Of a stretch of DNA of 64,000 nt, positions 1-64,000 are shown piece after piece (the first letter of the stretch is position 1; the number at the start of each line of letters is the position of its first letter). The DNA comes from a phage. The notes beneath the pieces are model-generated. The model saw only the letters and a list, made by a program, of their open reading frames with translations. It had not been told where the DNA came from and did no database searches. The stretch lies in the NCBI GenBank assembly GCA_020619395.1, contig GCA_020619395.1_4860.1; one strand, given 5' to 3'. The position numbers were made by a program, and so were the translations under genes.

Positions 1-126
1 GCCATTAGCCAGAGTGAGCAGATTGATAGTTTTCATTTTCATATTCCTTAAGTGATGGTCGGTTAAAAGATTACCAATGCAATCTCACCTAGGTAATATA
101 TATCTGAAATCTTTTCTAATCTGAGA

Positions 127-167
127 CAAAAAAAGAAAGGGTAAATCCCCCACCGAAGTGGGGGATT
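127..167 (-). terminator. rho-independent terminator after CDS 179..1438
   Basis: Seen in sequence: hairpin 145-166 (atcccccac / cgaa / gtgggggat) with an A-run on the + strand at 127-136, which is a U-run after the hairpin on the - strand. Confidence 0.6.
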
Positions 168-178
168 CGCCAGTCTAA

Positions 179-1438
179 TTACTTAGACTTTTCATACGCA
201 CCGATACCGGCGCTGATGTAGCCGTTAACGCCGGCGATCAGGTTTTTCTGGCCGGTTGCAACGCAACGTTCGGTCCAGGAGATGTACTGGTTCGCAACGG
301 TGATTGCACGACGTGCAACACGGACGTTGGAAGTCAGTTCAGCGTTGTCGTCGATCTTCACGCCGTCGATACGTTTCAGCAGCGCCTCAATAGCCCGCTC
401 GTACGATTCTTGAGCCTGGTTATTTTTGTGGTACGCTTTCACGTTCTCTTCGACTGCTTTACCCAGCTGGTTGAAGAACGCAACCAGAGAAGACAGCGTC
501 TGAGCAGACGGAGTAGAAACAGATTTTTCTACGCTGCCTTCAGCATCGATAACGGTGAAGGAAGCTTCCAGGTCATCCCCGTTCACTTTCACGTCAGCTT
601 TACCGATCTGGTTACCCAGCAGTTGAACTTCGCCCGCTTTGCCTGCAGTGGCTTTGTTAACCGCTGCTGCGAAGCCGCTGTTCAGTTTGCCGCCTTCAAC
701 TGAGCTGACCATGCGGGTTGCATCTTTGACCACTGCTTCCTGCTCGCCGTAGATGCTGCCGATAGTAGACAGAACACCTTTCAGTGCATTGATGTCGTCA
801 CCAACAAACTTACCACCGGTGGTCAGGTTCTTAATGAACCCACCGCTAATGGTGTCTTTCTTCTGCTTGCCCAGGCCACGCAGAGCCGCGTCATATTTCT
901 TAGCGCGTGCCTGAATGGATTTACCCTGGTTGCTGAACTTGAGCCAGCGATCTTTGATTTTACGGCCTTGTTCTTTCAGCCAGTCGAAGATACGCTGCAG
1001 GAACGCTTTGATGTCGTCCCACAGTGATTCGCGAGCAACCTGACGGCGTTTACGTGCGCCGTAAGATTCCTGCGCAACGCTTACGCGGTGATCGAATGCC
1101 CAACGCTTACGGATAGATTCCTGCGCAACGTCCAGCTGCTCAGCAGCTTCGTCAGGCATATCTTCTTCCACTTCCATTGGCTCTTCGCCATCTTCGCCTT
1201 CGCCGTCAGCGGCGGCTTCAGCAGCATCAACTGCATCCAGCTGTGCATCAGTTTCGTCACCGTCTTCTGCCAGCACGTCTGCTTCTGCGTCCAGCTGGTC
1301 GATCGGTTTGGTGTCATGCTCGATGTCAGCCAGAGTACCTTCCACGGACTCAGCCGGCAGCTCGATGCCATCTGGAACGACAGTGCCTGCGCCTTCGACA
1401 GATTCACGAGCGAGTTTACTTTTTACAAAGTTAGCCAT
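179..1438 (-). CDS. tandem paralog A; acidic N-terminal region then basic/Gly-rich body; candidate virion internal (protease-processed) protein
   Basis: 419-aa ORF; N-terminus MANFVKSKLARESVE, internal VAQESIRKRWA and LGKQKK-x-x-ISGGFI, and C-terminal G-x-NGYI-x-AGIGAYEKSK are shared with 1516..2793; own terminator. Function is inference. Confidence 0.6.
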   Translation of the reverse strand: MANFVKSKLARESVEGAGTVVPDGIELPAESVEGTLADIEHDTKPIDQLDAEADVLAEDGDETDAQLDAVDAAEAAADGEGEDGEEPMEVEEDMPDEAAEQLDVAQESIRKRWAFDHRVSVAQESYGARKRRQVARESLWDDIKAFLQRIFDWLKEQGRKIKDRWLKFSNQGKSIQARAKKYDAALRGLGKQKKDTISGGFIKNLTTGGKFVGDDINALKGVLSTIGSIYGEQEAVVKDATRMVSSVEGGKLNSGFAAAVNKATAGKAGEVQLLGNQIGKADVKVNGDDLEASFTVIDAEGSVEKSVSTPSAQTLSSLVAFFNQLGKAVEENVKAYHKNNQAQESYERAIEALLKRIDGVKIDDNAELTSNVRVARRAITVANQYISWTERCVATGQKNLIAGVNGYISAGIGAYEKSK

Positions 1439-1515
1439 CTTTTTCTATCCTCTAGGCGGTACGCCGTGTACCGCCATTAATGATTTGTCAACTGACGTTC
1501 AGTACGTAAAGCGGA

Positions 1516-2793
1516 TTAAGCTTTAGACTTTTCGTACGCGCCAATACCAGCGCCGATGTAGCCGTTCAGGCCGCTAATAACAGTGTTACCAACGTGAGCC
1601 ACAGCACGGTTCAGAGTCTGGTAGTTACGCACAGCCTGGTCAGCTGCAGTACGTGCATTACGCAGCGCTTCCCACTCACCTTCGTCGTTGGATTTTTTCA
1701 GAGCGGCAGCAGCTTTGGCAGCAGCCTCTTCCAGTTTCTCAACGTCAGCGTCGTAGCTGCGGAAGTCTTGCAGGACTTTCTCGAAACCTTTACCGATAAC
1801 GTCCAGGGCAGACGCAGCAGATGCCAGTGCAGAAATAGCCGGAGTAGCGATTTCTTTCGTTTCAGAAACGTCACCCGTCGACAGGAAGGCCACTGCGGTG
1901 AATTCCTGGCCGCCTGCCAGAGTTTTGCTGCCGGTCTGTACATAGGCGTTGCCTGGCAGTGCCAGAACTTTCTGACCGCCTTCGCCGTCTTCGAATTGCG
2001 GCAGTGCGCGCAGTTTCTTCGCAGCGGTACCAAACAGGGCAACGTCAACAGCGCCTTTAGCAGCGGTTGCGGTACCGTCTGAAGTTTTGGTGATCGCTAC
2101 AGCAGAGTCAGCCGCCTGAGAGGACAGCTTGTTGATGGCATCTTTCGCTTTACCGCCGGTCAGCTCTTTCGCGATAGCGATAGAGTTGGCCACATCGAAT
2201 TCACCTTCGATAGACAGTTTGCTAATAAAGCCACCAGAAATGTTTTCTTTCTTCTGTTTGCCGAGCTTACGCAGCATCTCCTGGTAAGCTTTCGCACGTT
2301 TCTGCGCGGACTTACCAACGTTGATGTACTTCAGTTTCAGCTCTTTCGCTTTCGCGATAACTGCTTTACACAGTTCAACGAAGCGTTCGAACAGATCTTT
2401 CAGGGTTTCTTTCCAGCCTTCCTGAGCTGCTTTGGTCATGCCACGGCCACGGCGATAAGATTCGCGCGCCAGTTTGGTACGATCGATAGCCCAACGTTTA
2501 CGGATAGATTCCTGCGCCACTTCGGTGTGAGCGATGGCTTCTTCAGGCATCTCTTCACCGTTTTCGATTTTTTCGTCAGCAGCGTCGATAGCAGCTTCGG
2601 TACGCTCGGTATCAGCAGCCAGAGTTTCCTGGTCGCCATCGAGCTGTTCCAGCTGACCGTCGATAGACGCAACTTCTGCCAGCTGGACGTCGATGTTCTC
2701 TTCTGCCGGTTCAACGTTGCTCAGACCGTCGATTACGTCGCCGGTAGCTTCAACGGACTCGCGGGCGAGTTTACTTTTTACAAAGTTTGCCAT
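1516..2793 (-). CDS. tandem paralog B of 179..1438; candidate virion internal protein
   Basis: 425-aa ORF with the same conserved N-terminal 15 residues, central blocks and C-terminal GAYEKSK motif as paralog A. Confidence 0.6.
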   Translation of the reverse strand: MANFVKSKLARESVEATGDVIDGLSNVEPAEENIDVQLAEVASIDGQLEQLDGDQETLAADTERTEAAIDAADEKIENGEEMPEEAIAHTEVAQESIRKRWAIDRTKLARESYRRGRGMTKAAQEGWKETLKDLFERFVELCKAVIAKAKELKLKYINVGKSAQKRAKAYQEMLRKLGKQKKENISGGFISKLSIEGEFDVANSIAIAKELTGGKAKDAINKLSSQAADSAVAITKTSDGTATAAKGAVDVALFGTAAKKLRALPQFEDGEGGQKVLALPGNAYVQTGSKTLAGGQEFTAVAFLSTGDVSETKEIATPAISALASAASALDVIGKGFEKVLQDFRSYDADVEKLEEAAAKAAAALKKSNDEGEWEALRNARTAADQAVRNYQTLNRAVAHVGNTVISGLNGYIGAGIGAYEKSKA

Positions 2794-2849
2794 TTGTTTC
2801 GGTTCCTTTGGTTATAACCCAATTACACGCCCCTAGATAAGGGGCCCCC

Positions 2850-3407
2850 TTAGGGACGTGCGATTTTTAAAAACACTGCTAACGACGAGATCATATCGGA
2901 TAACCCGTTCGGACGTGTCAACCAACGTGCCAGCAGTTCGTGGTCTGCATAAGATAATAGACGCCGGTCAGGCGTGTACGTCTGATGCGCAGTTCCCATA
3001 CGGCGAACTTGCCCACTACGACCGTAAGCCGCAGCAAGAAGTCGTGAGCCCAGGGAACCGGTTCGCTCTACTTGCTTAGTAGAGTGGATATCGTTCATGT
3101 ACGATACCAGAAGAACGGACCACTGTCCTGTTGACACTGTACGGCGTTTACCGTCAAGTATGAACGATGCAGATTCGTTATAAAACGTATTAAACGTAAA
3201 ACCGACCTGCGGATATTCGTCATATAATACTTGTTGGACAGAGTCAGCGCCCATCATGCGGAAATACGGCAGCACAACGGCTGCAGCTTCCAGGGTTTCA
3301 TGTATCAGTTCGTCGTCATGAACCAGCACGGGGTTTTGGGTCAGTTTCGCCATGTAGTTTTTAATCAACTTCTCGGCGAGGTTAAAATTCTGGTCATTGT
3401 CAAACAT
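2850..3407 (-). CDS. hypothetical protein
   Basis: 185-aa ORF in the minus-strand gene block; no motif recognised. Confidence 0.55.
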   Translation of the reverse strand: MFDNDQNFNLAEKLIKNYMAKLTQNPVLVHDDELIHETLEAAAVVLPYFRMMGADSVQQVLYDEYPQVGFTFNTFYNESASFILDGKRRTVSTGQWSVLLVSYMNDIHSTKQVERTGSLGSRLLAAAYGRSGQVRRMGTAHQTYTPDRRLLSYADHELLARWLTRPNGLSDMISSLAVFLKIARP

Positions 3408-3430
3408 GAGACTCTCCTGATAATACGGCC

Positions 3431-4363
3431 TTAAACCAGACCGTATTTTTTCTCCAGACGTTCACGTTTGTACTTGAGTTCCATCAAGCGCTTTTCGTGT
3501 GCTTCGATGAGTTTCTCAATGTGCACGTCCCCTTCACCGGCAGCCTGTTGTTTCTTGTACAACAGAATACGCAGCTCAGTCGCTTTCGCGGCTTCCACGC
3601 ACTCGTCATAACGATCCATTTGCCATTCTGCAATATTCAGACGCACGCGGTAGACAATTGACAGCGGGAACGGAACGGAGGACATACCCAGTGGATCAGT
3701 GGTGTTCGAACCGAACTGCTGAACCAATTGGCTATATGTCTCTTCGTCAAACACCGCTTCAGGTATCTCAGCGTAGTCTGCTTTCAGTTTGGTAATGGGG
3801 GTTGCCAGGACGCGCACCGCAATACAGAAAGACGTCTTACGGGTTTGCAGATACTGAAGGTCTTTCGGACCGATTCCCTTCACTGCAATGTTCGAGTCTT
3901 GTACAGCGGCAATCTCTTCGGCCGTGATGTAGTTAATCAGGGTGCTAGCGTAACCGACGAAGAATTCGATCATATCCAGCAACTGCAACACGGTTTGTTT
4001 GTTGAACGTTAGAGATGAAGTCACCAACGTCTTCCCGATGTCGCGGTCGATACACTGCTCCAGGAAAGGTCGCAGCGCCTGTACGTTCTGCATAGACGCG
4101 ATGACGTACTCCAGCATACTTGCGTTACGTAACCCTTTAACTTCCAAACCGGAGCTATGCAGGTACTTAACGATTTCAGTAGAAAGGTCTGCAACAGGCT
4201 TCGCTTTAAATGGCTTACCCTGGACACTTCCCACCAGTTCCTGGAGGTTCTGGAACTGTGGCTCTAACGCAGCAATCGAGTCGCAGTTAGATGACAGTTG
4301 GTTTTTTAAGTTCGTGGCTTCGAAGCTCGGCAGCAACATCGCCAACATATTCGGAATCGGCAT
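3431..4363 (-). CDS. hypothetical protein
   Basis: ORF-track 3431..4408 trimmed to the internal Met (ATG at 4363) that has an upstream AAGGGGA Shine-Dalgarno-like tract and removes the overlap with 4374..5492. Confidence 0.5.
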   Translation of the reverse strand: MPIPNMLAMLLPSFEATNLKNQLSSNCDSIAALEPQFQNLQELVGSVQGKPFKAKPVADLSTEIVKYLHSSGLEVKGLRNASMLEYVIASMQNVQALRPFLEQCIDRDIGKTLVTSSLTFNKQTVLQLLDMIEFFVGYASTLINYITAEEIAAVQDSNIAVKGIGPKDLQYLQTRKTSFCIAVRVLATPITKLKADYAEIPEAVFDEETYSQLVQQFGSNTTDPLGMSSVPFPLSIVYRVRLNIAEWQMDRYDECVEAAKATELRILLYKKQQAAGEGDVHIEKLIEAHEKRLMELKYKRERLEKKYGLV

Positions 4364-4373
4364 TCTTTTCCCC

Positions 4374-5492
4374 TTACAGTACCGGATTCGCGCCGACGCG
4401 ATAGGCATCGATGATTTTGTTTACATCGCCGCTACCGGACTTCGCCTTGCTAAAGTCTGATTTGTCGAGTTCTTGAGACCCGGTCTGACCACGCGTATAA
4501 ATGGTTACACGGTTCCAGGTCTGGTCGACAACCACGTAGTAAACAGTCAGGGTGTCTTTGAACACACGCTGGCGGATATTGTAATCATCGAAGTCACCGC
4601 CCAGCTGAGCAGTCAGATCGTCGATAGTTTCTTGAGAAACCACCATAACCGAAGACGCGTTGTTGATGGATGGGCTCAGCGTCAGCAGGCCAGACAGCCA
4701 GTTGGCGTTTTTCTTTTCCATCATCTTACGGTAATAACCGGACTTATCACGGAAGCGGTTCTTACGGTATTCTTCAATGAGGTCATTACACAGCGCGATA
4801 TCTTTCGCGTAGCTGAGAGAACCGACCTTCGCACGCAGCACACGTTCCCAGAAGGTTTTGGTTTGATCGCTGAACGCAATGAGCGTTTTCATTTCGTCGG
4901 TCGGCAGAGACTTCACATCAAGACGCAGACGCATCGGCAGCTCGACTTTATTACCGTCACGTTCGAAGGTAACAGAGAACACTTTACCGTTGGACAGACC
5001 TTCTTGATCATGCAGGAGCTTCAGCGTGTTGTTCGGCAGCACAGAACCTGCGGACGATTCAGTCGCTACTTTGTTATCGGATTTCTGGCGACGGGATTCA
5101 CCGACCGCAAGCCCGATTTTATCGTATGACGGCAGCGTGTGACGGGAGGACTCGCCGATTGCGAAAGACGCTAAGCGAGAACCCGAACGTGCAGCCGCAT
5201 CGAGGGCATTACGACGGGTGCTAACCTGGTCAAGCGTACCAAGGATATCAACCTCAGGAACACCCACCAGAATTGAGATGGCGGTAAGTTGGTTGCCCGC
5301 GAGCAGGATTTGGATTTTCTCCAGAATACCTGGCAGGTAATCTAAGCCCAACAGACTTTGTTCAACCAGCGTGGTGTGCTCGTTGTACAGCACAGAGTTG
5401 AATTCTTCCGTCGATTCCGCCCGCTGGCGAAGCAGCATGGGAAACTTAGAAAGAAAGGAGACGAGCGATGTCTCAAATGTTTTTTCTGCCAT
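4374..5492 (-). CDS. hypothetical protein
   Basis: 372-aa ORF; divergent from the + strand gene at 5515 with only a 22-bp gap. Confidence 0.6.
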   Translation of the reverse strand: MAEKTFETSLVSFLSKFPMLLRQRAESTEEFNSVLYNEHTTLVEQSLLGLDYLPGILEKIQILLAGNQLTAISILVGVPEVDILGTLDQVSTRRNALDAAARSGSRLASFAIGESSRHTLPSYDKIGLAVGESRRQKSDNKVATESSAGSVLPNNTLKLLHDQEGLSNGKVFSVTFERDGNKVELPMRLRLDVKSLPTDEMKTLIAFSDQTKTFWERVLRAKVGSLSYAKDIALCNDLIEEYRKNRFRDKSGYYRKMMEKKNANWLSGLLTLSPSINNASSVMVVSQETIDDLTAQLGGDFDDYNIRQRVFKDTLTVYYVVVDQTWNRVTIYTRGQTGSQELDKSDFSKAKSGSGDVNKIIDAYRVGANPVL

Positions 5493-5514
5493 TTTTAACT
5501 AAACTCCGGAGTTA

Positions 5515-6777
5515 ATGATGAGTAACGAGACCGATAAGAACGATCCGGGGTATGACCCGAATACCGACTACGACAATTCGTATCAAAACCCGAATAATAT
5601 CGATGCAGTACCATCGGTCGCCGACTACTTTGACCGTCGACTGTCCGATGCGAAACCCACCACGGCGTACAACGTTAATGATGAGTTATCGGGTTGGAAT
5701 GACCGTATCCGTCTTACGTTAGGTTTGGGTCTGGCTGCGCAGCGTGTGACCAACCCCTACATGGGGTTCAACCATATGATGGCGTCGAACCCGACGCCTG
5801 TTAACCGTGAGTACGGTGGCCTAACCTTCATTACCCGCCCTGACTTCAACTTGTGCTTTGACAACATTGCCAACTCGCGCAAGATGTCGAACATGGCTTC
5901 TCAGCCGAAATCGTCACTCGACTATTCCATTCTGGCAGCGTTAGACCCAGATTTTGAATTGGGGTTCTCTGATTCACCGATGGAAGATGGGCGAAGAAAG
6001 AACCGTTTGGGCACGCCATTCATGAAGGACATTATGTTTGACAATCTTCAGGCATTCATACCATTGCTGAGTACGCAGATGCTGAGCCTCTCGGGGATGC
6101 CTGACCAGTCTGTCGATAACTGGATGTCTGAAGAAGGTTTAATGCGCGAACAGTGGGGTATGGTTGACTCCACACATGAAATCAATAACCAGTACAGTAT
6201 GTCGATGTCGCTGAACAACCCATACGGCAACCCTATCATGCGAATGATGGGCGTGTGGCTGGAGTATATGTCCGGCATTAAGATGGGTAAGTTCAAACCG
6301 AAGATGCGTAACTCCATCCAACGCCGCATTGACTACCAGTCGAGGATGTACGGGTTTAAATACGACGCGCTCGGAAACATCACTCGTTTCTGGACAGCGT
6401 GTGTTTGTTGGCCGATGAACGATAACGCCGGTCAAATGGCGAATGTCGATAACACCAAGCCTCAATTAAATGACGACACCACAATTAACCTCAACTGGCA
6501 ATGTATCGGGGCGCGCTTCGATGACCCATTGTACATGGAGATGTTCAACTTGACGGTGTCTATGTTTAACCCGGATATGATGCCGCAACCAGGGAGTGTT
6601 GCAGCGGGTAACTTTATCCCGATTGCTGAAGACCAGCTTGTGCCGATTGCACCACAGCTACTACCGCTGTTCAACTACTACGGCTATCCGCACATCGACT
6701 CCCTGCGTCGTAAACTGACCTGGTATGTTTATCAGGCAGATTACCAATTCATCCTTAAACGAGCGGGCTTACTGTAA
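5515..6777 (+). CDS. hypothetical protein
   Basis: 420-aa ORF; its stop overlaps the start of the next gene (TAATG at 6775-6779). Confidence 0.6.
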   Translation: MMSNETDKNDPGYDPNTDYDNSYQNPNNIDAVPSVADYFDRRLSDAKPTTAYNVNDELSGWNDRIRLTLGLGLAAQRVTNPYMGFNHMMASNPTPVNREYGGLTFITRPDFNLCFDNIANSRKMSNMASQPKSSLDYSILAALDPDFELGFSDSPMEDGRRKNRLGTPFMKDIMFDNLQAFIPLLSTQMLSLSGMPDQSVDNWMSEEGLMREQWGMVDSTHEINNQYSMSMSLNNPYGNPIMRMMGVWLEYMSGIKMGKFKPKMRNSIQRRIDYQSRMYGFKYDALGNITRFWTACVCWPMNDNAGQMANVDNTKPQLNDDTTINLNWQCIGARFDDPLYMEMFNLTVSMFNPDMMPQPGSVAAGNFIPIAEDQLVPIAPQLLPLFNYYGYPHIDSLRRKLTWYVYQADYQFILKRAGLL

Positions 6778-9737
6778 TGACTACGAAAACGTACGACGCA
6801 TTATCGAAAGACTTGCTGCTGATGGCACATAACCCATCGGCAATGCAGTCATTAATGCTGAACCAGCTCCAAGACGTGCAGGACGCCGACGGGCAAATCC
6901 TGCTACGTGACCCGACCGACCCGGTGGTCTACATGACCGAGGTCGGAATTACGATGGGCCACACTATTATCCAGGGCGATCGGGACACCATTCCGAAAAT
7001 GTTCCCCTCTATGGCACAAACTCACGATGATCTGTTCCGCCACATGTCTGACGTGGATTATGTCGATGTTTTTGCCCAGCCATCACAAGCGACCTTACTG
7101 TTGCTTCTAGATGTCGACTCTCTATTAGCGAAGGCGATGCCGTTAAACGTGGCAGGTATTCGTAAAGTCGTGATTCCACGGGATACCGTCTTTACTGTTT
7201 CAGGTTACAACTTTGCCATTCAGTATCCCATCGAAATTCGAGTGCTGCCGTATGGTACCGTTGATAATCCAGCCTTCCAGGTCTTGTGGATTACCGAAAC
7301 CCAGTCACCGATATCGCCCGTAACCACTAACGCGTTGGACTGGGAACTGACAAGTGTTCCTAGCACACCGTCGCAGATACTGGCTATCCGTATTCCGGTG
7401 ATGCAGTACAGTGTAAAGGACGAGAACGATACGTTGTTGGGGCAGAACACGTTTGTGATGACGCGCACGTTCACCAACAAGTTCTTCTACGCACGGGTGT
7501 GGAATAAACCGTCCAATTCAAACACCTGGACAGAAATCCACCACACGCACAGTCGTGACGTTTACGATCCAAACACGCCTACGGCGCTGATTCAAGTCGT
7601 TAACCAGTCCATTCGTTGTACGATACCGTCTATCTACATGGCGAAGAACCTGGTAAGTGGTGAAATCCGCATGGACGTATATACGACCATCGGGCCACTC
7701 GACCTCGACGTTTCTGCATTCCCGGCGGACGAGTACACCTTCTCATTGCGCGACTTGAACGGTGAATACGATGCGGGATACATCAACCCGTTAAAATCAT
7801 TCTCCATCAAAATGCTGGTTGCGGAAGAAGGCAGTTACGCCACCGGGGGCCGTACACAACTTTCGTTTGATGAGTTGCGTGACCGTGTGGTAAACAATGC
7901 AGTGGGGATTCGCAAACTGCCAGTAACAGAGAAGCAGTTAGAAGCCACGGTATCGGATTACGGCCTGACCTTGTCTAAGCCAAACGACTACGTAACTGGG
8001 CGTACTTACTTCCTGACTGCGCCGATGCCGGAGTCCACGTTATCTAAAGTGAGTTCCCCTATCGGGACCATCACCGCCCCGCTGTACTTTAGCTGGGATG
8101 AACTGGTGAAACTGCCGACGGTCCGTATTAACGGCAACCGTTTGACGATTGAGCCAGATACACTGTATCGCTTTACGGATACCAGTCTGCAAATCGATGC
8201 GGAGATGACCATCCTTGCGAAGACCATGCGTAAAGAAGATTTGGTTAACGCGGGTAACACTAACCGTTACCTGTTCACGCCGTTCCATTACGTGGTGGAC
8301 ATTAACAACAAATCTTGCGATGTTCGTATTTACCAACTCGATAAACCGCAGTTGAACTCAAAACGTTTCGTTAGCACCAACGTGACAACGGAGCTGAGTG
8401 TTGTCACTGCAGATTATCAGATTGAGAAAACGGCCGAAGGTTATATCCTGCGCACTGTGACTAAATCAGAACCGCCATACCAGGCGTTAAGTGATGACCA
8501 AGTCTTTGCGCAGATTTCCTTCTCGCCACGCAACGCAGACGGTAAGTTGGCGTACATCAACGGCACCTTAGTGGGTCGTCAAGGTTCGGAGCGTGTATGG
8601 GAATTCTTGTTGAAAACCAATCTCGATGTTGACCGTAACGATGAGTTGATTATCAACAACACCCGAATCACCACCGAAGTGGATGTGGACACACCTGCAC
8701 CGTTGTTAACCGAGTATAACGTGTTCTACGGCTGTACGGGTTACTACCCCGGTAATTACGAACGCGCTGAAATGGATACAATGATTGTACCGCCTGCGCG
8801 CGATGGTATTGGGATTACACATGAGATTTTCAAAATCGAGCTGGGTAAAGCCATGTCCTATTACTGGCGAAAAGCACGTGCAGTAACGGACAGCATCAAC
8901 TACGAATACTACCAGGAGGACGTTCTGGCGTATTGGGAAAAGGATGTTATTAAAACCAAAGACGATGGCGTAACACCTGAGTACACGTACGACCCTGATG
9001 CTGTTCCACCGTTGCAAATCACGTACCTGCATCGTAAAGGCGATCCGAAGATAGACCCGAAGACCGGTGAACAAGAAATCGCTCACCACATTGGGGAACA
9101 AATCTTCGACGGGAACGGTCAGCCTATTATTGCGAAGCCGCGCAGTATTAAGTTCCGTAGTGAAATGGCTGTATTCGATGCCCGTTATAAGTTCGCAACC
9201 TCGAAAGCGGTTAAAGCGTACCTTGATAGCGTGATTGACAATATCATCAACTACGTTACGGTGGTACTACCGAATCTGAAACCGCTGCTGTTGGAGCAAA
9301 CTGAAGGCTTCTTTGTTCCTATCACCACGATGGGTTATATCGATGTACGTACCGAAGACGGAGTTGTGTCACCGTTGCCTGCTGAAAACCAGTTCACTGT
9401 CAAATATTACCTCACGGCAGCGAACCGAGCAAACAGCGAGCTTCTGGCACAAATCCGGAAACGGACTTCGCAAGTCATTAACGACTATCTGTCAACACAT
9501 CTGACCGTTTCAGCAACCGAGATCGGTAATGCGTTACGCAATACGCTTAACGATGCCATTATCGGTGTTGAACTCGACGACATGGGGCCAGATAAAGACC
9601 TGCGACTGTTCACTGTCATTACCGAAGCAGCGCGAGCTACAATTGGTAAGAAACTCGATATTGAAGCCAACGGCGACATCGGTTTGAAAGATGACATCGT
9701 ACTGTCGTACAACCGTCACGATACCGAAAAAGAATAA
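6777..9737 (+). CDS. large hypothetical protein (986 aa), possibly structural
   Basis: Long uninterrupted ORF, translationally coupled to 5515..6777, followed by a strong terminator; no catalytic motif recognised. Confidence 0.65.
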   Translation: MTTKTYDALSKDLLLMAHNPSAMQSLMLNQLQDVQDADGQILLRDPTDPVVYMTEVGITMGHTIIQGDRDTIPKMFPSMAQTHDDLFRHMSDVDYVDVFAQPSQATLLLLLDVDSLLAKAMPLNVAGIRKVVIPRDTVFTVSGYNFAIQYPIEIRVLPYGTVDNPAFQVLWITETQSPISPVTTNALDWELTSVPSTPSQILAIRIPVMQYSVKDENDTLLGQNTFVMTRTFTNKFFYARVWNKPSNSNTWTEIHHTHSRDVYDPNTPTALIQVVNQSIRCTIPSIYMAKNLVSGEIRMDVYTTIGPLDLDVSAFPADEYTFSLRDLNGEYDAGYINPLKSFSIKMLVAEEGSYATGGRTQLSFDELRDRVVNNAVGIRKLPVTEKQLEATVSDYGLTLSKPNDYVTGRTYFLTAPMPESTLSKVSSPIGTITAPLYFSWDELVKLPTVRINGNRLTIEPDTLYRFTDTSLQIDAEMTILAKTMRKEDLVNAGNTNRYLFTPFHYVVDINNKSCDVRIYQLDKPQLNSKRFVSTNVTTELSVVTADYQIEKTAEGYILRTVTKSEPPYQALSDDQVFAQISFSPRNADGKLAYINGTLVGRQGSERVWEFLLKTNLDVDRNDELIINNTRITTEVDVDTPAPLLTEYNVFYGCTGYYPGNYERAEMDTMIVPPARDGIGITHEIFKIELGKAMSYYWRKARAVTDSINYEYYQEDVLAYWEKDVIKTKDDGVTPEYTYDPDAVPPLQITYLHRKGDPKIDPKTGEQEIAHHIGEQIFDGNGQPIIAKPRSIKFRSEMAVFDARYKFATSKAVKAYLDSVIDNIINYVTVVLPNLKPLLLEQTEGFFVPITTMGYIDVRTEDGVVSPLPAENQFTVKYYLTAANRANSELLAQIRKRTSQVINDYLSTHLTVSATEIGNALRNTLNDAIIGVELDDMGPDKDLRLFTVITEAARATIGKKLDIEANGDIGLKDDIVLSYNRHDTEKE

Positions 9738-9782
9738 AAAGCACTACCCTCTCCCGAAGGAGAGGGTAGCCTTTTATTTTAT
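9727..9782. terminator. bidirectional rho-independent terminator
   Basis: Hairpin 9744-9769 (ctaccctctcc / cgaa / ggagagggtag) with A-run 9727-9740 before and T-run 9771-9780 after; sits between convergent genes. Confidence 0.65.
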
Positions 9783-11512
9783 TCGCCGTCAAGCATGTTT
9801 TTGCGATTATTACCTTTCACCAACGGGTTACGTTTGGCCAGGTTCAGTATCGTCTGCAGTGTAGCGGCAGCACCGCAACAACGACGCACCAACGACAGGT
9901 TACGACGCAAGCCGACGAAGAGGTCTTCATCACCGTCTGGGGAGAATAACACCATCGAGAGTTCACGACCGTCGGTGCGCAGACCAGAAGGTTGATTAAG
10001 CTCGTTCATAATGACTTCGCTAATCAGGTTAACGTATTCAGCGTTATCCTTGGTTGCTTTCTGGAACTGCTCCAACACTTTAATCGTGTTATTAACCGCC
10101 TTATCCAGTGCACTGTAACGGTTCAGGTTAGTCGCGGCGGTGTCGTTGGTAAAACCTTGTTTACCTAGCGTTACCACCACGGCCAGCAGCTCACGTTCGT
10201 CACCAACCGATAACGTGCCCGCTTGGCGCATTTGCTCTAAGCACTCGCGTCCCAAGAACGCCGATGCTTGTGCATTAACCAACACTTTACCAGGCACGAA
10301 GTCCACACCATCGTCATGACCCACTAAACCACGAACTTTGTTTTCTGGGATAACGACCAAAGGTGCAGTAGCGTATTCGAATCCTTTGCGGGAAACGTCG
10401 CTGATGATGAAGTTCATCGTGGTGTTCAGCTGCGCTAACGCCTGACCGAAAATAAGCGCGGTGTCGTGTGCTGCTTTGTTAACTTGCTTACCGTTGTGCG
10501 TGGTGGTTGAACCTTGCTGATTCTTAAAACCTTCGGCGACGCTTGGGTCAATCATCGCTTTAAAGGCACTCTGGAGCGAGCCAAAGTAACCGATAAGTTC
10601 GCTGGCAACATTCGACATCTGTTGGAAGTTCAACAGGTTCGGAATACGCACACCGGCTTCACGCGCAGACTTCGGCAATGCCTGCCAGGCTTTCTTACCC
10701 ACCTCAATCGGATAGATACCGTAAGTTACGTTGTGTTGTAACAGGGTATCTAACAGGTCGTGAATAACCTGCTGGCTCGATTGGCGTTTCTTAGTGTAAC
10801 CTTTGAACAATTCAGTGAACGGCGAACGACCCAGCGCGCTGCTCAAGTCATTCAGATACTCTTCCGCGTTCATGTTCGTAAACACTTCGTCGGCCATCGC
10901 GATAGCCAAGTTCAGGTTTTCCAGGTCACGACCTTTCAGACCCTTAGAGGCTTCGATGTATGCATCTTTCACTGCGCTGATTTTCAGCTGACCGATGATA
11001 GTGTTTTCGGTCTGGGAGAAACTCTCTGCTTTTTCGCCGACTTTCTCAGCGTAACCTTCGCCGTCGAATTCGCCATTACCAGCAAACCCGTTACCGTTGC
11101 TGATAATCCAACCGATGATTTTGATAATCGCGGTCATGATTAACACAACCAATCCCACTTTACCTGCATTTGCCCAGGATTCGAGCGCAACAATAGTCTC
11201 TTTCTGGTGCGTGCGGGTATAGTTAGAGGTCAGGATTTTGCGGACAGCTTCGGGAATTGTGCCTGGGCGAGAAGATTCAACAGCGACAGCGACATCTTTC
11301 GATAGGCCAGCGCGTCGCACCTCATCAAGAATCGCGTCGATTTGCAGAATCAGTCGAGAGCCGTAGATTAAGTCGGCTTCGTTGCGTTGCATGTACAGAT
11401 TGAGCTGGTTGACAGAATCAATACGCTCGGCCATACGTGAACGCAGGACTTCACCGATCTCCCCCAAACGCCATTTGGGGTGGGTGGCGTTACCTGTCAT
11501 TTCCATGCTCAT
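9779..11512 (-). CDS. hypothetical protein with one predicted transmembrane segment
   Basis: 577-aa ORF; hydrophobic stretch KVGLVVLIMTAIIKIIGWII; no enzymatic motif seen. Confidence 0.6.
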   Translation of the reverse strand: MSMEMTGNATHPKWRLGEIGEVLRSRMAERIDSVNQLNLYMQRNEADLIYGSRLILQIDAILDEVRRAGLSKDVAVAVESSRPGTIPEAVRKILTSNYTRTHQKETIVALESWANAGKVGLVVLIMTAIIKIIGWIISNGNGFAGNGEFDGEGYAEKVGEKAESFSQTENTIIGQLKISAVKDAYIEASKGLKGRDLENLNLAIAMADEVFTNMNAEEYLNDLSSALGRSPFTELFKGYTKKRQSSQQVIHDLLDTLLQHNVTYGIYPIEVGKKAWQALPKSAREAGVRIPNLLNFQQMSNVASELIGYFGSLQSAFKAMIDPSVAEGFKNQQGSTTTHNGKQVNKAAHDTALIFGQALAQLNTTMNFIISDVSRKGFEYATAPLVVIPENKVRGLVGHDDGVDFVPGKVLVNAQASAFLGRECLEQMRQAGTLSVGDERELLAVVVTLGKQGFTNDTAATNLNRYSALDKAVNNTIKVLEQFQKATKDNAEYVNLISEVIMNELNQPSGLRTDGRELSMVLFSPDGDEDLFVGLRRNLSLVRRCCGAAATLQTILNLAKRNPLVKGNNRKNMLDGE

Positions 11513-11952
11513 GAAATCTGCCCTTTCAGTTCTGCCATGTAGAAACCAACCACTTCCATAAAGCGGCTAATCCACAGACCGACGGTTTCCCAGATATCTT
11601 CCCCGAGTGCCTGGTTGAAAATCTCACGAACTGAGAAACTTTCCAGAGCTTTAGCGCCGCCATACACGTTGCAGTAACGATTGCAGTACAGACCCACGGT
11701 CATGTCCTCAATCACGCCTAAATCAACACAGTACAGCTCGTTAACGTCAGAGACGATGTTACGCATTACCGGACGTAAAAACGTCCCAGCGGCCTCTGCA
11801 GCGCCATATTGGCCATTGTCAGCCAATACCGCGTTATACGCCAGTGAGAAAGCAACCAGACCGGTCAAAGCACGCTGGGCGTGTACACCTTTCCCTTCGT
11901 TGGTACGTTTGAAATCCAGTACCAGGTTATTTAAAGAAACTTTATGCGTCAT
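11509..11952 (-). CDS. hypothetical protein
   Basis: 147-aa ORF with a 4-nt stop/start overlap with the downstream gene. Confidence 0.5.
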   Translation of the reverse strand: MTHKVSLNNLVLDFKRTNEGKGVHAQRALTGLVAFSLAYNAVLADNGQYGAAEAAGTFLRPVMRNIVSDVNELYCVDLGVIEDMTVGLYCNRYCNVYGGAKALESFSVREIFNQALGEDIWETVGLWISRFMEVVGFYMAELKGQIS

Positions 11953-11967
11953 GTTAAGTACCCTTAC

Positions 11968-12405
11968 TTAAGAAACGGTAAGACCGGCTTCTTTGATGTG
12001 GTTGTGAATCGTGTCGAAGTAGACTTCTTCGTAGTCTGTCACGCCACGTGTGTAATATTCGGGGGAACCTTCGTAGGCTTGCTGCCAGGGTTCGGAGCAT
12101 TTACTAGGATCAATCCGATACAGATGCAAGCTGTCCTGCATCGAAATATTGTTCCAGTAACCGTTCGATTTCAACAATAGCTCGTTGCCGCGCTGTTGTA
12201 CGCGTACGGAAGCGATAGGCTGCCCCGGTGCCGATGAACGATTAGTTCGACAGGCATACTCGATGCCCGCTTTAACCGCCTCTGCGCGCGTCGCATACGC
12301 TTCGAGGGTCGGTGTGTCAGTTCCAATACGGTCACCGTATAAGTCACGGTCAATCTGACTGGCTGACAGCACCTTCCAGTGGTACGGCAGCATCACCCAC
12401 AACAC
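11968..12405 (-). CDS. hypothetical protein
   Basis: 145-aa ORF in the same block. Confidence 0.5.
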   Translation of the reverse strand: MLWVMLPYHWKVLSASQIDRDLYGDRIGTDTPTLEAYATRAEAVKAGIEYACRTNRSSAPGQPIASVRVQQRGNELLLKSNGYWNNISMQDSLHLYRIDPSKCSEPWQQAYEGSPEYYTRGVTDYEEVYFDTIHNHIKEAGLTVS

Positions 12406-12431
12406 GCGAGGTGATGTGGACGAAGATTCCC

Positions 12432-13781
12432 CTACGACTTTACCGTGGCGAGCTTCGCAGAAGCCACACGCAGGTCATTAGAAAGATAACGCTCCATCGT
12501 ACGCTGATAATCCACACCAGCGCGCTCACGGCGACCGCCAGGGGTCAGCGTTTTCATGATGAAGCTAAAGACGTTGTCTTTGTCTTTCACGGTTTTCAGT
12601 AATTCGTCGATAGACGCAATGCCCTGCAGAATACGTTTACGATGTTCGTTCGCTTCTTTCGTGGTGCTACCTTTTAAGGTGTTCAGCTCTTCCACTAAGT
12701 TACGACGCATCGTCTCAAAACGTTCCTGCGGCGGATCGTAGATGGTGTTGCGTGGGTCGTTCACAATCAGACCGAACGCCACCGAGATAGTCGTGAAGAA
12801 CAGGCCAACTGGATTAGTCGAAGCCACAATCAGCAGCGAAACGTTAAGCATTTCCAGCATCAGATGCACACCGTAGTTCATGTACGACGCGTTCCGGCAG
12901 AGATAGAATTGGGACGTTTCGATTTTGTACAGGGCTGACGCCAGGTACGGGGCTGCACCAAAACGAGCTGCGAAGTCATCTGCAGCACGTTCCCAGGTAC
13001 GGTTAGCGAACCCTTCCGAACCGGTAACAAACGGACGCTCAAGCAGAATGTCCGTCACCAGATGCATGTAGATGTTCTCTTTAGACATCTCTTTGCAGAT
13101 AGTTTCCGGCTGATTCACTTTGGTGTTCAGCATACGTTCAACGTCTTTTACGACTTTCAAACGCACTGTCGGGTCTTCGGTTTGCATCATGCGGTTCGCT
13201 GCAGCATCCGCAATCAGGTTCGTTACCACCGTACGCATCAAGGTACGGAAATAGTAATAGACGTGGCCGACTTCATGTAGAATAATCGCCGCGACTTCTA
13301 AATCCGTTAAGTCGATACTGGTCAGTAGTTTCGGGGTCAGCCAAAGTGGGGACGGCACCTTGCTGAGTTCGCCTGAAAGCTTCGCATTTTTATCGTCGAA
13401 CTCGCCGTTCAGTTCGTTCTCTTTTAAGAACTTACTGTAGACATCCAGGTCGGTGTTACCCTGCACCATTTTGCGTTGCAGGTCGGCGATAATTGGGTTG
13501 TTCGCGTCGAGCTTCGGTGGCTCCACACCCGCAAACACAACGTCCGCCACACCTAAGTCGGACCCGTTACGAGGCAGGACTGTAATACCGTTGTTGTCAA
13601 AGACCCAGGCAGCAATACCAGAACTCTGATAACCCGCTGGCGAGAAATCGCCCGCATCACGGAACTTACGTACCACTTCCGCCAAAGAGGCGAGTTTCTT
13701 TTTATCTTGGAATCCGATGGACTCCGAGGCCACGGCTTTCGCGTCGGCCAACGAGGTTATGTGCTTTTGCCAGTGTCCCAT
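12432..13781 (-). CDS. M48-type zinc metallopeptidase-like membrane protein
   Basis: 449-aa ORF with HEVGH (HExxH) and downstream ERAADDFAARFG (E-x-x-AD-x-FA, the third zinc ligand pattern of M48/HtpX/Ste24-type peptidases, recalled), plus hydrophobic helices such as VSLLIVASTNPVGLFFTTISVAFGLIV. Confidence 0.5.
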   Translation of the reverse strand: MGHWQKHITSLADAKAVASESIGFQDKKKLASLAEVVRKFRDAGDFSPAGYQSSGIAAWVFDNNGITVLPRNGSDLGVADVVFAGVEPPKLDANNPIIADLQRKMVQGNTDLDVYSKFLKENELNGEFDDKNAKLSGELSKVPSPLWLTPKLLTSIDLTDLEVAAIILHEVGHVYYYFRTLMRTVVTNLIADAAANRMMQTEDPTVRLKVVKDVERMLNTKVNQPETICKEMSKENIYMHLVTDILLERPFVTGSEGFANRTWERAADDFAARFGAAPYLASALYKIETSQFYLCRNASYMNYGVHLMLEMLNVSLLIVASTNPVGLFFTTISVAFGLIVNDPRNTIYDPPQERFETMRRNLVEELNTLKGSTTKEANEHRKRILQGIASIDELLKTVKDKDNVFSFIMKTLTPGGRRERAGVDYQRTMERYLSNDLRVASAKLATVKS

Positions 13782-13851
13782 TTAGACGTTCCTTTTAGAA
13801 AATACGTTACCCACAAATCAGTATAGCAGACACCATATTTGAGAGTAGACC

Positions 13852-15636
13852 ATGGAAATCAATACCTATTACGCACCCGAGGATGTCATCGCTAAAGAGT
13901 GCAAGCACGTCGCTTATGCGACGGACGAAGAAAAAGAAAATGACTTTGTCCTCATCAAAGAGGTCATCCATACTAAGGATGGCAGGCTTATCCCGCGCTT
14001 GGTAATGCGTGAGAATTTAAAGCGTCCGGTGTACGTTACCCGTGAAGAATATCGTAACCACCAGGAGAAAAAAGAGTTCGAAGAAAAAGGAAAATGTCAA
14101 GAACTCTGGACCACCGATGCACAAATGGCGAAGACGTTGCAGATGGGTTTAGGTGCACGTTTCCCTGACCCGAAAAAGAACCTGCGTCGTGTCTGTACTA
14201 GCCCGTACGTTTATTGGGCCGACTTACCGATTACCAGCTGGATTAAACAGAAATACTTAAAGCGCTGGCCGAACAATATCAGTCCTAACCGTCTTTGCGT
14301 ATACGACGTGGAGACTAACGAAATGGACGGCACGAAGGAACCGTGGATCGTGTCATTTATCTTAGACGACGAAATCCATTTCTTTGGTGCTAAGAACTAC
14401 ATGGACCGCATCGGTAAAAACGCGGAAGAAGTCATTCTCAAAAAAGCGCAGGAACTCTTAAGCAAAATCGAATTCGATGAGAAAGACAAAAAGACTGGCG
14501 AAAAGGTGACAAAGACCAAAGACATTATCAGTGGTTATAAAATCTTCACCTATACCTGCGCTACGGCAGGGCAGTGCATCGTCAGGATGTTCGAAGAGAT
14601 TCATCCGCGTCTTCCTGATTTGCTGGTCGCATGGAACCACCAGTTCGATATTTCACGCATGTTGGAAACCTTGCAGAAAGAAGGTATCGATCCACTGGGC
14701 GTCTTTAACCATCCGGATGTGCCGGAGAAATACCGTCGTCTGTGGTTTAAAGAAGACCAGGCGAACAAAAAGACGGAATCCAAGTCACTCACCAAAGCAC
14801 CGTCACAACAGTGGCACGTACTCTACTGTACTGCGTCTTTCTACTGTGTGGATGCCATGGTGTTATTCCGTTCGTTGCGTGTCCACGAAGGGCAACGTCC
14901 TTCGTACAAGTTATCTGCCATACTGTACACCGAACTCGGTTTACACAAACTCGACATTCCTGGACTGCCGTATGAAGATAACCTGCAATGGCACATAAAA
15001 GCACAACGGGACTACCCTGCCGAATATGCCGTATACAACATGATGGATAACTTGTTAATCGTGTTGTTGGATAAGAAGACGAACGACTTGTCTTCGGCAA
15101 TATCCATTCTGGCAGGTTTCTCGATGTACGATATCTTCCCGTCGCTACCAAAACGTATCTGCGTGGCCTTTACCTATTATCTGTATGACAAAGGATACGT
15201 CATCGGTTCCGTAGGGTCTGCAATGCGTAACGATTACGATGAAGAAGTTATCGGTACGGACGGTTGGATTGTTACCCTGACAGCATGTATGAATGCTGAG
15301 AACGGTCTGAACAACATTCTGGAGGAGATTGACGAATATTACTCTGCGTTCCGTGGACAAACTGCGGATGCGGACTTAACCCAGGCCTACCCTTCGGCCA
15401 CAAACATGATGAACCAGTCTCGTGAGACCACACTCATCGAACTACTGTCCATCAATGGGGTTAGTGAAGAGATTCGACGTCGCACGGGCGTCAACTTAAC
15501 TGCTGGGCGAGTTAATGCCATGGAAATAGCGACAGACTTCTTCTGCTTACCGGACAAAGACACTGTCCTGTCCACGTTCTTACGTAAGCAAGGGGAAGTA
15601 GTGACAGAGCCTATGGAGTACATCTGCGGGTTCTAA
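13852..15636 (+). CDS. DEDDy-type 3'-5' exonuclease domain protein; candidate proofreading part of a split family-B DNA polymerase
   Basis: 594-aa ORF with Exo I-like CVYDVETNE (D-x-E), Exo II-like WNHQFDISR (N-x3-F-D) and Exo III-like YNMMDNL (Y-x3-D) in the expected order. Confidence 0.5.
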   Translation: MEINTYYAPEDVIAKECKHVAYATDEEKENDFVLIKEVIHTKDGRLIPRLVMRENLKRPVYVTREEYRNHQEKKEFEEKGKCQELWTTDAQMAKTLQMGLGARFPDPKKNLRRVCTSPYVYWADLPITSWIKQKYLKRWPNNISPNRLCVYDVETNEMDGTKEPWIVSFILDDEIHFFGAKNYMDRIGKNAEEVILKKAQELLSKIEFDEKDKKTGEKVTKTKDIISGYKIFTYTCATAGQCIVRMFEEIHPRLPDLLVAWNHQFDISRMLETLQKEGIDPLGVFNHPDVPEKYRRLWFKEDQANKKTESKSLTKAPSQQWHVLYCTASFYCVDAMVLFRSLRVHEGQRPSYKLSAILYTELGLHKLDIPGLPYEDNLQWHIKAQRDYPAEYAVYNMMDNLLIVLLDKKTNDLSSAISILAGFSMYDIFPSLPKRICVAFTYYLYDKGYVIGSVGSAMRNDYDEEVIGTDGWIVTLTACMNAENGLNNILEEIDEYYSAFRGQTADADLTQAYPSATNMMNQSRETTLIELLSINGVSEEIRRRTGVNLTAGRVNAMEIATDFFCLPDKDTVLSTFLRKQGEVVTEPMEYICGF

Positions 15637-15688
15637 AACAAAAAAAAGAAAGGCCTCTCTACCCTAGGGTAGAGAGGTACTTTTATTT
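15636..15688. terminator. bidirectional rho-independent terminator
   Basis: Hairpin 15654-15677 (cctctctaccc / tagg / gtagagagg) with A-run 15636-15650 and T-run 15681-15687. Confidence 0.65.
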
Positions 15689-16262
15689 AACCGCCAAAGG
15701 CGTGCATAACCAGCGAACGCAGGTCCGGGTCGTTCAGGCGACGAGCCAGACGGTCAACATCGTTGGTATCACGGAAACGGCCTTTATCGGCGCAACGTGC
15801 GTAACGAATCAGCATGTTAATAAAGATAACGAAGACTTCACGCTCGTCACGATTCGGGAAGTTCTCACTGATACGGTTATTAGCAGCCGGTGCGTAGAAA
15901 ATACCGTTACGGTGCTTATTAGCCGCTTCTACAAAGGCGTAGAAACCGTCCAGGAAGGCCTGACCGCGCAGTTTAAACAGCTCACGGAAAGAGTGATGCA
16001 GCTTATTATACGCATCTTTCTCAGCCTGGGTACCAGATGCTTTACGTGGGCCGGCATTGTTACCTGCTTCATCGAGCATCGTGGTGATCAGTTTAACACG
16101 ATATTGGTCGTCGTTGCTGTAAGAAGCGCTATCACGGACCACGCCTTCTGTACGCGGGTCAAGGGTAGTAGTGTCTTTCTTAGTCATGAGGAAACAATCC
16201 TTAGGTGATGTGGAATTTAGGGATGTACTCTTTAACCACGGTTTCGCGACCGTGCATCGCAC
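15687..16262 (-). CDS. hypothetical protein
   Basis: 191-aa ORF; the start is uncertain because the ORF-track start overlaps the upstream gene by 62 nt (alternative Met at 16187). Confidence 0.45.
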   Translation of the reverse strand: MRCTVAKPWLKSTSLNSTSPKDCFLMTKKDTTTLDPRTEGVVRDSASYSNDDQYRVKLITTMLDEAGNNAGPRKASGTQAEKDAYNKLHHSFRELFKLRGQAFLDGFYAFVEAANKHRNGIFYAPAANNRISENFPNRDEREVFVIFINMLIRYARCADKGRFRDTNDVDRLARRLNDPDLRSLVMHAFGG

Positions 16263-17499
16263 CCATTGCAGTGGTCATAACGTTCGAGAAGCCGGAAGAG
16301 ATATCCGCAGCGATTGCCCGTGGCTCTTCTGCTTTGTGTGCAGAGGCGCACGCCGCACAACAGTCTACGTGACCTTGCTGACATAAGATGGGTCGGCGGA
16401 GTCGAACAACTTTACCAAATTGTGTTTTCAAATACTCTTCGGTGAGTTGGGTAACTTTACCGTTAATCATCGCGTTCATGCCAACATAACGCTTGTAGTT
16501 ATACTGGTTAATTACAAGTGCATGTGTCAGTTTTGTCCCGCAATCACCAGGTACGATTTTGTGGTTCTGGAAGATCATCTGGATGATACGTACTTGCTCC
16601 CCGCCCTTGGCAGTTTCTGCACCACGCATGAAGGAACCTTCTCGCGTATCATTGAACTTCTCTACCAGATACTTCATCCCGGTCTGATCAACTTCCATCA
16701 GACTCGTTGGGATTAAGGTAAAATCTGCACCTTCTTTAAAAGCGGTCTGAATACCATACATCAGCATCAGCTTACGGCGACGCATACGCGCTTTAGGAGA
16801 GCTGTAGAACTCAACGGACTGGTCGCCACTCAACCACTCTTTATCAAGTTCGTCGAGAGCTTTTTCAATCATAACGATAACCGCAGGGTTATCCAGTTCG
16901 TCTTTGTGCTTCAACAGCAACGCATCTCGTACCTTATACGCGTCAGGATGCGTTGTAAGGCTTCTAATAGTTCCTGTTGGGGCAATCCCACGACACAACG
17001 GAGCAAGCTCGTGTAGACCCCCTACAAAGCGTCCTATCATGTACGGTCGAATCGCGTCTTCGTTGTCTGGATCGGTGTCATCATATTCCACACAACGCTC
17101 ATACATCTCTTTACGGTAGGCTAGCGGGTCACGAGACTCTGCCAGATACGGGAGACGGGTACCGAAAGCGTAGTAGATAGCAATCCAGTTAAAGACATAG
17201 CGACCCACGGTAGTCGGAATGGGACCAGCTAAACCTGGGTACATCTCAGGACGCAATTCAAACTGCTCTTCCGGCACGAACAGCTCTTCATCTTTTTTGC
17301 ACCCTTCAATCGGCACCCACTTGGTTTCTTCGTTTTCCCAGTAGTGGGGTAAGCCGTCAATATAGTTCAGGTCGTATTGCTCAGGCGGCTCACCTTTTTC
17401 ATTAAAGATAGCCACGTTGAAAACCGCAATACGCCACACCAGTCTACGCCAAGCTTCTGCTTTACACGCAGCAACCAGATAATCAATCTTGTTCATCAT
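16201..17499 (-). CDS. hypothetical protein with a C-terminal Cys cluster
   Basis: 432-aa ORF; CQQGHVDCCAAC cysteine cluster near the C-terminus suggests metal binding; no further assignment. Confidence 0.55.
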   Translation of the reverse strand: MMNKIDYLVAACKAEAWRRLVWRIAVFNVAIFNEKGEPPEQYDLNYIDGLPHYWENEETKWVPIEGCKKDEELFVPEEQFELRPEMYPGLAGPIPTTVGRYVFNWIAIYYAFGTRLPYLAESRDPLAYRKEMYERCVEYDDTDPDNEDAIRPYMIGRFVGGLHELAPLCRGIAPTGTIRSLTTHPDAYKVRDALLLKHKDELDNPAVIVMIEKALDELDKEWLSGDQSVEFYSSPKARMRRRKLMLMYGIQTAFKEGADFTLIPTSLMEVDQTGMKYLVEKFNDTREGSFMRGAETAKGGEQVRIIQMIFQNHKIVPGDCGTKLTHALVINQYNYKRYVGMNAMINGKVTQLTEEYLKTQFGKVVRLRRPILCQQGHVDCCAACASAHKAEEPRAIAADISSGFSNVMTTAMGAMHGRETVVKEYIPKFHIT

Positions 17500-18367
17500 C
17501 TACCTCCGCGTCCCCACTAGCGTATATGACTTTCAACGCTTCCAATCCTTTCCGCAAGATTTCTCCAGGCGGGACGTTGTCGACGTTCAACAAGGCAAGG
17601 TTCTTTTCTAAGTCACCGTAAGCCCCGTCAAACTCCGCATGAGGAATAATCGATAAACCTACCGCATACATCGTCAGCAAATCAATTTCGCTAATGTCTT
17701 CTACGCGAAACTCTAACGACTGCTGCACTACCGTTAAGTCTGGCTCAGCAGGCAGATTCATAAAGACAAACGCTGACGGGTTCTCAGGGAACAACCGCAA
17801 GTAAGTGACGATACGCTCTTGGCGCACATCATCGCTGTTTCGTTTCTGGCTTTCCAACGACTCTGCTGCTAAGAAGTTTTCCATCACGGTAAGCACGCGT
17901 GGGCTGACAACAGTAATCAGGTCTTCAAAGTGCAGGTTTTCGTCACCGTAAACATAACGACACATGTTCTCCAGGATATACTCTGGTGTCTCACCAGAGG
18001 AGACGATCCCGTAAAGAGCGTCGCTGTCTTCGAACTCTTCGAAGGCTTCCAACACACCGTGAAGGATACGTACGGTTTCTTTCGGTTTCTGGAAGACGAT
18101 TTGTGGATTAAGTCCGATACCGAGGCGGTTGCCTAATCCAACCGCTACCTTCACGATAATGGATTCCAGACGAACAGTTTCGTCCGCAGGGTCAGACAAC
18201 GGGTTGCTATAAACATCGGATAACGCCACATCGTAACCGTAATCCATACCGAGCGTCACTAAATCTAGCATCGGTGCTGCACGACCTTCGTGACGGTTGA
18301 CTGTCAATACAGCCGCATAGTCGGTATAAATATCAATCATGGCTCTGTTCCATAGTGAAAAGGGCAT
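17483..18367 (-). CDS. hypothetical protein
   Basis: 294-aa ORF followed by a terminator. Confidence 0.55.
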   Translation of the reverse strand: MPFSLWNRAMIDIYTDYAAVLTVNRHEGRAAPMLDLVTLGMDYGYDVALSDVYSNPLSDPADETVRLESIIVKVAVGLGNRLGIGLNPQIVFQKPKETVRILHGVLEAFEEFEDSDALYGIVSSGETPEYILENMCRYVYGDENLHFEDLITVVSPRVLTVMENFLAAESLESQKRNSDDVRQERIVTYLRLFPENPSAFVFMNLPAEPDLTVVQQSLEFRVEDISEIDLLTMYAVGLSIIPHAEFDGAYGDLEKNLALLNVDNVPPGEILRKGLEALKVIYASGDAEVDDEQD

Positions 18368-18380
18368 TCATACCAAGGCG

Positions 18381-18418
18381 AATAAAAAAAGAAAACGGGG
18401 CCGAAGCCCCGAATTTCT
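18381..18418 (-). terminator. rho-independent terminator after CDS 18420..18791
   Basis: Hairpin 18395-18410 (cggggc / cgaa / gccccg) with + strand A-run 18381-18394. Confidence 0.55.
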
Positions 18419-18419
18419 A

Positions 18420-18791
18420 TTAATGTCCCGTCAGATCTTTCTCCAGCTCTTTTAGCGCACGTTCACCTGCCACCTGTTCGCCGGCTTTGGCGATAATCGC
18501 TTTGCGACGACGGATGTTGTCGAGCATCAGGAGTATCTGCCAGCGGGGGCGGTCGAGGAACTCGTCTATCGACATCCGGTAGTTTTCACCGACCTCTTCA
18601 CGTAAGTAAGTGGCGTACCAGATATCGTAAAGACTACCGTATACCGGGTTTTCAAAATCCGACAACCCTACCTGATGGTCGCCGGTATTAAGAGCCAGTG
18701 TACGGTCATACGCTTCCAGAAGCTCGTTATGGGCTTCCTGATACGTAATAGGACGTGTGCTACGCTGCTTGAAGAGAGAGGTGGTATCCAT
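18420..18791 (-). CDS. hypothetical protein
   Basis: 123-aa ORF with its own terminator. Confidence 0.5.
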   Translation of the reverse strand: MDTTSLFKQRSTRPITYQEAHNELLEAYDRTLALNTGDHQVGLSDFENPVYGSLYDIWYATYLREEVGENYRMSIDEFLDRPRWQILLMLDNIRRRKAIIAKAGEQVAGERALKELEKDLTGH

Positions 18792-18835
18792 CTTGAGCGT
18801 TGTAATGATTTGCTCGGACGGAACGTCTTCCTGGT

Positions 18836-20806
18836 CTAGCCAATATCGGCGTATTGATCCAGCAAGAATTTCTGAATCTCGGACACCACTCGAGAGAGCA
18901 CGAAAAAAACCCTGTCCGGTGAGATGGTAACAATACCACGATACAGACCGTCTTTCTCGCCGTGTGTTTTACCGCACGCCGGGCAGCGTTTACCCATGTA
19001 ACCGAATACCGCTAAACGTGTACGTTCGTTGTATTCAGCAATTGCGTTTTCAAACTGGCCAACGTAGATACGGTCGGAAGACAGCTCTTCTAGCATCTCA
19101 ACGATTTTCGCTGTGTCGGTTTCAGTTTGTGGGATAACCTGCATTTCACCGTTTACTTCACGTTGCTCGTTAACAGTGATAGATTTCACCATGTGAGCAT
19201 AGCGCGTTAAGCGACGGGCTTCCGCAGTTAAACGCATATGGGATTCACGTTCACGCTCGGTAGCAAATTCAGACAGCGCTGCCGTAGTTGACGCGTTAAC
19301 GTCTTCAATCCACTTCTCAGTGGAGTCAAAGAAGCTACCCAGGGTAGAACGGCCAAATTCAACACGCACGTCGTGGTATTCAAATACCGAGGATGGGTCA
19401 ACCTGATGCGCCGCGATATATTCGCGCTGTTCAGCAATAGAAATCACAGGACGCTCAGTACCGCGTTGACGTGCCCACAGTTGTTTCTGCAGGTCGCTAA
19501 ACAGACCGGAACCGAAACGGATACAACGCGCGATATTCAGCTTCACATCTTCCTGCTGAGTACAACCGTCCTCACCGCACATCAGCGTCCATGGAATACC
19601 AGACGGCCATTTCGCTTGCAGCGGACCCAGAATTACCAGCCAGTAGTCAGCCAGATCAATGGTATCCAACAGCACAGTACGCAGATCGTTACCCGCGCAG
19701 TCGATGGTTGCTTCAGTAACAAACTGAAGTGCGAATTCAACCATGTGACGCATGTACACACCAGAAGACGACGACAGCATCAAACCGTAGGTCTGCATAC
19801 CGATGGTCGCAGTTTCCAGTGTGAGGCGCATGTCGAAGTCACAAAGGTCACGTTCATGCGGTGCGCGGAAGCCCACGTAGATACCTGTGGCCGGCAACCA
19901 AACCATATTCGGAATACCCGACTTACGTACACGGCGCAAAGCAGCCAGCGCGCCAGTGTGCATATTGTCACGCGGTGCAATAGCACCAGATGCCTTACCG
20001 TCCGGCAACATCACACGCTGTTCCCAAGCGGTGTCGCCACGGTCCAGTGCACCCGCGAATGCTGGTACGCCGTCCTGTAGACGTGGCGGGGTCATGTTCA
20101 AAGCACGATAGATGTCGTCGTATACCTGTTGCTGTTCAGGGCTTTCGAATAGCAGCCGGCCGTCTTTCGGTGAACGTTTAATATTACCGAGGAACTTTTG
20201 CAGGGAGTCTGCAATGATGTTAGGGTCTTGTTTCAGACCAATCAACATCTTCGACTGTGTCAGAATACGATCAGCTTCGTCTTCACCCATTTCGGCAGTT
20301 TCAGCTAAATGGGTATTACCGAAGTTAATCTCACGCACCTGTTGTTGTTCCGGAACCTTCGGTGCTGCATCTTCCATTTCTTTTACAGCCGGCTGGGCCG
20401 GTGCAACCGCTTCCGGAGCTTTTGGCTGCGGAGCAGGTTCTACCGCAGGCGCTTTCTCTACTACCGGTTCCGGGGCACGATGTAGGTGCTCCTGCACCTG
20501 TTCAGCAAAAGTCTGAGGTGCCGGTGGTACAGGCGCAGCAGGTTCAGGCAACGCCTCTTCTACAAACGTCGGACGCTCAAGCTTAGGCTCAGGACGATGA
20601 TAGTGTTGGTGATAAACTTCTTCTGCACGGGCAAAAGAAAAATCGGGATTGGCTTGTTTAATAGCCATGATGATTGCATCCGAGGTCGCGTCATCAGGCA
20701 CGGTCGGAAGAATCATCTCTTGTTGGGTAGCAGCCGCCACAGGGGCTGGCTGGTCGGGATTAGGGCGACGGGCATTACCCGGACGCTGATCTTGGATCTC
20801 AGACAT
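18836..20806 (-). CDS. hypothetical protein with Pro/Ala-rich linker and C-terminal CxxC pair
   Basis: 656-aa ORF; about 90-aa PEPxxP-rich low-complexity region near the N-terminus; C-terminal CPACGKTHGEKDG. Confidence 0.6.
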   Translation of the reverse strand: MSEIQDQRPGNARRPNPDQPAPVAAATQQEMILPTVPDDATSDAIIMAIKQANPDFSFARAEEVYHQHYHRPEPKLERPTFVEEALPEPAAPVPPAPQTFAEQVQEHLHRAPEPVVEKAPAVEPAPQPKAPEAVAPAQPAVKEMEDAAPKVPEQQQVREINFGNTHLAETAEMGEDEADRILTQSKMLIGLKQDPNIIADSLQKFLGNIKRSPKDGRLLFESPEQQQVYDDIYRALNMTPPRLQDGVPAFAGALDRGDTAWEQRVMLPDGKASGAIAPRDNMHTGALAALRRVRKSGIPNMVWLPATGIYVGFRAPHERDLCDFDMRLTLETATIGMQTYGLMLSSSSGVYMRHMVEFALQFVTEATIDCAGNDLRTVLLDTIDLADYWLVILGPLQAKWPSGIPWTLMCGEDGCTQQEDVKLNIARCIRFGSGLFSDLQKQLWARQRGTERPVISIAEQREYIAAHQVDPSSVFEYHDVRVEFGRSTLGSFFDSTEKWIEDVNASTTAALSEFATERERESHMRLTAEARRLTRYAHMVKSITVNEQREVNGEMQVIPQTETDTAKIVEMLEELSSDRIYVGQFENAIAEYNERTRLAVFGYMGKRCPACGKTHGEKDGLYRGIVTISPDRVFFVLSRVVSEIQKFLLDQYADIG

Positions 20807-21461
20807 TAGCCGCTTCCTCGGTTTCTACTACAACGTCGTTGTGATCGACGATGGCGTTTTTAGGGAGTTCTTTCGAATTATTAGCCAAAGCTTCGGCCAA
20901 CAGAACTTCGGCTTGTTCCACGGTATGACCGTTATTCAGCGCCTGCTTCACGAACTTCACTTTCGCGTTATACGTGGAGAAGATTTCGATACTGGTGCCC
21001 TGAATATCCATCGCAAGCATGTTTGCCCGCTGGTCAATCAGGGACAGTTCGGTGTGGTCGACGTGGAACTGGTCTTTGATTTCTTTCCACGTTTTGCTGT
21101 TATCGTTCAGCATGTCAAACACCGGCACAGCCTTAGCATCTGCCTCAACAATCAGTTTACCGAACAGCTCTTTGCCCTGTTGGCACATGCCAAGGAAAGC
21201 CGCCTGTGCTTCATCCAGCGCTTTCAATGTGAAAGCTTTCAGCTCTTCGTGCGCAATGGCTTCAGTTACTTCACGCTCCCGATCAATTTTGCCTGACAGG
21301 AATTCGGTACTTTCGATAAACACAGCTTGTTTTTTCAACACAGACTGCATCATCGCCTTGACGAAATCGCGTGCGTCTTTACGTGGGTTATAAGCGGGTT
21401 TCTTTTTGCGACGACTCATCGTAATAATCCTTTTGCAATTAGGGGTTGGGTGTATACACAA
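20799..21461 (-). CDS. hypothetical protein
   Basis: 220-aa ORF; the true start may be the Met at 21419 (MSRRKKK...), just downstream of the palindrome at 21446-21472. Confidence 0.5.
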   Translation of the reverse strand: MCIHPTPNCKRIITMSRRKKKPAYNPRKDARDFVKAMMQSVLKKQAVFIESTEFLSGKIDREREVTEAIAHEELKAFTLKALDEAQAAFLGMCQQGKELFGKLIVEADAKAVPVFDMLNDNSKTWKEIKDQFHVDHTELSLIDQRANMLAMDIQGTSIEIFSTYNAKVKFVKQALNNGHTVEQAEVLLAEALANNSKELPKNAIVDHNDVVVETEEAANV

Positions 21462-21479
21462 TATACACCCAAAACGTGA

Positions 21480-21863
21480 TTAACTTGCATCGTGTGGAAC
21501 AGTCACCCAATCGTGCCATTTTTCAGAGTAAAGACGATAAGCCATCTTTGGATTCTGATCGACGCTGCCGGCCGGGTTCTCATTCCACAACACGTACGTA
21601 TATAACTCGTACGACGAAGTGTTACGGATACTTGACGTGCGGGTGACGTAGTACGTCAACCCGCGTTGGTTAAGGAACAGGCCGCTGTAATGTTCAGTGA
21701 CCATGTAGTAGTGAAACGCCTGGTTGATAGTGGCGTCGGTGCAGAGTTTCTTAGCGACGTCTTCTACGCCGGGATACGCCTTTAGAATGTTTTCGAGAAA
21801 ACTTGCTAAAGTCATTCCGATGTAGGGTGGCAGCGGCTCTGCTGGACGCGGCGGAGTGAGCAT
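21480..21863 (-). CDS. small hypothetical ORF overlapping the 3' end of the helicase gene
   Basis: 127-aa ORF in another frame over 21751..21863; could be real or a shadow ORF. Confidence 0.25.
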   Translation of the reverse strand: MLTPPRPAEPLPPYIGMTLASFLENILKAYPGVEDVAKKLCTDATINQAFHYYMVTEHYSGLFLNQRGLTYYVTRTSSIRNTSSYELYTYVLWNENPAGSVDQNPKMAYRLYSEKWHDWVTVPHDAS

Positions 21864-24495
21864 GTGATTTCCTTACAACGTAGGGGGATGTCGCGATACG
21901 GAACGACAATACGACATCCTTGAGTGATTTCTGGCGGGCATTCAGGTAATTGCAATGCTTCGGTACGTTATACGCATGGAATAACCACACCGTTGGGTCT
22001 ATTTCACCCCACTCGTTGTGGAGAATCTTACGTGGACGACCGGCCATCTGTTCGTTCAGTTGCTGGTCTTCTACCGGGGTTGAGATGTACATGTGCACCA
22101 ACCCAGGTTTATCGACCGCAGTCCCCGCTTTCCCCGGTGTGGAGATAGAGAAGTCTGCTTGGATAAAGTCGTCATACGAATCGCCTGCATTATATTTCGC
22201 CACCATGAGTGGATGGAATACAGGGTCACGCGATAACTTATCTTTCACATACTCGGTAAAGAACTCACACATTGCAACCGTAGCAAATAGCAGCAAACAC
22301 TTCTGGCCGGGTTGATACCGTTTAAGGAACGATTTCTCAACCACATCCCAGATCATGTTCGCGTATTCTAAATGCAAGTTCTCTTTAATCAGCTTCCCTT
22401 CGAAGAGTTTGTGGTTATACGGCGTCATCTTCGACGCCCACCACGCGAACTTCTTATCATCCAGTCGATAGTACAACGCTTTCACGTCAACCACCGGAAT
22501 GATTGGAATACTGATTCGGTACTCCATTGGGAAGCGTTCTAAATACCGCTCCGCGATAAAGGCTTTACTGCTACCCGGTTTAAGAGTTGCAGACATCTCT
22601 ATCGATGCCGGCGGGTTCAACATTATACCAGCCATGTAAACGAGGTGAAAATGCTCGTGCACCTCATCCATCGCCACCAGACCCACACCCAGAACATCAT
22701 AAAACGTATCCAGGTCCACAGGGTTAGTCGCAGCAGTGTTAATGTACTCCTTCAGGAAACGCTGTAGAGAGACCGTGGGGAGGATTATTACCTTAATACC
22801 GCGTCTATCTAGCTCTCCCGACTTACCCATCTCCAGCGCGTCGTAAATCGCCTGTACGCCTGTACAAACTAACACCTCGTCACGAAGTATACGAAGTCCT
22901 GTTTCATCATCACAGACGTCAAACAGCCATTTGGGAACGTATGACGGACGGTGAATCAATGCGGTACGGGTTCCCCGTTTAACCATCGACTTCATACAGG
23001 TCTTGGTGTTGTGCGTAACGATCCACTTGTCCACCACAAACAACGCATCGTCGTTCTCGACACGAATACACGTGGCAAGATCACGACCAATGGGTTCGAT
23101 AGACTTAACACGGAGTTTCAGTATATCGGTGTATTGTCCGTTATCACGACACAGTTCTTTCTTCCTTGGAAGATGGAACAGTTTCGATGGTGTTTTGTGG
23201 CGGATGGAGACGTTATAAGCCAAACGACCTTCACGACGTTCGCCGTTGTGTGTGAAGAACGGACGTTTCTCGCGTAGTGTTGCAATCCCTCCTAAAGACC
23301 GCACAAGTTCCTGAACACCTAAAGCCAATTCTTTACTGGTGGAACAGAAAGAAGGCGTACCACCATCCTTATCCACAGTACCGTCAGTATCCATCAAGCC
23401 ACGCAACAACTCCCACCGTTGTTCGATGGACGTTTCGAAGTAATCTCCAGGTATGAACTTTTCCCAAGACCTGCAGCCAATTAACCCTAACCGCTCAAGC
23501 TCTCTGCGGACAAGGTTAACACCGCCGGGACAAGAGATGCACTTCGTTATCCCATCGCTGTACGATGAATCATGGATTGCATGTCCAGCGGGCATGACCT
23601 CAGCAACACGGTCACGAATCTCCACATCGCCTTTGGTGTATAAAACACCAGGCATCGATAGGGAGCCATCACCCAAGAGGATACCGAGTAAATACGGATG
23701 AATGACAAAATCCTTAGCTGGCTTTTCCTCTGGTTCTGGTAATGGGATGTATACCCGTGGATTAGGCATCGAAATTAAACGTTTCATCTCTAGGGTATCA
23801 CGTACACCCCAGCGACGATTCTCGGTGGTATTAACGTAGTAGCTTTGCCACAAGTGCTCGCCACATACGTCAACACTCCTACCATCCCAAAACGTCACCT
23901 GATACAGGTCAACCACACCCTGTGGGAACACTCCAGAGACCATTGCTGGTTTTCCGTCACGCCCCGTAACGTAATCACCTAGCTGTATATCCTCAATGTT
24001 CTTCCAACCACCCGGTACACGCACACGCGTACCATGCGCGAGAGCTTTTCCTCTTCCTGTTTGTATCGCGAAAACCGTTTGTGAGCGCGATGGATCTGTT
24101 GCGGCGGCTACGACTTCATTCTGATAATAGAAACGCGACTCTGGGTCTGTCTCTTCCATCTTGAATCCGTAATTATCAAACGTGCACTTATAAGGTGTTC
24201 CTCGTACAGGACGGTGCTCTGTTAGCTTGTACTGAAAAGCGTATTCAATTGCTGCTCGTTGGAGGATATGTTTAATCTTCTCAGCGAACACTTTATGGAA
24301 AATGAACGTCCTTAAAGACGGAATGTGGGCGTAGTACGCGTCACCGCGTTCCGTGGTTATTCGTCCATGTTGCTTGCCCATCTTTGGGGCGTGCATATTC
24401 TCTTCGGCCCACGCGAGTATGGCCCTTTCAGCCTGGCGGATAGGGACTTCAACCCGTACCCCCATACTCGTGTAAGTCATTTGAATTTCTACCAT
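21751..24495 (-). CDS. SF2 DExH-box helicase, intein-containing precursor
   Basis: Walker A is split as ...AIQTGRGK / TKTC... by the intein; downstream DEVH (motif II), MSATL (motif III) and QMAGRPRK (motif VI-like). Start set at ATG 24495 because the upstream gene's terminator (24512-24538) lies between it and the ORF-track start 24552. Confidence 0.65.
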   Translation of the reverse strand: MVEIQMTYTSMGVRVEVPIRQAERAILAWAEENMHAPKMGKQHGRITTERGDAYYAHIPSLRTFIFHKVFAEKIKHILQRAAIEYAFQYKLTEHRPVRGTPYKCTFDNYGFKMEETDPESRFYYQNEVVAAATDPSRSQTVFAIQTGRGKALAHGTRVRVPGGWKNIEDIQLGDYVTGRDGKPAMVSGVFPQGVVDLYQVTFWDGRSVDVCGEHLWQSYYVNTTENRRWGVRDTLEMKRLISMPNPRVYIPLPEPEEKPAKDFVIHPYLLGILLGDGSLSMPGVLYTKGDVEIRDRVAEVMPAGHAIHDSSYSDGITKCISCPGGVNLVRRELERLGLIGCRSWEKFIPGDYFETSIEQRWELLRGLMDTDGTVDKDGGTPSFCSTSKELALGVQELVRSLGGIATLREKRPFFTHNGERREGRLAYNVSIRHKTPSKLFHLPRKKELCRDNGQYTDILKLRVKSIEPIGRDLATCIRVENDDALFVVDKWIVTHNTKTCMKSMVKRGTRTALIHRPSYVPKWLFDVCDDETGLRILRDEVLVCTGVQAIYDALEMGKSGELDRRGIKVIILPTVSLQRFLKEYINTAATNPVDLDTFYDVLGVGLVAMDEVHEHFHLVYMAGIMLNPPASIEMSATLKPGSSKAFIAERYLERFPMEYRISIPIIPVVDVKALYYRLDDKKFAWWASKMTPYNHKLFEGKLIKENLHLEYANMIWDVVEKSFLKRYQPGQKCLLLFATVAMCEFFTEYVKDKLSRDPVFHPLMVAKYNAGDSYDDFIQADFSISTPGKAGTAVDKPGLVHMYISTPVEDQQLNEQMAGRPRKILHNEWGEIDPTVWLFHAYNVPKHCNYLNARQKSLKDVVLSFRIATSPYVVRKSHAHSAASSRAAATLHRNDFSKFSRKHSKGVSRRRRRR
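23008..24045 (-). mobile_element. intein (346 aa, class-3-like, with LAGLIDADG homing-endonuclease domain) in the helicase P-loop
   Basis: Block A ALAHGTRVRV starting with Ala (codon gct, - strand, 24043-24045); block B ...GEHLW; LAGLIDADG-like LLGILLGDGS and LLRGLMDTDGTV; block F DLATCIRV; block G WIVTHN followed by +1 Thr; excision restores TGRGKT. Confidence 0.7.
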
Positions 24496-24511
24496 GCTGC
24501 CCCTCTTCGCA

Positions 24512-24538
24512 CAAAAAAAGAGGGGCGCAAGGCCCCTC
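24512..24538 (-). terminator. rho-independent terminator after CDS 24542..26647
   Basis: Hairpin 24520-24538 (gaggggc / gcaa / ggcccctc) with + strand A-run 24512-24519. Confidence 0.55.
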
Positions 24539-24541
24539 GGT

Positions 24542-26647
24542 TTACAACTCAATTACCACAGCGGCTCCTAGGTCATCGTACAACGATGCCGGGATTTTGT
24601 ACTCGGTATAAAAACCAACGCGATCGATATTCCCCTGCTGTCCTTCAAACAACAACATCGGAATTGCCGAGCGCAAACTAATGAGCGTGTTGTGATCGAC
24701 AAACCGTTTCCCGGTGGCATTAGTAGAATCCTCACTGTCAAATCCTACTGCCGGGAACGGATTGGTTGGTGACTCTACACGAGATATCGCCAACATAATC
24801 GCAATGTGCGTCATCGGTATACCGCTCAGCTTACGCTGGATGTACTTAAACGTATCCATCAACGCATAAGTACACTGTTTCTCTGTAGCACCACCCATTT
24901 CAACCAACGTTACCGGTTTCACACGACCTTGTTTCTTGTTCAACTTCACAGTCGAGGCTGTGTTGATGATTTCCACAATGTCTTCGTTCTTATCGGCTGC
25001 GATTGAACGTAGCTTGGTTTCTAACCCTGCCACGAATTCTGCCATCGATTCAGAACGGTTGGTGTAGACCAGTACCGGGTGTTTCGGGTTCCATCCTTTC
25101 AAAGGAATCTGAACCGTCTTCTTCTCGATACGAATGTTCGCACGTTGTTTCAAGAAGTAATGCAAGAACGGTTTAGAGAAGTTCCCACAAACACCCATTC
25201 GCACATCGATAGAATCTGCAGCGATGATTTGCCCATCTTCTAAACGACGCTGGAATGTCAAGTCGGTGATTTCCGGCAATGCTGTTTCATCGATTGCATC
25301 GAGATCTTCATGATACGCAATCTGGCTCAGCTCCGAATAAACTTTGTCGGTAACGACCAACTCGTATTCTGACCAATTACCACGCTGTGGTTTTGGTAGC
25401 AAGCACAACCCTTTCAGAGAGTTATGTTTGTATTCGGTCATGTACTCACGCATTCTCGGCGTGAGTACCAGGTTGAGCAGATAACGCAAGAAGTCAAGGT
25501 GCTTGGTAGAGAGAATTCCCTGTGTACCCTTTTCCGAGATGGACGTGGACGCCAGGTGACCTGGTGACGTACCTTCAGAGAGGTTATAAATCAAATCCCC
25601 CATACAGGTCGCACAGATGGACTGATTCGCCATCTCTTTACAGGTCATGGCACTACGGAAGACCAGCGGTTTGCCAACCAGGTCTGCGTATCCGCCTTTC
25701 TCAAATCTCAACCACGGACCATTATCACCTTCTAAACGATAACGCATCCCCACCATCGCTTTATAGGCACGCTCATCCAGCTGCGTATCCTTAAACGTGT
25801 AGCGGTGTGCGTGAGTTGTACCGCAGTCGTCGTACGTGAAATACATCAGTACGTTTGCTGCCAACTGCAGTTTACGTGAGGCGTATTCTGCTTCGGCAAT
25901 CTTGTCAGTGTTGTACAAGTGGGAACGTGAAGTTGCACCGGATTCTTTCAAACGCGAAATAACCGAGTGCATTCCGGTAAAGAAGCCTTCCCACACCTGA
26001 TTGGTGTATACACGTGAGTCAATTTCTGACGTTTTACCACGCACGAAGGCTTGCAGTACCTGGTTCATCTTCACAGTACCGTCCAGTACCGACATCACGA
26101 CCGGGTTATACCGTAGCGCAGGGTCTTTGAAGATTTTCTCGATAAGCTTGTACGCTTCTTCAACCATATCCCGACCATCTTCATCGTAGCCAGTAGGATA
26201 TTGCACTTCCCACTGACGGATGAGTTCGAAGTTCGGATGGTCGTAGATCTCCATCATCGTATCAAAGTCGATTGTCGTACAATAGGACAGCAAGTTCTTC
26301 ACTGTCATGTTGAACGCATCGGCGTAGACATGTTGACTCAGGATATAACGCGTTTCAGCAAGGTCGACGCCTGCTTTACGGGCCAGTACCGCTGCTTCCG
26401 ACATAAAGTCCAGATGCAGGTCATCTGTTGCTACCTGACCTGGACGATACGCCATGGTCGATGGAGTGGGCACCTGCGGATACAGACGCGACACACCCCA
26501 ATACGGCCAGCTGAGTTTGATGTGGCGACTAGACATTTCCAACGACTTACCATCGTCGAATGTCACGTAATAACGCCCGCGTAGTTTCCACACCTGATCA
26601 GAGTTAAGCATACGCAAATCACGTACGTGTACAGAACGACCCGCCAT
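24542..26647 (-). CDS. multisubunit RNA polymerase beta-prime-like, C-terminal part (candidate)
   Basis: 701-aa ORF directly downstream of the beta-like gene; SEKGTQGILSTKH resembles the beta-prime trigger-loop motif E-P-GTQ-L-T-M-R-T-F-H (recalled); the rest is unassigned. Confidence 0.45.
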   Translation of the reverse strand: MAGRSVHVRDLRMLNSDQVWKLRGRYYVTFDDGKSLEMSSRHIKLSWPYWGVSRLYPQVPTPSTMAYRPGQVATDDLHLDFMSEAAVLARKAGVDLAETRYILSQHVYADAFNMTVKNLLSYCTTIDFDTMMEIYDHPNFELIRQWEVQYPTGYDEDGRDMVEEAYKLIEKIFKDPALRYNPVVMSVLDGTVKMNQVLQAFVRGKTSEIDSRVYTNQVWEGFFTGMHSVISRLKESGATSRSHLYNTDKIAEAEYASRKLQLAANVLMYFTYDDCGTTHAHRYTFKDTQLDERAYKAMVGMRYRLEGDNGPWLRFEKGGYADLVGKPLVFRSAMTCKEMANQSICATCMGDLIYNLSEGTSPGHLASTSISEKGTQGILSTKHLDFLRYLLNLVLTPRMREYMTEYKHNSLKGLCLLPKPQRGNWSEYELVVTDKVYSELSQIAYHEDLDAIDETALPEITDLTFQRRLEDGQIIAADSIDVRMGVCGNFSKPFLHYFLKQRANIRIEKKTVQIPLKGWNPKHPVLVYTNRSESMAEFVAGLETKLRSIAADKNEDIVEIINTASTVKLNKKQGRVKPVTLVEMGGATEKQCTYALMDTFKYIQRKLSGIPMTHIAIMLAISRVESPTNPFPAVGFDSEDSTNATGKRFVDHNTLISLRSAIPMLLFEGQQGNIDRVGFYTEYKIPASLYDDLGAAVVIEL

Positions 26648-28884
26648 TATTTATCCTCCCGAATTGGACGCACTAATTCAAAACCTTCACAGCGATGGAT
26701 GTTACGTATCATCCTGTCAATCTGCGAATCTCCCATTGGCAGTTTCTTACGATCGACCAGCACCCCCGGATTGGTTGGTGTTGGCGAGTTATACAGCCCC
26801 GTTACGATCGCACGGTGTACCGCAGGGTTATTAGCGCGGTCATGAGTTTCGGGGAAGTTGCCCGGACCAAAGCCGTCGGTAAGACGCTGCTCGGAAGGAC
26901 CACCCCACTTCAACCCTTTCAGGTTAATCGGATATGAACCACGTCCTTGGTTGGATGCATCAATACAACCCAAATAGTTCGTGTACATCGACGAGATACT
27001 GGAGAACTCACGACCGGTTTTATCCAGGCGCAGAGTCTCTACCATGCCGACGTAGAACTGGTTCTTCGTCCACTCTTTCTCACCCTGATAGTTAGTAATC
27101 AGTAGCTTAGACTTGCGTGGTGCATACTCGCCTAGAGCACGGCAGATTTCTACCTGGGTGGCATTCAATTCGTGGGGAAGCCAGATACGAATCGTGAAGT
27201 CGTAAATCTCTTTAAAGAGTTCCAGACGTGACTCAGTATCTGGGTGACTGGCATTGAGATAGAATGTCCAGCGTGGGTTATAGCGATCGATATAGTCCAT
27301 CAGGATTTCCCAGGCTTCATCAACCTGGTTGGCAGCAAGTAATGGTTTCAACCGCATCTTCAACTGCTCGGATGCAGCAGACCAATACATGTGGAACAGC
27401 GCAGCATAAGTCGAACGACGAATTACGGCGTTCATGGAACGAATGACATGCACACGTTCTCCGAACTCGTTAATCGGCATTTCTTCATCAGGCCGCACTG
27501 CACCCACGATACCTTTTGTACCTGAACGGTCGGTGATTTTCGATGAGACGGTAACTGGGATTGGATAACGTACCACGATGCGTATCGTGTAACTACCAAT
27601 TGGGTCCCAGAGACCACGCTGAACCGGCTGCGCCAGTTTGTTTAACACGTTCTTATCAGCAGAACGGTTATACTCGCCTTTGCGCATGGCTTCATCGTAT
27701 TCACGACCAATCTCTTCACGGAAGTCGTTATAGACTTCATACGTCTCAGAACAGAACGCCTTGTCAAGAATCTCAAACGCTTTCGGTGACCAGACAATAT
27801 TCTTGTCCTTGGACATCGCAAAATAGAACCGCACGATATCATTGTAAAAACGTTTCAAAGCGTTCGCGTAGTGATCTAACTCGCGTTTGTTCTCTTCGGT
27901 ACATGCGATATTGTTAACACCACGATCGCATTTGGTTTCGTCCCGCCATACCTGAATATCAACGACACGAGAACCAGTACGTTCCATCTTTTCAAAGTCG
28001 CCAGCCTGACGCGCTTTGTAATGCTCAGGGTCAGCATCAACATACTCACAACGGTCGAAGTGCGGAGAGATATGTTGTGTTTCACCTACGTGCGAGTCAA
28101 TGGCTGCCCATAGCTTATCGAAACGGCGCGCGGCAATAACCAACCCATCATCACGAATTGCCTGTCCTTTATTGGGCAGGTACTGTGGTCGACGAACGCC
28201 ATCAATACCCGTTGTCCCATACGTATCAAGCAGGTACTCGTCGTCGCGCAAGGTAAAGTCGATTGCACGCAAACCATAAGCGTGCATCGCTTTCGCTGCA
28301 GTTTCGGAGATGGTGTACGAGTCCTCGATAATGTCCGGGTGCGACATTGTCACAGTGTGCAGGTTGACCCCATCGACAAACTCACCGTCTTTCTGTGCCG
28401 GCAGTACGGTAAGCATTTCATCTTTTTCCAGGTGCTGCGTCTGCCCGCGCAGCAACGCCTGAAGTTTCCCAGTAGCCTCTTTCTTAGACGAGAAAATGTT
28501 ATCGTGGTTGGTGTAATACTTAATATCGATTACATCAATCATCACTTTGCGCTGGTTGGTTAAATCTGCGCGCGTGAAGAAGATAACATGCTGGAGCGGT
28601 TCGTGATCCCCTTCACGACCATAGCGTGCAAAAACAGCTGCACGAGTAACACCTTCTTTGGTTGTGTAACTGCACACGGTACCACTGTCTTCCACGATAT
28701 CGTTAAAACAATAATCGTGGTAGTTCACATCAGCGCCGGTAAAATGGATAGTCGGATCTGGATTGTCCAGTGGTACCGCCGACTTCATATGTCCACCCAC
28801 CATTGAGGCACGTGCCCCAGATACGCCAGTGATATTCACCTCACGGTCAGCAACGCTTGACATGAGTTCGACTGGTGTTTTCAT
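26647..28884 (-). CDS. multisubunit RNA polymerase beta-like subunit (C-terminal catalytic part)
   Basis: 745-aa ORF; ITDRSGTKGIVGAVRPDEEMPINEFGERVHVIRSMNAV lines up with the bacterial beta motif GDK-x-AGRHGNKGV-x(5-6)-EDMP-x(3-5)-G-x-x-VD-I-V-LNPLGV (recalled from E. coli RpoB). Confidence 0.7.
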   Translation of the reverse strand: MKTPVELMSSVADREVNITGVSGARASMVGGHMKSAVPLDNPDPTIHFTGADVNYHDYCFNDIVEDSGTVCSYTTKEGVTRAAVFARYGREGDHEPLQHVIFFTRADLTNQRKVMIDVIDIKYYTNHDNIFSSKKEATGKLQALLRGQTQHLEKDEMLTVLPAQKDGEFVDGVNLHTVTMSHPDIIEDSYTISETAAKAMHAYGLRAIDFTLRDDEYLLDTYGTTGIDGVRRPQYLPNKGQAIRDDGLVIAARRFDKLWAAIDSHVGETQHISPHFDRCEYVDADPEHYKARQAGDFEKMERTGSRVVDIQVWRDETKCDRGVNNIACTEENKRELDHYANALKRFYNDIVRFYFAMSKDKNIVWSPKAFEILDKAFCSETYEVYNDFREEIGREYDEAMRKGEYNRSADKNVLNKLAQPVQRGLWDPIGSYTIRIVVRYPIPVTVSSKITDRSGTKGIVGAVRPDEEMPINEFGERVHVIRSMNAVIRRSTYAALFHMYWSAASEQLKMRLKPLLAANQVDEAWEILMDYIDRYNPRWTFYLNASHPDTESRLELFKEIYDFTIRIWLPHELNATQVEICRALGEYAPRKSKLLITNYQGEKEWTKNQFYVGMVETLRLDKTGREFSSISSMYTNYLGCIDASNQGRGSYPINLKGLKWGGPSEQRLTDGFGPGNFPETHDRANNPAVHRAIVTGLYNSPTPTNPGVLVDRKKLPMGDSQIDRMIRNIHRCEGFELVRPIREDK

Positions 28885-28913
28885 TCGTAAATGCTCCTTT
28901 TGGTTACCTCGGT

Positions 28914-28930
28914 AAGATAATATCTATCTG
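28914..28930. promoter_or_regulatory. recurrent AGATAATATCTATCT-type promoter-like motif
   Basis: aagataatatctatctg between divergent starts 28884 (-) and 28951 (+); same motif family as 32657, 34073, 42181, 42274, 50184, 53150. Confidence 0.3.
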
Positions 28931-28950
28931 TTTTATTTTAAGGAGAGACG

Positions 28951-29274
28951 ATGCTAGATAAATTTGCTACCTTATCCGAAATAATACCTTCGCCTGATTC
29001 GACCAAGTATAAGGTGTTGCATGACTATACAGACTTCCTTCGCAAACACCCAGATACTACAGAAGAAGTTGTTGACCCAAAATATGCCTACCCAGAGGTA
29101 CACAGTTTCTACGCGTACTGTCGTCTCAAACAGTACGATAATAGTATTATTTATCCGATGATGTTAATGAACGGAATTTCTACTCCGTTTGATTTCACGC
29201 CAGAGATAAGAACCTTATTGGTTCCTAGTGTCGGCGTGGTAAGTAACATCTTATCGACTATCGTAGAATCTTGA
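28951..29274 (+). CDS. small hypothetical protein
   Basis: 107-aa ORF with AAGGAGAG Shine-Dalgarno 7 nt upstream, followed by a terminator. Confidence 0.55.
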   Translation: MLDKFATLSEIIPSPDSTKYKVLHDYTDFLRKHPDTTEEVVDPKYAYPEVHSFYAYCRLKQYDNSIIYPMMLMNGISTPFDFTPEIRTLLVPSVGVVSNILSTIVES

Positions 29275-29306
29275 AAAAAAGAAGGGACGCCCAGTCCCTT
29301 CTTTCT
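29274..29306. terminator. bidirectional rho-independent terminator
   Basis: Hairpin 29281-29301 (gaagggac / gccca / gtcccttc) with A-run 29274-29280 and T-rich 29302-29305. Confidence 0.6.
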
Positions 29307-29311
29307 AACGC

Positions 29312-30679
29312 TTAACGTAAATTAGCTGATGAGAATGGTAGGTTGCCTAAACTGCTGCTACTTCCGCCACCTAAACCACCCAGACCACCTAACACGTCAC
29401 TACTCCCTCCTAAGAGGTTGGTGCTACCGCCGCCCAACTGCGTGCTACCCCCCAAGAGATTATTACTACTTCCCAGCAAACCAGAACCCAGACCACTTTC
29501 TTTCGTCACCGCATTACCACGCAGCGCCTCACCGAGAGACAGTTCTTTAATTGTCCCTTTCGGTAAATGGCCGTTGTTCTCACGCAGCGCTTCCTGAATC
29601 TTCGGTGCTAACGCATTGAAGCTATTAGCTGAAGACGCCTGTTGCGCTTTCTTCGCACGGAAATAGTTTACCGGATCGTTGAGATCAAGATTTTCCTGCG
29701 GAGCTTGTTGAGAAGCTAAAGCAACGACCGGCTTTGTGCCGGCAGGTGTACGCCCGATACGGAAATCCGTTGCGGTGGTGTCTGTTGCCTGATCGGTGCG
29801 TGGGCCGGTATTATACGGCAGAGTTTGGATAACGTTATCATAAACGCTCATGTTATCCAGTTGGCCAATCCATTCTTCTTCTAACGGACGCAGTGGAGTG
29901 TGGTCACGCAGACCACGAACCACTTGATTGTAGTTGGTCACGTATTGTGCCCAACCGCGTGCCAAAGAACCGAAGTACGGACGCGGATCGTTAGAACCAG
30001 TAACCGAAGGATACCAACCAAACACTGCAGTTAGCAGGTTAAAGATAATGACCTTATCCTGCTTACGCTGGAGCTTGGCACCGAAGAATGTTGCCGTACC
30101 ATCCAGTGACTCTTCTTCAAACATGTGTTTGTAGTTCGCCACACGGATATATTTGATACCTTCAATGGTCATATCGCTGGAGATGAAGATACTGGTGATC
30201 TTTGTCTTTTTATCTTCTTCCAGCAACCCGTAAACGTAGTTCTTCACTGCGTGCCAGCTCTGAACCAGTTTCTTATCCATCGTTGGATCTTTCAGGTCAG
30301 CACAAACCACATCGCTTAAAAACTTCTTGTACGCTGCCAGACGGATATTTTTTCCTTCGGCTGCTGTTTCCAAAATCGCATCGATTAGCTCGAAGCTTTT
30401 CAGGAAGAGGTTCGCGTTGATGGCTTTCTTCAGGAAACGAATCGTTCCAGATTCGCCAGCCAGCACCGATTCACACAGCGGGTGGAACGCATGACATTCA
30501 CTACCTTCGTCATCTTCCAACCCACGCTTAATCATCGCTGCAGTTGGAAGCACCAAGCGGCGCTTCACTTTGTTGTAGGTGAACATTGCCGGATGACCAT
30601 CATCGATAGTCAGCATGTCACCTTCGAATCCGTATCCGAGCGAGGTCAGAAACGAACGGTAGAATTCAATCAATTTCAT
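29312..30679 (-). CDS. hypothetical protein with Gly/Leu/Ser-rich C-terminal tail
   Basis: 455-aa ORF; last ~60 aa are LGSGLLGSSNNLLGGSTQLGGGSTNLLGGSSDVLGGLGGLGGG... low-complexity repeats. Confidence 0.6.
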   Translation of the reverse strand: MKLIEFYRSFLTSLGYGFEGDMLTIDDGHPAMFTYNKVKRRLVLPTAAMIKRGLEDDEGSECHAFHPLCESVLAGESGTIRFLKKAINANLFLKSFELIDAILETAAEGKNIRLAAYKKFLSDVVCADLKDPTMDKKLVQSWHAVKNYVYGLLEEDKKTKITSIFISSDMTIEGIKYIRVANYKHMFEEESLDGTATFFGAKLQRKQDKVIIFNLLTAVFGWYPSVTGSNDPRPYFGSLARGWAQYVTNYNQVVRGLRDHTPLRPLEEEWIGQLDNMSVYDNVIQTLPYNTGPRTDQATDTTATDFRIGRTPAGTKPVVALASQQAPQENLDLNDPVNYFRAKKAQQASSANSFNALAPKIQEALRENNGHLPKGTIKELSLGEALRGNAVTKESGLGSGLLGSSNNLLGGSTQLGGGSTNLLGGSSDVLGGLGGLGGGSSSSLGNLPFSSANLR

Positions 30680-30691
30680 GGTTAATAATCC

Positions 30692-32392
30692 TTAATCAAT
30701 GAGACCGTTGCCGAGTCCGTTTCCGCCTATACCGCCTAAGCCACCACCCAGGTCAAGACCTCCAAGAGGATCTAAGCCACCTGTGTTAGTTGGAATGTTA
30801 GATAGCATTCGACCCCGGCCTTGGCCTTTCTCGAATTCTGTATAACCTTCTTCCACGGCTTTCAACAGCGTTGCGGTGTTCTGTGCCAGCTCACCAACGT
30901 ATTTGAGATCGGTGGTGTTGCCGGTATGGAGACGGAATTGCATAAACGACGCGTAGGTGTAATATTCCAGCGGTTCGTCGTCGACACGGATTTCAATACG
31001 AGTAACGGTCCCCAACAATGCGGTGACCAGCATGTGGCAGCGAATATGGTTATGTTTAGTAACCTGAACCATCGCTTCTTTCATGTTCTGCAAGAAACGA
31101 CGACCTAACGCAGCAGGTAACTGATGGTGCGTGATGCTGCTGACTGAGTTAGGAATAACTTCCAGCGTAGGCTCTATCATGATATCTGTGTTGCGGTTAT
31201 CAAAGACAAAGCTCACTTCACCAATCAGGTTACGTGACATAATCGGCCCGATAGACATAGCCAGATCATACGCAACTAGACTACCCTGCGTGGAGAAGCC
31301 ATTACGTCCAATCCAGTGGTCGGTTTGGTTAACCAGCCCTGCACCCAACCCACGGCGACTTGCCAGCGCCAGCGATTCACGGATACATTCATCCAACCGC
31401 ATTGGGTTGACAATCGCATTACGCAAATCAGCCAAACGGAACGTCGCCTTACTGGTTGCTTTCCAGCCGCCAGATACATCAGACATCCCGTTCTGGAGTG
31501 CTTGACGCATCGCAGCAATCAGTTCGTGGTTGCTGTAGTTACGGATAACACCACGTTGCTTCAATTCAGATTCAACGCCGATGGAGTTATTACCTGCAAA
31601 GAAGCTTTCCACGCTACCGAGTTCGGTATCTACCCCAGAGCTTGCCAGATACGCATTACTGATGGCAGATACGTAGTTTTCTGGACGCTGGAGTTGGGAT
31701 ACCATCAACTGTGGTGCAGAGCTACTGGTTGCGGATAGCACAGAGTCGCTCGTTGGGACGAACTTCTCACCGCTATTCATTTCAATACGTTTTACCATAT
31801 CCGCCGCTTTCGCGATCGAAATGATATCTACCGTACTTTCCGTTTGACCTTCAACAGACAGCGCTTTCGATAAAACGTAGTTATCCAGTAGACGGAATGA
31901 GTCTGGGTTCAATGTTTTGCCGCCCAGGGCATCGTGTGTATACGTTGCCTGTAAGCCGTAGATGTCGTTAATGTACAACACCATATCGTCAGGCAGCAAG
32001 CTACCCAGGCTGGTTTCTGCCTGACTGGTATAACCGGATACGATGTATTGCGTTTCCTGAGTGCGTGTTGCATTCAGAGGTTTAGCAATAAACACCGCCA
32101 CGAAGTTAAAGATACCGGTATCACGTGATTCCCATTGGAACTGTACAGGACGATTGTCATCATCGGACACGTTGATGAATGGACGCTCAAAACCATTCTG
32201 GGTGCCATCGAAGCCCACGATGGCAGATAATGCTTCTTGATACTGCTGTGTTCCCACAGCTTTTTCCCCGCCCAGTTCAACCGCTGCTGCTAAGTCATCC
32301 AGTGCACCCGTCGATGCGTTAAAGCCGATGCGGCGACGAACTTGCTCTGGAACATCGTAGACCGGATACATCAGTAGATTTACAAGCTGCAT
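30692..32392 (-). CDS. hypothetical protein with Gly-rich C-terminal tail
   Basis: 566-aa ORF ending ...TGGLDPLGGLDLGGGLGGIGGNGLGNGLID, similar in style to the tail of 29312..30679. Confidence 0.6.
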   Translation of the reverse strand: MQLVNLLMYPVYDVPEQVRRRIGFNASTGALDDLAAAVELGGEKAVGTQQYQEALSAIVGFDGTQNGFERPFINVSDDDNRPVQFQWESRDTGIFNFVAVFIAKPLNATRTQETQYIVSGYTSQAETSLGSLLPDDMVLYINDIYGLQATYTHDALGGKTLNPDSFRLLDNYVLSKALSVEGQTESTVDIISIAKAADMVKRIEMNSGEKFVPTSDSVLSATSSSAPQLMVSQLQRPENYVSAISNAYLASSGVDTELGSVESFFAGNNSIGVESELKQRGVIRNYSNHELIAAMRQALQNGMSDVSGGWKATSKATFRLADLRNAIVNPMRLDECIRESLALASRRGLGAGLVNQTDHWIGRNGFSTQGSLVAYDLAMSIGPIMSRNLIGEVSFVFDNRNTDIMIEPTLEVIPNSVSSITHHQLPAALGRRFLQNMKEAMVQVTKHNHIRCHMLVTALLGTVTRIEIRVDDEPLEYYTYASFMQFRLHTGNTTDLKYVGELAQNTATLLKAVEEGYTEFEKGQGRGRMLSNIPTNTGGLDPLGGLDLGGGLGGIGGNGLGNGLID

Positions 32393-32404
32393 TTTAAATA
32401 CTCC

Positions 32405-34039
32405 TTAAGAATTAAACCATTCAACTTCTTCTAACTTGCGACGTGCATTCAACACCATAAACTCCGCCAGGCTATTGTGCAGTGACAAGTGAGGTATATA
32501 GTTTGGCTGATCCGTCTCACACTTCAGCAGCGCAGCTGCTTCTGGTGTAGCCCTGAGATGGAACAGATACGGGTTGATGTGATCCTTGTGTAACAAGGTC
32601 AATGATTCCCGTGGTGTAGATTGCGGTTCGAGATTACGCGGGTTGCGATACTCCTGAAGATAATATCTATCTAAATCTGCTTTGAGTTCAGATCGAATTG
32701 GGTCGGCTGCATAACCGGCAGACATCTCAGAACGCACCATATTGCAACTTAACAGTTGCGCAACGTCATACATTCCATAATTGAGATAAGTTGCCTGTGC
32801 CAACGCCATACCGTAGCGAAACGCTTCTGGTCCACATTCAGTATACGTCTTATAATGCGCGCTACGATGGAGTGCTAATGCGACTAACCATTCGTGCAAC
32901 GTATAGACAGGACCGTCATGTGTTGCCAGTTGCGAATCAATCAATAACTTAACATCTGCTGGAGCGGCATTATCCAGACGCATTGTTTTCAAGAAAGAGC
33001 GGTATTCTTTAAATACGTACTCGGTACGGACGTATTCTTTCATCTGTGCAGGAGAACGTGCCTGCACCAAATCCATGGCGTTTATCTTACCCTTTTCGCC
33101 ATTGAATACCACACTTTCCGGATGCGCTTTTAACAGCACCGGCTGGTTAGAGATTTTGTTTGCAAAACCTGTTTCAATCTCTTGTTTAACCAGAAAATAC
33201 ATGCCGGTGACGATATTGTTGTTAACCATGATTTCAACCGGTAATTCACCACCGACTTCACGGACAGCCAACAATTTAATAATAGCATACGCCAGGATAT
33301 AATCTTCCATCATATCCGTGCCATAGCCCCGCACCGTAGCCAGTACCGACAAACTGGTGCTGTTCGTACCTTTGTTTGCCAGTTCTTTTTCTACCTTTTC
33401 CATCACTGTCTGTAGGAACCCACGCAGTTTCGGAATAGCAGGTAAAGACATGACTTCCGTGTCTTGAAGCATCTCCAGACAGTATGTCAGATTGTACACC
33501 ATTTTCCGGTGTGTTTCGATTGGCAAGTTCTTACCTATCGGGAACGTCCCCATGGTGAGGAACACCGGAATATACGGTTTAATCATCAGGACCAGTATCA
33601 ACAACTCGTAATAGTCCGGACGAATGTACGTCATCGCTTCCGGATAATTACTGTTCATTTCATCGTGCGTATCTTCCATGTTCTGCGGAATCCACAGCTT
33701 ATCGATGGGATACAGCTTACGATACACTTCGGCCTTGTGGAACTTCGCAATCGTCTGCACAATCTTCGGCATGTGCTTACGCTGCGTTTCCGTCGATTCG
33801 TTTGCCAGCTCGTCCAGCATCAGATACGCCATGAACAGTTCATCTTGTTCGTCTGGCGTTAAATAATCCCACACGCGTTGTAATTCCATGAAGAGAATGT
33901 TGTCGCGTGCAATCTGTTTACCTTTAACAGTGATGTAGTCGGGTGCGTTGTTATCCTTCCGATAACGTAAGCCAATAAATGTGACCTCTTGACCATGATG
34001 CTCGATTGTCATCCGGTCTTTAATCTTCATAATTTTCAT
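32405..34039 (-). CDS. hypothetical protein
   Basis: 544-aa ORF; promoter-like motif 26-40 bp upstream (34073-34089). Confidence 0.6.
   Translation of the reverse strand: MKIMKIKDRMTIEHHGQEVTFIGLRYRKDNNAPDYITVKGKQIARDNILFMELQRVWDYLTPDEQDELFMAYLMLDELANESTETQRKHMPKIVQTIAKFHKAEVYRKLYPIDKLWIPQNMEDTHDEMNSNYPEAMTYIRPDYYELLILVLMIKPYIPVFLTMGTFPIGKNLPIETHRKMVYNLTYCLEMLQDTEVMSLPAIPKLRGFLQTVMEKVEKELANKGTNSTSLSVLATVRGYGTDMMEDYILAYAIIKLLAVREVGGELPVEIMVNNNIVTGMYFLVKQEIETGFANKISNQPVLLKAHPESVVFNGEKGKINAMDLVQARSPAQMKEYVRTEYVFKEYRSFLKTMRLDNAAPADVKLLIDSQLATHDGPVYTLHEWLVALALHRSAHYKTYTECGPEAFRYGMALAQATYLNYGMYDVAQLLSCNMVRSEMSAGYAADPIRSELKADLDRYYLQEYRNPRNLEPQSTPRESLTLLHKDHINPYLFHLRATPEAAALLKCETDQPNYIPHLSLHNSLAEFMVLNARRKLEEVEWFNS
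32657..32673. promoter_or_regulatory. intragenic copy of the AGATAATATCTATCT-type motif
   Basis: gaagataatatctatct inside the 3' end of CDS 32405..34039, about 265 bp upstream of the start of 30692..32392. Confidence 0.25.
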
Positions 34040-34072
34040 TATAGTTGAACTCCGCGAATAGTCGATTGCACT

Positions 34073-34089
34073 GAGATAATATCTATCTC
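34073..34089. promoter_or_regulatory. AGATAATATCTATCT-type promoter-like motif
   Basis: gagataatatctatctc in the intergenic region upstream of minus-strand start 34039. Confidence 0.3.
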
Positions 34090-34174
34090 AATCTTCTTAC
34101 AGTGTGTGTTGCAGGACCACGCATAAGCGTTAATAGCCCAAGGTTTCCCTTGGGCGTATTTTTTATTTTGTTTC

Positions 34175-34873
34175 TTAGAGGAATTCGTCGTAAGAATCAG
34201 TGGTTGCTGGAGGTGCAGATTGTTGCTGCTGTTGATAACCGCCGCCGCTACGCTGACCACCACCCTGGCCACCACCGTATCCACCACGACCGAAGCTACC
34301 ACCACCTTGCTGGAATTCACGCGGCTTATATTTCTCTTCCAGGTTCTGTAAGAACTTCTCGAAGTTAGTGATAAACGCACGTGCGCAGCGCTCGGCAAGT
34401 TCTAAATCAGAAACCTGCTGGCCGTCGCGGAAAATACGGAAACCTTTCGGGTAGGAGAAGTAGAACTTCTTCTGGCGGGCACCAACGCCCTGGATTTCAC
34501 CGGCAATAGCGATGAACGGTAACAGGTTGTCTTCACGGCCAACAATCAGACTAACGGGCGGTTTGTTGCCGTTTTCGTTAGTAAACTTCAGCATACTCTT
34601 TTCGCTCTTACGCAGACAATCCTGCAGAGCTTCGATAATGGTACGGCAAACCGTAATCGGCGCAGAGAAATAGAGACCTTCGCCCTTACCAAAGGAGTAG
34701 CTAAACTTCATAGTTTCAACATCACCGTTGAAATCATTCGGTTCGATGTTGAGTTTACGCGTACGGTTTTGCTGATCCGGTTCGGTCTGCGGGTAAAGCC
34801 ATTTGTCTTTGAAAATTTCTTGGTTAATCATCATTTCATCCTTTTCGGAAAAGCAGTCTAGTGGTTCACACAT
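34175..34873 (-). CDS. SSB-like protein (candidate single-stranded DNA-binding protein)
   Basis: 232-aa ORF; C-terminal Gly/Gln-rich linker GGGSFGRGGYGGGQGGGQRSGGGYQQQQQ ending in an acidic/hydrophobic tip DSYDEFL, like SSB C-terminal tails; OB-fold not verifiable by eye. Confidence 0.35.
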   Translation of the reverse strand: MCEPLDCFSEKDEMMINQEIFKDKWLYPQTEPDQQNRTRKLNIEPNDFNGDVETMKFSYSFGKGEGLYFSAPITVCRTIIEALQDCLRKSEKSMLKFTNENGNKPPVSLIVGREDNLLPFIAIAGEIQGVGARQKKFYFSYPKGFRIFRDGQQVSDLELAERCARAFITNFEKFLQNLEEKYKPREFQQGGGSFGRGGYGGGQGGGQRSGGGYQQQQQSAPPATTDSYDEFL

Positions 34874-34899
34874 GATGTCCCACTAACGTAAATTTTAAC

Positions 34900-35736
34900 T
34901 TACTTCATAAGCCTGCGGAGCAGTTCAATTACAAATGGCTCATTCACCAGTTTTAGACAGTTATAAATACGGTCCATTGTGGTATCCTGTTTCCAGCTGT
35001 ACTTCTCTGCGGTTTTTAACACCACCCCACGCGTTTTGCGATCGAGGGGTGAAAACATTATCCCGTCGCCAAACAACGTCAGGAACGCTTTGTTAAACGG
35101 AATATGTTGGGGTTTCCCGTTAAGTTTGGTGTACCACTCCAGTTGTGTTTTCACTTTACCGGTGTGCGATTCCAACAAACCCAGTTTAGGGAAATCTTTA
35201 CGTGCCAGGAGATCAGCTGGCATGTGGGTCAGTAACAGTGTGTCGCGGCTACCCTCTGGGAAAACATCGAATTGACGGAAGTCATTTTCGTGTTTCTCAC
35301 CGTACATTTTTAAGGTGTCGTGTTCCAGTGCATTATAGTGCAGCTGGTTTGGCGTCATCTTATCCTGACCGCCTGCAATGTTTTTGAACGAGGCTTCGGG
35401 AAACACTTTGTTAGCGCTACGATAGCTACAAAGGTACGGAACGCATAACACCGAAGGGGCTACCGCTCTCGCGGTAGCCGTAAGATTATTAATATCTTCT
35501 TCAATCGATGTTAGCATCACGTCGGGTGTTAACCGTTCTCTATTCTCTTCAAACGCATAGAAGGCGTTACGGAACAATGTCCGGAGATTCAGGTATATTT
35601 CCTGATAGGAATGGATAGGCAATTCGCCTTTCCAGTCGGCGTATTCGCCGGTATGCAGCAGACCTTCAAACGCCAGCGAACTGGCGATTGACACTGAATA
35701 GAACCCGAAAGTGCGATCAACACTGATTGGATTCAT
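34900..35736 (-). CDS. hypothetical protein
   Basis: 278-aa ORF with a 4-nt overlap with the upstream phosphoesterase gene. Confidence 0.55.
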   Translation of the reverse strand: MNPISVDRTFGFYSVSIASSLAFEGLLHTGEYADWKGELPIHSYQEIYLNLRTLFRNAFYAFEENRERLTPDVMLTSIEEDINNLTATARAVAPSVLCVPYLCSYRSANKVFPEASFKNIAGGQDKMTPNQLHYNALEHDTLKMYGEKHENDFRQFDVFPEGSRDTLLLTHMPADLLARKDFPKLGLLESHTGKVKTQLEWYTKLNGKPQHIPFNKAFLTLFGDGIMFSPLDRKTRGVVLKTAEKYSWKQDTTMDRIYNCLKLVNEPFVIELLRRLMK

Positions 35737-36884
35737 TCTATTTTCCTAATGATTGCAGTAACAACATCAGGGTCGTACTTCACTGATGTTAGCTCTTCGA
35801 GAACCAACCGTTCGAAGTTCTCAGGAGTAGGTTTTTCGTACACTGGGGCTTCGTTCGAAAAACTCTTTACTAACAACTCCTCTTCTTCAGAGGAGCGCAC
35901 ACGTTCTCCAGATATGTGGAACGTGTATTCTTTTTTCCACCGACTGACGTATTCGGCCATCGGTGAACCTGCGTAATACTCGACTTCAAATCGTCCAATA
36001 GCGGACGAAGGATGATTGTCGATGTATTCTAATGCAGAAAGACAAGCTGCTAACTGCGCATCAAAGTCTTCCTGTGCCCGAATCTTTTTCTGCGGGCACG
36101 CGCGTGGGTTAACCAGGAAATAATCCCTGGCAACCGTATCGGTGAAATCGACAAGAGCTACGCCTTTGTCCTCCTCTTCACCTTGAGATAGCCGCTCAGG
36201 ACTACCTACAACTCTTATCTTGTCTAATTCTTTAGGTCGATGGTCGTGCCCGATAAATATCAGGTGCTTGACTCTCGGCAACCAGAACTCCTCGTGGAAA
36301 GAACGAGGGGACTCGACAGGGAGTTGAAACTGGAAGCAGCCGTGCATGAAGATAAAGTCTAACTTCTCCAAGCCTCGTGTCGCCATCAGTTCTGCCATTT
36401 CTGCCTCAGTGGCAGCAGCATTAATTTCATCGACGCCAGCAGCTTTATATTCGTCCTGCACCCAACCTACCATCGCATCGAGAGCCGGATCGTAAAATAT
36501 CCCGATCCCTGCCAAATACAAACAGTCTGCGCCTATACTGATGTTCAGCGACTCAACTATTTTGGACTGGCCATGGTCATGGGACGGTGTTCCCTCAACG
36601 ATGCGAACTGCGGTATTAGTGGCCTTAGACCACTGGAGCAACCACGTCAAGAAGCCCACAGCTTCTTGAGAATCTTCCTGGCGAAGATGTCGGGAATCAT
36701 CAAATAAATCCCCTGCTATATAAAAGGCATCAAGCGTATTTTCGCAGCTAATGAGTACCTCACGTATCACATCCACGATGTGCCAAGTAGGCACACGTTT
36801 ATGCAACAAATGGATATCGTTAGTGTTCAAAAGGCGCTTAACGCCTTCTGGTTTCTTAGGAGGTTTAGTAATCTTCTCCATCAC
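35733..36884 (-). CDS. calcineurin-like metallophosphoesterase, SbcD/Mre11-like nuclease
   Basis: 383-aa ORF with the ordered phosphoesterase motifs NTNDIH (D-x-H), AGDLFDD (GD-x-x-D), GTPSHDHG (GNHD-like), FMHG and IGHDHR (GH-x-H). Confidence 0.6.
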   Translation of the reverse strand: MMEKITKPPKKPEGVKRLLNTNDIHLLHKRVPTWHIVDVIREVLISCENTLDAFYIAGDLFDDSRHLRQEDSQEAVGFLTWLLQWSKATNTAVRIVEGTPSHDHGQSKIVESLNISIGADCLYLAGIGIFYDPALDAMVGWVQDEYKAAGVDEINAAATEAEMAELMATRGLEKLDFIFMHGCFQFQLPVESPRSFHEEFWLPRVKHLIFIGHDHRPKELDKIRVVGSPERLSQGEEEDKGVALVDFTDTVARDYFLVNPRACPQKKIRAQEDFDAQLAACLSALEYIDNHPSSAIGRFEVEYYAGSPMAEYVSRWKKEYTFHISGERVRSSEEEELLVKSFSNEAPVYEKPTPENFERLVLEELTSVKYDPDVVTAIIRKIE

Positions 36885-37539
36885 CGATCCCTACGATTGG
36901 CTGCGTTTGAGCTGGGGCTTGCACCGAGGTCTCTGCAGCTGTCGCCGTGTTTTTACCGCCGGTAATTTTATCGACGTATTCAACCAACCCTTCCGGATAT
37001 GGCAATTGACCACCCACACCGTAGCGTCGGAAAATCCAGTTCAGCAAGTCAATAATGTACTTCGCACGAACTGAATTTTCAGCCAGTGACATATTTTCGA
37101 TCCCGGTTAGGGTGTAATCGATCATCTTGTACATCTGGGTTTCACCGACGGTTGCAATCACATCAACCTGACGACGGATGTACTCAGTCTCATCGGAGAG
37201 TGAAGGTTCGCCGTCAACGGTGATTAATGAGCGGCCGGTGTTCAACAGAGCAGGGATGGTAAATAGCAGTTTGCTGTTATCAGCATCGTCCACAATCTGC
37301 AGGGGTACAAATGGACTTCCTACGTAAGCCGTCCAGGTCTCTTCGTTAAAAGTACCATCAAGCATACCGGACAACAGTGGTAAGCCCTGGCGACGGAACT
37401 GTGCTTCGGTGAACACACTGCAAACGTTCTGGCTTTCCGCCAAATCGTTTTCAATCTCTTTGAGTTTGTTATACTCAAAGCGCATCTGCTCATTCATCTG
37501 ACTTAACGGTACACCGTTAAATGTAGGTTCCTGGCTCAT
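36865..37539 (-). CDS. hypothetical protein
   Basis: 224-aa ORF. Confidence 0.55.
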   Translation of the reverse strand: MSQEPTFNGVPLSQMNEQMRFEYNKLKEIENDLAESQNVCSVFTEAQFRRQGLPLLSGMLDGTFNEETWTAYVGSPFVPLQIVDDADNSKLLFTIPALLNTGRSLITVDGEPSLSDETEYIRRQVDVIATVGETQMYKMIDYTLTGIENMSLAENSVRAKYIIDLLNWIFRRYGVGGQLPYPEGLVEYVDKITGGKNTATAAETSVQAPAQTQPIVGIGDGEDY

Positions 37540-37925
37540 TACATATCCTCAATCGCACTCGACTCGGTATCCACGTACCGCTCAACATCGTACCATTCAC
37601 CGTCTACAACTTCTTGCACACGGACACTAATGAAGATGCGGTAGCGCACATCTGAATCTTTTAAAAACTCCCAGCTGGTTTCAACTTCAACGCCAGCAGG
37701 AAATACGTTCCCGTAGAGGTTCTCCAAATCCATTTTAATCTGGGCAACCATCCCGTCGGGATCTTGTGCAAACACAGCTTGCGTATACGCAAGTGATTTA
37801 ATGTTCCCACGATAAACCACCGATTGGCTATAGCCAGACTCGGTGTAATGGTTCATCAGCTCACGCGCCTTTTCCTGGGGTGTACGTGCCCAGCCACGTG
37901 TGGATAAGGTTCCTACCGCAATCAT
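37539..37925 (-). CDS. hypothetical protein
   Basis: ORF-track 37539..38045 trimmed to Met at 37925 because the upstream gene's terminator hairpin (37987-38000) lies inside the longer ORF. Confidence 0.45.
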   Translation of the reverse strand: MIAVGTLSTRGWARTPQEKARELMNHYTESGYSQSVVYRGNIKSLAYTQAVFAQDPDGMVAQIKMDLENLYGNVFPAGVEVETSWEFLKDSDVRYRIFISVRVQEVVDGEWYDVERYVDTESSAIEDM

Positions 37926-37975
37926 GTTAGCTCCTGTCAAATTCAAGGTAGGATGCTGCATACAGCCCCCAGTGA

Positions 37976-38008
37976 AGAAAAAAAGAGGGGCCGAAGCCCC
38001 ATCTTTTT
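37976..38008. terminator. bidirectional rho-independent terminator
   Basis: Hairpin 37987-38000 (ggggc / cgaa / gcccc) with A-run 37976-37985 and T-run 38001-38007. Confidence 0.6.
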
Positions 38009-38589
38009 TAACACGTCGCGCCAAGTTCCGAACAGGGATCACCATCTTCCCAGTCGAAAGCTGACATGCGTGCCCAGTTAAGTTGAATATCCACTTTATC
38101 GATTCGACTCAGTCGTACTGCACGATCTTCATTGGTAGCCCATTGCCAAATCTTATCTTCGTCGTACTTCGTCGAAATGCCCGATGTTGCTTCGCGGAAG
38201 TGGTCATCGGTACGCATATACGCATTGCCTTTGAACACATCCAACCGCGAAAAGCCGTTCTCATAACCAGTCGCCATACCGTCATTATACAACTTACGAT
38301 ATTCCGGCATGGCAACGAGGAATGGCTGTAAAGCAGCATTGGCGAACTGGAATTCACCCAACTCTTCGATCTGTCTTACCATCTCTACCGCATCGCTATA
38401 ACGTAATTTACGTGCGGTACTGAATGTTTCACGGAAACGCTCCAGTGAGATTAAGTCCTGACAATGTTCTTTTACACGGTCAACGAGATCGGGTGCCAGG
38501 CTAGACAGCGAAAACGATTCTTTGAATACGCTGAGTGCCCCGCTACCTTCGGTCTGTTTCGTCCACACCGTGCTACCTTGTAGCCACAT
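38008..38589 (-). CDS. hypothetical protein
   Basis: 193-aa ORF between the beta-prime-like gene and the terminator. Confidence 0.55.
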   Translation of the reverse strand: MWLQGSTVWTKQTEGSGALSVFKESFSLSSLAPDLVDRVKEHCQDLISLERFRETFSTARKLRYSDAVEMVRQIEELGEFQFANAALQPFLVAMPEYRKLYNDGMATGYENGFSRLDVFKGNAYMRTDDHFREATSGISTKYDEDKIWQWATNEDRAVRLSRIDKVDIQLNWARMSAFDWEDGDPCSELGATC

Positions 38590-38602
38590 TACAATACTCC
38601 TA

Positions 38603-40198
38603 TTAGCCCATCACCGCTTCCAACGGAATGCCTTCTTCATCATCCTCATCTGCTTCAATAAGGAACTGGTTCTGCATACTGATTAGCTCGTTATGTAAAA
38701 CCATGCCGTGTTCTACGCGGTCCACATCAGTAGAAGACATAAAGCCGTTATCTGGACGGAATTGGAGTGCCAACTTCATCTCAGTTTCATCGACTGGCAA
38801 ACGTACCTGGAACTGGTCGCCATCGAAATCTCCATTTGCCATCTTGATCACACGGTCAGAGATACGCAGCGAACACTGGTTAACATCGGTAACAACTTCA
38901 TCGATGTACAGCGTTTGAATAGACAACTGTACCAGCGTTGGGTTACGTAACGGTATGACCATGATCCCAAGACCGCCTGGGGATTCACGAATCAGTTCTT
39001 TAAAGATTTCATCTACAAGCGGGTCATACTGCATTGCCGCTTTCGCAACGATACGTTCACACTGCCGTGACGAATAACCGCGTCGTAGCAGTTTGTTCTC
39101 GATGTGGGTCGACATCAACCCAACCATCCAACGCCATGGTGCTTTTAACTTCCAGGCATCATGTGGTTCTGAGATAGGTGAGATGGTTGCACGACCACCG
39201 AACGGGATATGGGTAGAACCCAATTTCGCACGATAGTCACCCGGTTTACCTTCCATAGACTCACGACGGAAGTCCATGTGGAAGTACGTTAACTGACGGT
39301 TCGCCTTCAAAGCGCGACTAATCAGAAAACGTGGTTCGATCGCTTTACGCCGCGTATAGAGCAACGCGATATTTTTCACCGCATCAATAGCACCCGTGAA
39401 CACTGGGTCTACCATGACACCACGACGACCTTCCTCAGTAACGATAAGTTTAGAGGAGATTAGCGGTAAGTGTCTTGGGAAGAATGCGTGACGTTGCGTT
39501 TCGAATAGCTCCTTCCATTGTAAACGTAAGCGTTCACCTTCAGCGGCGTTATGCCGATTAGGTGCGAAGATTTCCTTCCAGGCTTCTGGCGTGGTAAGGA
39601 TGTTAAAGATACTAACGTGGTTATCAACCAGATTGCGCAAGCCACGAACGAAACCGTGTTCTTCCAATACACGTTTCACAGCATGTGCGCGTTTACCGTC
39701 TGGTTCTTCTATACGGTAATACGGGTCAATCATCCACATCATCAAGTCATTACCGCGTTCGATAGTGACCTTGTTACGTTCAAACTTCTTCAACTTGCTA
39801 TTAAAGAAAGCATTGAACATTGCCCAGAATCGTGGGTTGACGAAGTTACCCATTTCATCAGGTGCACGTAACCAGACATCGGATTCAATTCGATGTTCAG
39901 TTACAACATAGCCACACGTCGGACACTTACAACCGAGATTGTAACGATGCGCGATCGGTGCCGGACAATCCAAACTACAAATCGGTGCAGAGTTCAGTTC
40001 TTCGTCAACGATTCTGTTCTGTACCATGCGATCGATAAGTTCAGCAACTTCGATCGCATCCCCGTTAACGGCGACATCGTTAATAATAGTGGGTGGTTTA
40101 ATACCTTTGGCTGCAGCTTCTATTTGCAAATCGGACAAATAGTTATCCTGACTAACCAACCGGCCGGATATTCCGTAGAATTTTGGTACCTTTCTCAC
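38603..40198 (-). CDS. multisubunit RNA polymerase beta-prime-like subunit, N-terminal part
   Basis: 531-aa ORF with N-terminal zinc ribbon (CSLDC ... LGCKCPTCGY), LRNPTLVQLS (resembles conserved beta-prime NRQPTLHRLG) and catalytic MANGDFDGDQ (NADFDGD-type Asp triad). Confidence 0.75.
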   Translation of the reverse strand: MRKVPKFYGISGRLVSQDNYLSDLQIEAAAKGIKPPTIINDVAVNGDAIEVAELIDRMVQNRIVDEELNSAPICSLDCPAPIAHRYNLGCKCPTCGYVVTEHRIESDVWLRAPDEMGNFVNPRFWAMFNAFFNSKLKKFERNKVTIERGNDLMMWMIDPYYRIEEPDGKRAHAVKRVLEEHGFVRGLRNLVDNHVSIFNILTTPEAWKEIFAPNRHNAAEGERLRLQWKELFETQRHAFFPRHLPLISSKLIVTEEGRRGVMVDPVFTGAIDAVKNIALLYTRRKAIEPRFLISRALKANRQLTYFHMDFRRESMEGKPGDYRAKLGSTHIPFGGRATISPISEPHDAWKLKAPWRWMVGLMSTHIENKLLRRGYSSRQCERIVAKAAMQYDPLVDEIFKELIRESPGGLGIMVIPLRNPTLVQLSIQTLYIDEVVTDVNQCSLRISDRVIKMANGDFDGDQFQVRLPVDETEMKLALQFRPDNGFMSSTDVDRVEHGMVLHNELISMQNQFLIEADEDDEEGIPLEAVMG

Positions 40199-40212
40199 TC
40201 TGTCAACCTCAA

Positions 40213-40255
40213 CAAAAAAAGAGGGAAGGACGGAGGCGTTAGCCCCCGTCCGTTT
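40213..40255 (-). terminator. rho-independent terminator after CDS 40281..42134
   Basis: Imperfect hairpin 40228-40251 (ggacgg ... ccgtcc) with + strand A-run 40213-40220. Confidence 0.5.
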
Positions 40256-40280
40256 CCTAACTACTCAGTAACCGATTCGA

Positions 40281-42134
40281 TTACAGTTTGAAGTTGCTCA
40301 GAGACACGCCCAGACCGAAATCGGAACCGCTTGCAGACAGGCCGTTGCCAGACAGCGTGAAGTCTTCCCCACCGTTGTTGAAGAACAGAGAGGTCGCCAT
40401 CGTGTTGTAGGCATTTACACCAGTCATAGACCAGGTGCAGTTGTTACGGACGAAGTCCAGCAGGCATTTACCGAAGATCGGGTTGATAGCCATATCCAGA
40501 GATTCACCGGTAGCTTGCGGTGCTTTGGATGCGAACAGAGAAGCGGCCAGTTTCAGCATGTAGATACGCTGTTGACGCTCGTTCAGTTCACGGTGGCTGT
40601 AGGACTGTGCGTTCAGGTAGCTATAGACGTCGTTCGCGTTATCACCCAGTTTGGTAACAACGGAAATCAGGTCCATATCCTGGAAGCTACGTTTCTGTGC
40701 AGTACCGGTGTAAACACCGGAAACAGTCGGTACGGCTGCTTTCACGATGTGGCTGCAATGGATGGTACCATTGAAGGCATCGCCCAGCTGTGCTTTCAGT
40801 GCAGAAGCAAATACTGCAGTGAAGCTGGTCGCTGCAACAACTTCGCCGTTCTGATCACGCGGGGACATGGAATTCAGAATAGCGAGCAGCTGTTTCAGAG
40901 AGTTGTCGTAACCGACCGCAATTTCAGACAGCATAGTAGACAGACCACCCAGACCGTTACCGGCACGATGGCTAACTACCAGTGCTGCTTCACGCGGTGC
41001 GAACATATCCAGGCAACCTTCGATAGCTTCACGGCTACCGTCGATTTTGGATACATCAGGACGAGCGTCAGCACCCCAGGACAGGTATTCTGCCACACGG
41101 GAGAACTTGCGATCTTGTTTGTTCAGACGTTTCACAAACAGGTCACGCCAGCCACCGATTGCCGCGATTTCTGCAAATGCAGCCAGCAGCAGCAGTTGAC
41201 GTTCATACGGTGCCATTGCACCTTCAGTTTGAGAATCGACCAGACTTACTACGATTTCAGCCTGCAGCTGTTTCAGGTCGTAGACGCCGTTAACGACAGG
41301 CTTCTGACCGGTGAAACGCATGTTGACGAAACCAGTACCGGATACACGCGGATACACCTGTACCTGATTGGTGTCCAGCAGAGTCGGAGTGGCGTCGGAT
41401 ACGTTGCTTGGGCTGTGCTCAACGGTGATTGCGAAATCAGCACGTTGTGCGTGGCCGTTAGCATCCACAACCGCACCATCTTCCAGCGGCATTACTGCAG
41501 CCTGATAACGGTCATGCTTACGCAGGTTCAGCGTACCCAGGTAGCCTGCGATACGACCGAAGATGCCCATCATCATCTGACCCATCAGAGTACGTGCCCA
41601 CTCAGCATCCAGAACTTTACCCAGGTCTGGTACGGAGTTGATGATCATGAAGTTCGCATTGGTCAGACCATGCGCTTCCATGATGTTTTTCTGTACTACT
41701 GCCAGCACGTCTTTGTTGAACAGTTCAGTGATGGTGTAGTAGTCTTCCTGGCCGTTGTTGGTAGTTTCTTTCAGACGCAGAGACTGACCGCGTTCAAAGA
41801 AGATAATACCGTACAGCCAGTGGCCCTGCCATTGGCCTGCGACATACGCCGCGGAACCCATTTCGTTACCCACGCCGGCGATGGTGCCCCAGCGGAACGC
41901 GTTGAGGTATTCGTTGCTTTTCTTCAGCTCGTCCAGGAGGTTGACGAAGTGCATTGCATAGGTGCTGATGTTGCGGATGCCAAATGCGTTATCGAATTGG
42001 CTGACAGTAGAAGTACCCGGCACAGCAGTTTGCACTTTTACAGTCTCGTTGCCCAGACCGCCCAGTGGTGCGGTGTCTTGAGTCTGAGTGTTGTTCTGCT
42101 GAGCGTTGTTGTTAGAGTCAACGATTTTTACCAT
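40281..42134 (-). CDS. abundant-protein candidate: phage nucleus shell protein (chimallin-like); alternatively a major virion protein
   Basis: 617-aa ORF with no enzymatic motifs, own promoter-like motif and terminator; sits immediately upstream of the beta-prime N gene, the arrangement recalled for phiKZ shell protein gp54 next to nvRNAP gp55. Size fits chimallin (about 600-700 aa). Inference only. Confidence 0.4.
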   Translation of the reverse strand: MVKIVDSNNNAQQNNTQTQDTAPLGGLGNETVKVQTAVPGTSTVSQFDNAFGIRNISTYAMHFVNLLDELKKSNEYLNAFRWGTIAGVGNEMGSAAYVAGQWQGHWLYGIIFFERGQSLRLKETTNNGQEDYYTITELFNKDVLAVVQKNIMEAHGLTNANFMIINSVPDLGKVLDAEWARTLMGQMMMGIFGRIAGYLGTLNLRKHDRYQAAVMPLEDGAVVDANGHAQRADFAITVEHSPSNVSDATPTLLDTNQVQVYPRVSGTGFVNMRFTGQKPVVNGVYDLKQLQAEIVVSLVDSQTEGAMAPYERQLLLLAAFAEIAAIGGWRDLFVKRLNKQDRKFSRVAEYLSWGADARPDVSKIDGSREAIEGCLDMFAPREAALVVSHRAGNGLGGLSTMLSEIAVGYDNSLKQLLAILNSMSPRDQNGEVVAATSFTAVFASALKAQLGDAFNGTIHCSHIVKAAVPTVSGVYTGTAQKRSFQDMDLISVVTKLGDNANDVYSYLNAQSYSHRELNERQQRIYMLKLAASLFASKAPQATGESLDMAINPIFGKCLLDFVRNNCTWSMTGVNAYNTMATSLFFNNGGEDFTLSGNGLSASGSDFGLGVSLSNFKL

Positions 42135-42180
42135 TTTAAATATTCCTTAATAGTGATTGCAATCATAGTTCGGTTCGCAG

Positions 42181-42194
42181 AGATAATATCTGCC
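42181..42194. promoter_or_regulatory. AGATAATATCT promoter-like motif upstream of the chimallin-candidate gene
   Basis: agataatatctgcc, 47-60 bp upstream of minus-strand start 42134. Confidence 0.3.
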
Positions 42195-42273
42195 TGTAAT
42201 TTCATGGAATGCAAGTACGCCGTCGCTTACTTACAAGGCACATAGTCCAGACATTTCTCAGGAACTGTCACAT

Positions 42274-42288
42274 AGATAATATCAATCT
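42274..42288. promoter_or_regulatory. AGATAATATC promoter-like motif upstream of + gene 42320
   Basis: agataatatcaatct, about 32-46 bp upstream of ATG 42320. Confidence 0.3.
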
Positions 42289-42319
42289 GAGATATTTTTG
42301 ACTGTGACTGACTTCCTAT

Positions 42320-43408
42320 GTGGAATCTAAGGAGTCTGCCATGTTCAGCCAAGCCGAGTTAAACCAAGTGGCCATAAAGGGTCACAGCACGGACCCCTCC
42401 GCTATAACATTAGCGGCTCACGTAAAAAACAACAGCCAGCGTATACGCAACTACTACGAACAGCTTAATCGCAGTGCTGGTAATGGCCATTTGTTGCAAC
42501 AGGTGTTGTCTGCCATCGGCTATGCCGGTGAACCAGAGTACGAAGACATCGAATGGGCTTGCCGTCGCAAGCTTGTTCAGATTGGTAACGCCTTACGCTT
42601 GACGTCTGTTGGTGAGTACGGTCAAATCTTTAATAGCAAGTTTATCCAGGGCCAAGATGAGGTAATCTCTCTCGTAGCCCGCCCAGTAAATCCAGACCTT
42701 TCGTTCCGCGACTACACCCCCGCCCGTTACCTCTACCATGAGTATACCAACCTCAATTGGAAGTTCGGTGACGGACGGCCCCGAGGTGTTACGGTGATCG
42801 AAATCAACCTGGTTGCTTTGCTTTGGCAATATGTCAAAGGTCAGCAACACTACAGTCGCGGTACCGAACCTATTGCCACACCTGTGTATCTCCAACGACA
42901 TGTGATCTCTCGCATGTTGCCGAGCTACATGGATATCGCCTTTGTAAATATACATCGTGCGATAGCCTTCGGGAAAGAGATTGAACCGGATGAAACATTA
43001 CGTGTCATTCCTGTTCCACCGCTTCAAGCTTTAGCTGTGAAGCACGCAAAAGGCATCCGTAGTAAACTACTGGCTGCCAACCCGTTACCGGGACAAGTCT
43101 TAAACAACATCCCATTGTTCTTCCAACACCCTGATGAAGAAGGCCACACAGCACTGGAACTGATTGTCTTTCGAGAACCAGGTCAAACACTGCAGAACAC
43201 CTGGCACCAGAACATGGTGAACTGGTACTGGGCACTGTTTTGTCTTCAATACAACCAGGGGAATATGGAAAAGCATAAACGTACGATGTTGGTTGATTTG
43301 GCGCGTTATGTGGACTCTAAAGTCCTCACACGTCTGACCAAATCCTTCTATAACTTTATCCAACGGGATTTGATTATCCCGTTGACGACAGAGCTAGAAG
43401 AAAAATAA
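42320..43408 (+). CDS. hypothetical protein
   Basis: 362-aa ORF with AAGGAG Shine-Dalgarno upstream; terminator downstream. Confidence 0.6.
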   Translation: MESKESAMFSQAELNQVAIKGHSTDPSAITLAAHVKNNSQRIRNYYEQLNRSAGNGHLLQQVLSAIGYAGEPEYEDIEWACRRKLVQIGNALRLTSVGEYGQIFNSKFIQGQDEVISLVARPVNPDLSFRDYTPARYLYHEYTNLNWKFGDGRPRGVTVIEINLVALLWQYVKGQQHYSRGTEPIATPVYLQRHVISRMLPSYMDIAFVNIHRAIAFGKEIEPDETLRVIPVPPLQALAVKHAKGIRSKLLAANPLPGQVLNNIPLFFQHPDEEGHTALELIVFREPGQTLQNTWHQNMVNWYWALFCLQYNQGNMEKHKRTMLVDLARYVDSKVLTRLTKSFYNFIQRDLIIPLTTELEEK

Positions 43409-43455
43409 GACTTACTCTCTCCTCGCGAACACTCTTTCGAGTATTCATACTATAT

Positions 43456-43500
43456 ACAAAAACTACACACTTCGGTGTGTAGTTCTTTTTTTTATTTTTT
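43456..43500. terminator. rho-independent terminator (strong on +, possibly bidirectional)
   Basis: Hairpin 43462-43483 (actacacac / ttcg / gtgtgtagt) followed by a 17-nt T-run 43484-43500. Confidence 0.65.
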
Positions 43501-43506
43501 GTCTGT

Positions 43507-43707
43507 CTAGTATTTTATCGTCTCCGTGAAGTCACTTGCGTATGGTTTACCCCACACAGTGATACTACGTTTCCGTTTGGCATCCAATGCCGTGATATGC
43601 ACCGTTTCGCCTGCCTGATGTAACTCAATATCCACGCAACCCCGTTCTTCGAGGTCGCGACGGATTGCGGTTATCATCTCTGTGGACTTCCCACTATTTC
43701 GATACAT
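43507..43707 (-). CDS. small hypothetical protein
   Basis: 66-aa ORF; weak evidence. Confidence 0.35.
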   Translation of the reverse strand: MYRNSGKSTEMITAIRRDLEERGCVDIELHQAGETVHITALDAKRKRSITVWGKPYASDFTETIKY

Positions 43708-43763
43708 ACCCTTCCACCCCCGTAACGGTTATTGTTTGTGGTACACACGATCGTGACTTATTC

Positions 43764-46043
43764 TTACTCCTCCGCTTCTTCCCCATCCTCTTCCTCTCCA
43801 TCACGTTCAGATTTCTTAACGTACTCGCCGCTACCTAATTCTTCCTTGACCGAGTCTACGGACTCGCCGTAGTAATCCGAAAGCAGACGAGTTCTGTTCT
43901 TGTCCATCATGAAGACACCCAGACATTCCAGGATGTGATAGTAAGGTTCTACTGTGGAGAATGCGCTTCGACGTGTGTCTGCAGCATCAATCAGCTCCGG
44001 AGGAATACCGAAGTTTTCCACCAAGAACTCTGGCAGTATCAGAGTACGATAGGTGCGATAGTTGTTCTCTTCGAACCACCGTGTTGCAGTGGTCTTAATC
44101 ATCGGGTCTTTAATGTTTTCCAGCCACTCTTTAACGGCTGTTTTGTTCTCCAGGTTTACCGGAAGTTTCACGGCGTCATAAGGCGGTTCGTCCAGGTAGC
44201 CGTACTTCGGTCCAAAGATGGCGTTGTACATGCGGTGATAGTGGTAGCTCTTTTCATCATCTTCAGAGTACGCACTACGGTCTTTGACGTTGGTTGTTTT
44301 CAGGTAGCCTGCTTTACCAGCGCGAATAGAATCCACCACAACGTGCTCAATTGCAGCAACCTTTTCCAGCAGAGGCAGAATCTTAATCTTGTCACCACGT
44401 GCCACGATCTCACAGAGTTCTTTAATCGTGCGTTTGAACTCTTTCATGACCACCGGAGGAATGTTCGACGTACGTAAAGACACGCCCTTAACTTCTAACT
44501 CAGGGTCAGACTTCAACTGCCCTTCCTGGCCAGTGATGATGGAGAAATAGTGTTTTGCTTTCGTGGTTAACGCAAAGGAGTCGAACTTAAATTCGTTCTT
44601 CATTGCGTACAAAAACAGACGCTCTTTCGCCACACCGATATTCGCCGACATACTCGCCATCAGATGACGTAAGTGCTGGGTTGCGATATAAATCATCGCA
44701 TCCGATACGCGCGTAGCTTCACGACCGTAATGTTGGCCGGTATACCACTGCGCCCACCACTGTGCAGTCATCATCGTGGAGTCGGTATCAGACACCACGC
44801 CGACACGACGAACCACGTCGGGCATCCTGGCAATGTTGATTGGCAGGTTTTTGGTGGTCAGGATATTACGAATCAAGCACGCGTACTTACCGATGGTTTT
44901 CTGCAGATACACAGCTGAGCGAATCAGCTCTTTGTATTTTTCCTGCTTATCCCACGGTTCCGCTTTGTTCGTGTTTTCGTCTTTGAGTTTAACGTCAGAG
45001 AACGACTTACCTAACGGCACGATATCAGTACGGAACTGCGAGATAATGATCTGCATGTCACCGTCGATAGAGCGCTCAGCGGCATCCCAATCAGTGATCT
45101 CGTCTTCCATCTCCTCGGCAATCAGCGCGCCGATAAATCCGCGCATGAATTCATCGTTGTATTTCGCCAGGTGGTAGAAGTCACCCATGTAGACAAACGC
45201 TGCACGTACCAGCGGGCTACAATTACCGACGTAGTGACGAATGAACTCCAGCCCTTCGTCGTTACGGAAGTAAAACTCTGCAGAGTACATAACCACTTCC
45301 ATAACCTCGTCCACTGTTGGGTAGTGGAGGTTATAGAGTTCCATACACTTCTTGAACTCCGCAAAGTTAGTCAGTGTACCGATAGAAAGTAGGTGGTCGA
45401 TAACACGGGACGGCGTGTCGTAGTGACGATTACCGCCCAGTAGACGTTCGTTGCCCGCGTTACCGAACGATGTAGCCGTACGGCAGGTTGACGTCAATAC
45501 AGAGTGCGAGGACTGGTTAAAGATTACCGTGTACGGTGATGAGAATGCACCCGACATTCCGTTGTTCAACGTCTTAACAGCGTTCTGTTCGTTCTTTTTG
45601 TTAATACGCAGAACTTCATTACCCGCAGCACCTGCTGCGTACATCTCTTTCTTAACGACCGCACGCTTACGCACGTTCTCTGCGGTAAATTCAGCAAGCT
45701 TAGAGCGCTTGACGTGCTCAGGCAGATAAAAGGTCAGCGACGGTGCAGAAATAATCTGCTTATCAATCACTGTACGGAACAGTTTATCTACCGTGGTGTA
45801 TTTTTCTTCGCGATCGCCGGTCTTTTGATTGCGCACCCACATCTTACACACGGGGAATTCGTGTACTAACTCACCACCAGGTTGGAACATTTCTTCGACC
45901 TGCTGTCGACAGAACTCCAAAGAATATTTCCCGTTGGTGACGGTATGAATGTAGAGCGCCAGTTGTTCGTAGTACGCATCGATAACGTCAATGTCGCGAT
46001 GATACTCGTCTTGACTAAGACGAAATGGTGAATTGTAGTCCAC
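43764..46043 (-). CDS. family-B DNA polymerase, polymerase-domain part (candidate)
   Basis: 759-aa ORF with motif A-like SAPSLTFYLP (cf. D-x-x-SLYPS), motif B-like KTLNNGMSGAF (K-x3-N-S-x-Y-G) and motif C VVSDTDS (YGDTDS); no exonuclease motifs in this ORF. Confidence 0.55.
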   Translation of the reverse strand: MDYNSPFRLSQDEYHRDIDVIDAYYEQLALYIHTVTNGKYSLEFCRQQVEEMFQPGGELVHEFPVCKMWVRNQKTGDREEKYTTVDKLFRTVIDKQIISAPSLTFYLPEHVKRSKLAEFTAENVRKRAVVKKEMYAAGAAGNEVLRINKKNEQNAVKTLNNGMSGAFSSPYTVIFNQSSHSVLTSTCRTATSFGNAGNERLLGGNRHYDTPSRVIDHLLSIGTLTNFAEFKKCMELYNLHYPTVDEVMEVVMYSAEFYFRNDEGLEFIRHYVGNCSPLVRAAFVYMGDFYHLAKYNDEFMRGFIGALIAEEMEDEITDWDAAERSIDGDMQIIISQFRTDIVPLGKSFSDVKLKDENTNKAEPWDKQEKYKELIRSAVYLQKTIGKYACLIRNILTTKNLPINIARMPDVVRRVGVVSDTDSTMMTAQWWAQWYTGQHYGREATRVSDAMIYIATQHLRHLMASMSANIGVAKERLFLYAMKNEFKFDSFALTTKAKHYFSIITGQEGQLKSDPELEVKGVSLRTSNIPPVVMKEFKRTIKELCEIVARGDKIKILPLLEKVAAIEHVVVDSIRAGKAGYLKTTNVKDRSAYSEDDEKSYHYHRMYNAIFGPKYGYLDEPPYDAVKLPVNLENKTAVKEWLENIKDPMIKTTATRWFEENNYRTYRTLILPEFLVENFGIPPELIDAADTRRSAFSTVEPYYHILECLGVFMMDKNRTRLLSDYYGESVDSVKEELGSGEYVKKSERDGEEEDGEEAEE

Positions 46044-46083
46044 GTCTGGCCCCTTGGTTTTTTACTCAGCTATAAGACTTGCG

Positions 46084-46120
46084 GGATACGTGAAAAAAGA
46101 AAAAAAATAACCCACTCCGA
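46084..46120 (-). terminator. rho-independent terminator after CDS 46135..46545
   Basis: Hairpin 46102-46119 (cccact / ccgaag / agtggg) with + strand A-run 46084-46100. Confidence 0.6.
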
Positions 46121-46134
46121 AGAGTGGGCTTACT

Positions 46135-46545
46135 TTAACCGGCAATACTCTCAACGATTTCAAAATCGACGTCATTGAAACCATTGGCAGCCAGGGCACG
46201 TTTAAGGTCGTCAATCTCCTGTTTGTTATCCAGGGTGACGGTGAAGCGCACCTTCGTGTTTTCGATAATCTGAACATCACGAATCCAGGCATCGGCAGCG
46301 ACTTTTGGTTTGCCGTCAACACCTTTGAAAATCAGATACGTGTATTTGTTCACATTATCTTCTGGCTGGGAAACAATGGAAGAGTAGATATTCTTCTGCT
46401 CCGCCATCACATCCATATAACTTTTGGCCATCTCGTAGCCAACGCCGGTTGCCAGAATAATTACACGCGTCTCTTGCCCTTTCAAAGGGGTGTCGTAAAC
46501 AATGTTAACTTTTTGCCCAGCGACCAGTGTGCGTAAATCGAACAT
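46135..46545 (-). CDS. small hypothetical protein (last gene of a 9-gene small-protein operon)
   Basis: 136-aa ORF; start overlaps the stop of 46545..47144. Confidence 0.55.
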   Translation of the reverse strand: MFDLRTLVAGQKVNIVYDTPLKGQETRVIILATGVGYEMAKSYMDVMAEQKNIYSSIVSQPEDNVNKYTYLIFKGVDGKPKVAADAWIRDVQIIENTKVRFTVTLDNKQEIDDLKRALAANGFNDVDFEIVESIAG

Positions 46546-47144
46546 TATTCCTCCTCAGGAACATCAATAAGCAGCCTCATATCCAAAGCATTGGTCACTG
46601 GTGTTTTCGGGAAGTCCACCTTGAGAACCAACGTACGGATAGCGCCATTATGCGCCTCTAAGAACATCTTCACCGGCTCAACATAATGCGCCATAACTGC
46701 CTCCGTTACGGCGGTCGCCATTAGATCCAACGTGTAGTGCTTGAGCGTGGCCCAGTGTGAGCTGTCTTGCTCTTTGTACATCAACGCTAAATCTAACAAT
46801 GGTGTCAGCCCGTTAAAATGTGACTCGGTGCTGGCTTCCATTGCAACATTAAACTTCCACCGACGGTACTCGTCAGTCAGTAACGTAAAGAAGTCGTGCA
46901 AGAACGTAAGGTCGGTGCGAGGCAACATGCAACGAAACTCGTACGTATAGCTAGTCAGTGTTTCACGTATAAGTTCGTGTATCTCGTCCTGGTCCAATTC
47001 TTTTACGGGTATCTCCACGGTGATACGCGGCAGGCGGACTACGGTGTCAACCACCAAATCCAAAAACCGCATACCGTCCGGAAGATACCCCACGACCCCC
47101 AAGTCCACATTAATCAAGTGGTTGGCGATCACCTTGTAGATCAT
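46545..47144 (-). CDS. hypothetical protein
   Basis: 199-aa ORF in the operon. Confidence 0.55.
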   Translation of the reverse strand: MIYKVIANHLINVDLGVVGYLPDGMRFLDLVVDTVVRLPRITVEIPVKELDQDEIHELIRETLTSYTYEFRCMLPRTDLTFLHDFFTLLTDEYRRWKFNVAMEASTESHFNGLTPLLDLALMYKEQDSSHWATLKHYTLDLMATAVTEAVMAHYVEPVKMFLEAHNGAIRTLVLKVDFPKTPVTNALDMRLLIDVPEEE

Positions 47145-47153
47145 TCGTACTCC

Positions 47154-47585
47154 TTAACATTCAACACAGATGAGTGCGTTGCCAATTTCATTCATAAGGA
47201 GTGAAACCTTTGTCTTTTTTGCTCCGTCTTCTGGAGTCAAGCCAGCCATGCCCCACACACGTTCTATCACGGAAAGGATTTCATAGAACCGAACATCATC
47301 CTTAATCCCACTGCTCATGCTGTAGCAGTTTAGAGGCAGCACCTTTTCAGTACCCCACATCCCGCGCAACTGTTCCAGTATCAACGCAGGGTCTGGGGGA
47401 ATAAAAGTAAGAAAGTTCTTACCCTTACCTAGCCCATTAACAATAGAACGAACCGTTAATTCGGCGTAACTGGCCAGAAACAAATAAGCGACAGCGGGCT
47501 CGATCTCGCTAGTATCAGCAATCTCGGCCCGTGCCAACAACGACTCATATTTGAAGACTTCGCCTATGGTCATGTACAGTTTCAT
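47154..47585 (-). CDS. hypothetical protein
   Basis: 143-aa ORF with 4-nt overlap with the upstream gene. Confidence 0.55.
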   Translation of the reverse strand: MKLYMTIGEVFKYESLLARAEIADTSEIEPAVAYLFLASYAELTVRSIVNGLGKGKNFLTFIPPDPALILEQLRGMWGTEKVLPLNCYSMSSGIKDDVRFYEILSVIERVWGMAGLTPEDGAKKTKVSLLMNEIGNALICVEC

Positions 47586-48070
47586 TCGCAGATTAACACC
47601 ACATCGTTAAAACTATCACCTACATACGTTTGATATCGACCCGGATACAGCGACTCTATCAATCCAGCGAAACCAGTTAAGTTTGTTAACTCTTCGACCA
47701 ACAAACTTACCGCAGCGCCGAAGGCAGCTTGATGTTGTTCGGGCGAACCTTGTGCTGCCAGAAACGTCGTATCGACAGACATTTCTTTAGCGAACTGGTC
47801 AACGGACAGACCATCGGTCACCAACTCCCAATTGCCCAGAGGTTCAAGCGTGTCTTCCTGTAACAAATCAACCATTGTCGATGGGTCACGAGTTTTCACA
47901 CCGATGATATACGCAAACGCAAAACGTTGATAAAAATCACGTATCTGCGTTTCATCAATCTCCAGGTTACTGGCTTCCAATACACGCAATGCTGCTTCGC
48001 GAACGTGCTCGTAAAACCGAGTCGCGCTATATTGGTTCGCAATATCCGCCACATCAAACAGAACGCTCAT
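47582..48070 (-). CDS. hypothetical protein
   Basis: 162-aa ORF with 4-nt overlap. Confidence 0.55.
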   Translation of the reverse strand: MSVLFDVADIANQYSATRFYEHVREAALRVLEASNLEIDETQIRDFYQRFAFAYIIGVKTRDPSTMVDLLQEDTLEPLGNWELVTDGLSVDQFAKEMSVDTTFLAAQGSPEQHQAAFGAAVSLLVEELTNLTGFAGLIESLYPGRYQTYVGDSFNDVVLICE

Positions 48071-48576
48071 ACACGACCTCCGAGATTACCGATAAGCAAA
48101 TCGATAACAGGCAGAAGTTGTGGGGTGATTCGCTCGTACGCTTCCTGGCTGGCAAACTGTGGGAATTTATCACCACCGTTATAGTCTAATAAGAATTCGA
48201 CATCCGCCGGATTGCGCGTTGTGTATTGTGCACCGACCCAACGACCGTAGTGAGTAAACCAATAAGGAGACTGCGATACGGCGGTCATATACGCACGACC
48301 GATGTTTTGAATTGCGGTGCCGTAAGTGATTACTTGCTCATTTTCCAACACAACGCCGTGCGCATTCAGTGTACGAGAAACAAACCCAAAGGTATTGTTC
48401 ATCATAAACTTTAACTCACTACCAATGGTTCCACGTTCCACGAAGCTCATGGCGGTATTGATTATCGAGTTCAAATCGTCATTCACTTCGCGGAGCACAT
48501 CGTTTGGCGAAAACTCCGTTAACGGCCCAGCCAATAACTGATAGCCGGGGATATAAAAATGAGATCGCTCAATCAT
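48067..48576 (-). CDS. hypothetical protein
   Basis: 169-aa ORF with 8-nt overlap. Confidence 0.55.
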   Translation of the reverse strand: MIERSHFYIPGYQLLAGPLTEFSPNDVLREVNDDLNSIINTAMSFVERGTIGSELKFMMNNTFGFVSRTLNAHGVVLENEQVITYGTAIQNIGRAYMTAVSQSPYWFTHYGRWVGAQYTTRNPADVEFLLDYNGGDKFPQFASQEAYERITPQLLPVIDLLIGNLGGRV

Positions 48577-48976
48577 TGTAAGTAACCCCTGTAGTTAACA
48601 TTTTCCAGACACCGTCTCCTACATGCCAGAGGAGAAAGTCGGATTGTGGTAAATAAGTCATGTCCTCGTCGATTGCTTGCCAGATGCAATCGGTGTCCCG
48701 TATCAACAACTCAAATCGACAAAGAGCCCAGTATTTTGCCGACGTGGTTGGAGTAATGATTGGGTTATCGTGAACATACTCCATAAAGAACTGGCGTATC
48801 ATGCTATCGATAACGCCATATTTTTTCCGCAGAACATGCAACCGAACAATTTGCTCGATATAGTCGTCAAGCTCTACCGCAGCATCCTGGTAATCGATGC
48901 CGAGATTCTCTTTGACGAGTGCGGTGAGTCGGCAAGTCAATCGCACGAACTCAGTATAAACCGTCATCATAGACAT
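48569..48976 (-). CDS. hypothetical protein
   Basis: 135-aa ORF. Confidence 0.5.
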   Translation of the reverse strand: MSMMTVYTEFVRLTCRLTALVKENLGIDYQDAAVELDDYIEQIVRLHVLRKKYGVIDSMIRQFFMEYVHDNPIITPTTSAKYWALCRFELLIRDTDCIWQAIDEDMTYLPQSDFLLWHVGDGVWKMLTTGVTYND

Positions 48977-49259
48977 CTGTTACCTTACGTGGAATGAAAC
49001 GGAGAATTCTGTCTGCTTGATTATAATGATACCGATACCCTTTCGGAGGAATGCCCATTTCCTCACAGATAGCACGATGAACGTGTGACGCGATGGTGTG
49101 GATTTCCCGCGAATGACTTCTGGGACGATAACACCTAACAATCAGTGAGACTGTTTCTGTGTCCCACGCACCGTGTTCTGTAAATGTCGGAATCATGTAT
49201 TCGAGCATACAGAGAATGATATGCTTCAACCCCGTGTTAACATCATACATGCTGAACAT
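48951..49259 (-). CDS. hypothetical protein
   Basis: ORF-track 48951..49418 trimmed to Met at 49259, which removes a 146-nt overlap with 49273..49923; start uncertain. Confidence 0.4.
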   Translation of the reverse strand: MFSMYDVNTGLKHIILCMLEYMIPTFTEHGAWDTETVSLIVRCYRPRSHSREIHTIASHVHRAICEEMGIPPKGYRYHYNQADRILRFIPRKVTDVYDDGLY

Positions 49260-49272
49260 GATGTCGCTGGGG

Positions 49273-49923
49273 TCATTCAATATCCTGACGTATGCCGTCG
49301 AGGCAATGTGATCGATCAGTACCAGACGGACGATATCGTTTGTTTGGGAAGCATTGGCGGTAGTGGATGAATCTGATGTCTTCTCCAATTTGTAACTCCA
49401 GAGATTGCACCTGCCCACGACGGGTTATGTGTGGTTCCAGTTTAATCGTCGCATAACGATTAAACGGGTGTTTGGCGGCTTTCACAGCATTCTCCACAAG
49501 CGCATGGATACTGTCCAGGAAACTGTTGTAACAGTCTTCGAATGCTAATCCGATAAGATATTCGGTAGAACGTAAAATCGCTACGGTCTCTTTCGTCTTA
49601 TTAACCGGAGTACCCAAACCGCCACTGGAAACGTGTGTACGTTCCACAGGAACTGTTTTCGGTGGAAGTATGATCTGGTCAGCCACCAACATCATCGTGA
49701 GATTAAAAGCGTCAGTATAAGGTTCCAGCAAAGGTTCCATACGTGCATTAGGCATTTCCGGAACGGAGTAAAAGATATCTTCGAGCGCAGTGTGTAACAG
49801 TTGTACAGTTAACATCTCGCGTTCTTTTTGGCTCATCCGCAGAGCGGTAGCGTACTGGGAAGCATCGACAGGCCCCCAGAAGCTAGAATGAACCGCAGCT
49901 GGTTCGAGGTATATTCTGACCAC
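49273..49923 (-). CDS. hypothetical protein
   Basis: 216-aa ORF. Confidence 0.5.
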   Translation of the reverse strand: MVRIYLEPAAVHSSFWGPVDASQYATALRMSQKEREMLTVQLLHTALEDIFYSVPEMPNARMEPLLEPYTDAFNLTMMLVADQIILPPKTVPVERTHVSSGGLGTPVNKTKETVAILRSTEYLIGLAFEDCYNSFLDSIHALVENAVKAAKHPFNRYATIKLEPHITRRGQVQSLELQIGEDIRFIHYRQCFPNKRYRPSGTDRSHCLDGIRQDIE

Positions 49924-50153
49924 GTTTGCACAACTCCATTTTTGTAATGAAAGGGATAGCTATGGTTTCGGCCCAACGCCGAAATAACAAACCACGCTTC
50001 CGTGCCAAAATAACTTTCGGCAATGCGTGTCCACTCGCGTGGAAACTCATGCGTGCCGGGATAAATGACTTCTTGTATCGCGCACAGTAACATGTCCGCA
50101 GGCACAATCTGTTCATTTGTCCCTGGAGAGAAATTAAAGAACATGCGCGTCAT
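49833..50153 (-). CDS. hypothetical protein (first gene of the operon)
   Basis: 106-aa ORF; promoter-like motif 31-45 bp upstream; overlaps 49273..49923 by 91 nt so one of the two starts is probably wrong. Confidence 0.4.
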   Translation of the reverse strand: MTRMFFNFSPGTNEQIVPADMLLCAIQEVIYPGTHEFPREWTRIAESYFGTEAWFVISALGRNHSYPFHYKNGVVQTWSEYTSNQLRFILASGGLSMLPSTLPLCG

Positions 50154-50183
50154 CGAGAAATGCTCCTTAAGGATAATTCACGA

Positions 50184-50198
50184 AGATAATATCTATGC
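50184..50198. promoter_or_regulatory. AGATAATATCTAT promoter-like motif
   Basis: agataatatctatgc in the divergent region between minus start 50153 and plus start 50317. Confidence 0.3.
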
Positions 50199-50316
50199 AA
50201 AATTTCTTCGAGTATGGTGCGCACATAAAGGTCGTAAAACGTATTTTAATGTCAGGCAATGGGATAGCATTACCCGATGGTATGAGTTGTCCTACGAGCT
50301 TCATAGGAGCCTTAGA

Positions 50317-51129
50317 ATGAATGTTATCGACTACTGTCTGCGTAAAATCAGACAGCATATTCCTGCCCCGATTCTACAGGCGGCTTTTGTTCCAGAAAAC
50401 CTCAAGTTACTGGGAATTGCAAGCTCTGTAGATAACGAAATCCAACAACGTGTTATTCGTGAGATTCTGGTCCCTGAAATCTCCAGAATGGGGCAGTATC
50501 AAGAAGTAGATTTGCAAGGTGTCCCTTGGGATAACGACACGCAAGATTATTTCAGTCGCGTGTATTATCTCGACGACATCAAAACAGGCGGTCGTCCTAT
50601 TCTGGATGCCCACATTTCTGTAACACCCGTTGCCGGACAGGCGTACACCATGCCTCCCGCAGGTTCATATCTGGACGGTGCCACCTCTGGCGTATTAGCA
50701 TCCACCCAGCAAGTGGTTGATAGTCAGTCGGCGATGCCACGTATCGCCTCACCAGAGGTCGAGGTACTCGGCCCGAATACCATCCGTATCAAAGACCCAG
50801 GCATGTTCGTTTACTCTACCAAACTCGTGGTGAAGTACGAACTATCCCAGGAGATGAACGAAATCAAACCAGCATTCTATCCGGTTGTAGGTGAGCTGGC
50901 AGTCATGGCTGTTAAGCAATATATTTACAACACCATGATCTTCGACATGGATTCCGGTAAACTGGAAAATGGTATGGAGTTCGGTGCCTTCAGAAACGTT
51001 ATTGAAGGTTACTCGGACGCGGGTCAAATGTTCGAAGACACCTTACCGAAAATGCAACGTTGTCTGGTCCACAACGACAACATCGGAAACCGTTGGAACT
51101 ACATGAACGGTGGACGCTTCAAGTCGTAA
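50317..51129 (+). CDS. hypothetical protein
   Basis: ORF-track 50065..51129 trimmed to ATG 50317 (MNVIDY...), which has AGGAG 8 nt upstream and leaves room for the divergent promoter region. Confidence 0.5.
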   Translation: MNVIDYCLRKIRQHIPAPILQAAFVPENLKLLGIASSVDNEIQQRVIREILVPEISRMGQYQEVDLQGVPWDNDTQDYFSRVYYLDDIKTGGRPILDAHISVTPVAGQAYTMPPAGSYLDGATSGVLASTQQVVDSQSAMPRIASPEVEVLGPNTIRIKDPGMFVYSTKLVVKYELSQEMNEIKPAFYPVVGELAVMAVKQYIYNTMIFDMDSGKLENGMEFGAFRNVIEGYSDAGQMFEDTLPKMQRCLVHNDNIGNRWNYMNGGRFKS

Positions 51130-51184
51130 CAAAAAAAGAAAGATTCCGTACCTCTACGCGAGTAGAGGTACTTCTTCTTTTTTA
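51129..51184. terminator. bidirectional rho-independent terminator
   Basis: Hairpin 51148-51171 (gtacctctac / gcga / gtagaggtac) with A-run 51129-51140 and T-run 51172-51183. Confidence 0.65.
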
Positions 51185-51571
51185 ACCGGCAACACCCAAC
51201 ACATCCTTAAGATGGTGGGTAATGCCTGACGTCCACGCCTCACCTTCACGCACGATTTCTGGTTGAGCGTTAACCAGTCGGCGGAGAGAAATTGTGTGTT
51301 CCGCTAAACCCGCTACTGGGAACACAGGCGGAACGGTGGCTTGTTTAACATAATCGACGACATCATCAAAGCCTTCGTTAGAAGACCAATCGATTTCTAC
51401 GCCGTCGCAGACATCTAATTGACGCGTGTTGTTCTCTTCATCGGGGTGGAAAGTAAAACCCCATTGAATAGTATCCAGGAGACCACGGTCAAGTTCGTTG
51501 ACCACTTTAATTTTCTTGAGGGTATCCGGATGCGCCATAATCACGTCCAGCGGACGCAGTTTGTTTTTCAT
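51182..51571 (-). CDS. hypothetical protein
   Basis: 129-aa ORF. Confidence 0.5.
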   Translation of the reverse strand: MKNKLRPLDVIMAHPDTLKKIKVVNELDRGLLDTIQWGFTFHPDEENNTRQLDVCDGVEIDWSSNEGFDDVVDYVKQATVPPVFPVAGLAEHTISLRRLVNAQPEIVREGEAWTSGITHHLKDVLGVAG

Positions 51572-51638
51572 CGAGCATCTCCTTTGGAATCTATTACAGC
51601 ACAGACTCCCTACAAGATAGGTGCCTGCCGTAAAAAAG

Positions 51639-52055
51639 TCAGTGTAAGGTTCCGAGGGTTTTATAGTGTTTATAATTCATTGCGTGGATGCTGTCTAACA
51701 CAATGGCGAATACTTCCTCATAAGGTAGTCGTTTCTGCATAACTGCAGCGCACATCGAATCGAATAAAGAAGGCATTAGCTGCGGCATTTCATTTATCGC
51801 CGACGATTCGCTACGGGATAAACACTCGCTTGTATTTATTGTTGGTGTGTCTGACCCAGTGTAGATAGCCACAACATCTACCACATCTAGCGAGTCGAGC
51901 CACGGTTGGAATTGAGGCAACTGCATTAGCACCGGAAAGACCTCACTTGCAAGCATTCTTGAATAACTGCACTGCGGTCTTAAAGTCGTGGGTAGCTTAT
52001 TTTCTTCCAATGCTTTAAATAAATCTTGCGTCTGGTAATAGCACTGCGTAATCAT
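51639..52055 (-). CDS. hypothetical protein
   Basis: 138-aa ORF. Confidence 0.5.
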   Translation of the reverse strand: MITQCYYQTQDLFKALEENKLPTTLRPQCSYSRMLASEVFPVLMQLPQFQPWLDSLDVVDVVAIYTGSDTPTINTSECLSRSESSAINEMPQLMPSLFDSMCAAVMQKRLPYEEVFAIVLDSIHAMNYKHYKTLGTLH

Positions 52056-52091
52056 GGTAACTTCCTCCTATAAGATTCTGAGGCAGTCGTG

Positions 52092-52128
52092 AAAAAAGAA
52101 AAAAAAAAGAGGGAACCGAAGTTCCCTC
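52092..52128 (-). terminator. rho-independent terminator after CDS 52143..53090
   Basis: Hairpin 52109-52128 (gagggaac / cgaa / gttccctc) with a 17-nt + strand A-run 52092-52108. Confidence 0.6.
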
Positions 52129-52142
52129 AAAAGCATCGACTA

Positions 52143-53090
52143 CTAACCAAACTGATTTTCATACGCACGGAGCCATTGCTCATGCGGGAATAAATTATAG
52201 ACCTCTTCGGGAACGTGTAACATCAGCCACCTCACGCCAATACTGCTCGCGTACCACGAAGCGTATGGATAGATTGAATCCTTCGGTGGTGCTAACGGTG
52301 ATGGTAACTGTTGAACATCGGTGACAGGGTTACCGATAACTTCACCGCCGGGTAGTACAGCCGCTAGCATCCAGGTCGTTGGGTAGTAATTACCGCTATC
52401 TGTTTTAGCCAGATAACGTAAGTCTAAGTTTTCTGGCTCGAGCTGTTTGCGTAACGTTAAGAACAGGCACAACTCAAACGGTGCGATGTTCAATCTGGTG
52501 TTCGGGAGACTGTGTCCTTTATACCAGTTTGCATAGCCTGCCTGGAGAGCGTGGATTGCCAGAATCGGTCTATCCACATCCACAGGTAACTGGAGCGGTG
52601 TAATGTTCAAATCAGCTACAGTTGGAAACATTACCGGTTCAGGATTGATAAGCTGGTTATACGCTTCCCGTAAACGATTCATCTTGATGCGCAATGCACC
52701 GTTCGTTAACATCAGCCTACGTCCGTGGTTTTCATCTGTAGCCCGTTCCGTAAAGAGTGCATCGCCGAAATGGCGAACGAATTCGATACTTAAGAACCTG
52801 GTGTGGTACGTAGGTGAGGTATACTCAATAAACTCGTTCTGTTGGAATCCGAAGTAGTGGAGCAATTCGCCGTTACCCCATTTGAACACAAATCGGAATT
52901 CGAAGTTCTTGTACTGTAGTGCATCTTTTACAGCACGTATCGCTTCCCAAGCGTCGAAATTCGTTCTGTATAACGAACCGAAAGGGAAGAATCTGCGAGG
53001 TAAGAAAGGTCGAATGCGGGTTGCTTCTGCGAGGCTGAAGCCATCCTGGTTTAATCCTTCAATAGCACTAGGATTACTTGGTCTGTACAT
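52143..53090 (-). CDS. hypothetical protein
   Basis: 315-aa ORF with promoter-like motif upstream (53150-53164). Confidence 0.55.
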   Translation of the reverse strand: MYRPSNPSAIEGLNQDGFSLAEATRIRPFLPRRFFPFGSLYRTNFDAWEAIRAVKDALQYKNFEFRFVFKWGNGELLHYFGFQQNEFIEYTSPTYHTRFLSIEFVRHFGDALFTERATDENHGRRLMLTNGALRIKMNRLREAYNQLINPEPVMFPTVADLNITPLQLPVDVDRPILAIHALQAGYANWYKGHSLPNTRLNIAPFELCLFLTLRKQLEPENLDLRYLAKTDSGNYYPTTWMLAAVLPGGEVIGNPVTDVQQLPSPLAPPKDSIYPYASWYASSIGVRWLMLHVPEEVYNLFPHEQWLRAYENQFG

Positions 53091-53149
53091 GATGCTTACC
53101 TTTTATAGTCGAGTTGGGGGAATTCAGATGAGGCTTTCTCATCTCACTT

Positions 53150-53164
53150 AGGTAATATCTATCT
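53150..53164. promoter_or_regulatory. GTAATATCTATCT promoter-like motif
   Basis: ggtaatatctatctg, 60-75 bp upstream of minus start 53090. Confidence 0.3.
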
Positions 53165-53180
53165 GTGAATATTTGGAATA

Positions 53181-53224
53181 CAAAAAAAAAATAAAAGAGT
53201 TGTCCTCACTCCGAAGAGTGAGGA
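53181..53224 (-). terminator. rho-independent terminator after CDS 53316..54137
   Basis: Hairpin 53201-53224 (gtcctcactc / cgaag / agtgaggac) with + strand A-run 53181-53196. Confidence 0.6.
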
Positions 53225-53315
53225 CTTCCCTGGTGTTGGCATGTAAATCTACAAGGTCTTACAAGGTCAGACGAGGGCTAATCGTCAGGAACATAGCTAC
53301 TGGGCGTTAGCTAAT

Positions 53316-54137
53316 TCAGCGAAGGACGTCGGTAGTCTTACCGTGAGAGTTAACCACGTAGACTTCGTCGCCTTTATAAAACAGTTCGTACAACGCACCG
53401 GTACTGATCTGGTTATCAGGATCGTATCCAGATTCTTCTTCGATGCACATTGCGCCAATCAGTTCATCGACTGACCGGTCGCCAGGGCGAGCGCCTTTTA
53501 AAACAGTAACAACAGACTCACCGTTAATCCACTGCGACTGCTCCTGGACACCAGTGAACTCGATAGATGGACCAGGCTCTAATTCGACTTGTTGCAGTTC
53601 TTCCTGAGTGTAGACAATGATCGCCATGTCGCTATCAGGAGATGGTTTGTACCAGCCTAATTTCTCTGGGGGAGTACCGAAACCAACGAGTTCGCCGCAG
53701 ATACTATCCATGGCTTCTGGTTCACATAAATTTGTCGCCAGTACCAAGATAGCATTGCCCTTATTATCTAGCACGTAGCTAATAAACTCGCGTGCGTTGC
53801 AGTTAAACACCTCGACCGTTTCCAAATCGGGGATAATAAGGTTGGGGAAAAGCTGCCGCAAATACGTGTGTGCATAAACCTGACTTTTATATAATCTGTG
53901 CGACCAGCTGCAGTAGTCAGACAAATGCATGGTGTTCGGATCAGGCACATCAGGGGCAACGCGTTTTAACCCCGGATTAAGGGCTAACTTTTCATCATCG
54001 ACAACAATGTCGAAGCGCTCGTTCTCGAGCATCTTTAACGCCTCGCGGAATACACGAGACTTACGGTCACCGATACGAACTTTTTCATGTTCGGTAATAA
54101 TGCGGTCACCATCAATTACACGTTTAACTGTAAACAT
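53316..54137 (-). CDS. hypothetical protein
   Basis: 273-aa ORF; last phage-type gene before the island. Confidence 0.55.
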   Translation of the reverse strand: MFTVKRVIDGDRIITEHEKVRIGDRKSRVFREALKMLENERFDIVVDDEKLALNPGLKRVAPDVPDPNTMHLSDYCSWSHRLYKSQVYAHTYLRQLFPNLIIPDLETVEVFNCNAREFISYVLDNKGNAILVLATNLCEPEAMDSICGELVGFGTPPEKLGWYKPSPDSDMAIIVYTQEELQQVELEPGPSIEFTGVQEQSQWINGESVVTVLKGARPGDRSVDELIGAMCIEEESGYDPDNQISTGALYELFYKGDEVYVVNSHGKTTDVLR

Positions 54138-54517
54138 GTTGCTTCCTTCTTACTACTATTGCTGCTTCTATTGGTAGTCCACGACATATCCCTCGTGGGT
54201 GGGTTCGGTGTGTAACCGAATAAGTTTTTCTGTTCCCAGGGCAACGCACCAGGCTTAATTGATTTAGTTGGCAAACCAGGAACAGAAAAGGGGTATACAG
54301 ACTAGGGCGCGAGGTGGCTCTGGATGGATGCGTAAGAAAAACCCAAACGGCCCTGGCCTGTAAGTTGGCCCGAAGTCACCGTGTCGGAGGACAGCCCATG
54401 CAGGTAGGCGGCAATGGACACGGTGACCGCGGAAGTGGTTCGTGTTACCCTTGACCCGTGTGTGGATACGCGTCTTAATTCGAATGCCTTCGGGATAAGG
54501 GTAACACAAATGGGGCG

Positions 54518-54661
54518 AGCAAACGGACGGATTCGAACCGTCGAAATATCCGATTATGAGTCGGGTGTTAATTCCTCTAACTTCGCTGCTCTTGCTTTGA
54601 CCGGACTCGAACCGGCGACCTTCCTCGAAGAGGTTGCTCTACCTACCTGAGCTACAAAGCC
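54518..54661 (-). ncRNA. two tandem degenerate tRNA-like elements
   Basis: Element 1 (about 54518-54595): D-arm GTTA/TAAC, anticodon-like arm CCCGA-CTCATAA-TCGGA (CAU loop), T-arm GACGG-TTCGAAT-CCGTC, acceptor pairing imperfect. Element 2 (54593-54661): acceptor GGCTTTG/CAAAGC, D-arm GCTC/GAGC, T-arm GCCGG-TTCGAGT-CCGGT, but anticodon arm and variable region too short. Confidence 0.3.
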
Positions 54662-55706
54662 ATTGTTCATGGCATCATGATAGTTACACTCAACGTACCA
54701 CACCCCTACTGGTTTCCGTTTCGGGGGACTTAACCAGACACCATACGTCCAAGGTCGACGCTTAGGTGTGTTATCAGTTGCCTGACTGGAAATCTCTTAC
54801 GAGACGTCTACGTTGAACCGGCAAGCCGGCCATGATGTGAAGATGGGGGAACGCCCAGGCTTCCGCCCAGTCGAGTGAGGTACGAATCCTTCACTCCTGT
54901 CATCACTGATGGTGACAGCGCTCCCATTGTAAGGTGCCGGTGCATCCCGGCGTGTGTTAGTGCACTCAGCTCCCTCGGGCTTATCTGCGGCAACACGTTG
55001 CCCGGAGCACCGACATATACCACAGTAACCTCGTAAAGTCACTCTGGTATTGTTCGTTGCATACTACTAAGTTATCACGTAAACGATTTCATCACTTCCA
55101 TAAATAATAATTAACCTAAATTCATTTCTGAATGCGGGTGATGGACTTCTTCTTCTGAGCCTGGCCGCAAGGTCAGGTCTTAGCGCCTCCAAGCACCACC
55201 CGCTATCACGTACATTCGTGGCGTACCGGCCGTATGAGGTACCGCGCCTACGGTGACACACAGTCACCCTAACACTGGGAACTCAATCCCATTCGGTTAT
55301 CAGATTGTGGATTTACAGGCGTAGCGTAGCGGCTTAATGGGCCGGTGCTTGCCTGTCCCCTAGGGACGGTTGTCGTGGAGACGCCAGTCTGTAAGTGGGG
55401 CCCTTGCGGGAAAACCCATCGCCTGTAAACCAAACATGATTGAATACCCAGAACCGGACGTTGGAAATCAACATCCTGATGTACTGGAGTATTTCATGCA
55501 TAAACGTGTCTCGTATCGAATGAGGTTATGACCGGTCAGATACCCAGCATCCTGTACAAGCGACCTGGTGCTTTGTGTACCTGGCTGCTACGGATTTATT
55601 GGTCTACCGTAGGTCTGAGCTGCTACCGGCTCATGCGGGACATCAACCCGCACAATCTGAGTAAGTATCATGGCTCGAATAGGGTTAGTGGGCCGAAGCC
55701 CACTGT

Positions 55707-55961
55707 TTAGCCAGCATTGAACGATTCATGAACGACGGTCCCAGCAGGATAGTGCGTAGTGCCGATAAGAGTAACGGTCAGGGTAAGCCCTTCATCCCAG
55801 CGCTCTTTCGGTAACCAGCGGCAGTCCATCCAATGACCACAGTCGGGAGGAATTGCACACGCAGCTTGCTCCGTAGGAGCCGCCACGATTATGGAATCAA
55901 ATTCATCATACCCGATATCGTCAGTTCGTTCTAGCAAGTACAAATTCATGTTGTTCTCCAA
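55707..55961 (-). CDS. small hypothetical protein carrying one copy of the repeated NLY...VVAA..EQAA module
   Basis: 84-aa ORF with GGAG Shine-Dalgarno upstream; N-terminus MNLYLLERTDDIGYDEFDSIIVAAPTEQAA resembles two segments of 56671..57246. Confidence 0.45.
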   Translation of the reverse strand: MENNMNLYLLERTDDIGYDEFDSIIVAAPTEQAACAIPPDCGHWMDCRWLPKERWDEGLTLTVTLIGTTHYPAGTVVHESFNAG

Positions 55962-56013
55962 CAGTTGACAAATCTGTGTCTTCTGTGTTGAACCTGAATT
56001 CGTTGGCTAAATG

Positions 56014-56089
56014 TGGCGGGGGCACGAGGTTTCGAACCTCGAACCTTCGGTTTTGGAGACCGGTGCGCTACCAATTGCGCCATACCCCC
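56014..56089 (-). tRNA. tRNA-Trp (anticodon CCA)
   Basis: Hand-folded 76-nt cloverleaf: acceptor GGGGGTA/TGCCCCC, U8, D-arm GCGC-AATTGGTA-GCGC, anticodon arm CCGGT-CTCCAAA-ACCGA (U33, CCA, A37), variable AGGTT, T-arm CGAGG-TTCGAAA-CCTCG, discriminator G, encoded CCA. Confidence 0.85.
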
Positions 56090-56182
56090 AGAATTCTTTA
56101 AACGTGTTTATACGGATGCGCTACCCCGTTATCGCAGGCGATTGATGGGGTCAAGCTTGCGTGCTTCTGACTCCCGCATGAT

Positions 56183-56674
56183 TCACCTCCGTAATTCGTA
56201 AGTGCTAATCTCACCACCGGTGTAGATATCGCATTCAGACGCAATCTCAATAGCACGAACCGCACTCGCGCCCATCTTCATCGCACCCAACGCATACTCG
56301 TAACCGCTTCCGGTTGCCAGAGGTGGTGTGGCTTCACTCCACCACAACGTCACGTCGTCTTCACGTTTTCCGCCGACTATCGCTTTTCCTGAGGCCAAAA
56401 GCATCAGGAAAGTAAAATCCATCTTCGCAGGTAACTGCGAGCTTTGTGTTAACCCCTTGTAGCCGGGTCTCAAGCGGACCGTTTCCAGCAGGGCCAACTG
56501 TCCTGTGATGTCACCGCTTACTCCGAACGCCACAATCCGTTCACCAGTAATCCACCACTCCTCGTCAGGAGGACAGACGAATAACTTCTGGGTATTCAGG
56601 TTGCAGATATTCGACCCACGGGTTAACTGGCCGTCAGCAGCTAAGACTTTTCCATCGAACGCTATCGTCGTCAT
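56183..56674 (-). CDS. HslV-like N-terminal-threonine peptidase (proteasome beta-type fold)
   Basis: Start at ATG 56674 (GAGGAAGG Shine-Dalgarno; ATGA overlap with the upstream stop) gives MTTIAFDGKVLAADGQLT... (cf. E. coli HslV [24 protein letters not shown]), plus GSGYEYALGAM (cf. GSGGPYAQAAA) and DIYTGGEISTYEL (cf. DICIYTNHFHTIEEL); recalled from the E. coli sequence. Confidence 0.65.
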   Translation of the reverse strand: MTTIAFDGKVLAADGQLTRGSNICNLNTQKLFVCPPDEEWWITGERIVAFGVSGDITGQLALLETVRLRPGYKGLTQSSQLPAKMDFTFLMLLASGKAIVGGKREDDVTLWWSEATPPLATGSGYEYALGAMKMGASAVRAIEIASECDIYTGGEISTYELRR

Positions 56675-57246
56675 TGGGCCACCTTCCTCGGTGTGTACTC
56701 GAATGTCGTTTCCGTCAGGTAATCCTGGCGCATCCAAGTCAGCTCCTGGCCTTGCTCACACTTGATGTTCGTAACCAAACCGGCTTCAAGTGGTAGCTCA
56801 CAGACCGAAACGATTCCGGGTTTATCACCGTCCCAATGTGCGAATGCCGCCTCGGGGGTTGTTGCCCCGACGATGATTCCGGCGTCGACATAGTCTTCGG
56901 TAGCGACGTCGCTGTAAACCAGGTACAGCTTGATGATCGACGGTTGCTTGGCTTGGTAGCCGAAGTACACTCTGGTTTTACCCGTGGTAAGATTCCAGGT
57001 GTGTCTGGCGGATTCGGAAACAAATTCCAAACCGGGATGGGAATAATCATCCCAACGGCCTTGCTTCAGAACCACCCCAGGCGTAACCATCGGGGTAGAC
57101 ACAGCGCCGTCGTAGCAGCACGCAACCGCTGGACGCTCTGCGCTAACCGGCCAGAAGGATTTGGCCTGCTCCTCGTTTTCGGCTAAGACAACCAAAACCG
57201 ATTCAGGCATCTCGTTTCGGTAAAACCCGACGCGATACAAGTTCAT
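56671..57246 (-). CDS. hypothetical protein with internally duplicated NLY/KLY...VV-A..EEQA/PEAA..W module
   Basis: 191-aa ORF with GGAG Shine-Dalgarno upstream; segments MNLYRVGFYRNEMPESVLVVLAENEEQAKSFW and KLYLVYSDVATEDYVDAGIIVGATTPEAAFAHW are similar to each other and to 55707..55961. Confidence 0.5.
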   Translation of the reverse strand: MNLYRVGFYRNEMPESVLVVLAENEEQAKSFWPVSAERPAVACCYDGAVSTPMVTPGVVLKQGRWDDYSHPGLEFVSESARHTWNLTTGKTRVYFGYQAKQPSIIKLYLVYSDVATEDYVDAGIIVGATTPEAAFAHWDGDKPGIVSVCELPLEAGLVTNIKCEQGQELTWMRQDYLTETTFEYTPRKVAQ

Positions 57247-58164
57247 GGTTTAATTCTCCGTTTGGTTTATCATACCTCACGCAGAATCTGTAAATTTTAA
57301 TCAGCCAGGTACCGTCGTTTCTCAACGGGAGTACCCACCCCTCTCGTCTATTCCGAGCCGTCAAGATCCGATCACCCCACTTTGGAGTTATCCCCCAAGT
57401 CTGCGGTTCTACACGCAGACCCCTTTTCGACGCAACGCCGAATTCGAATCAGTTTTGGCCCGACGCCAGAGCGGAATCAGCGATAACTATCGGAGGTAAG
57501 TTCAACGACGTCTCTCCGCTGCCCAGTCCTCTGGCGCTGCCACGGTCAACTCGGATTTTGTCATGGGTGCGCAGTCGACTTTCTCGACACTCTCGCAAAC
57601 CGAACTACGCCCGACGTAGCACCGTCGGCAGGTCGGTTATTTACCGAGTACCTGAATGGGTGGTGATTGTCGGAATCCCCGCCGACGCTCACCGGTTCTG
57701 TTCCACGGCGAAAGTTTTCCAGAACATAATAAATCACGCAGTGTTAGATTGCGCTTTGTCGAAGACACCACGGTAGGTATTTTCGAAAAAGCGTCCTGGG
57801 TATCAGTCCCAGGACTTGGAGCCCTAGCGTGCAGGGTTTAAAAGTGATTGGACCATTGGCGCGGTCAATCGCTATTCGCATATAACAACAAACTCACGTA
57901 ATCAAAAAATTACCGGCTCGAGGCGTAGGCGTCCAGGAGCCGGTGAGTCACACAGCAGTGAGTCCCTCTGCGGGGATTTTCGTGGAGCTTGTCGTTGGAA
58001 TAAAAATCCGTCCCCGGACGGGTTGGTGTTGTGGGTCGACTTGTCAGAGTCTACCGACCAGGGAGGCGACCACCGAAGCTATGGGTTTTGGACATCGAGT
58101 GGTGGTCTGAACACACGATAGGGAAACCACGTAAAAAATACACAGGGTACCCAAACTAGGACTT

Positions 58165-58600
58165 CCGTCCGATCACGATCTCTTAATAAGGATCACGCGC
58201 GCGCCTGCACGCGTTTTAAGATCTTAATATATTAATATATTTATTTATATAAATAATTATAATAATTAAATATAATACCTAAAGGTATTATTATATTTAA
58301 TATTATTATATATCTTTTAAAAGATCCTGGAGGATACGGGTGTGCGCACGCGCACGCGTATAAGGAAAGGGTCTTCGACCCGATCCACAGGATCAATCTA
58401 AAAAACAATCTAAGTGATTGTTTTAAAAAGAAATTTTGAGAATTAGATTAAATTATCCCCTAAGGGGGATTTTAGAGCGAGTTAAACAACCCAAAGAACT
58501 CGTAAGTAACCGACAGTGTGTGTCGGTTACAGAACGATCCAGTTTTCACCCAGACATGGCACGAAGTGCTACCCAACGTGTGATCGTCGTCGCCGGCCGC
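58165..58600. other. origin/unwinding-element-like region: AT-rich core flanked by alternating CG tracts, GATC cluster, direct repeats and palindromes
   Basis: About 110-bp core with over 90% A+T (58213-58320) between cacgcgcgcgcctgcacgcg and gtgtgcgcacgcgcacgcg; 9 GATC at 58171, 58177, 58191, 58220, 58323, 58382, 58391, 58536, 58582; caatcta direct repeats 58393 and 58406; palindromes 58454-58470 and 58506-58530. Confidence 0.3.
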
Positions 58601-58958
58601 GACCGTCGTCCCGGAACCGAAACGGGAATGGCACTCTCGCGCTCTCAGCGGCCCGCTGGCGCGATTTTCCGGTATGGGGAACCCAAGTGTACTGGGTCTG
58701 AGTTAAATCTCGTTCTAGCGCTTTCTAGAGCGTTTTTAATAACTGGTTAAAAAACATACAATCCTGAATCCCCATTCCCTGAATTTCCTCGCCCCGACAA
58801 AAATAAATTCTCTGTCTCGATACATAACCCCCTCTAAAACGCACGTAACCGACCCTAGAAAACGATAAACTGCCAAAAACGAGCTACCCTACGTCGATAC
58901 CACCTAATCGTTTTCTGATGCTTCCCAGACCCCTTTAACCGGTTGGTTAAAAAGTAAC

Positions 58959-59009
58959 CAAAAAAATAAAAAAAAATAAGATTGGCGTACTCCCCGAAGA
59001 GAGTACGCC
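58959..59009 (-). terminator. rho-independent terminator after CDS 59017..59571
   Basis: Hairpin 58984-59009 (ggcgtactc / cccgaaga / gagtacgcc) with a long + strand A-run 58959-58980. Confidence 0.6.
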
Positions 59010-59016
59010 TAGTGAC

Positions 59017-59571
59017 TTAACACTTGATGGTGTAGCCATCAAGGCCAAGGTGTACTGGTTTTATCCATAACCCTGGCTCCCCGAAAATATTCAGGTCGTA
59101 AGTTTGGTAATGCATGATCTTTGCAGGAACATGCACACCCATGCGTTGCAGAAATTCCCAGACGGCGACGTAGCGTTCACGAGTGATGAACATTAGCCCG
59201 GAGTCGAACCCGGAACCGATGTCTAGGAAATTACCAAGAGAACTGTCAAAACTTGACACCCCATCTTGAGTAAGTGCGACCAACCCTTTAGTTAAATCTC
59301 TGTGGTTGTCAATGAAGTTACAGAGATCTACGATGGTTATTTGACCGTAAATACGACGGAGGACGGCAGCAACAGCCAAAATCTCGCTGGTATTTCCGTA
59401 GTCACCTAAAGGGTTATGGTCCATCATCGCAGTAATTATGCTTGTGTCGCAGAGGTCGATTAACCGCTGGTCATGTACCACCAGGTTAAGACCTTGCCCC
59501 ACCTGCACGGTTGGCGCAGTAAACATAGGAGGCTCCTTACGTTTTGACTGACTGTGAAGGTACTCTGGCAT
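59017..59571 (-). CDS. hypothetical protein
   Basis: 184-aa ORF with terminator immediately downstream. Confidence 0.55.
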   Translation of the reverse strand: MPEYLHSQSKRKEPPMFTAPTVQVGQGLNLVVHDQRLIDLCDTSIITAMMDHNPLGDYGNTSEILAVAAVLRRIYGQITIVDLCNFIDNHRDLTKGLVALTQDGVSSFDSSLGNFLDIGSGFDSGLMFITRERYVAVWEFLQRMGVHVPAKIMHYQTYDLNIFGEPGLWIKPVHLGLDGYTIKC

Positions 59572-60670
59572 CGTACATTAAAAAGATTTCCAGCAGGCTC
59601 ATACCCGTCGCGTAAAAGATTTGGTCTGTGATGACACTCACTAACGCATCTGGGTCAATCGCATCTACTGCAAAATCGCTGTCGAACTGCCAGAACTCGA
59701 CATCATCCCCCTTTTCAAACGTCGCGGCATACAATCCAGGTTTCACACCACGCCGGAACGAAAAGAGTTTTGCGTCAGACTCAGTGTCCTTACCATAAAT
59801 TTCCCCGTCGGTCCGTGTGATCGCTGCGCGTTTACACCGAGTTACCGTAAGGAGCGCACGGTTTGCAGATGCTTGCGATTTAAACGGATAGGGGCCATCG
59901 TATGTCGGGACATTCTGGTCGCCTAAGGCATCAAGTGCCTTACTCCGATAGACTACCGGAGACTTAAAATTACACAGTCGATTCCCTTCGGTAAACATTG
60001 TGTATTCGACCTTAACGTCGGTACCGACGAGGTCAGCAGGGGACACTTTGTAGTGTGCTAACTGTCCCTGCACGCGGCGAGAGAGCATCGATGCCAGGAA
60101 GGTATGGTTGCCCTGTGTACGCAAGACATAACCGAACTCTGTGCAGTCGACGATACGAGCGTCCATACGTCGTACAGGCTCTAGCCGGTAAGTCACATCA
60201 TTCGCTTCGATAAGAAACTGACTGATGCTAACATCGCGAGATCGATGTTTGATTGCTTCAAACACTTCACCCGCTTCCAGAATAGCTGGTTCAATTACAT
60301 TGACCTGGAATGGGAGGGGTTTCGTCGGCCGTTGACCCATTGTTGTCACTGTCATCGAACGTAGCCACGGATCGTCCTCGCTAGGGTCATTGGAAAGCCA
60401 ATGTGTTAACCAGCGAGAAAGGTTCTGAGGAATCGTTGCGGTTGAATATAAAATCACGGTACCCATTATACCTGCATCAGCTAGCAAGCGCGCGAGTACC
60501 GTGTTCATCGAATCGTATTTGCCATTTCGAAGAATAGGTAATCCCCCGACCTGGACCATTTCGCAGATGACGCCGTGCGGCAGCACCCACATCTTCACTT
60601 GTTGAGCAGAATGTATCTGCCCAGTGCGCAGCTTTTCTTGCCACGCGTGCTTACGTTCATAGTTCATCAT
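59537..60670 (-). CDS. hypothetical protein
   Basis: 377-aa ORF. Confidence 0.55.
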   Translation of the reverse strand: MMNYERKHAWQEKLRTGQIHSAQQVKMWVLPHGVICEMVQVGGLPILRNGKYDSMNTVLARLLADAGIMGTVILYSTATIPQNLSRWLTHWLSNDPSEDDPWLRSMTVTTMGQRPTKPLPFQVNVIEPAILEAGEVFEAIKHRSRDVSISQFLIEANDVTYRLEPVRRMDARIVDCTEFGYVLRTQGNHTFLASMLSRRVQGQLAHYKVSPADLVGTDVKVEYTMFTEGNRLCNFKSPVVYRSKALDALGDQNVPTYDGPYPFKSQASANRALLTVTRCKRAAITRTDGEIYGKDTESDAKLFSFRRGVKPGLYAATFEKGDDVEFWQFDSDFAVDAIDPDALVSVITDQIFYATGMSLLEIFLMYDARVPSQSVKT

Positions 60671-60742
60671 TGGGTAAAATCTCCTTCAGGTATACTCTCA
60701 GTATGATAACATATATCCGTAAATTTTTAGAGGTTTAGTGCC

Positions 60743-62119
60743 ATGTCTGAACTGGTTTATGATTTCAGTACCGGTTGTTATCGCGATACCGGAGTGAAGG
60801 TTGCCGTCGAATCATTCGGACGTGACCCATTCTTCGACGATGACACGTATTCTACGGGCTTGTATTACGACTATGGTTTTGGCGGCTACGTCCCGATGGG
60901 TTTGGTGGTTGCTGCAGAAGCCATGAAGAATGACCGATTACGTAAAGTGTTTGACGAATGTTTTAAACATGTCGTCATCGATCGTCGTTTTGCAAAGCAA
61001 ATTCAGCTTCACGTGGATAACATTCTTAAACGTGAAGGCAATGTGGAGTGGTTAGGGTCTAATCTATTAGGCGTCCACACCATTCGTTTCTACGATTCTG
61101 ACCGTAACCGCTTTTTTGAAGATGTCTTGAAAGTCGACGAAGACTATCTGTTCGAGATGATTAAAGAATCGGGCACGATTAACACCGACTGGGCAGTGGC
61201 GGGCGATCCGTATAACCTTTCCACGGTCTATACGCTACATCGGATGATGTCGAAGTTCGCCGATCGTGAAATTCATGCCGCGGCAGTGTCGTTGGTAACG
61301 TTGCTGCAATTCAAATTCTACTCCAGTATATATTACCACTTCTTCCCCAAGCCGGTCGACATGGCCGCCGCCGACGCCGCATACTCGATGTTGTCGTTAA
61401 AGTTCGATATCCGTCGTTTAGGCAACTGGGGCCTGCACATGCAGGAGCGTTCAGAATACTTCTGTTCTCCGGAGTACCCAAACTACGACGCGGTTAAACG
61501 TTTTGATACGCCAGACCTGGTATTGCGTTTTATCACCGACCTGAACACCCGTACCAAACAAACTGTGAAGGACTATTACGCGGTATTGGACAAAGTGCGT
61601 CGTGATAACAGTCGTGTAATTACGCAGTCAACCCGAATTGAGTTAGACGGTGAATCGATTATCCGTGACAAAGTGGGTGCGCTGGATATCGCTAAGCAGA
61701 ATTTGTTCGATGCGTCTTACGACATCAACAATCTCTACAAAGAGCAATTGGCAAAAGTGGTATTGGAGCTAGTACCCAAAGCATCTCCCGCGGCACTGAA
61801 AACTTTGCTGGCGTATATTGCAAGTCTACCGCTTGGCAAAAAGCGTGATGAGATTAACGCTATCATGGAGGACACGCTATCGCACGCGTTCGATGAGATT
61901 GTTACCTCTCGTCTGAACTTTAACGATGCGAGTACGGTTCTACTGCGTATGCGTTCGTTGTACCAGGCTTCGAAGTCCCCTAACCCATACGTGTTATCGT
62001 TGCGTGAACGGATTGAGAAACTGGCCGCACGGGAAACACACATCCGTCATGAAGCCGCTCTGGCTGCCTTACGTAATGCGTTACTGTTGTACTTCTTGAT
62101 CCGCTCTTTGCAGAAATGA
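60743..62119 (+). CDS. hypothetical protein
   Basis: 458-aa ORF followed by a strong terminator. Confidence 0.6.
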   Translation: MSELVYDFSTGCYRDTGVKVAVESFGRDPFFDDDTYSTGLYYDYGFGGYVPMGLVVAAEAMKNDRLRKVFDECFKHVVIDRRFAKQIQLHVDNILKREGNVEWLGSNLLGVHTIRFYDSDRNRFFEDVLKVDEDYLFEMIKESGTINTDWAVAGDPYNLSTVYTLHRMMSKFADREIHAAAVSLVTLLQFKFYSSIYYHFFPKPVDMAAADAAYSMLSLKFDIRRLGNWGLHMQERSEYFCSPEYPNYDAVKRFDTPDLVLRFITDLNTRTKQTVKDYYAVLDKVRRDNSRVITQSTRIELDGESIIRDKVGALDIAKQNLFDASYDINNLYKEQLAKVVLELVPKASPAALKTLLAYIASLPLGKKRDEINAIMEDTLSHAFDEIVTSRLNFNDASTVLLRMRSLYQASKSPNPYVLSLRERIEKLAARETHIRHEAALAALRNALLLYFLIRSLQK

Positions 62120-62120
62120 A

Positions 62121-62170
62121 ATAAAATGCCACCTCTCCAGTTTCGGAGAGGTGGCTACGTCGTATTTTTT
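62121..62170. terminator. rho-independent terminator after CDS 60743..62119
   Basis: Hairpin 62128-62155 (gccacctctcc / agtttc / ggagaggtggc) followed by tacgtcgtatttttt. Confidence 0.65.
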
Positions 62171-62185
62171 CGAGTTAAAGTTGAT

Positions 62186-62428
62186 TCAGGCGAGTGCTCC
62201 CGATACGGCAACTTGATGTAGGGTATACACAACGTGTAGCCCCGCGGTCGATAGTCCACCGATAAGCAATACGCCAAAGCTACAGATAATCTGACCGAGC
62301 CGCATTGTGCGTGTGCAGACATCGTGGCTTTGTGCGTGTATGCGTATTACTTCGATGGTGTGGCGTAAGCCAAAGTATAGGCAAATCCACATTACCAGCA
62401 CGATTGCGTAGTAGAGTTGAGTCATCAC
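62186..62428 (-). CDS. small predicted membrane protein
   Basis: 80-aa ORF with two hydrophobic helices (YYAIVLVMWICLYFGL and ICSFGVLLIGGLSTAGL); directly downstream of the terminase gene with a 4-nt overlap. Confidence 0.5.
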   Translation of the reverse strand: MMTQLYYAIVLVMWICLYFGLRHTIEVIRIHAQSHDVCTRTMRLGQIICSFGVLLIGGLSTAGLHVVYTLHQVAVSGALA

Positions 62429-64000
62429 TTCATCCTCTGTCGTTGGATTAGCTCTTTCAAGCTTTCCATCGATGCGACGTTACGAACGTCAGTGTTGAGT
62501 TGAGAGACGAGCGCTTGAATACGATTCTTGTACATGAGCTGTTGTACCGGGTCGGCTACAACTTGACTCTGCCTAATCATCGTTTCAATTTGCCCCATCA
62601 GTTGTTGTTGCTTTTCTTCTTCCTCGACTGCAGCCTCTTCATCGAATTCACCTGCCATGCCCCCGAGCATATTGCGGTTGCGCATCATCAGTCGGCTGTT
62701 ACTTATACCGTAGTGGCCTAAGTTGTTGCCGAACAGAAGTAACCACATTGCCAGGAGCCAGGATATTACCAGGTCATCGTGACCGGATGCACGGTGGTCT
62801 ATGCGCCCGTTTCGTTCGACGAGACCGAGGATTTGGTCGATCAATTCGCCTGACCGCAGTAAGTCCGCAGAAAGACGCAACGCCGTGGTAAATACTTCAC
62901 CATACAACTTACGGCGTTTATCCTGGTCGGTTGAGAAACCGATGTATTTACGGAATTTGTCCCAGAAGCGCTCTGGACTGCCCACAGGGCCACGATGGAA
63001 CTCTTTGTAAAGTTCATCGTTCCTTGAGTAATCCTGGGTCACTTTCACGTACAAACGACGATGCAAATCGCGAACCTTAGATTGCAGCTGCAGTATGATG
63101 GCATCTGCTACCGAGGAGCCGGTAGACCGTCGTTCCAGAATGAGTACCGTGTTCGGATATTCGATCATGAAGTCTGCTAAGTGAATCGCAAACCCGATGA
63201 CGTTTGTTTCGTTCACGGTGAGCTTGCCGGCATATTCGGCAGTGACAGAGTTGACGATTGACATGGCAATGGCGTCCCGCCCCACGGCTTCGGAAGTATC
63301 CAAACCGATGATGTGGCGGTCTTGCATTTTAACCAGCATCTGTTCTTCGGTGTAATACCAATCCGTTACGTAGTTGGAAGCAGAGATAATTTTCTGTGCT
63401 GCCCGAATACGCGAGGCGTTCATACGTCTTGCATCATCGCCTGAGAACGGTTTGTTGTAACCACCGGTTGTCCATTCACCACCGAAGTCACGGCGGATTT
63501 GGTCTGGTGTACCTGGGGCGTTCGCAATCATATCTGCGAGTTCTTCGTCCGTGGTACCGAGTTGGCGGTGGTTGTATTTCACGTAGAACATGATACGTGG
63601 AATCTTCGCAGTAGAGCCTTTGCGAATCATGTCAATCAGTTGTGCACGAGTCGGAATGTCGATATACCGTTCATCCCACGAAATCCCCGACGTCATCAGG
63701 CTGTACATGTACTCGCCTTCTTCTGTCGCCAAATCCCCAGGCGTTGTTGCGAAGACGTTGCCGTATGGAACACCTTCGGCTTCGTTAATACGACGCGCCG
63801 CGGTACCCGATGCTAGTGCAGCAGGGAGGATATGGTGGATGTTGTTGGTAAACGGTCCTTCATCCGAGAACAGGCGTCCGGCTGTGAGTCCACGGCCTAC
63901 CCCGTTCGCAGCTTCCTTATCGTTTTGACCGATGCCGGTGATAAGTTTGTTACCCTGCGCTAGACATGCAAATGTCTCACGGTTATCAGGATCGTCCGGG
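62425..64000 (-). CDS. terminase large subunit, C-terminal nuclease part (5' end of gene lies beyond the window)
   Basis: The reading frame stays open from 63732 to the window end; IIGLDTSEAVGRDAIAMSIV and GHDDLVISWLLAM match the acidic-residue motifs of terminase large-subunit RNase-H-like nuclease domains (recalled). Confidence 0.55.
   Translation of the reverse strand, partial: PDDPDNRETFACLAQGNKLITGIGQNDKEAANGVGRGLTAGRLFSDEGPFTNNIHHILPAALASGTAARRINEAEGVPYGNVFATTPGDLATEEGEYMYSLMTSGISWDERYIDIPTRAQLIDMIRKGSTAKIPRIMFYVKYNHRQLGTTDEELADMIANAPGTPDQIRRDFGGEWTTGGYNKPFSGDDARRMNASRIRAAQKIISASNYVTDWYYTEEQMLVKMQDRHIIGLDTSEAVGRDAIAMSIVNSVTAEYAGKLTVNETNVIGFAIHLADFMIEYPNTVLILERRSTGSSVADAIILQLQSKVRDLHRRLYVKVTQDYSRNDELYKEFHRGPVGSPERFWDKFRKYIGFSTDQDKRRKLYGEVFTTALRLSADLLRSGELIDQILGLVERNGRIDHRASGHDDLVISWLLAMWLLLFGNNLGHYGISNSRLMMRNRNMLGGMAGEFDEEAAVEEEEKQQQLMGQIETMIRQSQVVADPVQQLMYKNRIQALVSQLNTDVRNVASMESLKELIQRQRMK

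Follow-up and report, generated by a model that had tools for sequence, protein, structure and literature searches.

A probable structured RNA of an uncatalogued family upstream of the tRNA island in SPN3US-like jumbo phages

Judged from its sequence, the stretch at positions 57247-58164 of the window, the 64,000-nt piece of phage DNA analysed here (GenBank assembly GCA_020619395.1), is a composite noncoding region of minus-strand transcription, in which short units come first and a large structured RNA follows. We somewhat favor the reading that the left half is a large structured RNA of a previously uncatalogued family, that the right half consists of tandem terminators, and that the RNA occurs as a free molecule. 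In kind, it is best read as closest to the phage RNAs GOLLD and ROOL, yet not as a member of either. It is very probable that the minus strand encodes a functional structured RNA, and a discrete RNA acting in trans, rather than in cis, is favored by a narrow balance. A preliminary description had offered a long leader, an ncRNA or the regulatory region of an "island" operon. Function at the RNA level is borne out, by a covarying structured RNA at 57302-57668 on the strand of the downstream genes. The stretch had also been taken as a single element, a view to be given up as 57786-58164 (0.35 kb) holds terminator-delimited short units outside the large RNA; the term "island" is misleading, the arrangement being a conserved syntenic part of the phage lineage and no foreign insertion.

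The window comes from an SPN3US-like (Seoulvirus) jumbo phage, and the stretch is bounded by the ATG of a 191-aa ORF (57246, minus strand) and an AT-rich element (~58165). The longest start-to-stop ORFs within it encode 72 aa (TTG start), 61, 58, 55 and 49 aa, the comparison of its ORFs with PHROGs gave zero matches, and most related GenBank records carry no annotated CDS here, in agreement with the original statement that 57247-58164 has no credible ORF. The small "hypothetical" CDSs annotated in some relatives are inconsistent in position and strand. The plus strand is stop-free for 161 codons (57294-57776), and ATG, GTG and TTG are absent from this frame before 57558. Few of the indels among the homologues have a length divisible by three (8/65/27 for length mod 3 = 0/1/2), and even the invariant core of the RNA contains a 1-nt indel. 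The absent start codons, the indel lengths and the core indel argue that the stretch is not coding; a re-called protein gene, which had been named as the case against the ORF-free view, is countered by the indel lengths, the missing starts and the PHROGs result.

The conserved body of the structured RNA occupies 57302-57668 (~367 nt) on the minus strand, where the helices, terminators and motifs described below also lie, and can be aligned across five to six phage lineages, from an invariant UUCAGGU (57656-57650) to an invariant GCUG (57305-57302). A profile of the RNA found one copy in the window by nhmmer (E 2.7e-68). The RNA may extend further 5' through 57669-57728, starting at a TATG (57728-57725, with G as +1) that resembles the late promoters of phiKZ type, for which the rule is 5'-T(-3)ATG(+1)-3' at the start site (PMC7598289); its length would then be ~424 nt. 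Seoulvirus, Erskinevirus and Machinavirus all keep TATGTTC at this point, TATGGGG stands there in the E. coli episome, and the pEa10 group and Wellingtonvirus lack the TATG. The hairpins within 57669-57728 are specific to lineages (Seoulvirus/Erskinevirus). TATG also occurs at 57882-57879 and 57274-57271, and all three sites are kept in several lineages, the motif being too short for specificity.

The fold consists of P2, a domain closed by H2 and H3, H6, H7, H8, a core hairpin and H10, with an invariant 3' domain, several near-invariant loops and a 5' part that carries variable inserts. P2 (57544-57652) pairs 57652-57644 with 57554-57544 in 18/18 distinct sequences, with arms as different as CUCGG/CCGAG, CUCAG/CUGAG, AUCUGGC/GCCGGGU, UCGGUC/GACCGG and CCUGUC/GACAGG, around a variable apical insert of 4-81 nt. 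Next comes the central domain (57457-57541), closed by H2 (57541-57539 with 57459-57457; closing pair UA in seven sequences, CG in six and UG in one) and H3 (57537-57532 with 57468-57463), within which a hairpin at 57508-57490 bears the conserved loop GAACUUACC (57503-57495). H3 and this hairpin each have two pairs with double changes. H6 (57427-57441; UCGGCG UUG CGUCGA) is 100% paired in alignment A2, with G-U to G-C and GC to UG changes in both directions and a G-U replaced by A-U in the E. coli episome.

The hairpin flagged in the preliminary description, H7 (57399-57420; GUCUGCG/CGCAGAC), proved real; its plus-strand sequence is GTCTGCG-GTTCTACA-CGCAGAC, and the earlier division between loop and 3' arm was one base off. 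Four of its seven pairs show double changes, with compensatory exchanges of GC and CG, UA and CG, and UA and AU in relatives. The pEa10 group has another hairpin at this place (GUACACGG/CCGUGUAC), misaligned by one column, and Wellingtonvirus and the E. coli episome have other sequence instead. By the sequence comparison, H7 is one helix of a much larger fold conserved beyond chance. Further 3' lies a near-invariant 28-nt core, UCUUGACGGCUCGGAAUAGACGAGAGGG (57339-57366), recognized from invariant alignment columns. It holds a small hairpin, CUCG/CGAG (57357-57354 with 57346-57343), which covariation neither backs nor refutes because its four pairs never vary. The terminal helix H10 (57303-57340), a bulged hairpin of 14 pairs with a GNGA/GAGA-type loop, has compensatory double changes in nine of them and 96-98% of its cells paired; neither the terminator scan nor reading of the sequence gave a canonical terminator after it. 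A CUCC strand (57387-57384) can pair with an upstream G-run or with a downstream GGAG/GGGG in most homologues. Three further helices were set aside: a long-range CCGU:RCGG helix proposed by RNAalifold is doubtful, with one-sided changes only and in competition with P2; a closing helix of 5' CCACCC and 3' GGGGUGG occurs in Seoulvirus, Erskinevirus and the E. coli episome only and is not general; and a 5' UUCAG/3' CUGAA pairing is possible yet unsupported, its sides being invariant or imperfect.

RNAalifold gave 46 pairs, 16 of them with double changes. In the 53-pair fold, 94.7% of cells were paired, as compared with 86.4% in shuffled alignments (none of 500 as high) and 35-48% in slid controls, and double changes occurred in 20 pairs as compared with 13.6 and 4-6, respectively. 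Similarly, a covariance-model alignment of 22 distinct sequences was 95.1% paired versus 84.1%, and double changes were seen in 16 of its pairs. Over these tests together, slid controls were 33-50% paired. The shuffle control somewhat overstates significance because the sequences are related, a weakness from which the slid control is free. On the minus strand, G-U pairs outnumber A-C (105 versus 6), which places the RNA on that strand. A plus-strand RNA, suggested by UUCG-type loops first read there, was rejected, since its predicted structure has more A-C (51) than G-U (34). The terminators T1-T3 described below face the minus-strand direction, as does the RNA. Folding energy is unremarkable on either strand (z about -2 versus shuffles); the evidence for the RNA is comparative, not energetic.

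Homologues of the RNA are found in several genera of giant Salmonella/Erwinia phages (Seoulvirus, Erskinevirus, Machinavirus and Wellingtonvirus), and a fifth lineage is carried on 222-kb episomes, deposited as "plasmids" of E. coli and Enterobacter. Their syntenic position is always the same: one to three terminator hairpins precede the RNA, and a tRNA island follows downstream. The distance to the tRNA genes, which are on the strand of the RNA, is 0.6-2.6 kb in the window and in loci L003, L004, L006, L009, L013, L023, L027 and L039; at the window locus ARAGORN found only tRNA-Trp (56014-56089). The noncoding sequence is 70-80% identical between genera, as compared with only 48-60% for the flanking 377-aa protein; a search for related loci with that protein alone gave SPN3US only. 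Pattern scans with the 28-nt core as query found the RNA in jumbo-phage contigs only and in none of the bacterial genomes of the GTDB set, and blastn of the RNA against 5426 E. coli genomes gave no chromosomal similarity. No distant homologue was found in Derbicusvirus (EarlPhillipIV, Phobos, CR5) by nhmmer or covariance model. The syntenic site of these phages lacks both the RNA and nearby tRNAs and keeps the AT-rich element; thus, the element and the RNA are separable.

The right half of the stretch contains three or four short units on the minus strand, delimited by terminators at ~58021-58002, 57943-57904 and 57815-57786. The terminator scan detected 11 terminator-like sites in 56000-59600, where 4.3 were expected, among them T3 (58002-58021; CCGUCCGGGGACGG then AUUUUUAUU) and T1 (57786-57815; stem 57815-57793, U-run 57790-57786). 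T2 (57904-57943; CCGGCUC...GAGCCGG at 57943-57913, U-run 57909-57904) was read from the sequence and escaped the scan because its loop is long. All three combine a G+C-rich hairpin with a U-run on the transcribed strand and are predicted to be intrinsic terminators. Their stems differ between lineages: the positional equivalent of T3 in Erskinevirus has an unrelated stem, the Erskinevirus terminator at the place of T2 has a different one, and at the place of T1 every lineage has a hairpin and CUUUUUCGAG with unrelated stem sequences. A conserved ACUGCUGUGUG (57959-57949) precedes T2, and a conserved CGAGA(A/G)U follows T1. A candidate transcription unit of ~90 nt (57786-57882) may run from an GUUAUAUGCGAAUAG motif, with its TATG at 57882-57879, to T1; in Seoulvirus and Erskinevirus the motif, a covarying hairpin (CCCUGCACGCUAGGG versus UCUGCGUGUGCAGA) and a linker GCUCC are conserved. 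Between T1 and the RNA, a hairpin found by eye, T0 (57736-57754), has a conserved loop (C)CUAACAC and is followed by a U-rich tract. Its loop is kept on differing stems in Seoulvirus, Erskinevirus, Machinavirus and the E. coli episome, and the hairpin may act upstream of the RNA either like a terminator or as a recognition element. A sigma-70 promoter, T(C/G)GACA-N17-TAACAC, had been considered upstream of the RNA and was dropped: the spacing in the window is 10 nt, the -10 element is poor, and these bases instead form a hairpin whose loop is conserved.

Two further motifs resemble promoters. A T-rich-ACG motif, TATTTTTTACGTGG (58127-58140), is conserved in Seoulvirus and Erskinevirus and points leftwards from the AT-rich element. 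With 11 motifs against 8.7 expected, the T-rich-ACRG class shows no enrichment in the window; we therefore infer a promoter role for this motif rather than assert it, and T-rich-ACRG was abandoned as an established promoter class and kept solely as a conserved motif. The second, AAAATTTACAG...TATG (57271-57298, TATG at 57274-57271), would serve the downstream gene: it occupies the gap that separates the RNA 3' end from the start codon of the 191-aa ORF, and arrangements of this type also occur upstream of the 377-aa gene (~60726) and of other genes. TTTTTTACRG is conserved 3' of the RNA in most lineages and missing in pEa9, pEa10, L020 and L027, where the next start codon follows the RNA by ~25 nt. 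In these four the RNA is probably co-transcribed with the next gene, which fits a leader or a processed RNA equally.

In Kwan and Wellington, a cassette of 634 nt that carries an ORF for an HNH endonuclease splits the RNA gene. It takes the place of 21 nt in a variable hairpin, on the upstream side of the invariant core and 3 nt away from it. The cassette is absent from a 99.85% identical relative, and by this comparison it is a recent insertion. Since it carries its own terminator, the RNA is probably in two pieces or inactivated there, and these phages may do without an intact RNA, at least for a short time. The position of the cassette beside the core is of the kind that homing elements favor within conserved genes.

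Comparison with known families gave no assignment. The preliminary description had proposed an Rfam scan; cmscan with all 4227 families of Rfam 15 produced zero matches in 57247-58164 at the gathering threshold or at E up to 5, and zero in eight homologous loci at E up to 1. The covariance models of GOLLD (RF01998) and ROOL (RF03087) matched neither the stretch nor these eight loci, and those for RNase P RNA, tmRNA, 6S RNA, SRP RNA and tRNA were likewise unmatched. Group I and group II introns were unmatched, and the flanks consist of a terminator upstream and a promoter-like motif, ribosome-binding site and ATG downstream. T-box and riboswitch leaders were unmatched, and the class of the downstream gene is not conserved. 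A T-box resemblance of GGGUGGGUAC/GGUACCGCGG is superficial, unmatched in Rfam and not conserved in Machinavirus, and resemblances to RNase P CR-I (GGAAAG) and to GACGGAAAGAC of 23S rRNA are unsupported by Rfam or blastn. Pairing with host rRNA was also rejected: the GAACUUACC loop is complementary to 23S positions 1949-1957, and there are other 9-nt matches, attributable to chance because every shuffle of the RNA yields runs of at least 9 nt. A literature search found no description of the RNA or of an SPN3US transcriptome; a catalogue of 10,006 candidate viral RNAs (PMC10690425) may include the RNA among its unnamed candidates.

We propose that T3, T2 and T1 would terminate transcripts that enter from the AT-rich element and from the genes to the right. 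With incoming transcription halted by tandem terminators, the RNA would be made from a start of its own, and may then accumulate as a discrete, stable, folded molecule whose 3' end would be set by H10 through processing; alternatively, it may be cut from a longer transcript running into the HslV-like/tRNA block. It would act in trans, by analogy with GOLLD and ROOL, as a scaffold, an RNA-protein particle or an RNA-only assembly. More tentatively, it may represent a new class in SPN3US-like, nucleus-forming jumbo phages, a free RNA beside the tRNA island that forms a GOLLD/ROOL-style assembly or an RNA-protein particle or is catalytic, with the 28-nt core and the conserved loops as the active or binding center. 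The catalytic version alone, whose substrates would be, for example, precursors of the phage's tRNAs or mRNAs, is improbable. Independence of the RNA from the next gene is suggested by the variability of that gene, by the promoter-like motif that usually lies between the two, and by the presence of HslV-like genes in phages without the RNA.

A cis-acting 5' leader we consider rather unlikely. The RNA would then be the untranslated head of the mRNA of the downstream block (a variable small gene, an HslV-like peptidase, tRNA-Trp and others), controlling this block in cis rather than existing as a free molecule; it might, for example, sense a signal as riboswitches do, mediate processive antitermination or determine stability or processing. 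It lies on the strand of the block and immediately upstream, a terminator is missing after H10, the ATG stands ~25 nt from the RNA, with no promoter-like motif between them, in pEa9, pEa10, L020 and L027, and the alternative pairings of CUCC are typical of switches. An HslV-like gene occurs within 1 kb downstream in four lineages; however, HslV-like genes are found in 471 phage records and the RNA only in the SPN3US-like group, and the first gene 3' of the RNA is not conserved, being the 191-aa ORF here, family X elsewhere, and the HslV-like gene directly in phiEaH2 and L013. In most lineages, moreover, a conserved promoter-like motif separates RNA and gene, the ribosome-binding site lies outside the conserved fold, the RNA is far bigger and more elaborate than known leaders, and the riboswitch, T-box and leader families of Rfam are unmatched.

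A mere insulating spacer, in which terminators and promoters separate the origin-like element from the following operon and no dedicated RNA is made, is very unlikely for the stretch as a whole. The three or four tandem terminator-like hairpins, in a region enriched for such sites, and the promoter-like motifs make it a good account of 57786-58164, but it fails for 57302-57668, where helices without U-tracts, the long-range P2 and H2/H3 pairings and the 28-nt core are conserved across genera. Slightly less probable still is an element acting as DNA, through protein-binding sites or replication/packaging hairpins and with no involvement of RNA. The conserved AT-rich, palindromic, GATC-flanked element is 0.45-0.9 kb away, many database records were opened at that point, a terminase gene is ~4 kb away, and an invariant 28-nt core would suit protein binding; yet compensatory changes preserve more than 50 pairs over ~350 nt, the excess of G-U over A-C indicates RNA or one specific single strand, unlike duplex sites, and Derbicusvirus has the AT-rich element without the RNA sequence. 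An unrecognized or decayed protein gene, a self-splicing intron or another mobile RNA is largely refuted: the 161-codon open stretch lacks a start codon over most of its length, the small annotated CDSs of some relatives go with open frames whose strand varies between lineages and with the indels noted above, PHROGs is unmatched by any ORF, and the HNH ORF of Kwan and Wellington, of a kind often found in group I introns, belongs to a recent cassette in an RNA without exons, with a terminator upstream, a downstream gene that has its own ribosome-binding site, and no Rfam match to group I, group II or other families at E up to 5.

To our knowledge, large RNAs with an intricate fold are rare in bacteria and phages, and each new class has opened new biochemistry. 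Those understood so far are ribozymes, ribonucleoprotein scaffolds and, most recently, RNA cages. For the Salmonella phage SPN3US, amber mutants, proteomics and antisense knock-down are available; since this phage is genetically tractable, the function of the RNA is directly testable, unlike that of most RNA classes known only from metagenomes. The association of large phage RNAs with tRNA islands is repeated here in a third, unrelated family, which suggests that it reflects a general function. For annotation, the RNA accounts for the "empty" gap of 1.8 kb seen in over 50 jumbo-phage genomes on deposit and in two "plasmids".

Among known systems, cis leaders such as riboswitches, T-boxes, HK022 put and EAR resemble the RNA in lying on the same strand upstream of an operon, and further in the possible alternative pairing of CUCC and the absence, in some lineages, of a terminator before the operon. 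The present RNA is two to five times larger, the gene downstream of it is not conserved, and Rfam is unmatched. The tRNA cluster of phage T4 encodes stable non-tRNA RNAs of ~120-140 nt (species 1 and 2, rnaC/rnaD), which are cut from a common precursor with tRNAs and have no assigned function. Their route of processing is, by analogy, the one that may apply where the next gene directly follows the present RNA; being short and tRNA-adjacent, the T4 RNAs differ from it, and homology is not expected. The HNH cassette in Kwan and Wellington recalls RNA genes invaded by homing endonucleases, such as group I intron loops and rRNA genes, although the present RNA, having no exons, is not an intron. 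GOLLD and ROOL, which are marked by homo-oligomeric RNA-only nanocages, differ from it in their larger size (the two lengths being ~580 and >800 nt, as compared with ~370-430 nt) and in being widespread rather than confined to one enterobacterial jumbo phage clade. They share with it the character of large, elaborately folded noncoding phage RNAs that typically adjoin tRNA islands; the present RNA, too, combines an invariant 3' domain with a variable 5' part, and it lies 0.6-2.6 kb from such an island in every lineage checked.

The 918-nt stretch at window 57247-58164 was assigned by blastn to the SPN3US-like jumbo phages (genus Seoulvirus, genomes of ~240 kb), the region being 98-99% identical to Salmonella phage 1252, Proteus phage 7 and SPLA5c. 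In annotated relatives, the stretch falls within a 1.77-kb CDS-free gap (57247-59016), bordered by a 191-aa ORF and an HslV-family peptidase gene (PHROG 1040) at one end and a 184-aa ORF at the other, with all three on the minus strand. The preliminary description had seen no credible ORF here, and our analysis agrees: the longest frame, opened by TTG, specifies 72 aa, and the five longest ORFs had no match in PHROGs. A protein gene covering the stretch, the outcome named as counting against that view, is ruled out by comparison of homologues: the stretch is non-coding because open frames sit on differing strands, indel lengths are 8/65/27 for length mod 3 = 0/1/2, and the window lineage has a 1-nt insertion within the most conserved 28 nt of the RNA discussed below. 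A stop-free run of 161 codons on the plus strand (57294-57776), with no ATG, GTG or TTG before 57558, exceeds chance length and is probably a by-product of the base composition of this RNA. Matches to GenBank LR535901-LR535917 (several SPFM phages) were fragmented into 14-40 segments with numerous minor discrepancies, which was not the case for other isolates from that study. The pattern suggests poor sequence quality in the assemblies, whose small 'hypothetical protein' calls in the stretch should not be trusted.

When the 918 nt were used as a query in distant-mode blastn, 54 phage records were matched. Seoulviruses matched at 91-99%, and nearly the whole stretch was recovered in SPAsTU (74% over 96% of the query) and Erwinia phage pEa_SNUABM_29 (71% over 91%). 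Shorter matches were obtained in Erskinevirus (Asesino, phiEaH2; 77-78% across 57254-57546), Machinavirus (ChrisDB, Caitlin; ~80% across 57338-57446) and Wellingtonvirus (Kwan, Wellington; ~80% across 57300-57378), in which synteny of the locus is kept and the neighbouring 377-aa protein shows only 60%, 52-55% and 48% amino-acid identity, respectively. This protein (59537-60670, minus strand) is conserved as PHROG 8136; its name 'putative DNA ligase' in two GenBank records is without support from Pfam, where it had no match. In Derbicusvirus (EarlPhillipIV, Phobos, CR5), the 377-aa homologue is 40-42% identical and the syntenic gap, only ~500 nt with an AT-rich element, contained no RNA homologue by nhmmer or covariance model. 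A pattern of the invariant core retrieved 11 IMG/VR and 9 metagenome loci, all of those of sufficient length lying on jumbo-phage contigs of 236-249 kb, and gave zero matches in 185,579 bacterial and archaeal genomes.

Among complete E. coli genomes, blastn gave one match, to a circular 'plasmid' (221,873 bp) from a urine isolate, with no similarity to the RNA in E. coli chromosomes. The 'plasmid' locus is syntenic (377-aa homologue, 2.1-kb gap, HslV-like gene, tRNA-Ile), and an nhmmer profile aligned the whole RNA there (E 5e-30). The same RNA version, at 98.3% identity, was found in a 222,441-bp Enterobacter ludwigii 'plasmid', a record matched over the RNA only, the synteny being seen in the E. 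coli locus. These 222-kb 'plasmids' are a fifth lineage carrying the RNA. Both records (NZ_CP173450.1, E. coli strain 98232; NZ_CP134650.1), circular, ~222 kb and from bacterial isolates, are in fact relatives of SPN3US-like jumbo phages. They suggest that a jumbo phage of lytic type is maintained episomally (carrier state or pseudolysogeny), or else that phage and host sequences were assembled together.

The alignments consist of invariant blocks separated by hairpins, the stems of which vary between lineages yet stay complementary. RNAalifold predicted 46 pairs from 14 distinct sequences, 16 of them with compensatory double changes. Addition of the hairpin at 57399-57420, which had been noticed from the sequence at the outset and is indeed present, gave 53 pairs in 10 helices for a MAFFT-based test. 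Standard pairs filled 94.7% of cells, as compared to 86.4% in column shuffles (0/500 as high) and 35-48% when the 3' partners were slid by 1-3 columns; double-change pairs numbered 20, versus 13.6 in shuffles and 4-6 when slid. A covariance model built from the 3' 152 nt of the RNA scored all homologues at 75-157 bits and gave no further match in 343 kb. In the alignment made with this model, which comprises 22 distinct sequences, 95.1% of cells were paired versus 84.1% in shuffles, with 16 double-change pairs; being fitted to the model, this alignment is biased towards it, a bias absent from the MAFFT-based test. Helix P2, which MAFFT was unable to align, was checked sequence by sequence and is formed in 18/18 distinct sequences, with differing arm sequences and an insert of 4 to 81 nt between the arms. 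The same 53 pairs contain 105 G-U cells versus 6 A-C cells, so that the mirror structure on the plus strand is only 81% paired; in the plus-strand structure chosen by RNAalifold, A-C cells (51) outnumber G-U cells (34). The terminator-like hairpins of the stretch are likewise oriented to the minus strand. Folding energy is unremarkable by itself (z = -1.97 on the minus and -1.95 on the plus strand). As judged from the comparative data, the conserved element is most probably a structured RNA of the minus strand.

Read 5' to 3' on that strand, the universally conserved body starts with UUCAGGU (57656-57650). P2 (57652-57644 with 57554-57544) is followed by the H2/H3 domain (57541-57457), in which one hairpin bears the conserved loop GAACUUACC, and by H6 (57441-57427), H7 (57420-57399, the hairpin first noticed) and H8 (57395-57384). 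The core UCUUGRCGGCUCGGAA(U)AGACGAGAGGG (57366-57339) is nearly invariant, its four-pair hairpin never varies, and the long terminal helix H10 (57340-57303) and GCUG come last. In Wellingtonvirus and the E. coli episome, other hairpins take the place of H6/H7, with P2, H2/H3, core and H10 kept. The CUCC strand at 57387-57384 can pair with the upstream G-run (H8) or with GGGG/GGAG just downstream (~57375-57383) in nearly all homologues; these alternatives could reflect switching between two conformations, or involvement in a pseudoknot or triple.

Upstream of the RNA lie three putative minus-strand terminators, T3 (58021-58002), T2 (57943-57904) and T1 (57815-57786); in Erskinevirus, the corresponding positions are occupied by terminators whose stems are unrelated in sequence. 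Conserved motifs accompany them: a T-rich-ACG motif (58140-58127), ACUGCUGUGUG (57959-57949), and GUUAUAUGCGAAUAG, with TATG at 57882-57879 and a small covarying hairpin next. GUUAUAUGCGAAUAG, this hairpin and T1 could specify an RNA of ~90 nt. T1 followed by CUUUUUCGAG is present in every lineage. Between it and the conserved body lie a hairpin (57754-57736) whose loop, CUAACAC, is conserved, then a U-rich tract and TATG (57728-57725). On the 3' side of the RNA, AAAATTTACAG...TATG (57298-57271) precedes the ribosome-binding site and ATG of the 191-aa ORF. This motif pair also stands upstream of the 377-aa gene and others, and the motif class of AAAATTTACAG is not enriched in the window (11 found, 8.7 expected). 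A palindromic motif, (T)AGATATTATCT, occurs 13 times in the window versus 0.7 expected (28915, 32658, 34074, 42181, 42274, 50184, 53160 and others), nearly always in short intergenic gaps upstream of genes, and is absent from 57247-58164; it is likely a promoter consensus for one phage-encoded RNA polymerase. Beyond the stretch, an AT-rich, highly palindromic block (58165-58400, to ~59016) has inverted repeats at 58231-58322; GATC clusters and the GC-rich repeats GCGCGCGCCTGCACGCG and GTGTGCGCACGCGCACGCG border it on both sides. It is conserved in all genera, including Derbicusvirus without the RNA, many GenBank records are opened inside it (~58230-58290), and it is probably a replication origin or similar DNA element. 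The rest of the gap (58436-59016) has terminator-like hairpins and no annotated gene.

As compared with a 99.85% identical contig, Kwan, Wellington and two metagenomic contigs carry an extra 634-nt cassette (loci L012, from Kwan, 1205-1840; L015; L022; L025). It has taken the place of 21 nt in a variable hairpin, ending 3 nt short of the invariant core on the upstream side. A terminator hairpin stands at its start, and its ORF specifies an HNH endonuclease of 169 aa (PF13392, E 2e-5), the 5' and 3' parts of the RNA gene being otherwise intact. The cassette is a recent homing-type insertion beside the most conserved sequence of the gene. Its terminator and ORF split the RNA gene into a 5' piece ending at the terminator and a 3' piece in the 3' UTR of the HNH mRNA. 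An Rfam int-alpA match just under threshold (31 vs 35.8 bits) lies upstream of the HNH ORF (L012 1734-1799).

The preliminary description had offered a long 5' leader, an ncRNA or a regulatory region; the conserved minus-strand fold bears out an RNA-level element, but the stretch is composite and not one element. While the comparisons establish this fold, its position, flanks and distribution, its function is a matter of interpretation. We give an about even, or slightly better, chance to the hypothesis that the RNA would accumulate as a stable folded molecule acting in trans. It would start at or near the TATG at 57725, or nearer 57668 in lineages without TATG, and end at H10 or be cut after it, with T3, T2 and T1 insulating its gene against transcription from the right. 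The main rival, which we consider rather unlikely, is a cis-acting leader of the HslV-like/tRNA block. In pEa9, pEa10, L020 and L027, the next ATG lies ~25 nt past GCUG with no motif between, and co-transcription of the RNA with the next gene is likely, which would suit a leader and a processed RNA alike. However, the next gene is not conserved, being the 191-aa ORF in the window, the HslV-like gene in phiEaH2 and L013, a member of 'family X' in SPAsTU, pEa_SNUABM_29, Machinavirus and Wellingtonvirus, and a different ORF, of 125 aa, in the E. coli episome. HslV-like genes are present in 471 phage records of diverse types and the RNA only in the SPN3US-like clade, so it cannot be regarded as a leader of HslV as such. 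The remaining readings are improbable even jointly: a role at the DNA level only, a spacer serving just for insulation, an unrecognised protein gene (against the frame, indel and core-insertion comparisons) and an intron (against the lack of a group I/II match in Rfam 15).

In all lineages that carry the RNA and offer enough sequence, tRNA genes of the same strand lie 0.6-2.6 kb downstream, usually headed by tRNA-Trp, and none was found in the syntenic Derbicusvirus loci without the RNA. Another ORF-poor stretch of the window (54137-56183) contains tRNA-Trp (56014-56089) and two weak tRNA-like Rfam matches not called by ARAGORN (54518-54589, 30.6 bits; 54592-54661, 40.9 bits), which may be decaying or unusual tRNA genes because SPAsTU has at least six tRNA genes at the equivalent place.

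An Rfam scan, as had been proposed, gave no match: Rfam 15 (4227 models, including GOLLD, ROOL, group I/II introns, RNase P, tmRNA, 6S, T-box and riboswitches) left the stretch without a match both at the gathering threshold and with E relaxed to 5, and the RNA of eight homologous loci likewise with E allowed up to 1. Complementarity of the RNA to rRNA was at chance level. Our literature search turned up neither a description of the RNA nor a transcriptome of any SPN3US-like phage. By these sequence criteria the RNA is a new family, and it would be the third unrelated large phage RNA beside tRNA islands, with the advantage that its phage is a tractable experimental model. Nearest to it in kind are the large ornate phage RNAs GOLLD and ROOL, which phages and prophages encode, often close to tRNA islands (PMC12286853). 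The layout given there is that found at the locus of the RNA, a likeness of kind and context rather than of membership.

Follow-up and report, generated by a model that had tools for sequence, protein, structure and literature searches.

The window, i.e., the whole stretch of 64,000 nt of phage DNA that was analysed, carries a conserved cis element that is non-coding, genuine and unique. Its anatomy resembles that of a replication origin or DNA-unwinding element, as had been proposed for this region. We tentatively interpret it as a single-copy cis signal that acts at the DNA level, i.e., as a candidate replication origin or origin-associated unwinding element of SPN3US-like phages, tied to a phage-encoded Dam methylase. 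This is the reading we favour, at a confidence that leaves ample room for others. Among these, a packaging (pac) site and a promoter/terminator hub are serious rivals, neither of which excludes an origin. With regard to its type, the element is neither an origin of the DnaA/oriC kind nor an iteron origin.

With 98.7% identity to Salmonella phage SPLA5c and about 98% to SPN3US, the window belongs to an SPN3US-like jumbo phage of the nucleus-forming genus Seoulvirus. As a genome-wide yardstick for the element, we rebuilt the complete SPLA5c genome (239,099 bp), where the element is located at 11.4 kb. The coordinates of the gene-free gap that holds the element, and of the individual features, are listed in Table 1. 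To the right of the gap lies an upstream minus-strand operon of two genes (377 aa and 169 aa), which terminates at a strong terminator (59009-58984). To the left follows a downstream minus-strand operon that encodes a 191-aa protein, an HslV-like peptidase and tRNA-Trp. The true gene for the large terminase, terL (phrog_2, E = 5e-63), begins 3.9 kb to the right of the element.

No conserved reading frame was found in the gap. Small conserved ORFs were considered and rejected, since tblastx gives just short matches that change frame. The neighbouring proteins have no match in Pfam or PDB and fall into PHROG families of unknown function only. These comparisons therefore reveal no recognisable initiator gene beside the element and no small terminase among the neighbours. 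The 169-aa neighbour has just eight usable homologues, and the quality of its AlphaFold model (pLDDT 52.8, pTM 0.34) does not allow its fold to be searched. The leftmost part of the gap (57247-57520) shows a strongly covarying, strand-specific structured RNA on the minus strand. Here, we find 68 conserved pairs on the minus strand, 28 of them compensatory, with many invariant G-U pairs and an energy of -62.6 kcal/mol, compared to 48 pairs with C-A mismatches and -40.9 kcal/mol on the plus strand. None of the Rfam 15 matches in 57200-59050 has an E value below 0.1, and their scores all fall well short of the gathering thresholds.

Synteny of the gap extends across the genera Seoulvirus, Erskinevirus, Machinavirus and Wellingtonvirus, where it can be aligned but shares no reading frame. 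Other Seoulvirus members show 71% (SPAsTU) and 67% identity (pEa_SNUABM_29). The element is furthermore present in the Erskinevirus phages phiEaH2 and Asesino, in the Machinavirus phages Huxley, Caitlin, ChrisDB, pEa_9 and pSal-SNUABM-04, and in the Wellingtonvirus phages pEa_11 and Kwan. Three near-complete uncultivated genomes and additional metagenome contigs were retrieved with pattern searches (four metagenome contigs carry the element), and no match to the pattern was found in 185,579 bacterial and archaeal genomes. Within the phage genome, the conserved motifs of the element are all single-copy.

Table 1. Features of the element and the gap that holds it (window coordinates)
Feature	Position	Sequence in the window	Remarks
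Gene-free gap holding the element	57247..59016		1.77 kb; syntenic and conserved; both flanking operons on the minus strand
Conserved block	58119..58131	CCACGTAAAAAAT	Relatives ..TGTAA(A/T)..; 50-60 nt left of the L-box; single-copy in the genome
Left GATC doublet and L-box	58171..58199	GATCACGATCTC-TTAATAAGGATCACGCG	Single-copy in window and genome
Left GC-rich palindrome, mostly alternating purine-pyrimidine	58195..58214	ACGCGCGCGCCTGCACGCGT	Relatives ACGCGCGT, similar or longer
AT-rich core	58213..58320		108 nt, 92.6% A+T, 8 G/C; proposed unwinding or bending spacer
Central palindrome	58272..58291	ATAATACC-TAAA-GGTATTAT	Arms change compensatorily in relatives (CCC/GGG, ATC/GAT)
R-box	58317..58334	TTAAAAGATCCTGGAGGA	Invariant except for position 14 in most homologues; small changes in Wellingtonvirus (two genomes)
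Right GC-rich alternating purine-pyrimidine palindromic tract	58340..58362	Ends in CGCGTATAAG	Relatives TATAAT
Hairpin D	58369..58381	GGGTC-TTC-GACCC	Other perfect stems of 6-10 bp at the same place in relatives
Variable GATC zone	58382..58394	Contains ATCCACA	1-3 GATC in most lineages; positions turn over
Conserved AT-rich block	58402..58453	TAAGT-N3-TGTTTTTAAAA-N-AAATTTTT	Window copy includes a CAATC/GATTG hairpin
Hairpin E	58454..58470	TCCCC-TAAG-GGGGA	Four distinct stems across genera, all perfect
Hairpin G and outer helix	58500..58537	TCGT..GTAACCGACA-gtgtg-TGTCGGTTAC..ACGA	3' foot overlaps the GATC at 58536
Mini-hairpin H	58559..58586	GCAC-GAA-GTGC, then TACCCAACGTnTGATCG	4-bp GC-rich stem; mostly GNA-type triloop; following motif near-invariant

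All features listed in the original prediction exist where it had placed them, and the following results concern how exceptional and how conserved they are. The almost pure A+T core is present and is the sole 100-nt stretch with an A+T content of at least 0.80 in the 239-kb SPLA5c genome (maximum 0.94). In relatives, the sequence of the core drifts while its A+T richness, its length of about 75-117 nt and its short embedded palindromes are kept. According to the multi-genus alignment, the spacer holds one or two such palindromes with compensatory arms (ACC/GGT, CCC/GGG, ATC/GAT, ACTC/GAGT). When folded as single-stranded DNA, the core is far more structured than shuffled sequences (z = -5.6). 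Of the two alternating GC tracts that were said to bracket the core, the right one stands: with 23 nt it is the longest alternating purine-pyrimidine run of the genome (rank 1 among 42 runs of at least 12 nt). The left one is interrupted. The right palindrome differs in sequence in nearly every lineage, while its palindromy and its end (CGCGTATAAT/G) are kept.

Two conserved boxes flank the spacer. The L-box core TAATAAGGATCAC is invariant except in one Machinavirus sub-lineage, and the multi-genus alignment shows one to three GATC sites ahead of the L-box across lineages. The R-box has the core AAAAGATCCTGnAGGA, and its GATC is the best-conserved one of the element. The direct repeat ttttaagatc, which had been noted at the inner flanks, is confirmed in part, i.e., its right copy is invariant while its left copy is found in close relatives and phiEaH2 only. 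The caatcta direct repeats are not conserved in relatives. In the right arm, the two hairpins that had been described as perfect (58454-58470 and 58506-58530) are indeed perfect and are kept so via compensatory changes; in hairpin G, compensatory double changes affect six pairs, of which five are inner and one is outer. Mini-hairpin H reads GCGAAGC in phiEaH2 and L010.

We also compared the density of GATC sites with the genomic background. The nine sites of the element (58171, 58177, 58191, 58220, 58323, 58382, 58391, 58536 and 58582) within 436 bp are the maximum within the window. The SPLA5c genome is depleted in GATC (495 sites, observed/expected 0.53, mean of 0.90 per 436 bp), and the element is its top cluster (Poisson tail 4.9e-7). 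That is, the claim of an exceptional cluster holds genome-wide, since no denser one exists in the complete SPLA5c genome. When the 495 sites are placed at random, at least nine sites in 436 bp are observed for 0.2% of the placements (scan p ~0.002). In most lineages, the GATC positions are either conserved or turned over with their number held at 7-11 per 608 nt. Judged by this conservation of positions and turnover at constant number, the cluster is under selection. One Machinavirus sub-lineage keeps the element with just 2-4 GATC (the R-box site, the far-right site and zero to two others), which implies that the core function does not depend on the cluster.

The phage itself encodes a 264-aa adenine methylase of the D12 class (PF02086, E = 1.6e-52). 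Among solved structures, it is closest to E. coli Dam (2G1P, E = 4.5e-54, full length) and to DpnM. Since these two enzymes are GATC-specific, the predicted GATC specificity of the phage enzyme is well supported by homology. Dam orthologues (E <=1e-62, similar genome position) are found in exactly the four element-bearing genera. For the next relatives, i.e., Derbicusvirus (CR5, Phobos), no Dam orthologue is found at the E 1e-62 threshold; its syntenic gap is shorter (~550 nt), is without L-box and R-box, contains 2 GATC and retains an AT-rich tract. This co-occurrence with a phage-encoded Dam orthologue strengthens the link to Dam methylation that had been suggested for the element. We conclude that the GATC cluster is linked to the phage Dam and modulates the core function rather than defining the element.

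To classify the element as a DNA-level or RNA-level signal, its pairing pattern is informative. RNAalifold applied to the right arm of five genomes yields 23 conserved pairs, 9 of which show compensatory double changes. Among 14 homologues, stems at six or more positions (at least) are perfect Watson-Crick helices with essentially no G-T or A-C wobble. This contrasts with the neighbouring RNA, which is rich in G-U pairs, and on the basis of this difference we read the core element as a probable DNA-level signal.

For the favoured origin reading, we propose the following mechanism. The L-box and the R-box, both GATC-bearing, would bind a putative phage factor. The AT-rich spacer of 75-117 bp between them, being the least stable duplex of the genome, would melt under negative supercoiling, and the GC-rich alternating palindromes as well as the short embedded ones may delimit or stabilise the opened state (by cruciform, hairpin or Z-prone transitions). 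The perfect hairpins to the right, including the GNA-triloop mini-hairpin and the invariant 17-mer, may provide single-strand signals for the loading of helicase or primase. The phage Dam would methylate the GATC sites, which would result in a hemimethylation clock within the phage nucleus. Initiation would not be of the DnaA/oriC type; transcription of the adjacent structured RNA may help, like in T4 oriF/G, T7 and ColE1.

An origin fits the anatomy best, given the extreme unwinding core, the conserved boxes, the palindromes and tracts that respond to supercoiling, and the hairpin array. Nucleotide skew adds little to this. The cumulative GC and AT skew of the whole genome follows gene orientation and was dropped as origin evidence, since gene orientation explains the pattern. 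A model with two terms, gene orientation and replication direction, was fitted at four-fold degenerate sites. Its best sector for an origin is 220-25 kb of SPLA5c, which includes the element; the effect is small and not significant (permutation p = 0.12). Further points weigh against an origin: iterons and DnaA boxes are absent, an adjacent initiator gene is not recognisable, the Machinavirus sub-lineage mentioned above keeps the element with few GATC, and the distance of 3.9 kb to the terminase gene suits a pac site at least as well. Finally, with recombination-dependent replication of the T4 kind, a fixed origin could be dispensable.

Among known systems, the transcription-primed origins, i.e., T4 oriF/oriG, the T7 primary origin and ColE1, resemble the element in that an AT-rich unwinding element without iterons is combined with a long structured RNA encoded immediately beside it, and the phage has its own RNA polymerases. 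They differ in that no promoter is recognised for the phage element and that its structured RNA, which begins somewhere left of the AT core, points away from this core. The lytic origins of herpesviruses (HSV-1 oriS/oriL, HCMV oriLyt) share the AT-rich centre between conserved boxes and palindromes. Furthermore, both lie in a complex non-coding region of more than 1.5 kb that has associated RNAs, and both belong to large dsDNA viruses with a nucleus-like compartment for replication. On the other hand, the L-box and R-box of the phage are direct and not inverted repeats, there is no sequence relationship, and no origin-binding protein is recognised for the phage element.

The rival that survives best assigns the region to transcription control, i.e., it would comprise a terminator cascade of the two-gene operon and an AT-rich, Dam-sensitive promoter or upstream region for the minus-strand RNA and the operon of the 191-aa protein, HslV and tRNA-Trp. 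We consider this a real possibility, if on the whole not a likely one. The neighbouring genes are all on the minus strand, and terminator-like stems are enriched (10 compared to 2.1 expected), with 8 of them on the minus strand, where a T-rich box follows each GC palindrome. The structured minus-strand RNA needs an upstream promoter, i.e., one that lies towards the element, and the conserved block at 58119-58131 could be the promoter or TSS region of this RNA. Since the downstream operon is also without the promoter-like motif TTTCAGATAGATATTATCTnnGTGA that recurs in the genome (23 gene-sense copies, none of them in the gap), a different promoter must be present in the gap. The motif WTTTTTACR was considered as well; it is intergenic and strand-biased but was rejected as a promoter because it is indistinguishable from terminator T-runs.

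Other properties of the element are not what a transcription hub would lead one to expect. All its motifs are single-copy and hence do not represent a recurrent promoter or terminator type. The invariance of L-box and R-box is far above the needs of terminator U-tracts, the core hairpins are, unlike the adjacent RNA, without G-U wobble, and the plus-strand T-runs after hairpin E are not conserved. The 108-nt core with 93% A+T and the longest alternating run also exceed the needs of known promoters.

Packaging is the second serious rival. Here, the element would be a pac site of the P1 kind, whose flanking GATC boxes are recognised by the terminase, which would then bend or cut the AT spacer once licensed by full methylation by the phage Dam; we regard this as rather unlikely. 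The likeness to P1 comprises two GATC groups that flank a centre, an own Dam, headful packaging and the proximity of a terminase gene. In detail, four GATC are located left and three right of the spacer of ~100 bp in the window (4+3 or 3+3 in relatives), the terL gene is 3.9 kb away, and the P1 pac site spans 161 bp and contains seven GATC hexamers that must be methylated for cleavage to be gated (PMC10028697). Headful packaging with circular permutation also applies to the phages of this group (PMC6614189; PMC5690319). Unlike P1 pac, the GATC sites of the element share no common hexamer of the TGATCA/G type. The element furthermore lies outside any terminase-subunit gene, namely in a non-coding gap downstream of terL and not in or upstream of a gene for the small terminase, which was not recognised among the neighbours. 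Its many perfect palindromes and its 93% A+T core are likewise foreign to the pac sites known to us.

The pac reading gains some support from several independent assemblies that break in or within ~110 bp of the AT core (58221-58230, 58291-58293, 58430), and many GenBank records begin inside or beside it. For these breaks, there are simpler causes, i.e., drop-out of NexteraXT or 454 sequencing in the AT stretch and the alignment of base 1 to SPN3US, and the three near-complete metagenome or IMG/VR genomes are unbroken at this place. Record starts were rejected as a sign of physical ends: for the Erwinia phages, base 1 was chosen by aligning the genomes to SPN3US, the SPFM genomes come from NexteraXT/SPAdes, with several records scrambled in 60-nt blocks, and metagenome-assembled genomes read straight through.

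It is also quite unlikely, in our view, that the element is one defined start site, i.e., a gate for either replication or packaging without DnaA-like boxes, which would unite the unwinding core, cruciform palindromes, Z-prone tracts and phage-Dam clock and possibly use a structured RNA of 270-850 nt as activator or primer.

Very doubtful is the interpretation of the right arm (58369-58600) as a structured non-coding RNA gene whose hairpins act in RNA. Beside the 23 RNAalifold pairs with their 9 double compensations, loops of the GNRA or UNCG-like type occur in some relatives, a TATAAT-like hexamer is located just upstream of the right arm, and phiKZ is reported to express non-coding RNAs (PMC13282480). 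Nevertheless, Rfam gives no match, strand-informative G-U or A-C pairs are absent from the well-supported stems of hairpins G and H, and neither strand has a conserved terminator T-run. GATC sites are found among the conserved single-stranded motifs, and a DNA-level role accounts better for the conservation of these sites.

With regard to host-type signals, the host-type mechanism implied by the original prediction is not supported. The reported 7-of-9 match to the DnaA box (58381-58389) is at background level, since such matches occur 9.6 times per kb in the window, and a DnaA box with at most one mismatch to the TTATNCACA consensus is found in 0/14 homologues. There is no array of tandem AT-rich 13-mers (GATCTnTTnTTTT, three copies), with a single 9-nt identity (GATCTCTTA) to the R 13-mer. 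The IHF consensus is absent from the core in the homologues, with a single match to the right of it in pEa11. A repeat search found no conserved multi-copy family and hence no iterons, i.e., there are two related boxes only. An nhmmer search of the whole phage genome with an oriC profile of 57 enterobacterial species gave no match at the element (best E = 5, elsewhere).

The likeness to E. coli and enterobacterial oriC is therefore general: an AT-rich unwinding region beside a dense, conserved GATC cluster in a single-copy, non-coding locus, plus short collinear words shared with the window element. In contrast to oriC, the phage element shows neither DnaA boxes nor three tandem 13-mers, and both an IHF site and a match to the oriC profile are absent. 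Its AT core is much longer and purer, and it has GC-rich alternating palindromes. The phage itself encodes the methylase, and phages of the SPN3US kind replicate inside a protein nucleus, which makes an involvement of SeqA or DnaA doubtful. This nucleus largely excludes host proteins (PMC13282480), which also speaks against any host-directed mimicry.

That the element is a mimic or diverged copy of host oriC that recruits or titrates SeqA, low-affinity DnaA-ATP sites or IHF is hardly credible: its striking word chains failed both the profile search, in which the 57-species HMM is silent at the element, and the test on relatives, where the chain score is not significant in any genome including Salmonella phage SPAsTU. 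These chains comprise exact words collinear with E. coli oriC (GATCTCTTA, TTTTAAGATC, GATCCTGGA, CGTATAAG and ATCCACAG) with a chain score of 44, compared to 14 +/- 7 in GATC-preserving shuffles, of which 0/3000 reach 44. Furthermore, the L-box shares a 14-nt identity (TTAATAAGGATCAC) with Klebsiella spallanzanii oriC, where GATCCTGG and CGTATAAG follow in the same 50-bp block. However, the hypothesis was formed post hoc after the data had been seen, a comparable chance match (ATCCTGACGCGTATAAG) is found in a coding region (16949-16933), and the homologues have neither a DnaA box with at most one mismatch nor an IHF consensus in the core.

The literature searched, with a 2026 review and a Tn-seq preprint about a related phage among it, describes neither an origin nor a pac site for Chimalliviridae (SPN3US, phiKZ), and searches for their termini gave nothing relevant. 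The element bears on the question of how DNA replication and packaging start inside the phage nucleus. In addition, a Dam methylase together with a GATC-dense cis element in a GATC-poor genome suggests a role in epigenetic timing for phage methylases, which are usually read only as anti-restriction devices. The element provides a precise, conserved, single-copy target of ~200-450 bp with the phage dam gene as its partner, and SPN3US is genetically tractable. For phage PCH45, Cas13-selected recombination or Tn-seq has been carried out (bioRxiv 10.64898/2025.12.19.695335). Should the element prove to be an origin, shuttle or reporter constructs for replication within the phage nucleus could be built on it; should it prove to be a pac site, engineered transducing particles could be made with it.

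The left end of the 1.77-kb gene-free gap (57247-59016) that holds the origin-like element encodes on the minus strand, as judged from sequence comparison, a candidate new structured RNA or, alternatively, a long 5' leader, located directly upstream of the operon of the 191-aa protein, HslV and tRNA-Trp. For six phages from four genera, RNAalifold yields a fold of 68 base pairs, 28 of which show compensatory double changes; G-U pairs that never vary are numerous. Folding clearly depends on the strand, with an energy of -62.6 kcal/mol for the minus strand vs. -40.9 kcal/mol for the other one. A search of Rfam with this candidate RNA gave no match. The adjacent region 57561-58170 likewise folds well in a comparison limited to three genomes. 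Coordinates of this and further features are listed in the table.

Table. Features within and around the gap and elsewhere in the window.
Feature	Position	Strand	Source or score
Candidate structured RNA or long 5' leader	57247-57520, possibly to about 58100	minus	RNAalifold
TTTCAGATAGATATTATCTnnGTGA copies	60706, 53152, 50186, 42276, 34076, 32660, 28917, 93	minus	
Weak tRNA-like match	54518-54589	minus	Rfam, 30.6 bits
Weak tRNA-like match	54592-54661	minus	Rfam, 40.9 bits
tRNA-Trp	56014-56089		
914-aa protein	about 21400-24140	minus	
377-aa protein	59537-60670	minus	

The two weak tRNA-like matches are located in a second gene-poor stretch near tRNA-Trp; ARAGORN called no tRNA at either position. 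We also observed a recurrent promoter-like motif, TTTCAGATAGATATTATCTnnGTGA, with 23 gene-sense copies genome-wide, nearly all of which are intergenic and immediately 5' of genes. The motif probably marks one temporal class of promoters; the gap itself contains zero copies.

Two annotations of other genes deserve comment. The 914-aa protein (45521-48265 in the complete Salmonella phage genome SPLA5c) has been labelled a second 'terminase large subunit'. It is a helicase (phrog_16) split by an intein, in which LAGLIDADG and Hint domains are present. The 377-aa protein is encoded in the operon immediately upstream of the gap, and its family reaches into Derbicusvirus. The name 'putative DNA ligase' is found for this family only in the annotation of Proteus phage 7, and searches of Pfam and PDB with the protein gave no support for it. 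Furthermore, for the SPFM1 record LR535901.1 and further ENA records of SPFM phages, similarity to the window is confined to pieces of about 60 nt, which are in forward orientation but reversed order, resembling reversed FASTA lines. This scrambling gives rise to spurious 'hypothetical proteins', P0009-P0013 among them.

With regard to enterobacterial oriC, region 58177-58390 has collinear exact words in common with that of E. coli, and the L-box, i.e., the conserved GATC-bearing box left of the AT-rich core, shares a 14-nt identity (TTAATAAGGATCAC) with Klebsiella spallanzanii oriC. Because this likeness was recovered neither in relatives nor by profile search, it probably reflects chance and a common GATC- and AT-rich make-up.

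Palindromic tetranucleotides are unevenly represented in the whole SPLA5c genome, with observed/expected ratios of 0.53 for GATC, 0.20 for CTAG, 0.60 for GGCC and 0.57 for TATA, and of 1.54 for ACGT. Such a bias is suggestive of certain targets of restriction or methylation being selected against.

In Erwinia phage Kwan (1205-1714), an HNH homing-endonuclease gene is located inside the left part of the gap, and the same is seen in phage Wellington; despite this insertion, the core element is intact in Wellingtonvirus. The syntenic gap of Derbicusvirus, the next relatives beyond the four element-carrying genera, is shorter in both Cronobacter phage CR5 and Erwinia phage Phobos, holds only two GATC sites and lacks both the L-box and its right-hand counterpart, the R-box. 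It bears a tract of 78-80% A+T with CATTCATT-like repeats and the hairpin GGTATCCC..GGATACC. Derbicusvirus may thereby have a counterpart of the element with another architecture.
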